Source: Vitrella brassicaformis CCMP3155 (lineage: Eukaryota > Protista > Chromerida). From it: a DNA stretch of 64,000 nucleotides. Positions within the stretch are counted from its first letter, which is position 1. Every line of letters begins with the position of its first letter. The notes beneath the pieces were generated by a model. That model saw nothing but the letters and a program-made list of their open reading frames with translations, was not told where the DNA came from and did not search any database. The position numbers and the translations under genes were made by a program. Location: NCBI GenBank assembly GCA_001179505.1, contig CDMY01000425.1, positions 1 to 64,000 of the forward strand, given 5' to 3'. Below, piece after piece: positions 1 through 64,000 of this stretch.

Positions 1-597
1 ACCGCATTTGCAGAGAGGAGTCTTGCAAGCATATCCACTACCAAGTCCATTGCACGATAGTCGGCGAGATCTCTTTCGTTAAGCGCCAGAAGCTCGACAA
101 AGTCGATGCGGCACTGAGGGACCTGCGAAAAGGCACTAAAGAAGGACCAAGCTCAACCAGCTGCATGAACGGACAAGAGAAACATCCCATCCACCACAAA
201 CTGGCGCGTTCGTGCGTTGTTCAGTCAGTGGATGCTTCTCGTTACGGATCTTGCTTTTTTTAAGAAGTTCGCGCCCAGAGAGACCCTTATTCGTTGATTT
301 TCTCCGCGCAAAAGAACCGCGATCTTTTTCAAGCAGCAGCGGTTTCAGGAAGCACCCTAGACGGCCTGACGGCCAAGCTTTATTCACTAACTTGCCGCTT
401 TAGGGTACATCGGTTACTTGTCCAAACGTGACAAAAAAACACAGAAGCTGTTCGACATATTCACGTGTCTGTAGTAGTGCGAGCAACACATCACCGCTAC
501 CGATTTCCCTTTTTTCTTCCATACGATCGCGATCGAACGTTTTGTCTGCCGGACGTGTTGTTTCTTAAAGACGCAAATCGAGCACTAGCCCAATTCC
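1..597 (+). pseudogene. Degenerate Helitron-like PIF1 helicase remnant, copy 1 (5'-truncated by window edge)
   Basis: Diverged direct repeat of ~1562-2114 (shared 'catttgcagagaggagtcttgcaagc...gcactagcccaatt'). Encodes broken HCTIVGEISFVKRQKLDKVD, like the PIF1 Walker B region. Confidence 0.7.
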
Positions 598-954
598 GAG
601 TAAGGGGCACCCACTGCGTGGGCACCCCGGGCCGCGAATTGGGCGAGGGTCGAAAAAAAAGCGTGCGAAGCGGTGGTACAATTATGCGTCACAGAGACGT
701 GCACAGCACGAGTGTTGACGAGAAGCACACCCACGCATGCAACAATAGCGAGAGTGTCAAAAACATGCAGATCTCGAAGACAGACGTGGCGATAACACGC
801 AGGTACTGAGAGGGCTGCAGTAGGAACACAAGACACGCCCTTGTTGAAGACGTGCTTCGCCAAGTATATCAATGCATCGCTGGATGCAATTGGATGTGAA
901 CCTATCGATATCCAGCGATGATATCAATAGACATGTATCAATCTAGCGCGCCTG

Positions 955-2114
955 TTGAAGGGGCTATTGAAGACTGCCTTCGATGACTATCAATCGGCTT
1001 GTCAATCAAATGGGAGCCGCCAGGATCAGCCCAACGATGACCTGCACCAGCAACGCAACACGGTAAATGAAATCGGCCACAGCCGCGCCACGTCAGATGA
1101 AGCAAGCCTCCTGAGTAGCTTCTCTTCGAGTGGAATGTCTTCACACACGGTGGTCACTCGATGGATGCCGCCGATCTCACTCGACTGCTGGCGCAGCCGG
1201 CGTCCGCATTCAAGCCGCCTGAGACGGTCGACGACACGACCTTCTCCGTTGAGTGGGCGAACCGTTACCGATTGAACGAAGAGCAGATGCGGGCGTTCCA
1301 AATCATCTGCAGCCACTTGCTGAACCACTACAAAGACCTGAGGGACAATAAATACATCGCGGCAGTGCGCATGTGCCTGACCGTCATGAAAGCCGTGGAG
1401 GCCTGTTCTGCTGAACTACAATGCAGACATTGGCTGTGTCTGGCGGCACTTGCCGGTGTGGCTGCAGATAACACCGAAGGCTCGACAATCGATTCGCTCC
1501 TGCGCCTCTTCGATGACCTCGAGAGGGGCGAGAAGAGGCTGCGGCGCAAGCGGGGAAGCATCATTTGCAGAGAGGAGTCTTGCAAGCGTATCCAGTACCA
1601 AGTCCACTGCACGATAGTCGGCGAGATCTCTTTCGTTAACCGCCAGAAGCTCGACAAAGTCGACCCGCCACTGAGGGACCTGCGAAAAGGCACCCAAGAA
1701 AGACCAAGCTCAACCAGAGAAGGGAGAAACATCCCATTCACCACAAACTGGCGCGTTTCGTGTGTTCAGTCAGTTGATGCTTACTTCCGTTATGGATCTT
1801 GCTTTTTTAAGAGGTTCGGGCCCAGAGAGACCCTTGTTCGTTGACTTTCTCCGCGAAGCAAGCGCGATCTTTTTCAAGCAGCAACTTTTCCAATAACTTG
1901 CCGCTTTAGGGCATATCCGTTTGGCGGTCACTGATCCAAACGTGACAAAGAACACAGAAGCTGTTCGACATATTGCCGTGTCTGTAGTACTGCAAGCAAC
2001 ACATCACCGCTACCGTTTTTTCCCTGTTTTCTTCCATACGATCGTGATCGAACGTTTTGTCTGACCGAACGTGTTGTTTCTTAAAGACGCAAATCAGGCA
2101 CTAGCCCAATTCGC
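955..2114 (+). pseudogene. Degenerate Helitron-like PIF1 helicase remnant, copy 2
   Basis: ORF 1161-1844 has PIF1 signatures: LNEEQMRAF...RMCLT, AALAGVAADNTEGSTIDSLL (cf. APTGVAAxNIxGxTIHS) and IVGEISFV (cf. IIDEISMV). Walker A GxGGTGKS is missing and Walker B shows D>G. No introns. Confidence 0.7.
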
Positions 2115-2193
2115 GGATTGCCAGCTTGGCAAGACGAACCACTGCGAGCTTGTGAGCTAGGGTATATTGCTGTGTAACGGGTGGAGAGAGGAG

Positions 2194-2226
2194 AAGACAA
2201 GGAAAGACAAGGAAAGACAAGGAAAG
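2194..2226. repeat. 10-bp tandem repeat (aagacaagga)x3
   Basis: Read directly from the sequence. Confidence 0.9.
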
Positions 2227-2613
2227 CATTCTGAGGAGACACGATCTTATCAGCCATCACCGAAGTGAGATCTGTGTTGACCACCCTTCATGATGCCATA
2301 CATGGACAGAAACAACTTTGACTGACTGGCCAGTCCATCGGTCTTACCAAGTAAAAGCACTCTTACTCTGGGACTTACCGCCCAGCAGATCCTCTATTCA
2401 GCTAACTACAGGAAAGGTCCTCACCGGCCTTTTTTTCGCACAGCTGTCAATAGTTTGGATGCGAACATGTAATCGACCGTCCCAGCGCATGGACACACGG
2501 ACAATCTTACCCTTAACTACCACGGAGCTGGAAGGGAGCTCAGGGCCATCGTCGCCATCTCCAACCGCACCGCTCTTCAGCCTTGTTCGCTTGTCTGCCG
2601 TCCCTCATCCTCT

Positions 2614-3113
2614 TTGGCGGCAGGCGTTGCCGGTATGGACCACCCGTCCTCTGCGCCACAAGATTCCTCGTCAGCGGAGCTGACGTTCGTCAAGGGCGGC
2701 GATGGCTCAGCCGGCTGCACCACTGCGGTCGACCTGAAGAGGTCGCTGAAGGAGGCGATGCAGGAGAACGAAACGCTCAAGCAGTGGCTGAGAGGGCTGG
2801 GCATGAGGATGAGCTCCATGGTCGTCAAGAAGGGAGAGGCCGTCCTCGACATACACTCGCCGCTTGACGGGGCTGTCCAAGCACACGACACTATCACAGG
2901 TACGTTGACGCGCACGGCTGCACAGACAGACAAGAGGGCGCCAGGCCAACCAGATGCGCCACTCATTGTCTGGCGTTCTCTGTGTGTGTTTGTGTTGCCC
3001 TCGCTCTCCATGCAGTTGACCACGTGTGTGCGGAGTGGGCGGCATCCCCGGCCAAGGGCGAGTGGGCACCGCCGAAGGAGGACCTCATCGCCATTGCAAG
3101 ACGACACAACTAA
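2614..3113 (+). CDS. Small two-exon hypothetical protein with short coiled-coil (possibly a gene fragment)
   Basis: Exon 1 is ...DLKRSLKEAMQENETLKQWLRGLG...DTIT. A GT-AG intron at ~2900-3015 joins in frame to DHVCAEWAASPAKGEWAPPKEDLIAIARRHN*. Coding-like composition; no family recognised. Confidence 0.35.
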
Positions 3114-3667
3114 GTGTCGTCCGTAGGCGCTGGTAGTTGGCAGCGACAGGGATGGATGTGTTGAGGTGATGTGCACTGTATCTATCTAGTAGTCTGCTGG
3201 ATGACAGACAGACACGGGAGGCTCTCCGGTCTGCGTGCCTTCGCTTGTTAGATAAGGTCCCGCAACTCGTACTTCATGGGTTGACGATTGGCGCATGAGG
3301 TGAGAGGAGCGGGAAGGCGTCAAACAAGCTGAAGTGGCCAGACCAGGAGCCAGCCGATAGTGTGTCACCATTTGTGGCAGTCCGCCTCTTGTGACAGCCT
3401 GCCTTCATTTGGACCTCCATGTACGTACGTGTTTGTCTTTAGTGTGTGCCGGGACGTGTGCCGGGGCCCAGTTCATGAGATGGGCCGGGTGGTGTTCATA
3501 TCACGCGGCTGCTTGCCGCATGTGCATGATGCCTTTGCGTACTGCGTGACCGATTCCCCCCACTGCGACCCTCAAACCCTGACCCTATACCCTACCACCC
3601 TGATCAATTCTCTCCCCTCCCTCCCTAGCTTTGTGCGCCTTTCTCTCCTTTCGCCGTCGCCTTACTG

Positions 3668-5797
3668 ATGACGACGCTTCTGCCGAATCGTCTCCCCGCG
3701 CCTCTTGTGGCGCTCGTCGCCGCCAGGGCAACCAGCACGACGGCTGCAGCACCAAGTGCAGCACTACAGACGAGGACGCTCACGGGAGGGGTGCGCTCAC
3801 CATGTAGGGCGCCGCCTGCAGCCCCAGCCCCAACACAGCCGCCTTTCTCATCGGCAATGGTTTTTTCCGAGAGAGGCCGGCGGTGTGTGGACTACAGCGG
3901 GCAGTGCAGGGCACTGTCGACGTCGTCGTGCCCTCCGTCGTCGTCGGCGTCAAACCGAGTCATGTCTGACCAGAAGCAAGAAATTTTACCGCCTGTGCCG
4001 GCAAAAGACCTCAGGACGCAGGTAAAGAAGTGGATGGGCGGACAGACAGACCTGGATACGACACGTGCCGTGCCACTGTGGCTGTTTATTGTCTGTCTGT
4101 TTGCTCGTTCAGTTTGTGTGTGCGGCCGTGCCTCTCATCGGCTTCGGTAAGCTGGTGATTCTACACTCACACAAACACCCACACCGGTGCAAGTCCGTCC
4201 ACAACGAATGGTGGGTGATGTGTGTATGTGATGGATGTGCAGGTTTCATGGACAACACGATCATGTTGCGGGCGGGGGAGCTCATCGATTCGACGCTGGG
4301 CGTCACATTTGGACTGGCCACCCTCACTGCTGCTGCTGTCGGTACGTACGCACAGCAATCAACGCAGACAATCACGAGCTGAGCTTCTCTCTCTGCAGGC
4401 CAGCTGTGCAGCGACACGTCAGGCATAGTGTTTGGCGGGTGGATTGAGGCGATGGCGCAGAGGCTGGGGCTCCCCACACCCAATGTCACACCTGCACAGA
4501 GGCAACAAATACCATTCAAGTAGGAACCAGGGCGGTAGGCACAAGACAGAGAGAGAGAGAGAGAGAGAAAGGCGATCTCTCTCGATCGCACAAACAAGTG
4601 GTGTGCACGTCACGTGTAGGGTTGTGACGACGGCCGGTGCTGCGGTGGGTGTGTGTTTTGGGTGTCTCTTGGGGATGGCCAACCTGCTCTTCATGAACGT
4701 CGACAAGGCCGAGCGGCAAAAGAAACAGAAGGAGGTACCCAATAGATAGATCGGGAGGGACGAGGGGGAGAGGATAGACAGGATGAGTGAGGATGAGATG
4801 AGACCTTAAGGCAGGCAGGCAGGTGGCTCTTCATCTCATCTGTCTTCTTCCGTGCAGCTCGACACCATATTCGAGATGGTCATGTCCGATGGGCCCAAAA
4901 TGTTCGACTGCGAGAGGGTAATCAACCAGTGAGTGACGCCACCGACCAGACCCACAGACACACCCAATCCAATGCAGTCACTACTCACTTCGCTTCGCCC
5001 ATCTGCGATGGATGTGTATGCAATTCAGGTGACGTTGTTCCTGTACGACAAGAGCAAGGAGGAGCTGTGGTCCAAGGTCGTGTCGGGCGAGCAGGAGGGC
5101 TTCCAGATCGTCCTCAAGACCAACGCAGCAGAGCAGGGCTTCACGCGATGGGTCTTCTACAACAAAACCATTGTCAACGTACGAGAGGCCAGAAAGGTAA
5201 GGTCGGTCAGATGCAATGCCAGAACACAGAGATGGAGAGATGGAGGGAAGGGCCACCCGCCATGGTCTATCCCATCCCCTCTTCGCCTGTGCGAGTGTGT
5301 ATGTGTCTGTGTATGTGTATGTGTATGTGTATGTGTGTGTCAGGATGCGCGCTTCGACCCGTCAGTGGACCACCGGACAGGTTTTGTGACGCGGTCGGTG
5401 CTGGCGGGCCCGGTGGTGCGTGAGGACGGCGAGGTCGACGGCGTCATCATGCTACTGAACAAGCACAACAGCAAGGGATTCACAAAGGTACCTACCTGAG
5501 CGACCCACTGACTCACACACAGAGGCACACAGTGTAGTGTATCCACCCGCTCCATCCCATGGACTGTCTGTCTCTCTCGTCTGGTCTGGTCTGTGTCTGT
5601 CTGTGCAGGATGACGAGCGAATGCTGCGCATGCTGGCCAACCACGTGCGCATCTTCATGGACAAGTTTGAGCACGACCCGTCCTCCAACCAGTCGGTTAT
5701 CTTCCTCAGAGCCCTCCCCTCGCGAGTGCGGAGGGCCGCCGAATCCTTCGGCAAGGAATCCAACAACGACACCACCGTATTCGCAACCTCCACTTGA
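3668..5797 (+). CDS. TMEM65: TMEM65-family membrane protein with C-terminal GAF domain (about 9 exons; N-terminus resembles a mitochondrial presequence)
   Basis: Spliced AAVPLIGFGFMDNTIMLRAGELIDSTLGVTFGLATLTAAAVGQLCSDTSG...GAAVGVCFGCLLGM matches TMEM65. It is followed by CERVTLFLYDKSKEELWSKV...DARFDPSVDHRTGFVTRSVLAGPV...GVIMLLNK...FTKDDE, a GAF domain with an NKxnFx3DE motif. Confidence 0.9.
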
Positions 5798-6993
5798 GGG
5801 ATGGTTTGTCAGCCCTCCACGTGTGTGTGTCCCCTGTGTGTGTGAGAGAGAGGAGTAAGAGAGAGAGAGAGACACGTCGGAGGGTTTTTCTCGCTCTTAT
5901 CGAGTTTTTCCGTGTGGATTCGCTTGCGAGTTTTTCGGTGTGTGACAGACGGCAGGATGGACAGACAGGCAGACTGACGGGTGTGTGCGGTGCATTGCGT
6001 TGCGGTGGGCGGCCTTCCTCACTCTGTAGGGGATGGACGGTCGATACGACGGATGCCAGACACACTGACCTGAGACACCTGTGTAGATGGATGGATGGAT
6101 GGATGGATGGACTCCGTTCCGTTCCCCTGCTAAGCTAACAAACCAAACCTGTGTGCCTGAATGGGTCACTTACTTGCGGTAGGTACTGACGTGGTACGCA
6201 CCTTTTCTGCGTGCGGGAGCGCGCCGGTGCCGTGTGTTGTGTATGTGCCGTCGCGTTGTGTGATGCGAAATACGTGTGTGTGTGTGTGTGTGTGGCACGG
6301 ATTGCGCGTACGTACTCTGTCCGTTTGTCCGTTTGTGTGGTGTGCCCATTGCGTATGGACAGAGAGGCGACCGGCAGACAGACATTGAGACAGACATTGA
6401 TATGGAGAAACCCATGCATGGACCTCCCAACCTACTCGGACGACGCATTGCATTGCAACCGACAGACATACAGCTGCAGAAATGTATGTGTGTGTGTGTG
6501 TATGGATGGCGGGCGGTTTTCACCACTTACTCCGCCCGCCTCTGTACGCATCTCATCCAGGTAGGTCGCCGCGTCTCGTATACGTACGTGTGTGTGTACA
6601 TTAACTACATAAGTGAGGGTAGCTGTCTGTGTCCGTGCGGCTGGATGGATGGATGCCGACCGGCACCTCCGAAAACAACAAACTCGCTGCATGTGTCTGG
6701 TGTGTGCACGTGTGTGTGCACTTAGGGTGGCTGACACTCACCCAGCCTGTGGGTCTGGCTGTCGACGTTGGTGTGAATCAGTGTGTGTGACTGCTTCGCA
6801 ATTCAGTTGTTGGCCAGGAAATCGTCGTATTCGCGAGCTCCACCGATACGATCGCCGATGAATGTGGTTGCTTTCGTTCCCTGTCCCCGCCCACTCCCCC
6901 CTGAAGTCGGCATTACCATGCATCCCGCTCTCCTCCCAATTGCCTCCACAGATCTGCCCCCGCCTCCCTCGCCCGCCTCTCCTTATATTGCGC

Positions 6994-8673
6994 ATGGCCG
7001 ACACCACGATGCCGACTGAGCAGCAAGACAGCCAGGAGCACGCACGCGACCCCAATCAGTCTGATCAGCAGCCACCCGCCGAAGACCCATCTCTGCCCTC
7101 CGCCATCGCTGCACCACACTTCGACCTGTCAGCGGCTGAACAGGCAGCAGGTGGGCTCTGCAGGCTGTGTCTGCATTCATGAGTGAATGAATGCTCTGTG
7201 GTTGTGGTGCGTGTTGTGTTGTGTTGTGTTGTGATTGTCGACCACCAGATGGTGTCGAGGCTCTCGAGTTGGCGGGAGTGCCTGCTGAGATGGTCACTGC
7301 CGCAGTGCGTCGGTTCCCCGGTGTGAGGGATCTGCATGTGGAAGATGAAGTGCTCGCCAGGCTCGACCAATTCAACTTCCTCATACAGGCAGGTGCACAG
7401 GCAGGCAGGCAGGGAGGTGATATCAATGCGATCCTTCTTGATTTGTCTTTCCTCCTCCTCCCTGGGCACTGTGTGCGCCAGGACGGCGCCCTCACGGTTG
7501 AGCAGACACACCGGCTGATAGCCAACCAGCCTTGGTGTCTGGAAAGGGCCATCAAGTAACCAGCAGGCAGCTGAAGCAAGACGATTCATTCTTTGTGCAG
7601 GATCTTGCAATCCTCTGGCCTATGCGTGCGTGACGACATACATGCAGGGTGGTGCACGAGTGCGAGGGCTACGTGGTGATCGACAAGCCCGACAATGTGA
7701 GGATGGACGTGCCCCGCACCAAGAGCCACAAGTACGACCGGGAGCTCACCGTGGCCGACTGGTTCAAGAGGAGATGCCCCTCGAGTGATAAAGTCAGGCC
7801 CTGCCACCAACTCGGTAGGCAGACCACCCCACCACACGCAATGCATTGACGGCAACCGTTCCTTCCTTGTGCTGTCTGTCGTCAGATCATGCCACATCTG
7901 GTGTGTTGGTGATGGGCAAGACGAAGGAGGCAACGGGCAGATGCGCTGTCCTCTTCAGCCAGAGGAAGGCCCGCAAACAGTACCTGGTACATACAGCAAG
8001 CAGACCGACAATCAATGCGTCCACCCCACCCTGACTCATCCTTCTGTCTGTAGGCCCTTGTGTACGGCCACCCGAGCTGGGACGAGACGACCGTCGATGC
8101 GGCCATAGAGGAGGACCCCAACCATGAGTTCAACATGCAGGTAGAGTAGACCAACAGAGCCACTTACGACGAGGAAAGTCAGAGAGACCACCTGATACGA
8201 TACGACGTTTCCTTTGTATGCAGATTTCTGAGAGCGGCAAGCCGTCTCAGACGGCCGTGAAAGTGCTCCAACGGTCCCATCTGGCCCTGGAGGGTCCACT
8301 GAAGGGCACCCCGGTGGCGAAGCTGCTTCTCATCCCAGCCACCGGTCAGACAGACAGCGGCTCCTCTACTCTGCAGCACTCACACATTTGCCGTGTGTGT
8401 GTGTGTGTGTTGTGCTGCGGTGTGTTGTGTTGTGTTGTGTTGTGTTATGCAGGTCGACGTCACCAGCTGCGGCTGCACTGTCGGCATGTGGGCCATCCCA
8501 TCGTTGGCGACTACCAATACTCGGCATACGGCAGGGGCCACGAGCCGCCGTCCTACAGGATGTGCCTACACGCCTACCGGCTGGAGCTGCCCTTCGACGA
8601 CGACGGCGAAGGGCAGCCTCTCGTGCTGGAGGCGCCCGACCCTTTCCACACACACGTGTTCCTTGAAGACTGA
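6994..8673 (+). CDS. RluA-family RNA pseudouridine synthase (RPUSD1-like)
   Basis: Spliced motifs VIDKP, CHQLDHATSGVLV (catalytic Asp), TGRRHQLRLH, GHPIVGDYQY and MCLHAYRL. Confidence 0.9.
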
Positions 8674-9191
8674 TGAATGAATGAATGGGTGGCTTGTCAA
8701 GCCGTTTCGGCAGCGGTTAGTTGTGGCTCCACGCTGGTGGTGGGTTTGTGTCTTGGTCTTGTGTTTGTCGTGTTGATAGCGGTGGTAGGCGGGCAGAGGG
8801 GGTGGGGGAGGGTGCGTGTGTGGGCTTTTCGGACCATCGCTTTGTTGGTTGGCTATCGCACCCGACCACAGCTGCCGATCGGGTGGTCGGAAGGGGTCCG
8901 GCTCTCATTCAGTGACAGCCCTTCCTTCCCCACCCCACAGAGCCACCCGTCCTTCACCAAGATGACAAATCCATGATGTACATGACGCCCATACAACTGG
9001 ACAGACGACAGACAACCGGTAGCAAAAAGCGCAACGACACACAAAAAGCAGTTTACTGACTCATTGCAGGCTCGCCGCGCCACGCCCCCACCTCATTCGC
9101 AGATCCAGCAGACCCCTCTAGAACCCCCCGCACCGATAAACAAAACTGCTGTCTGGCTGGATTCCCTCCCCCTCTCGACAGATCGATCAAG

Positions 9192-11610
9192 TCACATCCT
9201 TTGGTTGATGCTCTGTGTGCCGTTGGCCATCCTGCCGTTGTAGGGCGGCACTTGAGTGACGTGGCTGCATGCCCCTGCGCCCCCGTGCAGGTCGGGCCGC
9301 TCCTCGAGCGCCAGCCGCTCCACCTGGTCGCCGATGTGGTTGAGGGTGATGATCACGTCAGTACCCACACCCATGTAACTCTGAACAATCATGCAACATA
9401 CACAGACAGACAGACAGGGATGGAGGGAGGGAGGGAGGGGGCAGAGCGTGTCAACACACACAGTGAGACGGACAACACACACATACACATCAAGATGCGT
9501 ACCTGCACAGTGAGGTCGCCGCCGAAGTATCTGGCGAATGCGCGGCTGAGTGGGAGGCCGAAGCCGTAGCCAGCCATGTCAGCGCGGATGAAGTTGCCGG
9601 CGAGGTTCACTTGGTTGGCGGCACCGAAGTTAGCGTTGGAGTCGCTCACTGTCGAATACCTGACAATGATGGCATACGAGGGGAGACACACAGGGCGAGG
9701 ATGGATGGATGGATGGGCCACGAGGCCCCCTGGTCCCCGGCTCACCCGAACTCCCATATTTTGGCGAGCTTTGCTGGTGGAATGCCGCCGCCTGCAATCA
9801 TCGCATCCATGGAAGCCAGGTAGGACTACTGTGGCTGTCACTCACTCACTCCCTCGCCCATCCACCCTTCCCTCCCTCCCTCCGCCAAACTTACCTTTGT
9901 CTGATATTTTGATGATGACGTCTTCTTTGCCCTTGAAGACGTCAACCACCACCGGCGGCAGCTCAGACTCGTCAGTTATCAAGGCTGGTCGAGTCGACAC
10001 ACATACGACACCACACCCACATAGACGGGTGCATGTATGCATCATGCGCATTAGTGTGTGCGAACGCACGTGGCGGTGAGTCCTCCAGTGGTGACTGCAG
10101 CGAGTTGCCCATGGTGTAGAACTCCACAGTGGCACGCATGGAGTTCTTGAGGATCTCTGCACGCAACGCAACGCACACAGGATGACACAGGTGCGCGTCA
10201 ACAGGTGTGTGTGTGTGAGAGAGAGGTAAGGGTGGAGACTGACCGATGACGATGAGCGAGAGGTGTTCGGGTATGAATGGGAATGCCGTGTTGATATTCC
10301 CCCCAATGTTGCACAGAGGCGCTATCCCGTAGGTGTGACGGCACGACTCACGAACCTCCTCTGCTCGATCCTGACATACACATACGGACCGGACCGGACA
10401 CACAAGCATGGCGCCCGTCGTCACAGCACCGTCGGATCTCTCGTCTCAGCCCGCCCGCCTACCCTAATGACGTCTGCAGGCTTGCACTCCAGATTGATGC
10501 ACCCAGCCCAGCCGCTCTGTCAGACACGCACACACACACACACATGGGCGCGGTGCGGTGCGGTGCCTGACTGGATGGGATGCCGTGTGTCGGTTGGTAT
10601 GTACCGTACCCTTGGGTAGTGCAGTGCGACTAAATGGTCGATCATGGTCCGCCTGGATATGCGGAAGAGGAAGAACCGGTCGAGGAATGCGTCGATCTTC
10701 AGGTCGGGACACACCATCTGCAGCTGCTTCAAACCCTGACCCATGAAGTCGACTGCAGTGCACACACACACACACACACACGACAGACAGACAGACAGAC
10801 GGACGGACAGACAGACAGAGGGATGGGGGCAAGCCAGCTGCCTGTGTTTTCTGTGGTTCGTGCCTGTTCTGTCGTGGGCTCCTCTCTGCTCCTCCAGGAA
10901 CCTGCTCGTTCACACACACACACACACACACGCCATCGATCCATCCATCCGTCCCTGTCTGTCTGCATGGTCTCATTCACTCACTTGATGAAGTCGGTCT
11001 CCGCCTTTTTGCTGTCGATGGAAGGCACTTTCAGAAGCTTGGCAAACGTCTGAAACACACACCAACCACACACAAACACACATACTCATTCCCGCCTGTT
11101 TGTTTTCCTGCTGCCCCCTCCCCATCTGTATGTATGTACCATGTAGTAGGTGTCGTATGTTTGCCTGACGAAGGGGTTGCCGATGACGATGAAGGGCAGC
11201 CGGTGGAAATCATACAGACGGTGCGCCAAGCGAATGGACAGCTGCTGACGGACCCATTCAGCACTGACAAGACAGACAAACAGACACAACACAATCAATC
11301 ACCTCGTACATGCTCTTTCGTTAATTTCTCTTGTTGTCTGTCTGTCTGTCTGTCTGTCGCTTTGGTTCCTTTCTTGGTGTGTTACTTACTTTTTGATGAG
11401 TGCGCTATCGCCGTATGAGTTGGTCTGCAGCAGTGCCTGCATGGTCATGGGCTGGATGGCCGTCCGGTGCGCGTAGCTCTCGATGGCCCCTATCCGCTGC
11501 CACAGCTTGTCCAGGTTGCAAAACATGCCCTCCCCACCACCCGCAGCGCTCAGCCCCAGAGCACGCTTCCCCGCCGACATGGCAGCGTTGGTGGACACGA
11601 TGCTTGACAT
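9192..11610 (-). CDS. Mitochondrial pyruvate / branched-chain ketoacid dehydrogenase kinase (PDK/BCKDK family)
   Basis: Spliced motifs QQLSIRLAHRL, FLDRFFLFRISRRTMIDH, EILKNSMRATVE, IKISDKG and MAGYGFGLPLSRAFARYFGGDL (GHKL ATPase). Confidence 0.92.
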
Positions 11611-11887
11611 GGATAAGTAAGAAATGGGAAGACCAGGTGTCGAACGCCTCTCTCTAGAGGTGGGGAAAGGACTTGGCACGAGGACTGCCGTTCACACACA
11701 CACATCGATAGAACATTGACAACTCTTCTGTCCATTTCACAGCTCTTCTGCCTGCGTGGCTGTCCACACGCACACCTACCTGCACAGGTCGGCTGGACCG
11801 AGTTGTGCCGCTTCACGACTCTATTCGCCGAGGGAAATCATTGTTTGCATCATCTGTGAGAACACAGCTGCTGGGAGAGTAAATTCT

Positions 11888-11914
11888 AAGCTCGCAGAAG
11901 TCGGAAAGCTCGCA
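11888..11914 (-). promoter_or_regulatory. Two copies of candidate promoter motif TGCGAGCTT (reverse strand) between divergent PDK and SR-rich genes
   Basis: aagctcgca at 11888-11896 and 11906-11914. Confidence 0.6.
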
Positions 11915-12004
11915 AAGTTGGGAGTGCTGCAAGCCGCTCCTGCTCCTCACTAAGGTCCCCATCCCTTCCGTTAACGGCTTTCTTGCAGAAGAAGCGGAAC
12001 TCAG

Positions 12005-14184
12005 ATGCGAAGGTGCGATTCCATACACCACACACACATGAAACGTGGTGAAGGGGAGATGCATCGCCCTGGATGTGCTGTTGTGCTGCTTCAGGTTTGA
12101 TGGGAGGCCGCCGGGTCGCCTACGAGGCTCTGGACGACGGCCGGTAGGGTAGAAATATGGGCGAGAGATTGAGCTCAGGGGACCCTTTCCCGTGTGTGTG
12201 TGTGTGTGCTGTTCGTTCCATGCCAGGTGTCGCCTCGTCTGCCTCCCTCTCCCGACGGTCGCTATAGCCCTTCCCCTCCCGGCCCTCCGAGGCGCACCAA
12301 CTCCAGACAGCACGACTTCATGCCCCTAGATGACCGTCGTCCTCCCCGTGACTTCACGCCTCCTTACCGTGGCAGCCCGTCACCCTCCCGACCGCCACCG
12401 CCCAGCAGGCGGCGCAGCGACGTCCGCGGCAGTGGGCCAGAGCCGTCGAGGTGGGAGATGGACAGAGGGCCGCGCGATCACTCTCCCCATGGGCCGATGC
12501 GCCACTCGCGTCCGAGCAGCCGCTCCAGGTCACCATCTCCCCCGCGCAAGGCTGCACGGAGTGAGAGAGGCCGCGGTTTGCCCTCGCCACGATCGCAGGA
12601 CAGGAGGCCGCCCAGCCGGCCGGGAGAGGGGAGGGACAGGCGGATGTTCGACTCTCGTGACCGGTCGTCATCTCGATCTCGTTCGGTGATATCGCGCCAT
12701 CGGCTGTCGCGCTCGCCCATCGTCGACCGCAGACGACGGTCCAGAGAAGACATGGAACGTAAGCAGCGACACGATCCATCCGTGCATATACGGGGTCTGC
12801 ATGTATTCGTTTTCGCTGCCTGTCGCTGATCCACCATATAGGTTCCAGGCGCCGCGCCCTCAGCCCGCTAAGGCAGGAGCCGCTGCCCCCCCTCCATCCT
12901 CGCCCCAACGATCGGCCGCTCTTCAATGGTCGCCGCGATCGATCGCCACCTCACGCCCTCGACCGCTCACGTCACCCGCCGCCATACCCGCACCCACATC
13001 CGGCATCGCTGATCGCCGATTTCCCTCTCAAGCCACGACTCGTCCACCCAGAGCCGAGGCATCACCAGCCGGACGTTTTGAGGGTGCCTGCCGGCCCCAA
13101 CACCAACCCCATTCCGTCGCCCAGCAGCGCGTCCAACAACGGTCATGGTCGGCCTTACTCGCGGGATCGGTCAGTGAGGCGAGGAGAGAGGGAGGCCGAG
13201 CCTCAGCGGACGTCGCCCATCACACCGTCGATGCGCGCCAAGGACGTGGATAGGGAGCTGGTGCTGCCCGAGATGCCTCAGGAGCATCCCGAGCGTCAGC
13301 GGGACGATGGGAGGGGGGACAAAGGAGGAGATGTGTCCAGGAGGAACCATGAGATCAAGCGGAAACGGGAGGAGTCACCGAGGCAAGCTGAGGAGGACGC
13401 GCAATGGTCGGGGGCCGCCGAGAGCGTGGCCGCCGCAGCTGCTGCGGAGGCTGCGGGTGCTGCTCTGAGCAAGGCTAAGGCTGGTGATGGTCCTGCTCAA
13501 GCAGCTGGGGGTTTTGTGGTGACGAGGTTGCCCCCCAAGCGACGCATCAGTATCATGTTGCCGCTCAGGCAGAAGGAGGAGCCCAACCAGACGGCCGACA
13601 AGCAAGCGGGACGTGAGCGGGACGACAAGGCGGCGGAGGTTCACGGGAGAGAGGAGGAGCCAGCCAGCGAGCCCACCAAGGAGGCCTCCGAGCCAGTGGT
13701 CGCCCAGGCAGAAACGACACACCATCATCCCCTGCCACAGCCCCCAGCCGTCCAGCACCAGGAGGACATCCATGAAGAGCCGGCAAAGGCGCCGCCGCTT
13801 CCGGCGGGCGATGTGGATGGGGCTGGGGATGCCGTGGATGCGTATCGGCCTGTGAATTGGACCAGCTGTGCTCTGACGGGCCACTGGGCGCTGCTGGAGG
13901 GAGGGGAGAAGCTGAGGGCACTGCTGACCGGTCGGCTGGACGACGCCCTCGACGACCGACAGAAGGAGCAACTCGCCATGGCTGCAAACAGGTGGGTGGG
14001 TCGGGATAGCTGCACGAAAGGGGAGGGAGACTCTGGTCAGTGGGGCTTGGTGCATTTGTTTGTTGATGGCTTTTTGTGCAGGCGTGCACTGTGGGTGCAG
14101 CTGGTGTGCCGCAACTGGCTGGTGGGCCAAGGGGACGATGCAGAGGCATCAGAGAGCAACCCGCCCTCTTCACGACCTGATTGA
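12005..14184 (+). CDS. Arg/Ser/Pro-rich low-complexity protein of unknown function (about 5 exons)
   Basis: In-frame splicing MRRFDGRPPG...|VSPRLPPSP...RSRSPSPPR...DME|...joins ORF 13078-14184. RS dipeptide tracts; no globular domain recognised. Confidence 0.65.
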
Positions 14185-14437
14185 GCAGTGAAAAGGGCGT
14201 GTGTAATGGGGGGAGTGTGTAATGGGCAGAGTGTTGATTTCATGGGTGTTCTATCTATCTAGATAGGCAGCTGATATGCATGGTACCTCACCTCCATGAA
14301 CACGCGACGTTCGTATGGTATGGTTGGTACGGTGGGGTCACATTGACGCACTATCGATAAAAAGAACATGTCGGCGAAAAGTTACCGCACAGAAACGCGT
14401 ACGCCCTAACGTCCCCTCACGTCCTCAACTCACTCAC

Positions 14438-16332
14438 TCACGCACTGTCCGCTGTCTTGAGAACCTTGGATGGGCGCTCGCCTCCCTCGCCCCCCTCACT
14501 ACTCCCACCCCTGCTCTGTCTCTTCTGCCGGTCAACAAAGTCCTGCAAGCTGTCAACTCCAATCCCCCTCTTGGCCAGCCCCTCACGCAGAGCCGTCTCC
14601 AGCCCCTCGCCGCCATCCAGAGTGACGGCCCTCCCGCCAGGCACCACGAAGAGCATGCTCGATTGGTCGATCCAGCGGAACTGAGGCTTCAGAGCATCCC
14701 CCGCCTCGCCGGAGATGTCAGAGAAGTACCGCTGGAAGTCCGTGTTGTTGAAGGCGTGCTCGAAGCCGTGGAGCCAGAGGATGATGCCCTTGTCAGTGTC
14801 GAGGATGAGTCGATCCTCGCCCACCAAGTCGCCCTCCACATTGGTGTTGAAGTCCCACAGCGACCGCATGAGGTGTAGATAGTTGGCGTGCACAGACACG
14901 TCCGGGATGCCGGGATCGGCCATGAAGTACGCAAAAAGCCGACCGGTGACGTATGCATCGTAGCCTGCGAACGCGCGAATGCACACACACAAACGTCACG
15001 CCCCTATGTCCACCGGGGTGGCTGATGTGCGGTCATTTCGCACTAGCGTACCTGCTTCGTGGAACTTGGCGTTGCCCGCATCTGCTCGGTAGGTGTCGAA
15101 GCCCTCAGCCATGACGAACTCCACCGGCAGGGAAGACCTCTCTGCCAGCTGCTCAGTAAGGTCCTCCAGACCTACGCACGCACACGACATCAATCCATCA
15201 CACGATAAGCCGACCTCTCTTCTGCACTGTCCTCCTTCCCACACCTGACCTGTGGAATCGAATTGCTTGTCGGGATGATGAGAGGCCAGCACTGCAGAAG
15301 CAGACGACAAGAGCCCCCTGCTTCTGTGTCCGTCTTACCTCTGTGTTTCTGCATACGTTTTGTGTCGTAGGTGGTCGGCAGGAGGGCTGCCTTGGCCTTC
15401 TTGAAAGCCGCCGCACCGTCCGGCAGCGGCGCCTCCATCCGGTGATACAGGAACAGGAGGTCGTAGAGGCCATTGTGGACCACGACCGGCTTTCTCGACT
15501 TACATATCATCTTCCACACACGCCGGAGGCCCACCTGCTCACGGAATACCTTCCTCTTGGCCGCCTTGTCGCGCTCCTCCCTCTCCTGTTTCTCCTCCAC
15601 GGTCAGGTTGAGCACCACCCTCTGTGGAATCCACCTGCTCTTGCCGGGGCGGGTTTCGACGATGAGATGCGGGAATCTTGCCTCGATGGTCTCGCGCACA
15701 GCCCGAGCTAAGAATGTGTTACAGTTGGGGAGGACAAGCTCCTTGGCGCCGCTCTGCAGCATGGCACCCACGCTCTCCATGACGTTCGCCAGGTAGCTGA
15801 TGTCGTCCTGTCTGGTGAGTTCGATCTTGTGCTGCGGCCTGCCGGGCATGTCAAGAGGGTCTAGTTGCTGCGGTGTTGGGAAGAGTGACTCGGCGAGATT
15901 TCTCTCGCCGGCAGCGTCGAGGTACGAGATGCCCTTGCTCATCCAGCGGCCGAAGTCAAATGAATGGGATCGCAGAAAGTCCATCGAGGACGAATCGATA
16001 AGAAGCTGCTGGGAGAAGCTGTCATTGTGGGCCCGGGGGAAGCAATAGAAGTTGAAGGGCCGCACTTCATATGTGCGCTTGCCGCTGCCACTGCTGTCTT
16101 GACCCTCCGCGAACAGACAGACGCCCCACTGTGCGATTCCGTACTGAGATGCGACTTTCTGCATCTTGCCGTAACGCACATCTGGAGTGTCGCTGGCTGA
16201 GATCTTGGTAAAGGGGTTGCTGTTGAGAGTGATGCCTGTCATCTCGAGGTCAATGGCGATGAAGGCCGCCGATGGAACTGCTGCTTCGAACATACACATG
16301 GCCTCCTCGGCGTTGTCGGTATCAACATTCAT
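14438..16332 (-). CDS. PARN: PARN/CAF1-family DEDDh poly(A)-specific 3'-5' exoribonuclease
   Basis: FIAIDLEMTG, RPFNFYCFP, FDFGRWMSKGISY, VVHNGLYDLLFL, YDTK and FHEAGYDAYVTG. Catalytic residues appear intact; central R3H-like insert. Confidence 0.9.
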
Positions 16333-16445
16333 GGCTGAAAGAACAGAAGGTGTCTACAGACACAAACAGGCACAAGATGCGTTGACAGATCTATGTGGAA
16401 AGCACGGGGAAAGCACAACGGAGAAGGCGGAATATGGGTCGCGGA

Positions 16446-16454
16446 TGCGAGCTT
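16446..16454 (+). promoter_or_regulatory. Candidate promoter motif TGCGAGCTT upstream of PARN
   Basis: Exact 9-mer about 115 bp upstream of the PARN ATG. Confidence 0.55.
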
Positions 16455-16679
16455 GATTGGTGTGGATCGAGATCTCCGTTGAGGTGTGCATCGGGCCCGA
16501 CCAAGTTGACATGCAGGACCATCTGCACTGTGTTTGACCCACGAAGCGCCAAGAGAAGCTGAGAGTTCGGCGGCGTACTCGCCGGTGATGGCAGGGCGCA
16601 AAGCGTCACACATGTGCACAGCGGATAGCCCTTGTTCAGAATCTACATCCCTTATTTGTCCATGAATGCACGTCACGTC

Positions 16680-19600
16680 CTATAAAGACGAAATGAGTCC
16701 AAAGCACTGCCTGCCGGGACTGAGAGTTTCTTCCAGACACGTGTCGTCCCACACAGCCTCCACATAGTTCAGCGCCTGAGACAAGCTGCTCTGCAATGCG
16801 GGATCGCCCGTCTGACACGAAACATCCATGTAATCACGTTTGCCTATGTCTATGTCTATGTATCTCTCTCTCTCCGTGTGCGTGTGTCTTTGTCGCTACC
16901 TGATTGGAAGCATCGGCCCCCCAGCACATGCCTGTCTGTGAGCTGGTCAGGGCACAAACGTGGTGCCGCCCACACGACAGCGTCGAAAGAGAATAGCTGT
17001 CACGCGACCGCTTTGCCTGAAAGACATGCAGAAAGAGACACGACCAGGTGGTGGTAAGGCCATGTCTCACCCACACACCCGCCCATGCACGCACCTTTAT
17101 CGTCCCCGTTGTGCCGTCGACGGCAAGCCAGTTCACCTTTTCGCTGAGCCCCGCGGCAGAAGCATCCCCGGTACCACTTCCCGTCTCTACCTCTGATACA
17201 TCCATGCACCTCGCAGACGCCCACACACCGCTTGTCGGCCCCATATCGTTCTCGGCCACGCACTCGGCGTTCTGTCCGGGTGTGCTGGCCACTATGTATG
17301 CCGCGGTGCATGTTTTGGTGGGCGAGTAGCACGAGCATGTGGCAAGGAATGACGGGGCGGGGTAGACGTTGCTGCAGCGGGTGGATGTCTGCGCCAGGCC
17401 GCCAGAGAAGGTCGACTGCACGTTGGACGAGGAGGCTCTATAGACAGTGCTGTTGAAGTTTAGACACCTGAATCAACAAACACAGCACACGACAAACATA
17501 GAGAGAGACATCAGCTTGCCATTCCCTCTGCCTACAGTGCTTGCGCATAGACGCCCGTGCCGTTGTTCTTGTTATATGCAGCGCACGTATCGCCGGCAGC
17601 CCTCGGTCCCAGACAGTTGGCTGCTGACGTGCTGGAGTAGCAGAAGCAGCCGGCGAGCGTGAAACCGGCCGTGGTGTTGCAGCTGACCTGCACTCCGCTG
17701 CCGAACAAAGTCGAGCTGAGCCCACTCACCTCGGAGGTCTGATCGAGAAGGGCGTTAGACGCAAACTCCACACATCGGGCCTGACAACCATAGACATACA
17801 GAGAGAGAGAGAGAGAGAGAGACCTATCCACGTGCGGCCACGTACACACGAGGCCAGTCCACCTCTGTGTGTACCTGTGCTTCGACGGTCTGTCCGTCCT
17901 CGCCGTTAATGGCAATGCAGCTCTGGGTGGCCACAACGACTCTGGTGCCGTCACATGCGCCGCCCGCTGAAGGGCGACAGCCGCACCCCACCAGCACTTG
18001 CCCAGCAGGACAGTCCGCACTCGCCTCGTCGCCCACATTAGTCCCAGATGGACCATCCCATTGCACACTCACCGACAGGGCCTTCATAAAGGAGACAAAG
18101 AAATGGTAACTTGTGTGTCGGCATTGTCCATTGTCGTGTGCTGCTTACGAATGTGCCGGAGTCAGCTTGTGACGGGTAATCCATGTTGAGAAAGGACAGC
18201 TGCCGCACATCACTCGACGCCCCTCCCCGTCCCGCCCCCTCATGAGACCCCTCCACCCACAGCACCTCCCTCCCTAGCCTCCTTCGCGACACCATCATGC
18301 CACCATTGTCCCCACCGCCAGCTGCATGAGCCGCCTTAAGTCGTCCCGCCGTCTCGTCCATCTGCTGCAGCCGTCTGCTGGGCGTTGAAATAGATCGATC
18401 GCCGAAGTTGAAGCAGTCGAGGAGGCTATAGTAGTCGGACGTGGCCTGCCGCTCGAGACACGTCTGAGTGTCGGTATCGTTGGCATCCTCGATCGTGAGG
18501 AACTCTGAGGGGGCCTGCGCCATGTCCAGGACGAAGGGCGTCCAGAAGTTGTCGTCAACGGCTGGGCTGACAGGGGTGTAGCGATCGATGAAGAACGTGC
18601 CGCTAGTGTTGGTCCGGTACACAGACAGAGAGGCGTCGGCCACTGTGAACCCACCTGACGACCTGCACGAATGCACGAAAGACACGGACAGTGACTATTG
18701 AGTCGTTCATTGAGTCACTCACGTGGTCCAGAGGTGTATGAATGGCCTGAGGAAGCAGGAGGACGTGTTGCCGGCCGGGCTCTGCGAACAAGCGGCGGTG
18801 TCGTCCTCCTGCACCACTATCACCTCAGGCCCATAGGAGTTGGTGTCGTCGCGAAGCAAACCGGCACGAACCAGACGCCCCTGGATGTTCAAATCGCGGA
18901 TGCTGCATGACGTAATGCGACGAGACGCCAGCACTCACTGTGACGGGGACAGCACGATCTCTTTCGTCTCTTCGTGTGACTCACATGGCCTTGTCGCTCG
19001 CCTCGTTGGTGTCATCGATGAGCAGCCGGATGTAGCGAGCCGTGCGAGTGGGCGTGCTCATGGTGTGCGTCGATACCAACTGTCACACACAAAGGAAACA
19101 TGCAGGTGTCTCATGAGGTTGATTGAGTGCACGGATGTCACTTACCGTGCCGGCGGGGTTGGCAGTGACGGGATCGATGAGGTCGTGCCACCAGTCGGTG
19201 TCGTTGTTGCGGACCTGAATGGTGTAGTTCCTGCGGGCATTGTGATGCATGACAGACACATGAACAATGGGACACTCATTTCCCTGCGCTTCACCTGATT
19301 GAGTTCGCGCCGCCTGTGCCACTTTCGATTTCGACACTCTCGATGGAGTAGAACCTGCCAGCAACATGCACACGACATTGCACTGCACGAGACACACACA
19401 CAGTGTTCGCAAAGAGCCTGCTGACGCCTGCAGGTCCACTTCAAGTGTGTGCGGCGGCGAGGTGTCGCTTTCCCAGTAAGTGTTGGTGGGGTCTCCGTCA
19501 ATGGCCTTGTTGGCGTCCCCTGTTGCGCTGTTCGCCGTGATTGTCACACCACTATTCTCCTCCAGGTCTCCCAGAGAATCTGTCAATCCAGACACAAATC

Positions 19601-22600
19601 GAGCCGTCGCAATGCATTGTCCTCTGTGCCTTTCTCACGGACCTCCGAAGTCGACACATGCTTTATTGTGCCAGGCGGTCCAGCAGGCCATGTCGGTGGC
19701 CACGTGGAGGTCCATGTCCAGGACGTTGGAGCCCCACTCGAGCAGCAGCACCGTGTAGCTCAGCGGCGACCCCGCTGTCATGGTCACGTCAGGCACCAGA
19801 TTCACGTCAGCCGTTCCTGTCCCTCGCGCAATGTCCACGTCACTCTGACACACATACATGTAGTGTGATGTCTCTCTTTCTGTCGCTTCGGTTTTGCTCC
19901 CTGGGTGGTGCTACCGTGATGGTGAAGGTGTGTGGGACGTAGCCGGTGGCTGATGCCTCCAGCGACGTGGCGCTGGTGGCGATCGACACGCTGTAGGTGC
20001 CGAAAGCGTCAGTCGACGTCGCTGCGTGAATCAATGACAAATGCGTTTGTGCGGCCGTGGAGGTGGAGGTGAGAGAGACCACCGACTTACCGTTTACCGA
20101 TGCCCCCGCGATTGGGTAGTGCGTGAGGGCGTCCCGGACAAAGCCTTCTACAGTGATTGTGGTCGACGCCGTCACATCGTCGCAGGCGTCGGTCTCCAGG
20201 AAAATCTCAAAACGGTCCTGCACGCACCCCACAACATCCACCCACACATATACATAATGCAGATACACACACATCTCTCCCGCCCTCCATCTTACAGTGA
20301 AGGTGTTGTTGGAGATCCTGATGTTGACACTCCCAGTGCCAGAGAGCGACGCCACGCTGCCAAAAGCCCTCACAGCGTCACTGGCTTCCCGTGTGAGGAA
20401 GGCAAACACCGGAGTGTTGCCGGTCACCCCCGTCAGCGTGCCCGCCTCTACAATGGTGCCGTCGATCGAGTGCTGACCCTTGGGTATGGCCAGCCAGCCG
20501 ACGGTCTCTGTGGTGGGGTGGGGGGGCTGCAGGTCGATGCCGCCGCCCTCGAGCGCCACACGGAAGCTGATGTGCTCGGTGATGGCGGTCGTGGGGGAGG
20601 CTTGGCGGGTCTTGACGAAGTTGGGAGACACGTAGGATTGCACCTGCACGTATTGATGTATCCAAGCATCAGACAGAGAGGCAGCATGGCAAGGGACGGT
20701 GGGTTGATCTGAACGGCTTACTTGTGTGATGACGACGATGGATGAGCTGTAGGAGGAGTTGAAGGGTATGGGGAAGGTGACGGAGTGGAAAGCCCCCCCG
20801 CTGATGCTGACCGTGCCAACCTACCCGTCACAACACAAGACCCAGCATCCACCACCAATCCACCTGACGTCAAGTACCTGGAAAGGCACCCCGGCGTCTG
20901 TGTGGTATGCGCCCTCCTCCAGCGCCAGGAAGGGCAGCACCTCAGGCGGATGCTCGTCGTCACGACAACTAGGCTACACGCACAAAAGAGGTGTGATGCA
21001 TGCGTCCGTCCAAGCATGTGCGTCGTGTCTCATCCACCACCGTGTACGTGCGTGTATACCTCCTGCAGAGTGAGGTCGAAGCGCCACACAGACCCAGTGC
21101 CATCATAGCGGGGCGGCTGGATGCGCACCACCACATTGTTGGGACCATAGTACGTCGGGATACCTGTGCATTCGGCTACATGGATGCAGCCCCCTTGCCC
21201 TCTTGGCTGCCTCACCGCCGAATATCACAGGCCTGGTGAACGGCTCTGAGAGATCGATGGTCTTCCACCGGGACGTGGAGGTGATGGCGTCTGTGGTCCG
21301 CACGCCGAACTCGCCCACGTCTACAGCGGCGTGTGCGAGATCGACATTGAGCGACGCCCCTGCCACTGATGACTTGCCCCAGCAGTCCACTCGCCTGCAC
21401 ACACACGCATCCGTCCGTCCATCGTCCATGTATATGTCCAACACGGCACGTGGTTTGACCTGCCGTTGTATTGGAGGCCGCAGGAGAAGAGGGCACCTGC
21501 GCACATCTGCATACATAAACAGGTGAGGGGGACGCATTGACAGACAGGCATCAACAATTTATGTCTCTCTGTGTCGCTCACTCACAGTGGAGTATCCCCG
21601 GTCCGAGGGCGTCTGCGACACCTGCCCATGAGCATCCAGACCCCAACACCGCACGCTACCATCGGACACCAACCCACACGTGTGCCACCCCTTCATAGAC
21701 ACATCTGTGTAGTGGTATCCTGCACACACATACACACACACATATACACGAAGACACCGAAAGCCATCTAAAGTTCCCACCTGGCGCCAGTGTGGCGGGT
21801 GTGGTCTGGTGGTAGGTGCTGCTGCCGGTGCAAGCCACCGTCCCGTTGTCCATCACCTCACAACCATGGAACGCACCCGTCCGTTCAGGGACCGCACTGA
21901 ACTCAAACAGCTCCACATTCTTAACCATCACCGATGCGTCCACGCCGCCCCCACTGTCGGGTGGGTCGGCATTATAGTATCTGTTGGCCGCATAGATGCC
22001 GGTGCGTGCCAGGGATGGCATGCTAGTGTTGCTGAAGAGGATCGGCTCGCCAAGCAGTGTCCATGGCCGATAGGAGTTGATGCGGTAGTAGCCTGCGCGT
22101 GTTTGTGAAGGGGACAGACAGATGCATGGATGGCGATGATGACATAAAGGGTGTATATGTGAGTGTTTCATGTCTCATGCATACTCGTGGTGGATCATTG
22201 TGTGGACTGACCGCTGAAAAAGAGTCGGCTCCTCACCACTGCACGCACATACGACGCAAACACCAGCCACACGCCCAAATATGAAATCTTCCGCGTATTG
22301 GCGACTTTCTCGTCGCTCGCCTCTCACGTACGCCTCAGGTCGACGGCGTAGAAGTCCGACAGGTCCAATGTCCTCGTCAGCACCGCAGGAATCGAATCAA
22401 ATGCTTGGGACTGCTTAAGCGAGTTGGCCATACTGACCTCCACTGTCGACGTGTCGTTGTTGACCCGCGCCTCGATATAAAAGAAATGCTTCCGGGGCAC
22501 CGAATCGACCGCCGCATCTGCCGCAAAGAGGCCCGCCGCGAGAGTTGACAGTTCTGGTCGGAATTGTAGCGTGGCCAAGAGTGACCAGAGAGCTGAGCCT

Positions 22601-23148
22601 GATGGGTTGGGGCCGAGGTCGGTTGTCAGCTCGATGGCCGTGTTGGCCTCGGGGGAGCTCTCCTTCATCCAATCCGGGATTGTCAGCTCGGTCTCGCAGA
22701 TGCTTCCGGGGCTGGTGGGGTTCATCCCTGCAGTATTCCTCGCCACAAATGACCCGAGGTCACAGGTGGGTTTGACGATCAGGAAGCCGATAGAGACAGG
22801 CGGGACAGGCGGGCTACCGGTCTCGTAATAGCAGACTCGGAACTCCCCAAGTGCTGTGACAGTGACGCCATCAAATTCCAGAGAATCACCCACGGCCGCG
22901 ACGGAACCGCCGATAGTTACGGCGGGGTCGTTGGCGGGCGAGGGGGCGGGGCAGGGGAGATGTGAGCGGAGGATACATAGCTGTGAGGACGGAGTGCCAG
23001 GAGTGAGCCCCAAGCCACGAACGGTAATGGTGCCAGCCGCGCTCTGTGTGAGGATGAATTGGTGAGAGCGCGAGGGATAGTCAGATGCGCACAGCGGGAG
23101 AAGAACAGCAACCAGAATGAGAGAGGCAAGCATCTTCGTAATCGCCAT
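16680..23148 (-). CDS. Large secreted multidomain lectin/adhesin-like protein (signal peptide, RCC1-like repeats, lectin-like modules, carboxypeptidase-regulatory-like Ig, discoidin F5/8C, three Cys-rich modules)
   Basis: Signal peptide MAITKMLASLILVAVLLPLCAS; HTCGLVSDGSVRCWG and HVCALTSSQTGMCWG (RCC1-like); VEGFVRDALTHYPIAGASV; LEWGSNVLDMDLHV; ANKAIDGDPTNTYWES...ARYIRL (F5/8C); SADCPAGQVLVGCGC-type repeats. Exons join in frame to ...CFGLISSL* at 16680. Confidence 0.8.
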
Positions 23149-23348
23149 TGCTGCGTGGTCGCGCGGAAGAAGTTGAAATTGACGCGTCTCATGCAGTCTC
23201 TGCCCCCCAGTGCAATTGCCCCAGTGGCCCACAATTGGTTAGGGCGTCGTTCCCTTTTGTAGTGCATTCACGCTTCCATTCAAGCCATAGATGATTCTTC
23301 CTTCCCTCTACGCTTCGTAGGCATCATTTCCTCCAGATTTGACTAAGC

Positions 23349-25519
23349 ATGTCGGACCCTGAAGTGCCATCAGCCCCCGTGTCGGTTGTTCGAAGACCGG
23401 AGCCATCAGCCCCGCCCACACAGCCGCCGACACAGGAGTAAGCACAACAGCATGTCATCGGGCGGCTCAAACAGCGCAAGTTGTTGGGATGCTGGCTTTG
23501 TTTGCAATGACATGTCAGATTGAAGGCTCCCTTCGCCCATCGAGGTCGGTCGACGCTTCTCGTTTGCCTCACCATGTGGCTGGCGGGATGTGACGATCAC
23601 CTGCTGCCGGCGTCCTTCAGAGCACTGGTAAGTCGTCCACAGCAAGATTTTTTTGCATCATTATCGCCTGTTCTGCAATGATCTGTGCTTCCGATACACC
23701 ATCCATGTAGGAGTCGGACTTAAAGATGCATCCAACGAAGCTGGCGCTGCTGTCCTTCTCCCAGGCCCTCTTCTTCGCTCTGTCTCTGCCGTTCTGGGGC
23801 ATCTCAGCTGACCGGTCCCCACGCAACGCCGTGCTGGGCATCGGCTGCATTATGTGGGGCATCATGACCTGCATCTTCGCCTCCTCGTCTGCCTTCGTCC
23901 TCATGTTCATCATACGAGCGCTCAACGGCATCGCTCTGGGCAGCGTGCCGCCTGTTGGTACGTCCGCTGGCGCAACGGGGGATGGGATTTGATGGTGGAT
24001 TGGTGTCTTTGCTATTGATTCAGGCCAGTCCCTTCTGGCCGACATGTATGGCGAGAACGAGAGAGGTATGGCGTTTGGCTGGGCCCACTCTGCCGCGAGT
24101 CTCGGCCGGCTGGTCGGCGGCGTGACCACCACCACTATCTCGAACAGGATATATTTCAAGATACATGTACGGGAGTGAGGCAATGCATCCTGCTTGTCTG
24201 CCAGTCTGCTGCATAGAGTCGATGATGTCCTCTTGCGCAGGGTTGGCGGCTCGCCTTCTTTGCCGTTGGGCTGCTGTCTCTGGCCATGGGAATTGCAATA
24301 TGGTTCCTCCTGGAGGAGACGCAGTGGCACAAGCACCCAGCCCTGAGGAAGAGACGGCGGATGGGCTCATTCAACTCGCGCACCACGCCCCCCTTGTCGA
24401 GACGGCAGTCGGTGCTGGAGTCGTTTGCTGAGGTCATGAACACGGAAGGGGACACATTTACGGGATTCGCCAGATACCTCCGGGTGCCCAGCGTGCTCCT
24501 CTTGCTATCACAGGTTAGGAAAGAAATGCTTCCAGACCTGCCAGCCTGCCTTTGTCACGTGCTCCCCTTTCTCTTGATCCATTGACAGGGGATCTTCGGC
24601 AACATTCCATGGTCAGCCTTTGCCTTTCTCACGATGTATATCCAATACTGCGGTGTGCCCGACCGGATTGCCGCTCTTTGTATGTCCGGCGGGCTGCTGG
24701 CGGCCGCATGCGGCGGCTTCATCGCAGGCCCCATCGGCGATCGCCTTTACTCGTGGTCAGAGGACCACGGCAGGCAGTACGTCGCCCAGCTGGGTGTGCT
24801 CATCAAGGTGCCTCTCATCACGCTGTTCTTCACCCTGCCCCGCGAGCCATCGTCGGCGCCTTACTTCATCTTGCTCACTATCCCCATCGGCTTCTCCACT
24901 GCATTTGTCGGCTCGGCTGCCATTCAGCCAATCTTGGCGACACTGGTCGAGACACGATTCAGGGGAACAATTTTCTCCTTGGTCAGTCACGCGTGCGGGG
25001 GTAAATGAACGCAGTGGCCATCCGTCCTCTTACCTTTTTTCTGTCGCTGCAGGTCGGTGCATGTGATGTGGCTGTGGGGGCTTTGCTGGGTGCGCCACTG
25101 GTTGCGTTTCTATCCGAATACGTCTTCGGGTGAGAGCCTGGGAGATGGTAGAAAAGATACCCCAACGCACATGCTCCCCCCTTCTCCCCCCTTCTCTTCG
25201 CTCCTTGTGCAGCTATGTCCCTACCGATCAGAAAGTATGGGAGATGTCCGACGAGTTTCGACTCCAGAACGCCGGGTGCCTCGCCCAGGCCTTGCTGTGC
25301 ACCACGGCCATCCCCTGGAGTATCTGTTTCTTGATCTTCTCGGGGCTGCACATGACGGTGCCGCGAGACAGGAAAAAACTGCAGGAGACAAGGGCGGCGC
25401 GGTTCGCCGAGGCCAATGGCAAGGCTGGGGATGCGGAAGCCGCTGAGGGCGAGACGTTCACCAGTCCCGAAGTGAGATGGATGCGACCGAGTGAGCGGAC
25501 ACCACTTGTGCGGAGATGA
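23349..25519 (+). CDS. MFS transporter, spinster-like (paralogue 1)
   Basis: CDDHLLPASFRALESDL, WGISADRSPRN, RALNGIALG, QSLLADMY...ERGMAFG, GWRLAF and GIFGNIPWS, plus multiple hydrophobic helices. Confidence 0.9.
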
Positions 25520-25821
25520 GAGGTGCAGATGGGGGTGTGGGTGTGTCGGTGGGTCGGTGAATAAATGGGGGGTGTCCATCTTGATAACGCGAGGTCATTG
25601 ACATGCGTGCATATTGCTCATCTGATCTCGTGGATCTGTTCACTCATCAGATGGACACTTTTTCCCTAACGTTCACACGCCCTACAGACCATCAATCACC
25701 ATGTCGTCAAACCAAAACCAGACACAATCAATCCTCACCCCACCACCAGAGACGCCAACAGCCCTACTCCCTATGCACATGATCATCACTCGCTGACGTG
25801 ACGCCCTATCGACTCGACTCT

Positions 25822-27697
25822 CTATCTGTCCTTGTCAGCCTTCCATGCTCTCCTCTGCACACATGTCTCCTGGCTCCTCACCCTGTCTCTCGGATAGGTG
25901 TAGTGCAGCAACGAATAAAGCACAAAACACACGGCCCAGGGCACGGTCGTGGTGCAGAACAGAGCCTTCCCCAGCGCAGCGGCATTGCGCTCACGCAACC
26001 GCTCGTCCATGTCGGCTATTTTCTGCGTGGTCTTCTCGTAACCAAAGACGTTTTCGGATAGAATTCCGACCAGTGGGGCCCCCAGCAAGGCTGCGGCCGT
26101 GATGTCACATGCAGAGCACTGAACGCACACACGTACATACATACAACGGACCCGCGCTGCCTTCTTTTCGTCTGCCTGGCCGATTGATACGCACCCATGA
26201 GAAGACAGTAGCCCTGTAATCGCTCTGCACGACTTCTGCGAGCAGCGGCCTGATGACGGCCACCCCCGCCCAGCCGGCGGAGATGCCGATCATCAGCCCC
26301 AGCAGCACGAACCATGGGAGAGAGGTTGGCTGGCGTGGGATGAATAGCAAGAGGATGCACGACGCAGGCACCTTGATAGCAATGCCTATCTGGCCTGAAA
26401 TGCGCAGATCGACACACGAAACGGCCGCCACCACACTCGTGTGTCTCAGGATGCTTTTTTGGCTACCAAGGTATATTCTGCCATGGTCGGCCGAGAGTTT
26501 GTAGAGCATGTCGCCGAGGTATCCCCCCAGAGGTCCTGCCGCAGCGGCGGTCATGAGGACGGCGCCCAGGACGGCCGCGGCCACGAAGTCCTCCAGACGG
26601 CAATACTGGAGGAACATCACGATGAACGAAATCGCTGACCATGGGATATGCGAAAACATGCCCTGAATGGGTGCGCACGGCCGCACATCTCATCTACACA
26701 CACGTGTGTTGACACTTATCTACCTCCCCAACATACATACCTGAATAACGATTACACAAATTGTCGGCAAGCGAAAGTAGGACAAGGCCTCGGCGAGCCT
26801 GTACTGCGTCGGCCGTCTGGGCAGCTGCTGGCTCCCATCGCCTTCGTCACCTGGCGCACTGCCCTCATCGTGTGCAGCAGGAATGGATGGCGGCCGTGAG
26901 GGCAGCTTCCGGTGAGGGAGAGTCCTCCGCGGCACGTCGCCAGCACCATGGAGATCATCAGCCCCACCAGCAGACTCAGAATGCCCACCGATGCAAACGC
27001 CACACGCCAACCCTGTGGGCACAGACGAGACAGGCATATAGACAAGCAGACAAAGACGGGTTATCATCTCCTCGCGCCTGTGTCTCTGACTGAGTCTTGT
27101 TACATGCGTTCCCATGATGTTGAGGTTTGATATGGAAGTGGTGTATACGCCCCCCACCAGCCGCCCGATGCACTGCGACAAGTGGATGAGCCCAAAGGCC
27201 AGTCCGTAAGAGTCCCTCTGGAATATGTCGCTCAGCAGCGACTGTGTGATGGGCGAGACAGAGGCGAGCGCCACGCCATTGAGCGCCCGCATCAACAGAA
27301 TGGCCCACAGGTGGGCAATGGTCGCCAGCGCCAAAGTTGTGACACCCCAGCACATGCACCCTGTTGCCAGCACGATCGGCCGTGAGTGTGTGTCGGCCAG
27401 CGTGCCCGAGAGGGGCGAGAACAAGGCGAAGCACAGCGTCTGGACAAGCGCGATGGTGCCGAGAGTGGCCGGCCCGAATTGCAGGTCGGTCTCCAGTGCT
27501 TTGAAGGACGCGGGCAGGAGTTGGTCGTCGCATGAGTCGAGTCCGGCCGTGATGTAAAGGAAGAAGAGTGAGCGGAAGGCCACGTGGCGGCGAGGAGACG
27601 TCGGCTGTGTGGACGGCGGACCTCTCTGGACGACCCTCAGGCTGGACTCCAGCAGCAGTGGGGCAGCTTCCACCTCCTCTGCTTCGGCTGCTATCAT
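25822..27697 (-). CDS. MFS transporter, spinster-like (paralogue 2) with apparent 1-bp frameshift at ~26940
   Basis: CDDQLLPASFKALETDL, RALNGVALAS, QSLLSDIF, GWRVAF and GMFSHIPWS. The conserved frame switches within exon 2 (VL|DVPRR). Confidence 0.85.
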
Positions 27698-27940
27698 CTC
27701 AATGGCATCACCTGGCTTGCACTACACCGCTGCAGCCCTGAGAGCACACATGTGGACACGTCACTTCCTGCCAAGTTCCTGCAACGCCATGGCTGCAACG
27801 CTTCCCTTCTGCAGTGGGGCTCACCTCGCACTGGCCTTTCTTCACGGCTGCGAGGGTGCAGAGATTCATACGGCATCTGGCGGGCTTCCTCCGGCCTTCT
27901 GTCACCATCATAGCGGCCCGATTTGGGGATCCTCCTACAG

Positions 27941-27949
27941 TGCGAGCTT
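27941..27949 (+). promoter_or_regulatory. Candidate promoter motif TGCGAGCTT upstream of MFS paralogue 2
   Basis: Exact 9-mer about 245 bp upstream of the ATG. Confidence 0.55.
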
Positions 27950-28156
27950 AGCGAGCGTTGAGGGGGGCCGGCAGTGTTATTGGATGGCTGTTTGTTCCCA
28001 ATGAACGCAAACCACGCCGCATGCACCCCCTCCCGTCTGTTTGTTTGTCTGTCTGTCTGTCTGCCTGCCTGTCTGCCAGTTGCTCTCTGGACACTGCACC
28101 AGCACCTCCGTCAGAAGGCCGCTAGTAGATACAGACACGCAATGCCATCTGGCTGG

Positions 28157-30675
28157 CTACGCAAAAGGAGCGGCAGGCCTCACCCACTCTCTGGACGCCA
28201 CGGACACAGGCAAGCCACACACACACACACACCAGCACGCATTTATGCAAATGCACATACGGACCGGACCTCCCTTTGCTTTCGTCTCCTCTGCTTACCC
28301 GTCCTGATCGTGTCTTGGTCGAGTGACGATGCCTCCCCTGACCCAGTAGGGCCTAGGTGAGGGCAGCCGTGGCGAACCGGCCCCGTGCACCACACGCTCG
28401 CCCTCCATATCGCCCTCATCCAACACACGCACTGGAGGCGCCGAACGGGCGCGGGAATCCTTCAGAGGCATTCACACACATGTACAAGAATGACCTGCAG
28501 GTCGGTCGGTGTGGCATACCGTGTGTGGCACGGTCGGGCACGGGTGTGGGATGGGTGGCGAGGCGGGGCGCTCCTCCAGCAACCTGCATACACAGAGGGG
28601 AAGAGAGAGACCAGCCAATATGGCCGATTGATGCCTGTTTGGTTCGCCCGCTCCCTCGCTCCCTCCCTCGGTCGCTCACTGGTCAAGGTGTTGTATGTGT
28701 TTGGTCCTCCAGTTCTGCTGGTCGGATTTCCACCGCTGCTCGACGGCAAACAGACGGTCGCGACACGCACCTGATGCGCAGCCACCATGAGAAGGGCAGG
28801 TCTCCTTTGTGCGTGTAAACGCCCTGCTGGTGTGTGGCATGCCTACGCAGATCAGTGGACAGCTGCTCGTTGAACTGCTGCAGGTCGCGAAGCTGCCTGC
28901 AACCACACAAAGAGAAGGAAGAACAGACACACTGAAGGTGTGGAGGAGTAGACGAATTGCCTCCCGCTGCGGGTGAGTATACCTGTGTATGTCTTCTTTC
29001 TCAGCGATCCTGTCCTCAACCTCAATCGACATCTGATGCGCCTCACGGCTGAACGGACAGACAGACGCACCCATCCCATCCCATGACATGACATGACATG
29101 CCACGCCTCTGCTCTGCCCCTGATCCACCCACCGCGATTTTTCGATCTCGGCCTGGAGTGCGAACACCTGTCGCTGAGACTCCTCATATTGACCCTGCCA
29201 CTCCTGTCACACACATACACGCATAGATCACACATGCGCGCCGGAGGTGCCGCGTCTGTCTTTATTGGTCCATGCAGCGGACCTGGACGATCTCGTCGTG
29301 TCGGTTGACCTTGTCCGCCATGACTGCGTGGTCGCTCTGCAGACGATCCATCTTGGCACGAACCTGCACGTGGACGAGCAATGAATGCAGCAAGACGCAA
29401 TTCATGAACAGTCGGTCGTTGGCATGAGGGAGGGGCATGCGGACCTGTGTTTTGAGTTCTCCCCTCTTCTCCCGCTCGCGGCGGAGCTGCTCCTCCAGCG
29501 AGTGATGCAACTCACCTGATGCACTCAATCATGGTCGGTCAGCCAGGAACACAAGCAGAGACCTATACACACGGGCTGGGTGGGGTCCTTTCCTCATTTT
29601 TCTCGTGTGCTGTGTACCCATTCCCCTCAGCGATCGCCTGAATGAGTCGTTGCGCTCCTCGGCAGCAGCGCGGCTCTCGTCCAACGCTTTGACCTGACAC
29701 GAGATGTCATATGAAAGGCGCGTGTGTGCAGTAAGTGACGGTTGTGGCATTTTTCCTGGTCACCTGTTTTTCCTGGTAGTCTCGTTCGCTCTCCAGCTGG
29801 TTGATCCGATCGTGCAGACGGTTGATGGTACGACACTGATGCACACACGCAGGCAGGAAAGCAATTGACGGCGACACATGAGCTGCATCAGAGGTGTGCA
29901 TCCGTGTGTGCGTGTGGTTGATCCTGACCAGGTCCTTGCGATCCTTCTCCGACCTCTGCAGCTTCTGCACCTCGTCATCGGTCTTGTCGCCCATCTGATG
30001 CACACACGCAGACATGCAACGCACACGACACGCGACACACACAGGGATGGGCTGACCTCTTTGATGGTCTCCTCGAGCTCCTTCTTGGCTTTGCGCTCTG
30101 CAGACAGCTGCTTCATCAACGTCTGCACACACACACACACACACGCAATCACGGCAATACAGGCAGGCACATGTGCGTGTGTGAGTGACCTGGTTCCACG
30201 CCTGCTGGTCCTTGAGCTGCTTGGCGGTGGACCTCAGCTCGCTGCCCTTCTGACGCAGCTGACGGTCCATGCTCTCCATCTTCAACTGCATTATCAACAA
30301 CACAAGACAGCACACAGAAGCACACAAATAAAGGCATGCATGGGTGAGTACTGCAATCCATCCATGCACGTGTCCAGAGCGTATTGTGCGTACCTCGAGC
30401 TGGTTGACTCGCTCATACCACCACCTCAGCTCGTTGGAATTCATCAGCACAGGCCCCTCAGGCATGCCCTCGCCTCTCCCGCCATCAGCCATGCCGTCAT
30501 CGTCCTCGAGGCGCTCAATTTGTGGTGACATCCTGGAGCTGGCAGTGCGAGGCCGCGTCAGCGTCGCGCCTGTCCGGGGCGGCGGTCGGGGAGGGCTGAT
30601 GGGCTGCGACGGCGGCTGCGCGGGCCGCGCAGCGAAGCGAGGCGGCCTGGCACCCGGCCGATAGTCCAGAATCAT
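28157..30675 (-). CDS. Coiled-coil protein of unknown function (many small exons; possibly centrosomal/cytoskeletal)
   Basis: Pro-rich N-terminus, then exons with heptad, E/K/R/Q-rich composition (LKMESMDRQLRQK, KQLSAERKAKKELEE, INRLHDRINQLESE). Ends ...EWVRPAAPFA*. Confidence 0.6.
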
Positions 30676-30782
30676 GGGTCACTGGATGACCTCGAAACAA
30701 TGCTGCATGCACGGAACAATCAATGCGTGGCTGAGGATAGTCCAGCGGGGAGTCCGCTTGCTGTGCCAGCCTCAGCGACTGA

Positions 30783-30807
30783 TGCGAGCTTGGAAAAGGG
30801 AGCTCGC
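30783..30807. promoter_or_regulatory. Inverted pair GCGAGCT-N10-AGCTCGC in bidirectional promoter (coiled-coil / YIP1)
   Basis: tgcgagcttggaaaagggagctcgc. Confidence 0.6.
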
Positions 30808-30838
30808 GGAGATCTCACCCACGTGGCTCTGAGGCATC

Positions 30839-32312
30839 ATGGCTCAGCCTCTGCGTTCCCCCTTCTCACACCCCGGCGCATCAAGCGGCCCGCCTCCCGG
30901 GCCAAGCCAGCCCTCTACCGTCAGCACCCTAGGCAGCGAGGCCCCGGGAGGAAATCCATGGTACTCAGCGTCACAGTCTGCAGGCGGCAGCAGCGTATAT
31001 CCTGCAAGCGGCGGCATTGGTGGCGGCATGAGTGGGCCGTTGTCACACAGAGGGCTGGGGTCGACAGAGAGGGGAGCTGCGGGCGAGGATCTGTCGTTCT
31101 ACGGATCTGGATTTGCGCGGGTATGCAGACAAGAAAGATGGCAGGGAGGCAGGCCGAATCAGTGATCTGTGTGTGGTTGGGACGTTGGGATGTTGGTCAT
31201 CAGAGCGGGAGCATGGACCAAGGCATGGGCGGCGGCGGGATGGGCAGCATGGGTCCGATGGGCGCTGTGGGAGGTCCTGAGGAGGAGGACTTTGTCGACG
31301 AACCGCCGCTGCTAGAGGGTAAGGTCGATCACTCGCGATGATGGAACCACCAAAGCAGACATTGTGCGTCTGTCCACGGGCATTGCACATGCACTGTTGG
31401 TCAGAGTTGGGCATCAACCCTGAGCACATCTTCAAGCGAATCAAATCCGTCCTTCTCTTCCAAAAGTATGCAGACATACACCCAGCTTGCGTGTCATGTC
31501 CATGGCACATCTATGCGCTGCTTGTGTGTTCAGGTTGGATCACGACCTACTGGTCGATTGTGACATGTGTGGCCCTCTGGTGATTGCACTAGCACTGGGA
31601 TTCTGCCTGCTATTCGTAAGCCGTCAGAACATGCGGCAATGCACTCAACGCCTCCCTTCTCCCCTCGTGTGTGTCAGTCTGGTAAGATCCACTTTGGGTA
31701 CATCTACGGCTTGGGCATCACTGGCTGTCTGGGGACCTACCTGCTGCTGAACCTCATGAGCCAGGTACGTCAACAGGCACAGAGGCCGATCGAGACAGAG
31801 GGAATACATGGCCGCTGGCCATGTCTGTGTGTGTGGCAGAAAGAAGCGATCGATGTGTTCCGGACGGCCAGCATTTTGGGTGAGCGCTCACGTGGAATGA
31901 TGTCCACATGTTCTGTCTTTCTTCTGCCCGCATTCACGTGTGCAGGTTACGGTTTGCTGCCTGTTGTTGGATTGGCCGCCATCTCCATCATCTTCTCGCT
32001 AAGGTGACTCGCACACGCTCCACTGCGCCCTTTCGTCGGCTGACGAGTGTGTGGTGTGGTGCGGTGTGGTGTGTGTCAGGGGCACGTTGGGTACAATCTT
32101 GTCTCCCCTCTGCATCATATGGTGCACGGCGACAGCATCCAGATTCTTCGAAACGGTCAGTCGACACACGACACCCCATAAGGAGCAGCCGGCGCTAATA
32201 CCTGTTATTGCTTGTGTGCATGCAGGCGCTACTGATGCACCACCAGCGGTACCTGGTGGCCTACCCCATCTGCCTCCTCTACACCTGCTTCGTCCTCATC
32301 ACCGTTTTCTGA
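30839..32312 (+). CDS. YIP1: YIP1-family Golgi/ER protein (YIPF5/7-like)
   Basis: EDFVDEPPLLEELGINPEHI, DMCGPL, GKIHFGYIYG, ASILGYGLLP and QRYLVAYPICLLY. Confidence 0.93.
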
Positions 32313-32829
32313 AGAGCAGTTACTCGACACGGACAACGACACAGACAGACGATGTGTGCAGCTGGTTGGTGCGACCGGTGTTTTCGTGGCGTGGTGTGGA
32401 TATTCGTGAGTGGCTGACTCACTAGCTGACAGACTCACTGACTGACTGATCATGACTGGCTGGGCCCGTGGCTGGGTGTGCATACGTTCCTGCGCTTCTT
32501 GTGCTTCATGCTAATTCATCAGCTGCCATGTGCGTGATGCGACCCAGACAGCACAGAGTCAAGTTCATTGCACGACCAGTATCAGTGCGCCAACGGCCAA
32601 GCCTACCGCCCAACGACCTCGTTCACACACTGTAGGAGCGGATCGACACGCTTACGAAGTGAATTTACAGATCGATCGGAATCGCGCTGCCATTTTTCTG
32701 TTTTTTCCTCGGTCAGTTCGCTCGTCTGCTTCGGTTCCTTGTCTCGCTCGGCTTAGACTGATATTTCTGCTGAGTGATTGACTGAAGGCGTCCGTCCGTC
32801 CCTCACTCATTGCTTTGCTTGTTGGTGAG

Positions 32830-35800
32830 ATGACGGATCCGAGCGGTGCGGTGGTGCGTCCTTCCTTCTGTTCACTGGGCAATTCGGTCGACGCCCACAC
32901 CAACCTGTTCAACCTCAAGGTGGACGAGTCGGTCAAGATCCAGGTGTACGCCGTCAACATCACGCCGCCCATCACCAATGTCAGCGAGGTGCGCAAGGTC
33001 ATCTACAACGCCCAGGAACCGGTACTGTGACACACACGCACACACAGAGAGGGATGATGGGATGAATGGAGGGGTGTGATGGATGGTGTGATGTGGTGTG
33101 GTGTGTGCAGATTCTGAACGCGTTGGTTGCTGATGGTGCGAAGGTCGGGGCCATTCTGCATCAGGGCATGAATGTTTTCGTGACCTTGCCGCACAGCCTG
33201 ACGCCCAACCAGACCGTGTCGGTCGACTCAACCATCCAGGGCAACTCGCAGACGGTAAATAAGTGACACACACTCACACAGACAGATCGACGGGAGGGGA
33301 GGTTGGGGATGGATGGATCGGCCCATCCGGCCATGTCATTGGTGTGTGGTGTGGTGTGGTGTGCAGTTTTCGGTTCAGTTGGCGTTCAAGCACGACCTGG
33401 TGCTGCGCGGTGACGACTTGTCGCAGGAGGCCATCCAGTACATGAACGTAGCCCTCAAGAAGGCTCTGGTGAGTCGGTGACCCACACCAACCACATCACA
33501 TACACACACATGAATATCTCTCCTGTTTTTGTGTGTGTGTGTGTGTGTATGTATGTGTTTCAGGGCCAGCTGCACATGGACTTCATCGGGCGTCACGGGT
33601 TCCTCACCAACATGTGCAGCGAGCGTGCGCCCGAGCAGCTCAGCAGAGTCAAGTACGGGCCCAACAATAGCAAAGAGATGCTCCTGCTCCCAGGTGACAC
33701 ACACACACACACACAGATGGATGGATGGATGGATGTGTTGTCTTGGTTTGCTTGGTTGGTTGTCAGGTTACTTCACGTCCATCCAGCAGATTGGCAAGTC
33801 CCTCTACCTCCAGGCCGACCTCACGCACCGCATAGTCCACAACGAGACGCTGCTCGCCGTCATCCAAAACGAGCAGGTTTAATCAACACACCACACCACA
33901 CTCATCCTTCCATCCCATCATCCCTCTGTGTGTGTGTGTGTGGGTAATGCAGCGAGGTTTCAGTCGAACGGGAACGTTGACCTTCGAAGAACACATCAAC
34001 GATAAGTACAAGGGCCGTCGCGTCATGACTCATACGTACGCACGCACAAAGTGCACACACACACACACACACACACGTCTGTCCGTGTGTTTGTATGTGT
34101 GTGTGCAGGAGTCGGGGCCTGCCAACAACCGCAGCAGATCGCTCTACTGCATCGACAGAGTAGAGCACACCACACCCAGCGAGACAGCACACACACGGCA
34201 ATTCACTTGTCTCTCTCTCTCTCTGTGTGTGTGTGTCTATGTGTGTGCCAGATTGAGTTTGACGAGACGCCTGAGACCAAGTTCGTCGATTCGAGCGGCA
34301 ACGAGACCTCCATAGCCGAGTACCTCCTGACTCGTTATGGGGTCGAGTGCCAGCCCCGCCAGCCACTCGGTCAGTCTGTCAGTCTGTCAGTCTGTCAGTG
34401 TGACCCACACACACGTCTGTCTGTCTGTCTGTCTGTCTGTGTGTGTGTGCAGTTGTATCTGAGCGTCGCAAGAAGGTCACCAACAGCGAGGGGAAGCGTG
34501 AGGAGGTCGTCATCCGCACCATCAAACTCCCCGTGCAGTGCGTCACGCTGACCGGACTCGACGAGTGAGTGTGTGACCCCCTCCCACAGACCCACACACA
34601 CGCACACACACACACACACACACATCGCGGGCTGTCTGGCATCGCATCCCTCTCTGTGTCTCTGTGTATGGTCAGTACGATTCGCAACGACCACTTGATC
34701 AACGATCTAGTTGGCAAATCGTGCAGAATGACTCCTGGTGGGCGAGAGAGACCACACGCACACACACGCAGAGAGAGAGAGGCCACATCTATCCATCTCA
34801 TGGATGAATATGTGTGTGTGTGTGTGTGTGTGTAGACGATCGTCTGAAGCGTGCTCATCGGTTCGTCGAGGTGCTGCGTGACAATCCCAACGCCAAGGCC
34901 GTGCTGGACCGCTTCAAGCTCGAGATATGCGACGCCAAGGAGAAAGTCACGGGCAGAAAGCTCAACGACGGAGACAACGTCAACTCGTTCCGCGTACACC
35001 CACACCGCACCCACACACTCACACACACAGCGCCACAGACACGTGTGTGTGTGTGTGTGGTCAGTACTACGACCGCCCCAACACGCTCGAGACGCTGAAG
35101 GCGCCGAGGAAGGGCAAGAACGAGGACACACTCAAGAACAGTCAGCGACACAGCCACACACATGGATGGATGGATGGATTGGTGGGTCTGTGTGTGTGTG
35201 TCAACCATTTACAAGGTGGCAATGCTTTGCGCGGCGACTCGTTCAACTTCATTCCCAAGGGCTGCCTCAAGCCTATCAAGCTCGAGAAGTGGGTTGTGCT
35301 GGCCGACAAGAGCGACGCCCAACAAGCGCAGAAAATGGCGCGTGACATCTACAATGCTGCATGTGGTGTGTGTCCACACACACGCCCACCAAGCCCACTC
35401 ATCTCATGTGTGTGTGTGTGTGTGGATGTGTGTGTGTTTAGCACTCGGCATGGGCGACTGGGAGGCGCCCAAGTGGCTGATCAACCAGTCGCTGAGCGCC
35501 ATGTTGGCCGACCACCAGACCCTCGTCAAGGAAATCAGCGGAGCGCAGTGCGTGGTCTGCCTCCTCCCCAACTCCAAAGGGAAGACAACAAGCGTCACAC
35601 AACTCTACAACGTATGTAACCAAACCACAGCACACACACACCACAGACACACACACAGAGAGAGAGAGAGAGAGAAACGACGCGACTGTGTGCGTGTGTG
35701 CGTGTGTGTGTTTAGGGGTTGAAGCAGCTGCTGACGTGCGAGGGCAGCCAGTGTGCGTGTGTGGCGCAGTGCGTGCAGAGCAAGACGCTGGCCAGCAACA

Positions 35801-37084
35801 AGTGGCAAACAGCCTGTCAAAAGGTCGTCCAGCAGGTCAGGTCAACCAACACACACATCCATCCATCCATGTGTGTGTGTGTGTGTGTCTGTGTGTAGAT
35901 CGTGTGCAAGGTGGGCGGCGCTGCGTGGGGGCTCAACGTCAAGGGGCGCAAGCCCTTGATGGCCATCGGCGTCGACTCGCGCAAGAGCAAAGGTCAGTCA
36001 GTGAGTCGAGGCCACACAAACAAAGGACAGAGACAGACAGACACGTGTGTGTGTGTGTGTGCAGATTCGACGATCGTGTCGCTGTGTGCAACGGTCGACG
36101 ACCTTTTCATCGAGCACTTCACAAGTAAACCACACACAGCCGCACACACCCCTCTCCCTCTCCCTCTCTGTCTGTCTGTGTGTGTGTGTGAAAACAGTGT
36201 CGCAGGTGTACTCGTCTGAGATGGACCTGGCCGGAGCATTCACCAACTTCATCTCTCGTATCCACACACATCACAAGCCCACACATCACATCCACAGTGC
36301 ATCTCTCTCTCTGTGCATATAATCAAATCAGGTGCGTGTGAGACGTTCGAGCAGCGCAACAACATCGGCGTCAAGCGCATCGTCATATATCGGACGGGCC
36401 TGGGCGAGGGGCAGAAGGTCGCTGCAACCGAGTACGAGATTCCCGCCATCAAGACCGGCCTCGAGCAGGCCTGCGGCGACAAGCAACCAGAGCTCGCCGT
36501 CATACTCACCACACAACAGACCAACACCGGGCACACACACACACACACACGGGCACACGGAGAGAGCGAGGGAGAGGGAGAGAGACACCAACGTGACTCT
36601 CTCTGTGTGTGTGTGTAGGTTCGCCACGGCAAAAGGCAACCAGCTGTCCAACCCCCCGCCCCTCTCCGTCTTCGACAAAGGTAAATCAGCGAGTGGGGGC
36701 TGAGGTGACTGCTGTGTGTGAGTGGAGTGTGTGGGTGGATTGCAATCAGGTGTTGCCGACGACGCTCTGTACGTCTGGTACGGCTGCCATCAGCAGGTCA
36801 CGAGCGGCACCATCACACCCACCAAGTGAATGACCACCACACACACACAGACACACAGACAGAGAGGCGGAGAGACACGCTCTGTGTGTGTGTGTGTGTG
36901 TTTGCTCTGCCTGTGTGTGTGGAACCAAACAAACAAACAGGTATGAGGTGCTGCACATGGATCGCTGGGGCCTCGACGTCGACCAAACAATCAACCTGAC
37001 CATGCAGCTCAGCACCATGTACCAAAACTGGAGCGGTCAGCAACCAACCAATCAATCAGTGCCACACACAGACACACACACACC

Positions 37085-37119
<35 letters not shown>

Positions 37120-37258
37120 TGTGAATGTCTATCGGTCAGGTCCGATTCGTGTGCCAGCGGTGGTCAAGATGGCCGAGGTGTGTGCTCGCAAGGTGGCTGA
37201 GAATCTGCAGCTCAAGACGCCCACAGACGCCCTCGCCACCTTCCCCTGGTACCTCTGA
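32830..37258 (+). CDS. PIWI: PIWI-clade Argonaute (N-PAZ-MID-PIWI), about 23 exons, predicted slicer-inactive
   Basis: PAZ: YCIDRIEFDETPETKF...LPVQCVTLTGL. MID: LYNGLK...AQCV...CKVGG. PIWI: MAIGVD, RIVIYRTG, GTITPTKY, YQNWSGPIRVPA and C-terminal WYL*. Confidence 0.92.
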
Positions 37259-37553
37259 GCCTGAGCCAGCTGCCCTCACACAGACAGACCGACCGACTGA
37301 CACAGACAGACAGTCTGAGACTGTAGAGTAGATCGAGGAGTAGACGACACACTGACTGACTGGATTCATGGACAAATTCATGTTGACTGAATGAATGGCC
37401 GGATGGCGATGTGAGGCAAATCGGATCTCAATCCATCCATTCATCACTCAGACGAGTCCGCACATATCCATCCATTCATCGCACGAACTCGCAGAGGAAA
37501 CACACGCCGATATCCAGTCCACAAACACGCCACACAATCTCTCTCTCTCTCTC

Positions 37554-37598
<45 letters not shown>

Positions 37599-37768
37599 AG
37601 GCCGACGAGCCAATTGGCGCTCTGCGCCGCCCAGCGCAACAAACAGCGCGAGCCACCACAGCCAGAACCACCAACCACCAGGTACCTAGACCACACCGAC
37701 GACCTACGAAAAAGGGTCTCTCTCCCCGCCAGCACCAAACGACAAATACACGCCTCCCTTCAATTCCA

Positions 37769-39552
37769 TCACACTACTCTATCTACGGGCTCGGTCACTT
37801 GCCAAGCCATCATCTCCCCTTCCCCTCCCTCCCTCATGACGATGTGATAGTTCCTCTCCCTATATCTGCCGGGCAGCCTCTTCCTCGACAGCGTCGTGTC
37901 CATGTGCAGATGCTTCCGCAGAAGAATGTGCGGGGGCAGCTGCAGGGCATCGGGGTCGGCCGTGATGATTTCGCTACTGCCGTTGTGGCTGTGGGTGTGG
38001 GGGAAGGACTCATGTCTGCCTTGGGCGATCATCTCGAGCAGCGCGCAGTAGCAGGCGGGCGTGTAGTGGTGCGGGAACCTCGGCAGAGCCGCCAGCTCCT
38101 GAAACGGACACCACAGACAGACAGACAGACAGACAGAAAGCAGGCACATGCGAACACCCGTGTGTGTGAGTATCTGTGCAATCAATCAACTATATATACC
38201 GCATGCGAGACCTGCCCCTTGAGGACGGCGATTATAGCCTTGGCCTGCACCTCCATGCAGAAGAAGAACCCGCCGGTCCCAAATGGCAGCCCCACGAAGA
38301 ACAGGCTGGCTGGGTGGCTCTTGTGGAACACGTGCAGGTGGAGGGCGTCAAACAGGCACTGTGGGTCATCCGCTGTGCCCGACGGGATCAGCCCGCTCCC
38401 GGGAGCGAAGAACGGGAAATCTGAATGTCGTACGTACAACACAACACCACAATAAATAATAGTGTGCCGTGCCGCAGTGGCCTGCTCGTTTGTACCCACC
38501 ATACCGTATGTGTATCCCGTCGCCCATATGACGGCATCGATTGTGTCGGTGCTGGTGACCAGCCGCCCGTCGCTCCCCACGCTGATGTACCGGCCGTCCT
38601 CCTCGACACCTTCAGTGCGGCCCACCAAACGCACGTTGGCTGGCAGCTTGGCCGCTAGGTCAGCCGCTGTGTCGGCGTCTGTGAATTGCGTGCCCGACCA
38701 CACAACGGTAGTCGCGACGCTGCTGAGCTCCCACACCAAATCTGCCACACACGAGAGGAGGGACAGGGAAAGAACGACCTAGATGGACAGGCGCCTCTGA
38801 TATGACTGTGGGAGGTTCATTCACGTATGGGCGTACCCGATCCCGACCAGCTGCCGCCGACCACAAGCACCCGCTGGTTGGCGTATGCTGACGGCTCGCG
38901 GTAGTATTTCGAGTGCGTAGACGGCCCACGAAACCCCATCTTTATCAGTCTCGGATACCGCGGCTTGTTGTAACGCCCATTCGCCACCACTAGAGCGTCG
39001 TACAGCCGCTCCTCGCCGTTGATCCGCCAGCCGCCCTCCACCGCTGCGCCTTCCCTGCCAGCTGCCACGTACTCGGCTGAGTGGACAGTCGTGTTGAAGG
39101 CAATCGAGTCACGGAGGGCGAAGCGGTCGGCGTATGCCTGCAGGTAGCTGAGCACGTCTGTGTGCTTGATGAAGGAGGGCAGGGATGGGTCGAAGGGGAC
39201 GTCGCTGAAGCCCATGATCTCCTTGGGTATGTTGGTGCTAAGCGAATCATACATGACCGAGCGGTCGCCGTACACCCATATGCCGCCGACCTGACCCAAT
39301 GACTCCAAGACGCGCACAGCGAAGCCGGCGTCACGGAGATGCCGGGCTGCCACAAGCCCACCTGCAACAGGCAAAGAAAGATACAGACAACACGACACGG
39401 GCAGACAAACAATTCCAGAGCATACCTGCTCCGGCGCCAATCACGGCGACACTCTTCCGATGGTCAATCACATCAATGGATTGGGCCACAAGGGCAAGAA
39501 TTGAATGCCTCGCAGAAGCGGCGGTTTGGCTCGTGCGCTCCTCCTCTTCCAT
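37769..39552 (-). CDS. Flavin-containing monooxygenase (class B, FMO-like)
   Basis: VAVIGAGAGGL (FAD), VGGIW, MYDSLSTNIPKEIMGFSD, VANGRY, THSKYYREP (FMO-identifying), VVGGSWSGSD (NADPH) and WATGY. Confidence 0.92.
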
Positions 39553-39559
39553 TTCCCCA

Positions 39560-39568
39560 TGCGAGCTC
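39560..39568 (+). promoter_or_regulatory. Candidate motif TGCGAGCTC in the 50-bp FMO/GLYK intergenic gap
   Basis: Read directly from the sequence. Confidence 0.5.
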
Positions 39569-39602
39569 AAAGAAAGAAGGTGGCGGAAGCTTCTGCGTAA
39601 AG

Positions 39603-41529
39603 ATGCTGTGGTTCGCCGGGCTGGCCTTGCTCGCAGCGTGCATCCGGTGCGCTTCGACGGAAGTTCGGCCTTCTTTCACGCCTCCGAGCAGACCCTCCAG
39701 GATTGGGAAATCGATGGGACACCAAAGCCCTGAGATCCGAGGTGAGGGAAAGATGGATGCCTTCATCGTACGCGTCAGTCATTGGCATCTCTTTCTTGTG
39801 GTCCACCAGGCACACCGTTCCCTGGCAAGATGGATGCTGCGTTTGGTTGGCTGATGGAGGACCACGACACGGCTCCCAAACCATATGCCTATCGGCGGCT
39901 GACGAGATCCAGATCGAGCACCATCGACACTGTCGCTGAGCCGCTCAACACGTACAGCAGCACCGCCGTGCGGTCGTACATTGAGGAGGGCCCTCTGTTC
40001 CACCTCGTCGCCCCAACGGTCGGTTCCCTGACCGATGAGCTGCCGCAGTGGATGGACAGGGGCAAGCTGCTGTCAGACGACCTGGGCTACGAGTGGTCGG
40101 CCCTGTCGACCGCCCAGGCAGCCCGCATATTCCACTACTACCTACCGGTCTATTTTTGGATCCACAGCTTCTGCAAGCGCAAGAGGGAGGCGGGTGGATT
40201 GCAGATGACGGCGGCTCCAGCGGCCCCGGCCCCTTCAGGTGGGGATGTCGGGACGGCAGGCCGGCCGATGAAGGGCGAGGGGGCCCTTTTGGTGGGCTTC
40301 AGTGCGCCGCAGGGGTGCGGCAAGACCACACTCGTCACGTTCCTCAAGGTCAGTCGGTCAACAGACAGACGAACAGGCATAAAATGAGAGCGAGTGGCAC
40401 TCACTCTTTGTTTGTTGTGTATCTATCTATCTTGTGTGTTGGCACCAGACTCTCTTCGAGCAGGAGGGCCTCACGTGCACTGTCGTCTCCATCGACGACT
40501 TCTACCTCACTGGCGAGGAGCAGGAGCAGCTCGCCAGAGCATACCCCGACAACCCACTTCTCAGGTACTTACGCAATCGCACACGCCGGCCACACGCAGC
40601 TCAGCTCACACCGATCCACTCCTTCCTCTTGTCTGTCTGTCTGACGTGCAGGTATCGCGGCAATGCGGGCAGCCACGATCTGCCGCTGGGTCGAGACACT
40701 CTCATGCGGCTGCAGAGCGCCAAGAAGGGCACGAGTGTGGCCGTCCCTCGCTACGACAAGTCGCTACGTGAAGGCAGGGGCGACCGGGCCCCTCAGGGGC
40801 AGTGGCCGACAGTCGAGGGGCCGGTGGACGTGGTGCTCTGTGAGGGCTGGATGTTCGGATTTCCGCCGCTGAGTGACGACGACCCAGCTCTCGACGGCGA
40901 CCCCAACCTCCAACTCGTCAACAGGTGCGGTGCACGGGGGGCCTCTTGTGAGTGGTGGCATGGGTCACCTACCTTTCGCTAAAAGGGAATGGCCCCTCTT
41001 GTGTGTGCTGCCTGTCTTTGTGTGTCGTTCAGACTACTGCGAGGCTATGAGCAGTGGGACGAGCTGATGGATGCGTGGATTGCCATCCAGGTAGTCAGTC
41101 ATATGACTCAAACAAAGGCAGCCATACGCACGAGCCGTCTCAGACAGCGTTGTGTGTGCTGTGTGTTGGTGTCATCAGATCGGCGATCCCAAGTGGGTTT
41201 ACGACTGGCGGCTGGAGCAAGAGCAGTAAGACAAGGGCACCACACACGGCAGGCATGCATCTCGCCCACCTGTCTGTCTGTGTCTTCATTATTCCCTCAG
41301 GGCGATGAAGAGCTCCGGCAAGCCCGGCATGACCGACCAGCAGGTGGGCGACTTCGTCGACCGGTTCATGCCAGCGTATCGCGCCTACCTGCCTCACGTC
41401 TACTCCAACGGCTGGAAGGCCGACAGGCCCGTGCTGCGCGTGCAGATCGACAAGTCGAGGTCGCCCATCCCCCTGGCAGACACTCCCACCCCCCAGCTGC
41501 TCAAACAGTACTTTAACAAAGAGGTGTGA
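39603..41529 (+). CDS. GLYK: D-glycerate 3-kinase (plant/fungal GLYK type) with bipartite plastid-targeting leader
   Basis: RIFHYYLPVYFW, GFSAPQGCGKTT, SIDDFYL, YRGNAGSHD, VPRYDKS...GRGDR, EGWMFGF, WVYDWRLEQE and DFVDRFMPAY. Exon 1 is MLWFAGLALLAACIRCAS- plus a transit-like segment, spliced in frame. Confidence 0.9.
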
Positions 41530-42420
41530 GCGTGTGACGGGTGGGAGGGAGGGAGGGAGGGAGGGAGGGGTGGGTGGTGAGTTTGTTGATGGGTGGGAAA
41601 AAAAAGAGAGAGAGAGAGAGAGAGGGGCGCTGAGCTTTTCGCTAGAGGCGGCGAGGCGTGGCACCTATCTATTGTCTTGTTGTTGTACAGCAAAGGCTGT
41701 GATCTTTCTGGTGAATGCAACATTTTGAATCGATCAGCGACTTCATAATTCATTCAGTGCCGATTCGTGTGTGGATGAATGTGATGTGGAGGGGCCTCGC
41801 CGCGCATACAGGCGGGACACGTAGTGTACAGTAGCAAAGAAGGTGAGGAGTGTTTTTGAGTCTCTCAGCAAGGACAGAGAGCGATTTTTTGTGTAGGCTG
41901 TTGACTGATTGATTGCTGACCGACACGGATGGACGGACAGTTGATCGATACCTTCCACACTTGAAGTGCTGATATCCCCCTCCCGGGCAGCTTATTCCTG
42001 TTGATGCAGACAATCCTTTCTCACGTAAAGTATTGCATTGAAACGGAAGCAGACATGGCAGTGCAGTGCAGTCGTAGGCAATGTATCGTCACCTGCCTCT
42101 CTCCCACGGCACACCCCAGCGCAGTAAGGGAGAAAAATTGGGGGAAAAGACGCTTGAACAAATGGTGCATGAAGCGGAGCAAAAATACTCATCCATCCAT
42201 CCATGCATCCCGTGCTTATACACACGTGTGGGTACAAGTGCAGTGTGTGCCATGCCGAGTGTAAGTATACGAACAGACGAGCTGCTTCGCCCGTGCCATC
42301 CACTGACGATCAATCAATCACTCCACCCACCACCACCACCCACCGACCCCCCCACACACACCGCGCCCACGCCCCTTTTGCTGGTCCCTATATCTCTTGT
42401 TTTCTCTCTCATCCCCCGTC

Positions 42421-43574
42421 TCATGCCAGCTGCTCGCTCCCCACCCTCTGGCGGCCCATGACGCCCGCCCCGCCGCCCCCAAGCCCTATGGCAGAGTTCC
42501 TCCGCTGCACGGCAAGGGAGCCGGCAGAGTTGCGGCGGCCTTGCGCCCCAATGGCCAGCATGCTGGCGCGGCGCTGCTTTGTTGTGATGCCAGCGGGGTC
42601 CAGGTTGTCGTGGGACGTCTGGATGCCGTACTGTTTCTCCAAATATTCACTGACAGACAAGACACGTACAGGGATGAGATGGGATGCCGGGGGGAAGAGA
42701 GGGAAGGGAAGGGAGGGGGGAGACACGAGTGACGGATGGGAGGCGGTGTGTAGGGTGTGTGTGTGTTTGGTGTGTGGACTGGACGTACTCGAAGTCTCCT
42801 GACTCTTGGTGGCGCACGTATTCCTTCTCCTTCATCTCGACCTCGCGGCCCTTGAGCTTGCCGCTGAAAGGAAGGCAAGACAGACAGATATTGGAAGGAC
42901 CATTGACTGCATCGATTTGATGATCCCCGCTAAAGGTTGCTCACTCACCACTCTGCCATCTTGATGAGGTCCCTCTCGTCCTTCTTTCTCAGCGTCTTCT
43001 CGGCACACAGGGCCACAGAGCTCTGAAACACACGTCACGCCCACATACAGACAGAGAGAGAGAGAGAGATGAAATGTCTCGTCACACACGGGCAAAATGC
43101 TCACCTCGAATCTCAGTTCCGCAGCGTCATAGTCGGCAGAGTACCTAGCCTTCCTAACCCGCTCCTCCATATTCTTCTGCACATTGATGTACTCCACACT
43201 GCCCCGCCGTCGATGGGGGTGATCGTGGGGGTGTGCCTCGCCCTCCCTCTGGAACGACATGAAGGCGCCGCTCTCGTCATCATCGGCCACCACGGCGGGC
43301 GAGGGCTGGTCGACGCTCGTCAGGTCGTCGATGGAGGCACCCACCAGGACACCCACCTTCGCAAGCTGTCTCAGACAGACAGACAGACAGCCACCACAGT
43401 CCGTCCTCCTGGGCGTGGCTGTCTTTTGGCTGTCTAGTGGTTTACGTTTGTGTGGTGTGCGTCACTGGATGCCCCGAACTTGAAGAGGTGCTCGGGGTTG
43501 GCCTTGGGGCTCTCGGGGCTGCCTCCCAGCGCCTTCTTGTCCTCCGTGCCTTTCGCTTCCTTCTTGACTGGCAT
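42421..43574 (-). CDS. Small hydrophilic protein of unknown function with several RRxS motifs (about 5 exons)
   Basis: MPVKKEAKG...|LAKVGVLVGASIDD...RRRGSVEY...|...KQRRASM...GRRNSAG...QRRNSAIG...EQLA*. Exons bounded by GT-AG. Confidence 0.6.
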
Positions 43575-43650
43575 GATGGCTCAAACAGTCGCAGAGAAAG
43601 GGGTCAAGACAGGTTAAGGGTACGGCAGAGCGGACTTCTTCCTGTCTTCC

Positions 43651-43674
43651 TGCGAGCTTGGAATCTTAGCTCGC
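43651..43674. promoter_or_regulatory. Inverted pair GCGAGCT-N9-AGCTCGC in bidirectional promoter (RRxS protein / acyltransferase)
   Basis: tgcgagcttggaatcttagctcgc. Confidence 0.6.
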
Positions 43675-43712
43675 GTGGATCGGCCTCCTTCCGATGCGTT
43701 CTGATACTGATC

Positions 43713-45398
43713 ATGAGAGATCTCGGCTTCTACGAAACGCTGCAGGCGTCGATGGGTCTCGTCATCAATGTTGGCGTCGTGTTGGAGTCGCCTGAACCCA
43801 TCACGCCATCTGCACTCACGGATGCGCTACGCAAAGCAGGTAGCACGAGCCAGCAGACCAGCCTGCCTGTCCATCTGTGTGAGTCTTTGCACACAGGTGA
43901 GCGCCACCCGTTCTTCCGGGCCCGTTTGATCAAGGGTGAGGACAGCAAGTGGCGGCTGGAGGAGAGGGATGCTGCAATGCCGCTTGAAGAATGCACCCAT
44001 GAAAGCGGCAGGCCCGTGGGTCGGGAGGAGTGGCAGGCCCAATTCCTTCGCTTCGCCGCACTTGTCAAGGGTGGGTGACCAGAGAGCAGATGGTCAAGGT
44101 GGTGACGTTGGCGACTTATGTGCATGTGGCATGCTCTTTGGTTGGCAGATTTCTCGGCCTCAACGGTGTTCGCGCAGCTGTGGACCTCGCGCAGCGAATC
44201 GTCGCTGATCAGCTGCATTTTCCTATCCATTCACCACTGCTGTAAGTTGGCCACCCATCACCACACCTGGGCAACCTTACCTTGTTGTGGTATGTTTCGT
44301 CACCTCAGGTATTGACGGTCCCGGTGCCTTCGCGGCGATGCACGACCTTCTCTCCTTCCTCTCTGACCCCTCGCGTCCTGTGACGCCACTGCCGCTCCGC
44401 GACCCATGTGCAGATTTGCCGATCGGCAAGATCCTCTCGCTCGACCCGCCGCCCGTCGCCGTCCTGATGGCGGAACCTCAGATGGCTGCCAAGTGTGAGG
44501 CCCCGCTGGCGGCCGATCAGATGGACGTCGCTACCATGTCCGACGATGAGAAGGCAATCAAGGGCAAGTTCATCGCGTTCACACCAGAGGTGCGCAGGGT
44601 GGAGTGGGGGATGAGAAGGCGTGGCTGCATTGACGGTGGGGGGGCTGTCTGTCTGTCTGTCTGTCTGTCAGGAGACGACTGAGCTGCTGCAGCGGGCGAG
44701 GAAGCACGCGGCGTCTGTCCAGGCCCTTCTGACGGTGGTTGGTCTCATTTCCGTGCACAAAGCCAACCGAGCGATGACTGAGGCAGACCCAGCAGCAGTG
44801 AAGCCGACCAAGGCAGTGGCTATGCTGGCGTATCAGGTGAGAAGACGAAACAAGGCGCAGATGCACTCTGTCGACGTGTGGCGTCGTTCCTTGTGTGCAG
44901 ATGCGCCCTCTGCTGACTTATGACCCTCCAGTCACTTCAGACGAGTGCATTGTCGGCGGTGGGGGCCTCTGGGTGTCGATCGACCTGGCTGACGAGTCCG
45001 CTTCTCTGTGGCATCTCGCGGCCGACGTCAAGCGGCAAATCCAAAGCGAGACCGACAGCGATGGTCCATTGCGGTTCTTCCGCCTGTTATTGAACCAGGA
45101 CCCCTTCCCAAAGACGACTCTCTTTGCCTCATCGATCGGCAAGACGCCTGTCGAGGGCACATACGGCCCCCTGACTGTGCGGGACGCCCTCTTTGTGGGC
45201 GGCGCTAACATTCGTGAACACGCGAGACCTAACGTGGCTTTACATGCGTTTGCGGCGGGTGGGCGGATGCACGTGACGGTCAGCTATGGGCCTGGCTATG
45301 GAAAGGAGAGAATAGCGAGTTTTGCGAGGTGCGTCGAGGGGGCTCTGAGGGCGTGCATGGAGGGCGATGGGGTCAGAGTGGCTGATGTGACGTTTTGA
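43713..45398 (+). CDS. CoA-dependent acyltransferase of condensation/PapA5/alcohol-acetyltransferase type
   Basis: RHPFFRARL; the HHxxxDG catalytic motif is formed across a splice (IHHC|CIDG); SVQALL; MRPLL; SSIGK. Confidence 0.8.
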
Positions 45399-45670
45399 TT
45401 GATTCATTGAGTGAGTGGTGGTGGTGGTGCTGATTGGGTTGTGTGGTGGACGTGTTCCATTTGCTGTATGTACAATTGATTGATTGTTCAATGATGACGT
45501 GAGTATGCGACACCTGTCCTGAATTCTGCACAGCCACACACAGCCACATCATGTCTATTCACATTCTGCCAGACCCACATCACACAGACGGAGGGCCGTA
45601 TTCTACCTACAGACACATACACACGCCCTCAATTAACTAATTCCCCCTGCCTCTCTCCCCCCCTCTCTGT

Positions 45671-47417
45671 CTACACGTCCGCCCCAAATAAGGATTGTGC
45701 AGCGTCCTGGCTGCTCGCACTGGTGTTGCTTTCGTCCTCCCCTCCCCCTTCCGCCCTCGTGTCGCTGTCGCCATCCTCACTCACTCGCAACGCGTTGCTC
45801 ACCGAGAACAGCACCGCACCCACCACCGACACAGCCAGCCCCAGCAGATACACCGGAGTGATGGTCACGTCGGGGAAAAGGGCCATGCCCGAGAGGTCGG
45901 CTGAGATGTTCTTGACATTGGATGTGACAGTCACGGTGAGGGGGGAGGTGTACTGGTTGGCGACCATCGATGAGAAGACCAGGAGGGCCCCCAGCAGAAG
46001 GGCGAAGCAGAAACACAGCTCGAACTCCACGGAGCGAGGCGTGAGGGTGGTCGTGAAGAAGTGTAATGCGTTGGCGACGTCCCCAGTGACCATGACCCAT
46101 AGCATAAGGAGGGGCAGGAAGGTGAGGGACTGGTATATCATCAGGCTGTACACCTCCCCCGCCGGGCCGCCCTGCTTTGCCTTTGGACGGGGGTGGGGGA
46201 TGGCCTCGAGGTCACGCTTCATCTCCACCAGGTATGCCGCCGCAAAGACGTTGGATAGGAGCACGAAGCACACGCCCTCGAACGTCAGATACCTGCATAC
46301 GTACAAAGAAAGAGTGAGTGACAATGATGGATGACGAGACGAGTGGGTGCGGATGTCTGTGTGCGGTGCGGTATGTCCACACATGTCGTTCCAACTCGCG
46401 ACGAAGGCCCCAACTACCTGCAAGGCAAGCAGTGGACGGACGGACGCAAACAGACACAAGAGTGACCAACACAGAGAGAGTGGTACAGCGTGCAGTGCAG
46501 TGCAGTGGCCAAACACTGCCTGCCCTGCGTGTGCATTGAATTCAGTCAGTACTTGCAGAACGACGGAAATGGTCACGGTGGCTGTGGGTGTCCAGCCAAA
46601 TCCCAAGTACTCGAACATAAGGGTGAACACCGTCCCCACCCGCAGAAGCGCGCTATTCGTCGGGATGTTCAGATAGGCCAGGCCGGCTAGGCCAGTGATA
46701 ATGCGCAAAAAGTTGTAGAGCGACAGGGGCAGAACCTGACAGCAGGCAACGCAGCGCAGCGGCAAACACCACACCCAGACAGATGACTACACTGCTCGCC
46801 CATTCACTCACTCACTCAGTGTGTAGACGCCCAGCCCACCTGCCATGCCCGCTTATATTCCCATTGGGGGTAGTCGATGAGCTTGAGGGCCTTGAGGCCT
46901 TCCAGCACCGCTATGCTCAGCACGTTCTGGCACAGCAGCAGCACGTTGATGAAGCGGAAGTGGAACGTAGTCAAAACCGCCCTGCCAACACGAACAGACA
47001 GACAGACAGACGCCCACACTCCCTCACTCCCACACGTCAGCGGCAGGGGCAGCACATCAGTGCACCAGATCAGTCCATCCATCTCCCTCTCACTTGTTGA
47101 ACAGGGTCATCCCAAGCGACACTCCGAAATAAAGCAGGTTGGCCTGCCATAGGCCACACATGCATATGCCATACTGCATTCATTGTCGATGCAGGTGCGT
47201 ATAGCGTGTGGCTCACCAAGAACTTTGCCCAGAGGCTGTGTGTGCGCCGTTTGTGGTCATCAGGGACCTTGAGGCAGAACTCCTTCTCCTCATCTTCGTT
47301 CTTCTGCGGCGCGGACTCCCTCTCGGGAGCGGCTGTCGAATCGGCGGGTGGGGGGTGCTCGGACGACAGATCGATGTCCTCATATGAGGCGACGCCGGCC
47401 TGTTCGCGTCTATCCAT
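45671..47417 (-). CDS. Nucleotide-sugar transporter (SLC35D/TPT-like)
   Basis: FRFINVLLLCQ, LNIPTNSALLR, GAFVASWND, SNVFAAAYL, TSPLTVTVTSNVKN; about 10 transmembrane segments. Confidence 0.85.
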
Positions 47418-47474
47418 TGCTATCCATCTCAACGAACGAACATCTCAAAGCGGTATTTACAATTGGTGATTTAG

Positions 47475-47542
47475 GGTCGATAATAAACGTTTCAAATGAG
47501 GCGAGCTGGGTCGATAATAAACGTTTCAAATGAGGCGAGCTG
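47475..47542. repeat. Perfect 34-bp tandem duplication in divergent promoter
   Basis: ggtcgataataaacgtttcaaatgaggcgagctg x2 (47475-47508, 47509-47542). Confidence 0.95.
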
Positions 47543-47711
47543 GTGAATGTACGAGGTGAGGCCCTGTAGCTGCATACTTTGCTGCCCACGCGCCTCGCTT
47601 CTTGATGGACTCCTCGTGCCGATGCGCGTTTTCTTGAGTTAACCCCGTGCCCACCCCCCAGCCCACCCCCGCCTCGCTGCGTTCTGTACAGCTGCCGTAG
47701 ACGCCTAAAGG

Positions 47712-50457
47712 ATGGACTTGTCGCCCCGCGAGCGCCTGCACCGCTTCAAGACACACCCCTCGAGCATTGCAAGTAAGCCAGTGTGAAGCATTGACGCATG
47801 CAGGCCTCCTCGTCACGTCACCCTCTTGATGTGCTGTTGTCTGTCCGCCCTGGTCTCACGCAGCCGTCCTGTGCTCGGCGCTGAAGGAGCATGACAAGCA
47901 TCACCGAGGACTCGTGTCGGCTTCGGCCTTCTCCAGGACACTGCACAACTTGGGGTTGAAATTTGGGAGCGCGGAAGTTGATGGGATCATGGAGGTACGC
48001 ATTGCATGCAAGAGAGAAATGAATGAGGACGCCGACGTCACTGACGGCTGCCTCCCCACCTGTCTGTCTGTCTGTCTGTCTGTCAGCAATGTGTGGTGAC
48101 TGAAGACGGGTATGTCCATTACAAGCCGCTGCTCGACGCCGTGAGACCTGAGAAGCCCATGGCGGCCCGCTCGTCTGCGCGGGATGCAATTAGTCCAGTC
48201 TATTTAGACGAGGCCGACGTGTTTGACCGCACATCGCCGCCCCTGCAGGGGTGCGCGCCGCCTGACCTCGACATGACACACCCCGCTGTAAGTTAACTAA
48301 GTTCACATGTGTCTGGTTGACCCATTTACATATTCGATTCCGCACTCTGGTCTGTCTGTCTGTTTGTCTGTTTGTTTGCAGGCCATTCGATTTCTCGTGG
48401 CGGCCAAGTCGCCAGACATCAGGAAGATATTCGCAGTGTGGGATCGGTGAGGGAGGGATAGCATAGCGACACAACACGCGGGGGGGCAGGGCACCTTTCA
48501 TTTGTGTGTCGTGTGGTGCGGCCTGTGTGTGTGTGTGCTTTTTGTGTCGGTGCAGGGGCGCCATCGATGACGCCACGTTTCGTGCCAAGGTAGAGGAGTT
48601 GGGAGTGCCCGTGACGCAGGAGTTTGACCGGCTGCTGACCATTTACGGCCCCAGCCGTGCACTGAGGTACAGCTTGAGTGTGTGTGTGAGCGCGTGAGCG
48701 TGAGAGTGAGTGTGTGGATACTTCGTGAGTGCGAGTGGCCGATGAGATGAGCATGAGTGTATTTGTCAGCTACGGCAAGGTCATGGCGGCCCTGCAGATC
48801 AATGACGTGACCGAGCGCAAGACGCGCAGCAATGCCGCTGATGTTGTCGGCCAGCCGGTACGCAGCACAGGTGGAGGGACGGGTGAATGGATGGATGGAT
48901 GGATGGAGGTTTTGACGCCACTTCTTTCTTTCCCTTGTTGTCCTCGGCCAGAGCCCTCCTCGCTACCGCCCTCAGACCTCGTTCAAGGACCCCATAACCT
49001 GGCAGAATGACACCTACTTCCAGGTCAGCACACACACACACACACACACACTTACACATGAAGGTTCAAAACACCAATCATCCTGTCTGTCGACTGGCTC
49101 GTTGAATGATTCATTCATTTGTTGACTCATCCATCGATCAGAATCTCAAGAGCGGCCGCCGCATCTACAACAAGGCCATGCTGCAGCCCTCTCCCCGCGT
49201 CCCCTACGGTGTGAAGGACCAGTCGCCCATACCCTCGGCCGCCGACCACGAGGCCGTCACCAAGCGAGTCGCCGACTTCGTTGACGGCGTCATCAGCGCC
49301 ATCGTCTTCCGCACCGAGCTGCAGCGGCTGGGCGTGACGGTGACGCCGCCGCTTGAGCAGCTCATCCGGCAGCACGACCTCCACCAGTCGGTCCCCTTCC
49401 GCGACTTCATGCGAGTGCTGACCAAACCTGGCGCAGAGATCGAGGGAGGAGAGGCTAGCGCTGCTGGGTTGGAGCCTGGTGAGGGTGCGGGGCCAGGAGG
49501 GGCCAAGCTCATGCCTGCATCAGCGCCGACCAAGATAGATCCGTCTCAGATGCCGGCGTGTGGCGGCAAGACCCCCAAGAACGCCTTCGATTCGACTGAG
49601 AACATCCTCTCATGGGGCGTCAGGGGCGAGGGCGAGGAGGTGGGCGTCACGGCACCGCGCACGACCAAGGGCGAGGGCTACCGTCCCCCGCCCTTTGCCA
49701 TCGATCAAGGCCAGCAGCAGGTGGGGGAGGAGGGAGGCTGTGCCACCACTGGCCGCCGGCACGCCCTGCACCACTACCGTCCCCCGCCATTCGCCATCGA
49801 AGGCCACGACGGCCTTCCCCAGGCACCAGGCACCTCCTCTCCCCCGCCAGGCAGCGCCGGCAAGGAGTGGACTTCCAGGGCGATGCAAGTGAGAGAGAGG
49901 GGCGGAGAGAGGGAGGGAGGGCCTACGTACACACACAGGTGCACACCGGAGGGGACGGGGACGGACTCATGAGGTTTGTTGCCTGTGTGTGTGGTGCATC
50001 CATCCATTGCATGTTGATGAAGAACTACGGCGACATAATTGGCTGGACCGCCCAGCCAAGTGAGTATGAGATGGATATGGATGGAACGATGTGTGCGTCA
50101 ATCAATCGGCGTCTGTCTGTCTGTCTGCCTGCAGCAAGGCCCGACATCGTGTCAGCCCCCACACGGGCCTTGGACGACAAGGCCAAGGCGCCCCGTGGCC
50201 AGTACGTGTGGCAGCGCTCGTCTGACATAATCAGTTGGGGAAATGAGGACCCGGGGGTGTTCAGCCGGGGGAGGCGTCGCTTTTTGCCATTGGGGGAGGA
50301 GTGCCCCTTCGGCACGGACGCCGACGTAGCGAGGAGGGACGTGCCGCCTGCAGCAGCAGCAGCAGCTTCAGACCTGGAACGGCTAGGGGCCGAGGTGGGC
50401 GAGGAGGCGAATGATATAGGGGATGGTCAGGGTGGGGCGGTGGTCGAAAGTGCGTGA
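47712..50457 (+). CDS. EF-hand-like protein with repeated short D-I-I-x-W and PFA/PFG motifs, unknown function
   Basis: EHDKHHRGLVSASAFSRTLHNLG and IRKIFAVWDRGAIDDATF (degenerate EF-hand-like); DPITW, ENILSW, GDIIGW, SDIISW; RPPPFAI x2; CPFGTD. Confidence 0.65.
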
Positions 50458-50459
50458 GG

Positions 50460-53400
50460 GGCGGCTAGGGAGAATTCGCGAGATAGACAAGCTCAGCTGG
50501 CTGCCGCTGCCTGCCTGCCTGCATGGCATGGATGGGTGGACGAGTGAATGAGAGACACTGATCGATCGATGGGATGAACTTCCAAGGAATATGCGTTGAT
50601 TGGTTCCGTCGTTCGTTCGTTCGTTCGTTCGTTCGGTTGGCAATAGCACGCAGCCATCCATCCATCCATCCATCGCACGGCATGCAGTCACGTCACCACA
50701 ACCAACCAGCACCCACACCACCACACTGCCACCACCATCAGGAAAAAAGTTCCTCTTGATTGAATGGTAGACTGCGCTGCCGCTTGCACGTGCCATTCTA
50801 TGCTATGCTATGCTATGCGATGCTCTGCAATGCTCTGCAAGCCCTTCCCCTCCGGCCTATTCTTCCAACCGACCGCAGCACACGACACGCAGACAGAAAG
50901 ACGAGACGCACGGGCAGCACACTTCAATTCCTTCCTTTGCTTCACCTTATCCTCGCACAGCACACACACGGACGGACGGACGAGTCAGGGGCATCTGTCA
51001 GGCAAGGCAAGCACGGGCAGTCAGCGAGCGACACGAGCATCGATCGCTTTCTTGGACAGGGATGACATGACTGACTGGAGGGAGGAAGGGACCGGGCCGA
51101 TCGACCGACGTGTTGGTTGAAAAACAAACAGCACCCCACACCACCACATGCCACACGTGCCACACGCCCACACAAACACAAACCCAAACACACACACACG
51201 ACAATCAATCGTCTTAGGGCCGAGCCGAGAGCAAGCACCACACACAGCCAGCGAGACGGGCACACTCACTCACACGGACGGAGAGGCAAGAGGCAACCTA
51301 GGGCCCAGCGATCACGTCCATCCATCCATCCATCCACATGAACCAGACAGAGAGTGAGCGAGCGCGGACCCAATCAACACACAGGCCGACCAACCAACCA
51401 AACCAAAGCAAGGCAAGGCGAGGCAAGGCGAGGAAACCAAGGATGAGATGAGACGAGAAAGACGTGATCGGGTGATGGATGACAAGACGGGATGGGGATG
51501 GCCATGTGCTGCGGGTGAGTCGATGCGAGCATAGCACGTGTGAGCAAAAATCACTGCGACCGAGTGACGACCCGACTCGTCCCGCCCCGCCCCTGTGCGC
51601 ACGAAGGAGAGAATGAGGCCGAGAAAGAACCCATGAATGGTGCGGTAGTGCGGTTCCGTGGTGAGAGGGTGCAGCAGAGGGCCGGTGGGGGTGTGTCCGT
51701 GTGTGGGTGACATGACAGACCATCCATCCATCCATCCAGCCAGCCAGCCGGACACGCATGCAGTGAGAGAAGAGGGGCAGTGTAGTGTGTCTTTTGAGTA
51801 ATTACATCTTGGGCACCCCGCACCCCTCCCCACACCACAGACACACACACACACACCTTTTCTTTCATCCCTTCCGTAAGTCGATCGATCAATTACAGCA
51901 CTGCACCTGCACCACGGGAGGGGAGGGAGGAATGCAACCGACCAAGAAACAAAGACAGAAAACTGCACATCACATCAATCAGATCCATGTCAGTCAGTCA
52001 TGTCGCCGCCACCGTTCACACACACTTCAACCACCAGCAACATACAAACAACTGACCTTCCGTACCTTGCTTATAACCTTGATAAAGGTCTGTCTGTGTC
52101 GTGTGGTGGGGGGCATGGCATGAGCCAAGACAGAGATGGGCCTTACTGTAGTGCGGTGTGGGTGTGGTGTGGTGTGGGGTGCGACGTCACGTACGTCAAT
52201 TGACTGGCAAAGCCTGGCTGATCCATCCAACCCTCCCTCCCTCCCCCGTGTGCCATTCATGGTATCAATCCCTACCCCCCATGTGTGTGTGTGTGTGGCA
52301 AAACTGCAGGAAGATGCGTGGATGGATGGATGTATGGATGGATGGACACACATGCTTGCGGGCATTGCATTGATCACGCAACCGTACCGTGTGTGTGTAT
52401 GTGTGGTGATGGTGTGTCATGCATGGGTGACATGGAACACTTCGTTACTTACGTACCTGCCGTACCGTACCTGTCCTCCCCTCCCTCCTTACCTACCACG
52501 CCACGCCACGCACACTCGGGTGTAGTGTTACAAAAAGTTGACTGTCGATCGAAACGGACGGTGGTGTGAACGCCACGCACGCTGCTTCATTCATGTCAGC
52601 CACACACAGGCAAGTAGACCGCGCCCCCACAGTACAGCAAGACAAGACAGCAGCCAGTCACCACACCAGACCAACCTGAACGCAAAAATCCCCTGCCTTG
52701 AGGTAGGACGACCTCGCGTAGCTCCTTGCCTGCCCTGCCTGCGTACGTCCACGGGGGGATGGTATGGTGCAGGGAGAGGGAGAGAGAGAGAGATGGGTGG
52801 GTAGTGGGGAAATACACTTTTGTGCATCGTAGGTCAGACAGAGGGGCGGAGACGCGCAGAGCAAGCCGCGCAGACAGACAGACAGACAGACAAGTAGCCA
52901 GGAGAAGGAGGACAGACAGGCTGACAAAGTAGGCAGCTTTGGCTCACAGGAAGAGAGAGACAACGGACAGGGGTGAGAGAGGGAGAGAGGGACACAGAGA
53001 GGGAGTACCTGCCTGACAAACCAACACATTCGATTCGGTTCAGCAAACAAACAGAAAAGATCGAGCAAGACAAGACCCCACCGCGCAAACGCACCACCCC
53101 CACTTATCATCCATCTGTGGCAATCAATGGCCATGCATAGCATGCAGCTGCCCACTTGTCTGCCCATCCATCCATCCATCCATCCACTCGCGGATTGAAT
53201 TACCCAAATACGCACGTTTTGAATTACAGTGGTTCGCCCGCTCGAGTGGGTGAGTGAGTGGTGGTGGGGTCATTGTCACATCACATCTATCACACGTAGG
53301 CCAGGCCTGACTCGGTGCCATCCATCCATCCATTCTTGTACGACGGTGTACCTGCCTGTCTGTCTGTTCTTCTGTCGGCTGTCAAGCGATCGATCCACCC

Positions 53401-53685
53401 ATCCCATGCAGATGATCATGTCCACGGACACAGACACAGACACGGACACGGACACAAAGCTGCGTGCATCACTGCACTGCATTCGCTGGCCAGTAAGTGA
53501 GGGGGTGGGTGGTTGAAACACGCACGCGCAGCGCACAAGACAGTGGCTGCCTCGCTGTCGTGTTGTTTGTGCTGGTGGTGGTTGGGGTCTCTTCTCTGTC
53601 TACCTGTCTACCTGTCTGTCTACCTGTGCGTCTGGTGAGAGTCGCGACTGGCTGAGCTCCGACGTCTGACTGACTGATGGGAACG

Positions 53686-53716
<31 letters not shown>

Positions 53717-56700
53717 AGAGCCAGACCGACCGACTAAGCGCCTATCTTGATAATGCCACTAGGTGGGGTTGGGTGACTTGACTGAATGACTGACTAGGCT
53801 TTCTCCCTCTGTCCCCTTCCTCCCTGCATCCCTTGCTTGTCTTCCCCTCCTTGGCTCTTCTTTCTTCGCTTTGGGCAGTGACTGACTCGCCGCCGGCCGA
53901 AAGAAGAAGGCTTCCACAAACGGACATACACATGGACACGGACACGGACACAGACACGGATGCATTGATTGCATTGATTGCATGTGTGCTTCCATCAAGA
54001 CAAAGAGAGAGACGCTTGTTGGCCATCCATCCATCCATCAGTATCATGCGCATTGACGAATAAACGATTCGACGGTAAAGTAGGCACGCACACACCCACG
54101 CAATGCAAGGAAAGGAGAGGAAAAGTGAGCAAGAGCGAGCAAGTGACACCAACCACCCAAAGCCAGCCCAGCCACTGGGCAAGTAGTTAGTAGGGAGTGA
54201 CCGGAGCTTTTGTACGAAGCTCTCTCTCCCTCTCTACCTCCCTCCCTCCCTCTCCGTCACATTCAGCCACCCACCCACATTGTCTCCCCTCTCTCCAGCC
54301 CCCCTCCTCTTGGTAGCAGCATCGCGCGTAGCAGATAACTAGGTGACACGAATGGAATGAACGGAGAGCCAGTGGGTGAGTGAGTCAGTCGACATTGCAT
54401 GCACACCTGAAGAGAGAAGAGTACGGTAGGAAGGCAGGGAGCAGAAAAGGCAATGTCTGATGGGAAAATTTCGCGCGCCGGTGTCTTGTCTGTCAGACTA
54501 GATGCGTCGGTTAGAAATGAAATCCATGGGCCACATCGATGATGGTCGAGGACATAGTGGGCCGGCCACACACAGCATGAATGAAGGATGAATGAAACAT
54601 GAAAGCAAAAATAGCAACAAACAGCGACACACAAAACGTCACGTGACAGAGACAAAGAAAGCAATTGGCATTGGCTACATAATACGACTTACCCGCGCCC
54701 GCCCGCCCGCCCGCCCACCCCNNNNNNNNNNNNNNNNNNNNNNNNNNNNNNNNNNNNNNNNNNNNNNNNNNNNNNNNNNNNNNNNNNNNNNNNNNNNNNN
54801 NNNNNNNNNNNNNNNNNNNNNNNNNNNNNNNNNNNNNNNNNNNNNNNNNNNNNNNNNNNNNNNNNNNNNNNNNNNNNNNNNNNNNNNNNNNNNNNNNNNN
54901 NNNNNNNNNNNNNNNNNNNNNNNNNNNNNNNNNNNNNNNNNNNNNNNNNNNNNNNNNNNNNNNNNNNNNNNNNNNNNNNNNNNNNNNNNNNNNNNNNNNN
55001 NNNNNNNNNNNNNNNNNNNNNCACCCGCCCCGTATATGATGATGCCACGACACACACTCACACGTGATGGGCTGGCAGGGATGAGACCAATGTCTCACCG
55101 GCCCTTGCTAACTGTCACACTCGGGGTTCAGTCCGTTGGTATTCGGCCCTCGCTCACACACGCACACGCACACACATACACACACGGTCACGCGCTTAGA
55201 AAACCCGGTGAGGTGAGTTGTGTGTGAGGGGGGGACGGAGGAGATGAGGGGGGAAGGGGAAAAAGCTCCCTTTCTTCCTGGCCGTCGTGTCGTGTCGCTT
55301 TCTGCCTGCCTGGGCTGCTGCAGGGGGGTACATGAATGACCAGGTAGCAGCATACGTACGAGCAGCCACCCATAGAGTGGGTGGGGGACGGTGGGGTGGG
55401 GTGGGGGCAGCGAGCGTACAAGTAGCAGAGCAAAGGCACTTGGTGCGTGTGTATTGGGGGTCGGGGGGGTGGGGGAAAAGTGGGAAATTCGTTGGTCCGT
55501 TTGTTCGAGTCGGGCAGCGCAGGTAAGGTAAGCAGGTAGGTGCGTGTGGACGTACCGTACCCATACAACAGAAGGAAGGCAAAGCAGAGACAGCACACAA
55601 GACAAGACCGGCTCTCTGTCTGTTGTCCCCTCTCTCTCTCTCGTACGAAGGCCGTCAGCATAGCATAGCATAGCATAAGTAGATGAGCACAGCACAGATG
55701 GCACATGTGTGCCTTGGTTGGTTGCTTGATTCATTAACAAATACGCAGCCAGCCAGCATGAGTATACCAATCACCGATGCGATGCGATGCGATGCGATGC
55801 GATGCAATGCAATGAATGCAATGAATGCAATGGATGTAGCCAAGCACCAACACAGCAACAACACAGCAACACAGCTACCGGCCTACGTACCGCACCTACC
55901 CACTTGCTGAAAATCTGTCGGTCTGTCTCTCTGTCTGTCTGGTGCCCCCCGCCACGGTTTTTGCAGGCAGGAGGCACACGGTGTCCATCAGTAGAGTGGA
56001 GAGAGAAGTGGCCAAAACGCACGCACGGAGAACGTGTCCACGTACACACTTGCGCAAGAAAGACTGACTGGACGGAAGAGATCTGTCCACAGGCCCATCA
56101 ATGGGTATCGGTAGGTGGGCGGGTGCGATGGTTTGGGTGGCCGTCCCCCCCTCCTCTCCCTCCCCCCCCCCCCCCCCCCCCCCCCCCGATACAAAAATAG
56201 GAAAACCGTGCTCTCATCCCATCCGCGGCAAGTAGCTTATATAAGATAGGCACTCCCCTGTCCCTGTGTTACACATCTATCTATGTGTGTAGTGGGTGGG
56301 GATCGTACGGATGAGTGTGGATGTGCGAATGCAATGAAATGTTGCCTTACTTACGGGTGGGGTGAGCACGGCGACCCAACAAATGGACATCATGTGAACA
56401 GTGGTGGCGAACATGCATGTGTGGGAATGTACGCAGCCAGCCATCCGGCCAGCCAGCCAGTCCCTTCAAAGACCCGACCCGCCTCGCCCCCCAATTCACG
56501 AAATCAGTGACTCACTTGACAAGCCAGCCCAAAACAGGCAGCCAGCCAGGCAGGCAGGCGGACAGGTGGCAAGTATGTATGTACGGACATGAACCGGTCG
56601 ATCGAGTGCCCGCCCGCCCGCCCATAAAGTGTTCCGCCCTGCACCCCACCCCTCCCCTCCCTGCCAAAACACGCCATCCGAACTGCCGTCCGTCTTGGCG

Positions 56701-59700
56701 TTGTCTCTCGTGCGCCCCGCCCCCTGCTGTGCTGTGCTGTAGCAAAACCCCCTCCCTGTGGCTGCTGCTGCTGCGTGAAGCCTGCAGATTGTCACATAGC
56801 GTGCAATGGTACATACGATCGGTCGATGTATGTCCCGTTGCGTTGGTCTGTGCAGCCGACAAGGAGAGGCGAGAGAGAAGGCACGGCAGGCAGGCAGGCT
56901 GGCATGCAGATAGTAAGTAGGTATAGGTAAGTAGGTAGGTAGTCGATGAGATGATACAAATACGGTCAGTCGAATCGAATCAATGTGTGTGGGAACTAGT
57001 CAGTTCCTGCTCTCCCCTCTCCCCCCCTCTCCCTCCCTCCCTCCCTCTCTCTCTGTGTGTGTACAGGCTGGTCGTGGGGTTGCGGATGCAGCAGGTTGCG
57101 GATGCAGCAGCGTGCAGGAAAGTGTGGCTACTCAATGAATACACATTGTCCATTCAACACGTCACGCACCCAACCCACCCTCCCCATCCCCACGCCCACA
57201 CGAAATACGTGCTAGTCAGCTAGTCAGTCAGTGAGAGCCATCACACAACACACCCAGCGAGTGTCCCCCCGACCGCACACTTACACGCGAGAAGGAGAGT
57301 AAGCTTAGGCAGCCTCAGGACGGCAGGCAGGGAGGCAGTTACTAGGCACACACCACACTACGGACAGACACACACAGAGAGAGAGAGAGAGTTAGTTGGC
57401 GAGCAAGTAGAATACCCCTTGATTGACCAGTCGATTGGACACCGGTGGGTTGAGTTGGTTTGGTGTGACCGACAGCAGCGACGCAGACCGACCCGACTAC
57501 GAACGAACACACGGCACACACGGCACGACAGACACGGCACTTCACGGCACTCAGGAACACAGCTAGCCTAGCACAGCACAGCTGTGCTAGCTTAGCTGCG
57601 CAGGAATGAATCGACGAACGAACGAGACGATGTTAATGCTGAAAAAGCTGAAAAAGAGACATTCAATCCATCCATCAGACGCCACCCCGCTTGCTTTGCC
57701 CGGCCGATCCGTCTGTATGCAATACAGACACATGCGATGCAGCCTGGTCGGTCGGTCGGTCGGTGCTGAATCGAATCAGATATACACACAAACAAAACCA
57801 CACATCCATCCATCCACACACGAGACACGACAGAGTGGCCCTTCAAACAGTCGAGTCGACAGACAGTGAGTGAGTGAGTGACACCAATACAGCAAGGAAG
57901 CAAGTACGAGAGAGGAAGAGGTTTCCGCCTGTCGTGTAGTTGGGTGATAGTAGCTAGCTAGCTACACAAATACGATCGACACAGCGAGGAGAGCATCACA
58001 CACTAGTCAGGCGCCTTCCATCCATCCATCCATCCAGGAGAGAGAGAGAGTGAGTGAAGGAGGCGAGAGAGAGGCGAGCGAGACGAGAAGAGGCGTGCGG
58101 CCGAGCAGCACTCTCTCCCTCCCCGACTCGCCATCTGTGGGACAAACAACATATCAGCAGTTCGCAGAGATCGGCTGGAGGCAGGCAGGGAAGCTGGCAG
58201 CAAGTGTGGTGAGTGAACACGGTGGTAAACAAAGTCTGTCTGAGCGGAGCGGAAGGGAAGCAACGGAGGCAACAGAGGGGAGCCAATGGCCGCTCCCGCC
58301 ACGTCATGGACAAACTCTGTCGGTTTACTACAAATACAAACCACACACACACACGCACGGACAGCAAATGCAGGAAAAAAACATAACACAACACAGATAC
58401 ACTTTCACTTCACACACACATACTCATACTCATACGCCGCCGAATCGCCTCGCTCGGCTCTCAAAAGGAAAAATCCCAACTCAAGTCTGGTCTGTCCGGC
58501 CGTCTCCGTCTCGTCACAAATGTGCTGCCCCTGCCCCCGCCACCTGGCTGACACACAGGGCAAAGGCAACAAGAAGAAGACGCAGGCAGGTAGGCACACA
58601 GGTAGGTTGGCATAACCAACGGACAAACGGGGCAATGGGCTGCTTGGTTGGTCTCTGGTTCCTAAATGGTCTCCCCCGCCCTCCCTCCCTCCTTGCCTCT
58701 CTCGGATGCACACAAACAGGTAGATCCTCGAGACGGACAAGGGATGGGAGGAGCGCCGAAATACAACCAAACCCAACGCAACGCAACGCCACTCCAGGCC
58801 ACGTCCAAAGCAACCAAACAGCAGCCAGACAGCCAGACGAACAGAAGAACGAAATGCTGCCCTGTATCGACCAATAGAGATACACACGGGCAGAAAGGAA
58901 AAGAGGAAATCTCTCGCCATATATTCACTCTCATGCATTCAACAAACACGATGGATGATGAATGAAAACTGCTCGTGTACCAGACAGCCAGACCAATCGA
59001 GAGTACACACCACGCGGAAGCCAGCCAGCCAGCCAGCCGGCCGGCCAGGCAGGCCGGCAGCTATGCAGGCAGCAGGACAAGGAAACAAACATGGTACATA
59101 GCAGCACTCAACCAACCAAGAGACCCCCGAGAAAGGGTTAGGTCCAGCGTAGGCTGAGTTCATCCATCCATCCATCCATCAGTAGTGAGGGGAAGAGGGA
59201 AACGCTGATGAATCGAATCCACTACTCACTCAATGGGGAGGGAAGGAATGCAGAAAGGCGTGCGCCATCGGAAGGGAGAAAGGCGCATTGATGTACGGAC
59301 CGGCTCTGGGGTGCAATGCACCGCTGCATGCCACGCACACCCTGTAAGTAGATGTAGGTAGGTAAGCAGGTACGCACACACTCACATGGATGGGATAAAT
59401 AGAGAGACGAAACACGGCGGGCGGCGACACACATCACATCATCTCGCGCTACACAAACGACACACAAACACCATGGCTGTGTGGCTGTGTGTGTCTGTGT
59501 GTCAAGGTTGAGCGGTGTGTGTGTCGCCCGTTCACGACAGGGCGACTTCGCCCATGGCTGCCTGGCAAAAGAGAGAGAGAGAGGCGGTCCGGCCTGGACT
59601 TTCCCAGACAGCGCCCTCACACACGCGTACACTCACAAACGTGGAGGGGGGGAGGGACACACATGATGAGGAGAGAGGATGCAGAGGATGCAGAGGAAGC

Positions 59701-61490
59701 AGTTGAAGCTGCATACTGGAGCGGACAGACAGAGTACAGAGCGAGAAAGCTAGTCACGTCAGTCAGACATACAGACAGAAGCGAGCGAAGAGGGGAAATG
59801 CCAGCCGACAGCGTAGATAGGAGAGACACGCACGATGCTCTGGTACAAATGACAGCCGTACGCACACACACCACACATCACTTATACACCCCGCCCCATT
59901 CGAATGCATCATATCAGCTATCTATCGCAGGCAACCCCATTCACCCACACAACCCCCCCCACCCAGTCCCCCCACATCAATCACATCAGGCAGGGCAGAC
60001 AGAGAGTTGACGAACAAACGCACAGACAGGCGGCGAGGCGAGGCGAGGCAGGCCATGCCATGCTTGTACACCTACATGTATACATGTGATGTGGGCGGCC
60101 CTCGTGTATTCCAGGTCCCCCAGTATCATCCATCTACCATGCATCGATCTGACAGACAGACAGTAAGTGCATACAGCCAGCCAGCCAGTCGTGCTGTCAG
60201 GGATACATGCACACGGTCGGGTCTGTCTGTTGGTAGGAACAGGCGGCCAGGCCAAGAATCCAGCATGTGGATCAGATCAATCATGTGGATAGAGATGCTG
60301 ACGTCGATGGATGGATGCCTCCTTTCTTCCGTCCCGTTCGTCTCTTTTGTTTGTGTCACTGTCTGTCTGTCCGCCCTGACCCTGACCCTCACGGCCGTGG
60401 CGTCGGCTGACTGATGTTTCTGTTCTATCCAGGTGTCTGTCTGTCTGCCCACCCTCCCTCTCCCAATCAGCAGAAGTCAGTAGCACCTGTTGAAGCGCAC
60501 CGCACGCACACACGATAAACATGCAAACCTGCGTAGACGGCATCCGAGCTTACTGTAGCAGCAGAGGCAACGCAGCCATGTATGCCATGGATGGGATGAG
60601 TGGACAAATGGATGTCAGTCAGTGGCCATTCCATGCAGCAAGGCAACGAGGAGAGAGAGTGGGTGTGTATGTATGTATGCGGGCATGTGGGCGTGCGTGT
60701 GGCCAGCGAGTGAGTCATGCAGCAGCTGGGTGAAGGTGTGGCTGTGTGCGAAAACGTGGAATGGCATGTAGGTATGACGTCGTGTGGTGTGGTGTGGTGT
60801 GGTGTGGTGTGGCCGTGGCACGTATGCAGCAGTGGGCAGCCATCAGTAAGTGAGGTAGGCGGCCGAGTGAGCATACGAGGCGAGGCAGCCAGCAACACAG
60901 CACAGAAGAGCAAGGCAGCGTATGAAGTATGCAGTGCGATCCACACTCCCACTCTCGTGTCTACTCTCGTTCCCTCTCTCCTCCCTCCCTCCCTCCCTCC
61001 CTCCCGCCCTCTCGGCTCGTCGTCAGTCAGACAACTGAGGCACCCAATCAATGCTTGCTCTGGCTGCGCTGCATGTGCCCACATGCGGTCGGTCATCAAG
61101 AGGATGCGTATTAAACTAGACAAGACAGACAGACAGGGTGGCGATAAATAGGGACTGGAGATGCATGCATACACATGGACACAGGAAGGCAGGCAGACAG
61201 ACAGACAGACAGGGGAGAGAGAAAGAGACCGCGGGCACGGAACGGAGGCAGCACTGCTCTGTCTGGCGAGAGGGGAGGGGAGGGGGGCCGTTCGTTGTGA
61301 GTGTTGACCGACCCACCGATAGACCCACCACCACTGGACCGCTACAGCTATCCCTCTCTCTCTCTGTACTTATTCGTCATTGCTACGTACGCACCTCCCT
61401 CCCGCCCCCATCAATCATGCATTCACTCATTAGGTAGTGAACATGGACACGTTGCGGGTGTGTCGTGTCGTGTCGCCCGCGTCATGTCAT
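50460..61490. repeat. About 11 kb gene-free tract dominated by short simple repeats (ATCC, GACA, GCAG, CA/TG, AGCC, GCAT units)
   Basis: Only low-complexity ORFs are present and I could not recognise any protein motif. Confidence 0.7.
54722..55021. other. Assembly gap (300 N)
   Basis: Run of N flanked by (CCCG)n repeats. Confidence 1.
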
Positions 61491-64000
61491 TCACTGTGGC
61501 GTGAGGGTGGTGTCGCGGGGGGGCCTGCGAACGTCACGCCTGAACACACACGCACACACACACAGGAGCACCACGACATGTGATGTGCCACCGGGCCCCA
61601 TCGGAGTGTCTGTTATGTGGCCCAGCCCAGCCCAGCCAGCGCACCTAGCGTCCTGTCTCTTGAGTTCGACCTTGAGGCGCTTGCGGCCCACCACGTAGCC
61701 GTTCATGCCCTGGATGGCAGCCAACGCCGACATGTACGTCTGATAGCACACAAACCTACACACACCACACCACACCACACCACACAATATGCAGAAGGGG
61801 GTGAGGCAGCTGGCTGGCTGGCTGATTGGCATACCCGAAGCCGCGCGAGAGCCCCGTGACGTTGTCGACGGCCACCTTGACCGACTGGATGGGGCCGAAC
61901 TTGCCGAAGTGGTGGTGGAGGTCGGCGTCACACCAGTCGGGTGGCAGGTGGAACACTGAATGAACCACACACACACAAGCCACAACCACCAACAAGCCCT
62001 CACACACGCTCCCTCCCTCGTCCCTCCCTCCCTCCCTCCCTTCCCCCCCATGTGTGTGCACTCAGCTCACCGAAGAGGTTGGTGGCGTCGTTGAAGCGGC
62101 CTCGTGAGCTGCTGTGCTGCGGGGCGCCCTGCGGGACCCCCCCTCTGATGGCCATGCCGTTGGGCGACATCTCCACCATGCCCGATCGCGAGTAGGACGG
62201 CGTGAGCGCCCCGCGGTAGGCGAGCTCGTCGTATCTCGAGTAGCCGCGCATGCCCATGGTGCTGCGGTAGCCGGTGGGGATGTATGGGGGCCACTCGTTG
62301 GGCAGGCTGGTGCCGAAGCGCGACTGCGGGTCCTCGTGGCCGTTGCTGGCGATCTCGGGGATCGACAGGGGCACTGCGGGAGGGGTGTGCTTGGGCATCC
62401 GGGACGATCCGGACGACGGCTTGGGCTGCTTGTACACGTAGGGGTAGCCGGACTGGTAGGGGTGCGGGAGGCCCTGGGCGGACGGCGAGGCGCCCCCGCC
62501 ACCTCTGCTGAAGTCGAATGAGCGCGGCGCGACGTGTGGGTAGCCGTAGGAGCCGTCGTAGGCCGGTCCGGGGTGCTGGGGGTTGATGGGGCTGGGAGTG
62601 GGGGTGTTGCCGCGAGAAAGGGCGTGCTGCGCGTGGTGGGGGTAGTAGTTGAGGAACGCCGCCCCGGGTGAGGTGGGTGCGAGTCGGAGGTTGCCGAACT
62701 GGGAGGGGCTGGGGGCGAGGGGAGGGGCGCCCAGGTAGGCACGGGCAAACTGCTCCTCGCCACGCTTCAACTGAACCTGCACACATCACATACACACACG
62801 ACAGACAGACAGACAGACAGAGGGAAGGGAGCATTAGAGCGGTGGTGTGGTGTCTGTCTGGTGTGCGCGTCTGAGTGGTTACCTTGAGTCTCTTGCCCTC
62901 GACAGAGAATCCATCCATGCCGGTGATGGCGTGTAGGGCCGAGATGGGGTTGTCGAAGTTGACGAATGCGTACCCGCGGCTGTTGCCGTCGTCGTTGCGC
63001 GCCACACGCAGACTCACGATGCGACCGTACTTGCCAAACAGCTGACGTGCGACCATGACACAAACACAAACCAAACGCACAAGAGTGAGCGAGCCAAGGG
63101 ATGAGCGCTGCGCGTGTGGCTTCTGTGTGTGTGTGTGTGTCGTCTGTGTCATGCGTGTACCTACCTCGCGCAGCTTGTCGTCATTCCAGGCCGCAGGCAC
63201 CTGAGAGGCGACAAGACAAGACAAGACACACCAAGGTACGTACAACACACCATTCCATTCATTTATTAGGTGGATGGATGTGCGAGTGGTGCGGTGAGTG
63301 CTCACGTGGAAGACGAATATGTTGCAGCCTCGGGGACCGTGCCGACCCTGGACCTGGCAGACACACACGCACACACAGAGCACCCCACCCAGAGAGACCC
63401 ACATGTGAAGGCGGCTCAGGCACGTGTCGCGTGCACACGACATGCAGTGGTGTCGGACTGGACATGGCCGTGTTATGAGATGAGAGTGTCATCGGTTGGC
63501 CGCGGGAGGGAGAGGAAGGCCGACATAGTGGAGTGAGAGATAGAGCCGTGAGTGGAGGAGAGAGGAGCAGGGTCGGGTCGGGTCGCCTCCCACCCTCCCT
63601 CTCCCCTCCCCCCGTCAGTCAGTGTCGTCGTGGGCCTTACATACCTTGTGGATTTCTCCCACGACGTCCGACACCTCCTGGCTGCCGGAGAAGGCACGAC
63701 CCTCGCCCCCGGTCCCACCCTCCACGACGGCCGGAACTTTCCTCTGGCTGCGCAGCTCCTCCTCTCGATCGTTGAGCACATGCGCCTTGAGGGTGAGGTC
63801 GAGGTCGAACAGCGATGTGGGAGAGGCGGGCGGCACGACTGACGGGCAGGGAAGGGGGCGGGGGGAGGGGGCGTGGGCGGGGTGGTTGTGGTGGGAGAAG
63901 GGGGAGTCGTGTTGGGCTGCTGGTGATGGGTGTGGGAAGGGGTAGCCGGCCGAGTAGTGGTAGGGGTGCACGTGGGCGTAGGGGTACATCTGGGGGGTCG
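61491..64000 (-). CDS. CELF: CELF/Bruno-like RRM RNA-binding protein (probably 5'-truncated at window edge)
   Basis: Two RRM3-like domains. First: GPRGCNIFVFHVP...[37 protein letters not shown]. Second: NLFVFHLP...TGLSRGFG...SALAAIQGMNGYVVGRKRLKVELK. Ends ...TLTPQ*. Confidence 0.88.

Follow-up and report, generated by a model that had tools for sequence, protein, structure and literature searches.

Does a photosynthetic relative of the apicomplexan parasites possess a PIWI protein that still holds a guide RNA and no longer cuts its target? This question is raised by one gene in the window, by which we mean the whole analysed stretch of 64,000 nt (positions 1 to 64,000 of contig CDMY01000425.1, here C425). 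An earlier note on this DNA had listed PIWI-type motifs in it and had assigned it to an apicomplexan relative; every motif and coordinate it gave is present and correct to the base, and the organism is the chromerid Vitrella brassicaformis CCMP3155. An intact gene at this locus codes for a PIWI-clade Argonaute with N, PAZ, MID and PIWI domains. Its 23 exons comprise 2529 nt, that is 842 codons plus stop (Table 1), and each of them translates to a successive part of CEM11784.1 / A0A0G4FF04 (P0151), a deposited protein of 842 aa that is already public as an unnamed 'Piwi domain-containing protein'. A word search with the full CEM11784.1 matched only four Vitrella proteins and returned no transcript-derived protein for the C425 copy. 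An in-frame stop lies at 32779–32781, 17 codons 5' of the ATG at 32830. Similarity to the paralogues starts only about 100 nt 5' of this ATG, so an extra upstream coding exon is unlikely. The frame ends with WYL, followed by the stop at 37256–37258. Of the 22 introns, 21 are GT-AG and one is GC-AG; the gene model depends on the GC donor of the latter, intron 19, a point that we count against the explanation preferred below.

Table 1. Position of the Piwi gene, its exons and the surrounding duplicated segment in the window
Feature	Position	Strand	Remark
Whole coding region	32830..37258	+	= CEM11784.1 / A0A0G4FF04
Exon 1, aa 1-64	32830..33021	+	N domain, start ATG, without RG tail
Exon 2, aa 65-112	33111..33254	+	
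Exon 3, aa 113-146	33367..33468	+	
Exon 4, aa 147-190	33564..33693	+	
Exon 5, aa 190-226	33767..33876	+	Linker L1
Exon 6, aa 227-249	33953..34021	+	PAZ start
Exon 7, aa 250-266	34109..34159	+	PAZ
Exon 8, aa 267-306	34252..34369	+	PAZ core; alone: Pfam PAZ E = 0.0012
Exon 9, aa 306-343	34453..34564	+	PAZ end
Exon 10, aa 343-364	34676..34737	+	
Exon 11, aa 364-416	34836..34993	+	Linker L2
Exon 12, aa 417-442	35065..35140	+	
Exon 13, aa 442-492	35216..35365	+	MID
Exon 14, aa 492-548	35442..35611	+	MID, Tyr547 at 35606-35608
Exon 15, aa 549-588	35716..35835	+	Lys551 at 35722-35724, Gln566 at 35767-35769
Exon 16, aa 589-620	35899..35992	+	Lys592 at 35908-35910, Asp614 (tetrad position 1) at 35974-35976
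Exon 17, aa 620-640	36065..36124	+	
Exon 18, aa 640-660	36198..36257	+	Glutamate-finger loop, Glu647 at 36218-36220, Asp649 at 36224-36226
Exon 19, aa 660-726	36332..36530	+	Thr681 (tetrad position 3, YRTG) at 36394-36396, GC donor at end
Intron 19	36531..36618	+	Sole GC-AG intron, common to all three close copies
Exon 20, aa 726-747	36619..36680	+	
Exon 21, aa 747-772	36750..36825	+	
Exon 22, aa 772-804	36941..37035	+	
Exon 23, aa 804-842	37140..37258	+	Glu816 (tetrad position 4, KMAEV) at 37175-37177, WYL, stop
Duplicated segment, gene + ~2.3 kb downstream	32730..39548	.	83-91% nt identity to other copies

The catalytic tetrad, D-E-D-H/D in the slicer reference, is here composed of Asp614, Asp649 (with Glu647 nearby), Thr681 and Glu816. 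Position 1 lies in the motif GVD, position 3 in YRTG and position 4 in KMAEVCA. In alignments with solved PIWIL1, Thr681 falls on the Asp of YRDG and Glu816 on the His of YAH, and the conserved glutamate-finger column is occupied by Asp649, with Glu647 two residues earlier. An origin of Thr681 and Glu816 by chance or as an artefact of mis-splicing is ruled out, both being located well inside exons and identical in the two other close copies of the gene. The MID pocket for the guide 5' phosphate is kept: Y547, K551, Q566 and K592 align with PIWIL1 and with all reference rows, within the motifs LYN/GLK (the slash marks an intron), AQCV and CKVGG. The motif NWSG/PIRVPA spans the last intron and the degenerate QQTNTG/F spans intron 19. 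Gly726 of the latter is encoded by the split codon GG/G in the C425 copy alone; both close paralogues have AG/G, which is Arg. With Gly where the NT-R-F motif has its conserved Arg, contacts to guide or backbone could be weaker. No RG or RGG repeat is found within the first 60 residues. What the earlier note had said about an intact guide pocket, a broken tetrad with its first Asp kept, a degenerate basic motif and a missing RG-rich tail is borne out by these comparisons, with the addition that Gly726 is peculiar to this copy. Its proposal of a non-cleaving, guide-binding PIWI is also, judged from the residues, the natural reading of a protein with a preserved pocket and two exchanged tetrad residues. 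Its suggestion of a piRNA-like pathway goes beyond these results.

The protein is without the tetrad of slicer-competent Argonautes. With Thr in place of the second Asp and Glu in place of the His, an RNase-H-type two-metal site does not seem buildable; in such sites the second Asp is the metal-bridging ligand. It is nevertheless conceivable, if unlikely, that the altered site (Asp614, Asp649/Glu647, Thr681, Glu816) slices weakly or conditionally; Glu816 would then serve as the carboxylate ligand, in the way of the last Asp in DEDD, a variant with which other Argonautes do work. A carboxylate at position 4, always Glu, is present in every Vitrella family locus readable there. Furthermore, the coccidian Argonautes, including TgAGO of Toxoplasma, read E/S/E at the D/D/H positions (PMC9935688), and weak, Mg-dependent cleavage by TgAGO is reported in that source at second hand (PMC9935688, citing Musiyenko 2012); therefore a degenerate site is no proof of zero activity. 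However, the metal-bridging second Asp is replaced by T, S, C or G in the family members read, except at the divergent C531 locus, whereas 142 of the 150 best database matches keep it, and the strong cleavage observed around TgAGO is assigned to recruited Tudor-SN (PMC9935688). Slicer-deficient Argonautes are well known, TgAGO being one of them (PMC2877743, PMC9935688).

The gene does not stand alone. A segment of about 6.8 kb containing it occurs three times in the genome (C425, C227 and C413+C282), the three close gene copies are about 90% identical, and partial copies are located on C456, C690 and C362. Altogether the family comprises at least nine loci with degenerate tetrads, which also answers the suggestion of the earlier note that paralogues and their tetrad states be counted. 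At the D/D/H positions C425 reads D/T/E, other members E/G/E (C786, C964), A/S/E (C537) or D/C/E (C227b). The dN/dS ratios among the three close copies, computed on pooled exon codons, range from 0.24 to 0.46 (0.24 for C425 against C227, 0.45 against C413 and 0.46 for the third pair) and no stops were found. In the comparison with the close copies, exons (94.4 and 90.9%) are more similar than the corresponding introns (88.9 and 84.6%). The close copies are under purifying selection. An open frame over 23 exons, usable splice sites and this selection argue against reading the C425 gene as a pseudogene, and we mostly reject that reading. The gene might still be a duplicate that is redundant, weakly expressed or decaying, another copy making the working protein: three copies of about 90% identity exist beside the partial ones, and the Arg-to-Gly exchange in a conserved motif is found here alone. 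But a decaying copy would hardly be expected to retain such a frame and such splice sites, a dN/dS of 0.24 against C227, and exons better conserved than introns, and we regard this explanation, too, as improbable.

The assignment to the PIWI side, not to the AGO type, is clear. Pfam domains are recognized far beyond chance (Piwi, E = 2.8e-44; PAZ, E = 6.6e-8) in the whole protein; searched alone, only two of ten single exons gave a Pfam match and the last exon gave none in PDB. Solved PIWI structures (PIWIL1, Piwi-A, Drosophila Piwi, Siwi, PIWIL2) scored 131–183 bits (E 1e-37 to 1e-52), whereas solved AGO2 reached about 36 bits (E ~3e-8). The ESM Atlas model of the protein (pTM 0.81) matched PIWIL1 clusters with TM 0.84 over ~759 of 842 residues, as against 0.75–0.77 for AGO2 clusters. 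In a word search with the PIWI domain of paralogue P0004, the clade-informative names of the non-Vitrella matches were all piwi-like, Aubergine, Ago3 or Siwi. An exon-level search of the Vitrella genome for an AGO-clade gene with Phytophthora AGO1 matched one Piwi-like locus only, a weak negative.

In a maximum-likelihood tree four Vitrella proteins group with ciliate and animal PIWIs, and under a site-heterogeneous model a branch of length 1.63 with 100/100 support sets the AGO rows of Rozella, Phytophthora and fungi apart from them. The Argonaute phylogeny that the earlier note had asked for therefore upholds the PIWI side, but it contains few AGO rows and no TgAGO. Because the tree sequences were chosen by similarity to a Vitrella exon, and the Vitrella stem is long (1.51), the position within the PIWI side is not fixed. 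That the family is instead a separate, fast-evolving alveolate/apicomplexan lineage ('PIWI-Api', with TgAGO), pulled towards the PIWIs by shared motifs or by the long branches that meet at this stem, is very improbable: TgAGO has similar substitutions and is yet placed, weakly, with an AGO-like group (PMC2877743, PMC9935688), but the scores lie far and consistently apart (183 vs 36 bits), C-terminus and motifs are of PIWI type, the structural neighbours and named matches are PIWIs, and the split from the AGO rows is fully supported.

Taken together, we consider it about two-thirds probable that this intact PIWI-clade gene encodes a slicer-inactive, guide-loaded Piwi that silences through recruited factors, using guides from RdRP and Dicer. 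The protein most likely loads small RNAs. It would anchor the 5' phosphate of the guide in the kept MID pocket and, guide-loaded, find complementary RNAs or loci and leave them uncut. Silencing would then be achieved by recruitment, be it of chromatin or translational repressors or of a separate nuclease. Probably the guides come from RdRP and Dicer, not from an animal-type piRNA route, because ciliate Piwis offer an analogy and because genes for RdRP and RNase III are present in the Vitrella genome. A genome search for RdRP and Dicer-type genes, likewise proposed in the earlier note, gave at least four RdRP and at least four RNase III loci. A search for Dicer_dimer (PF03368) gave no match, the controls being equally without one.

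The ciliate Piwi families (Tetrahymena Twi1-12, Paramecium Ptiwi) resemble the one of Vitrella in being alveolate, expanded and part of a repertoire that looks PIWI-only. In the tree, a Blepharisma protein shares its side with the Vitrella proteins, and a sister relation to ciliates was not resolved. The loss of tetrad residues is apparently family-wide in Vitrella, whereas in ciliates it is limited to some members. Unlike ciliates, Vitrella is not known to have nuclear dimorphism or DNA elimination. Ciliate Piwi-clade proteins carry small RNAs made by Dicer and RdRP, Twi proteins being loaded by Dicer/RdRP complexes, and Tetrahymena Twi12 works without slicing, through Xrn2 (PMC5340916).

With animal PIWIs (PIWIL1/MIWI, Siwi, Drosophila Piwi, Ephydatia Piwi-A), its best matches in sequence and structure, the Vitrella protein shares the four-domain fold, the 5'-phosphate pocket, the motif NW.G.IRVPA and the hydrophobic (Y/F/W)(Y/F)L C-terminus. 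PIWI-domain identity to them is only 30–38%, as determined for paralogue P0004. The tetrad D-D/E-T-E differs from the animal D-E-D-H, KR..TRF is degenerate, and the N-terminal RG/RA (sDMA) tail for Tudor docking is absent. Vitrella is also single-celled, with RdRP genes in its genome, unlike the animal PIWI systems. Human AGO1/AGO4 and the WAGOs of C. elegans bind guides without slicing, and the WAGOs, whose family is expanded, work together with RdRP products; these belong to other clades, so that their likeness to the Vitrella Piwi is one of mode of action only.

By itself, the C425 gene would be one more non-cutting Argonaute; more is learned from the family. In this photosynthetic organism, related to the apicomplexan parasites, the Argonaute repertoire is large, looks Piwi-only and has a degenerate cutting site throughout, with a pattern of substitutions like that in the one Argonaute of Toxoplasma. 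The literature searched contains no work on Argonautes or Piwis of chromerids. In the sister lineage Apicomplexa, TgAGO and the coccidian Argonautes have, like the Vitrella protein, kept the MID pocket and lost the triad (for TgAGO, PMC2877743), and their E/S/E is similar, though not identical, to the D/T/E of C425 and the E/G/E and A/S/E of its paralogues. Toxoplasma or Chromera orthologues were not seen among the best 150 matches of a representative search, the word-search matches or the cluster names, and therefore the likeness to TgAGO rests on published residues only. Family and likeness together make it a testable question whether loss of slicing and outsourced cleavage were already established in the free-living ancestor of Apicomplexa. 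Tentatively, and with more doubt than confidence, one may suppose that Glu at position 4, combined with a small position-3 residue, was ancestral to the chromerid and coccidian lineage and is no private loss, that TgAGO derives from this PIWI-type family and that non-slicing silencing with recruited nucleases predates parasitism. Vitrella would then represent its free-living, expanded version, with at least nine genes and several RdRPs, whereas TgAGO is single-copy and has an RGG N-terminal tail, which the C425 protein lacks.

The Piwi gene consists of many short open stretches between CA/TG-rich spacers (Table). A profile of its longest exon, which carries the YRDG-equivalent motif, was run against 1.84 billion representative proteins and led to the cluster member P0151, an 842 aa protein deposited as CEM11784.1 / A0A0G4FF04 under the database name 'Piwi domain-containing protein'. 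The protein itself was already on deposit, and Argonautes that do not cut are well known. When translated one at a time rather than as a joined model, 23 exons (2529 nt in total) give consecutive stretches of P0151. The introns are GT-AG in 21 cases and GC-AG in one, intron 19. Its GC donor (GG/GCACAC) is common to the three close copies of the gene, an in-frame GT donor is not present, and despite the GC donor the exons 3' of it show 89–100% protein identity among these copies. A missed upstream coding exon is unlikely, since the ATG is preceded by an in-frame stop at a distance of 17 codons, and the paralogues are similar only from about 100 nt upstream of the ATG onwards. About 20 of the 22 introns are rich in AC/CA in their 5' half and in GT/TG in their 3' half (in one of them AC/CA 21 vs 1 and GT/TG 1 vs 21), hence the two ends of one intron can pair (MFE –15 to –48 kcal/mol for 63–115 nt). 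In this they are reminiscent of bridging introns of the type (AC)n...(GT)n known from teleost fish.

Table. Coordinates of the Piwi gene, its features and related loci, with residues at tetrad positions 1 and 3
Feature	Location	Strand	Position 1	Position 3
Piwi gene	window 32830-37258	+	D	T
Asp614 (GVD)	window 35974-35976	+
Thr681 (YRTG)	window 36394-36396	+
Glu816 (KMAEV)	window 37175-37177	+
G/A difference	window 36529
Intron 19 (GC-AG)	window 36531-36618	+
Introns, whole range	window 33022-37139	+
Intron with counted halves	window 34160-34251	+
Duplicated unit	window ~32730-39548
Its downstream part	window 37259-39548
188 aa ORF	window 38182-38748	-
Close copy (L017)	C227 ~628.9-633.7 kb	-		T
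Exon omitted from its model	C227:~629900-630000
Split close copy, exons 1-4 (L026)	C282:135823-136555
Split close copy, from mid-exon 5 (L011)	C413:1-3916			T
Partial copies	C456, C690, C362
Distant locus	C537		A	S
Distant locus	C309		D
Distant locus	C319		E	G (probably)
Distant locus	C227b		D	C
Distant locus (P0004)	C786		E	G
Distant locus (P0160)	C964		E	G
Distant locus	C189
Divergent Piwi-like locus (L019)	C531:~281400-283400	-		D

All motifs and coordinates that the earlier note had read from the sequence proved correct, including NWSGPIRVPA, the C-terminal WYL and the lack of an RG-rich N-terminal tail, the N-terminus being without RG repeat. In HMMER alignments to the solved PIWIL1, Asp614 matches the first catalytic Asp, Thr681 the Asp of YRDG and Glu816 the His of YAH. 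The four MID residues Tyr547/Lys551 (LYNGLK), Gln566 (AQCV) and Lys592 (CKVGG) correspond to the 5'-phosphate pocket of this structure, and a 27-sequence alignment concurs with these placements. The glutamate-finger column holds Asp649, with Glu647 two residues before. Asp occupies position 3 in 142 of the 150 best database matches. The motif QQTNTGF is present as well; the codon of its Gly726 is split by intron 19, and a single G is replaced by A in two close paralogues, which thereby encode the conserved Arg.

Thr681 and Glu816 are unchanged across all three close copies. Exons are more alike than introns (94.4 vs 88.9% nucleotide identity to the studied gene for C227, 90.9 vs 84.6% for C413), Nei-Gojobori dN/dS values among the copies are 0.24, 0.45 and 0.46, and stops are absent, from which it follows that purifying selection acts on these copies. 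This is an intact, selected PIWI-type gene, in which the guide pocket is kept and two catalytic residues are replaced. By established RNase-H/Argonaute chemistry a two-metal site requires the second Asp, so that judged by its sequence the protein should be slicer-inactive or nearly so.

Its PIWI type, also claimed before, is borne out by several agreeing lines of evidence. Pfam finds a Piwi (E = 2.8e-44) and a PAZ domain (E = 6.6e-8). Among solved structures, PIWI-clade proteins score 131–183 bits (E 1e-37 to 1e-52), HrAgo1 54 bits and human AGO1-4 31–36 bits. The ESM Atlas holds a confident model of the exact sequence (pTM 0.81), which is closer to PIWIL1 and Aubergine clusters (TM 0.80–0.84) than to AGO2 clusters (0.75–0.77). 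A word search with the PIWI domain of the paralogue P0004 returned 60 non-Vitrella proteins; those whose names indicate a clade are all piwi-like, Ago3, Siwi, Aubergine or piwi A (29–38% identity), and none of the 60 is an AGO-clade or apicomplexan protein. In a careful ML tree (IQ-TREE, LG+C20+F+G4 PMSF, 26 rows sampled according to their resemblance to the Vitrella exon and without Toxoplasma TgAGO, 775 columns) the four Vitrella proteins group with ciliate (Blepharisma), Stygamoeba and animal PIWIs, separated from Rozella, Phytophthora and basidiomycete AGOs by a branch of length 1.63 with 100/100 support. With a length of 1.51 the branch leading to the Vitrella proteins is long, and the tree does not fix where it attaches within the PIWI side.

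Own-genome searches (72.7 Mb, 1064 contigs, plus fetched loci) revealed a multi-locus family. Where it was read, position 3 is Thr, Ser, Cys or Gly except at the divergent C531 locus, and position 4 is Glu wherever readable at a family locus. At C531 the Asp is kept in IVIYRDG, and PAPLMYAAKL near position 4 gives an apparent Ala unless an intron intervenes. Genome searches with canonical PIWIL1 and Phytophthora AGO1, at exon-level sensitivity and hence weak as a negative, found neither further loci nor an AGO-type locus. Coccidian Agos have E/S/E at the D/D/H positions (PMC9935688), compared with D/T/E, E/G/E, A/S/E and D/C/E in Vitrella. The Glu at the fourth and a small residue at the third position, common to both, may point to one ancestral loss predating the chromerid-apicomplexan split. 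No study of chromerid Argonautes was found in the literature searched.

As to partner genes, the genome holds at least four RdRP loci (PF05183; C246, C91, C338, C379), four RNase III loci and one weak match to a CHHC zinc finger of GTSF1 type. Two of the RdRP loci lie about 70 kb apart on C246. Dicer_dimer (PF03368) brought no match, but its controls were missed too, so that this result carries no weight. An expanded family of dead Argonautes alongside RdRPs recalls the nematode WAGOs. By analogy, the protein may bind 5'-monophosphate small RNAs and would silence through recruitment of other factors. In ciliates, the RNAs loaded into Piwi-clade proteins are products of Dicer and RdRP, and Twi12 works through Xrn2 (PMC5340916); TgAGO of Toxoplasma, which lacks the triad, occurs in association with Tudor-SN and with polysomes (PMC2877743, PMC9935688). 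The observation in the earlier note is confirmed and its interpretation partly supported: PIWI type, kept pocket and two replaced tetrad residues stand, whereas nothing in this analysis supports the label 'piRNA-like' as understood for animals.

The duplicated unit comprises the Piwi gene and about 2.3 kb downstream. This downstream part, also found at the C227 and C413 copies, contains a minus-strand ORF which resembles a portion of a flavin-monooxygenase-type gene; a neighbour was accordingly copied along. The split copy has exons 1-4 at the extreme end of C282 and resumes in mid-exon 5 with the first base of C413; C282 and C413 are probably neighbours. Its C413 part has a run of N within the intron matching intron 18. 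Both close copies have partial models, P0159 for the split copy and the deposited CEL95475.1 (478 aa) for the C227 copy. The latter omits the conserved glutamate-finger exon, which is present in the DNA at 91% identity; this is likely an annotation error.
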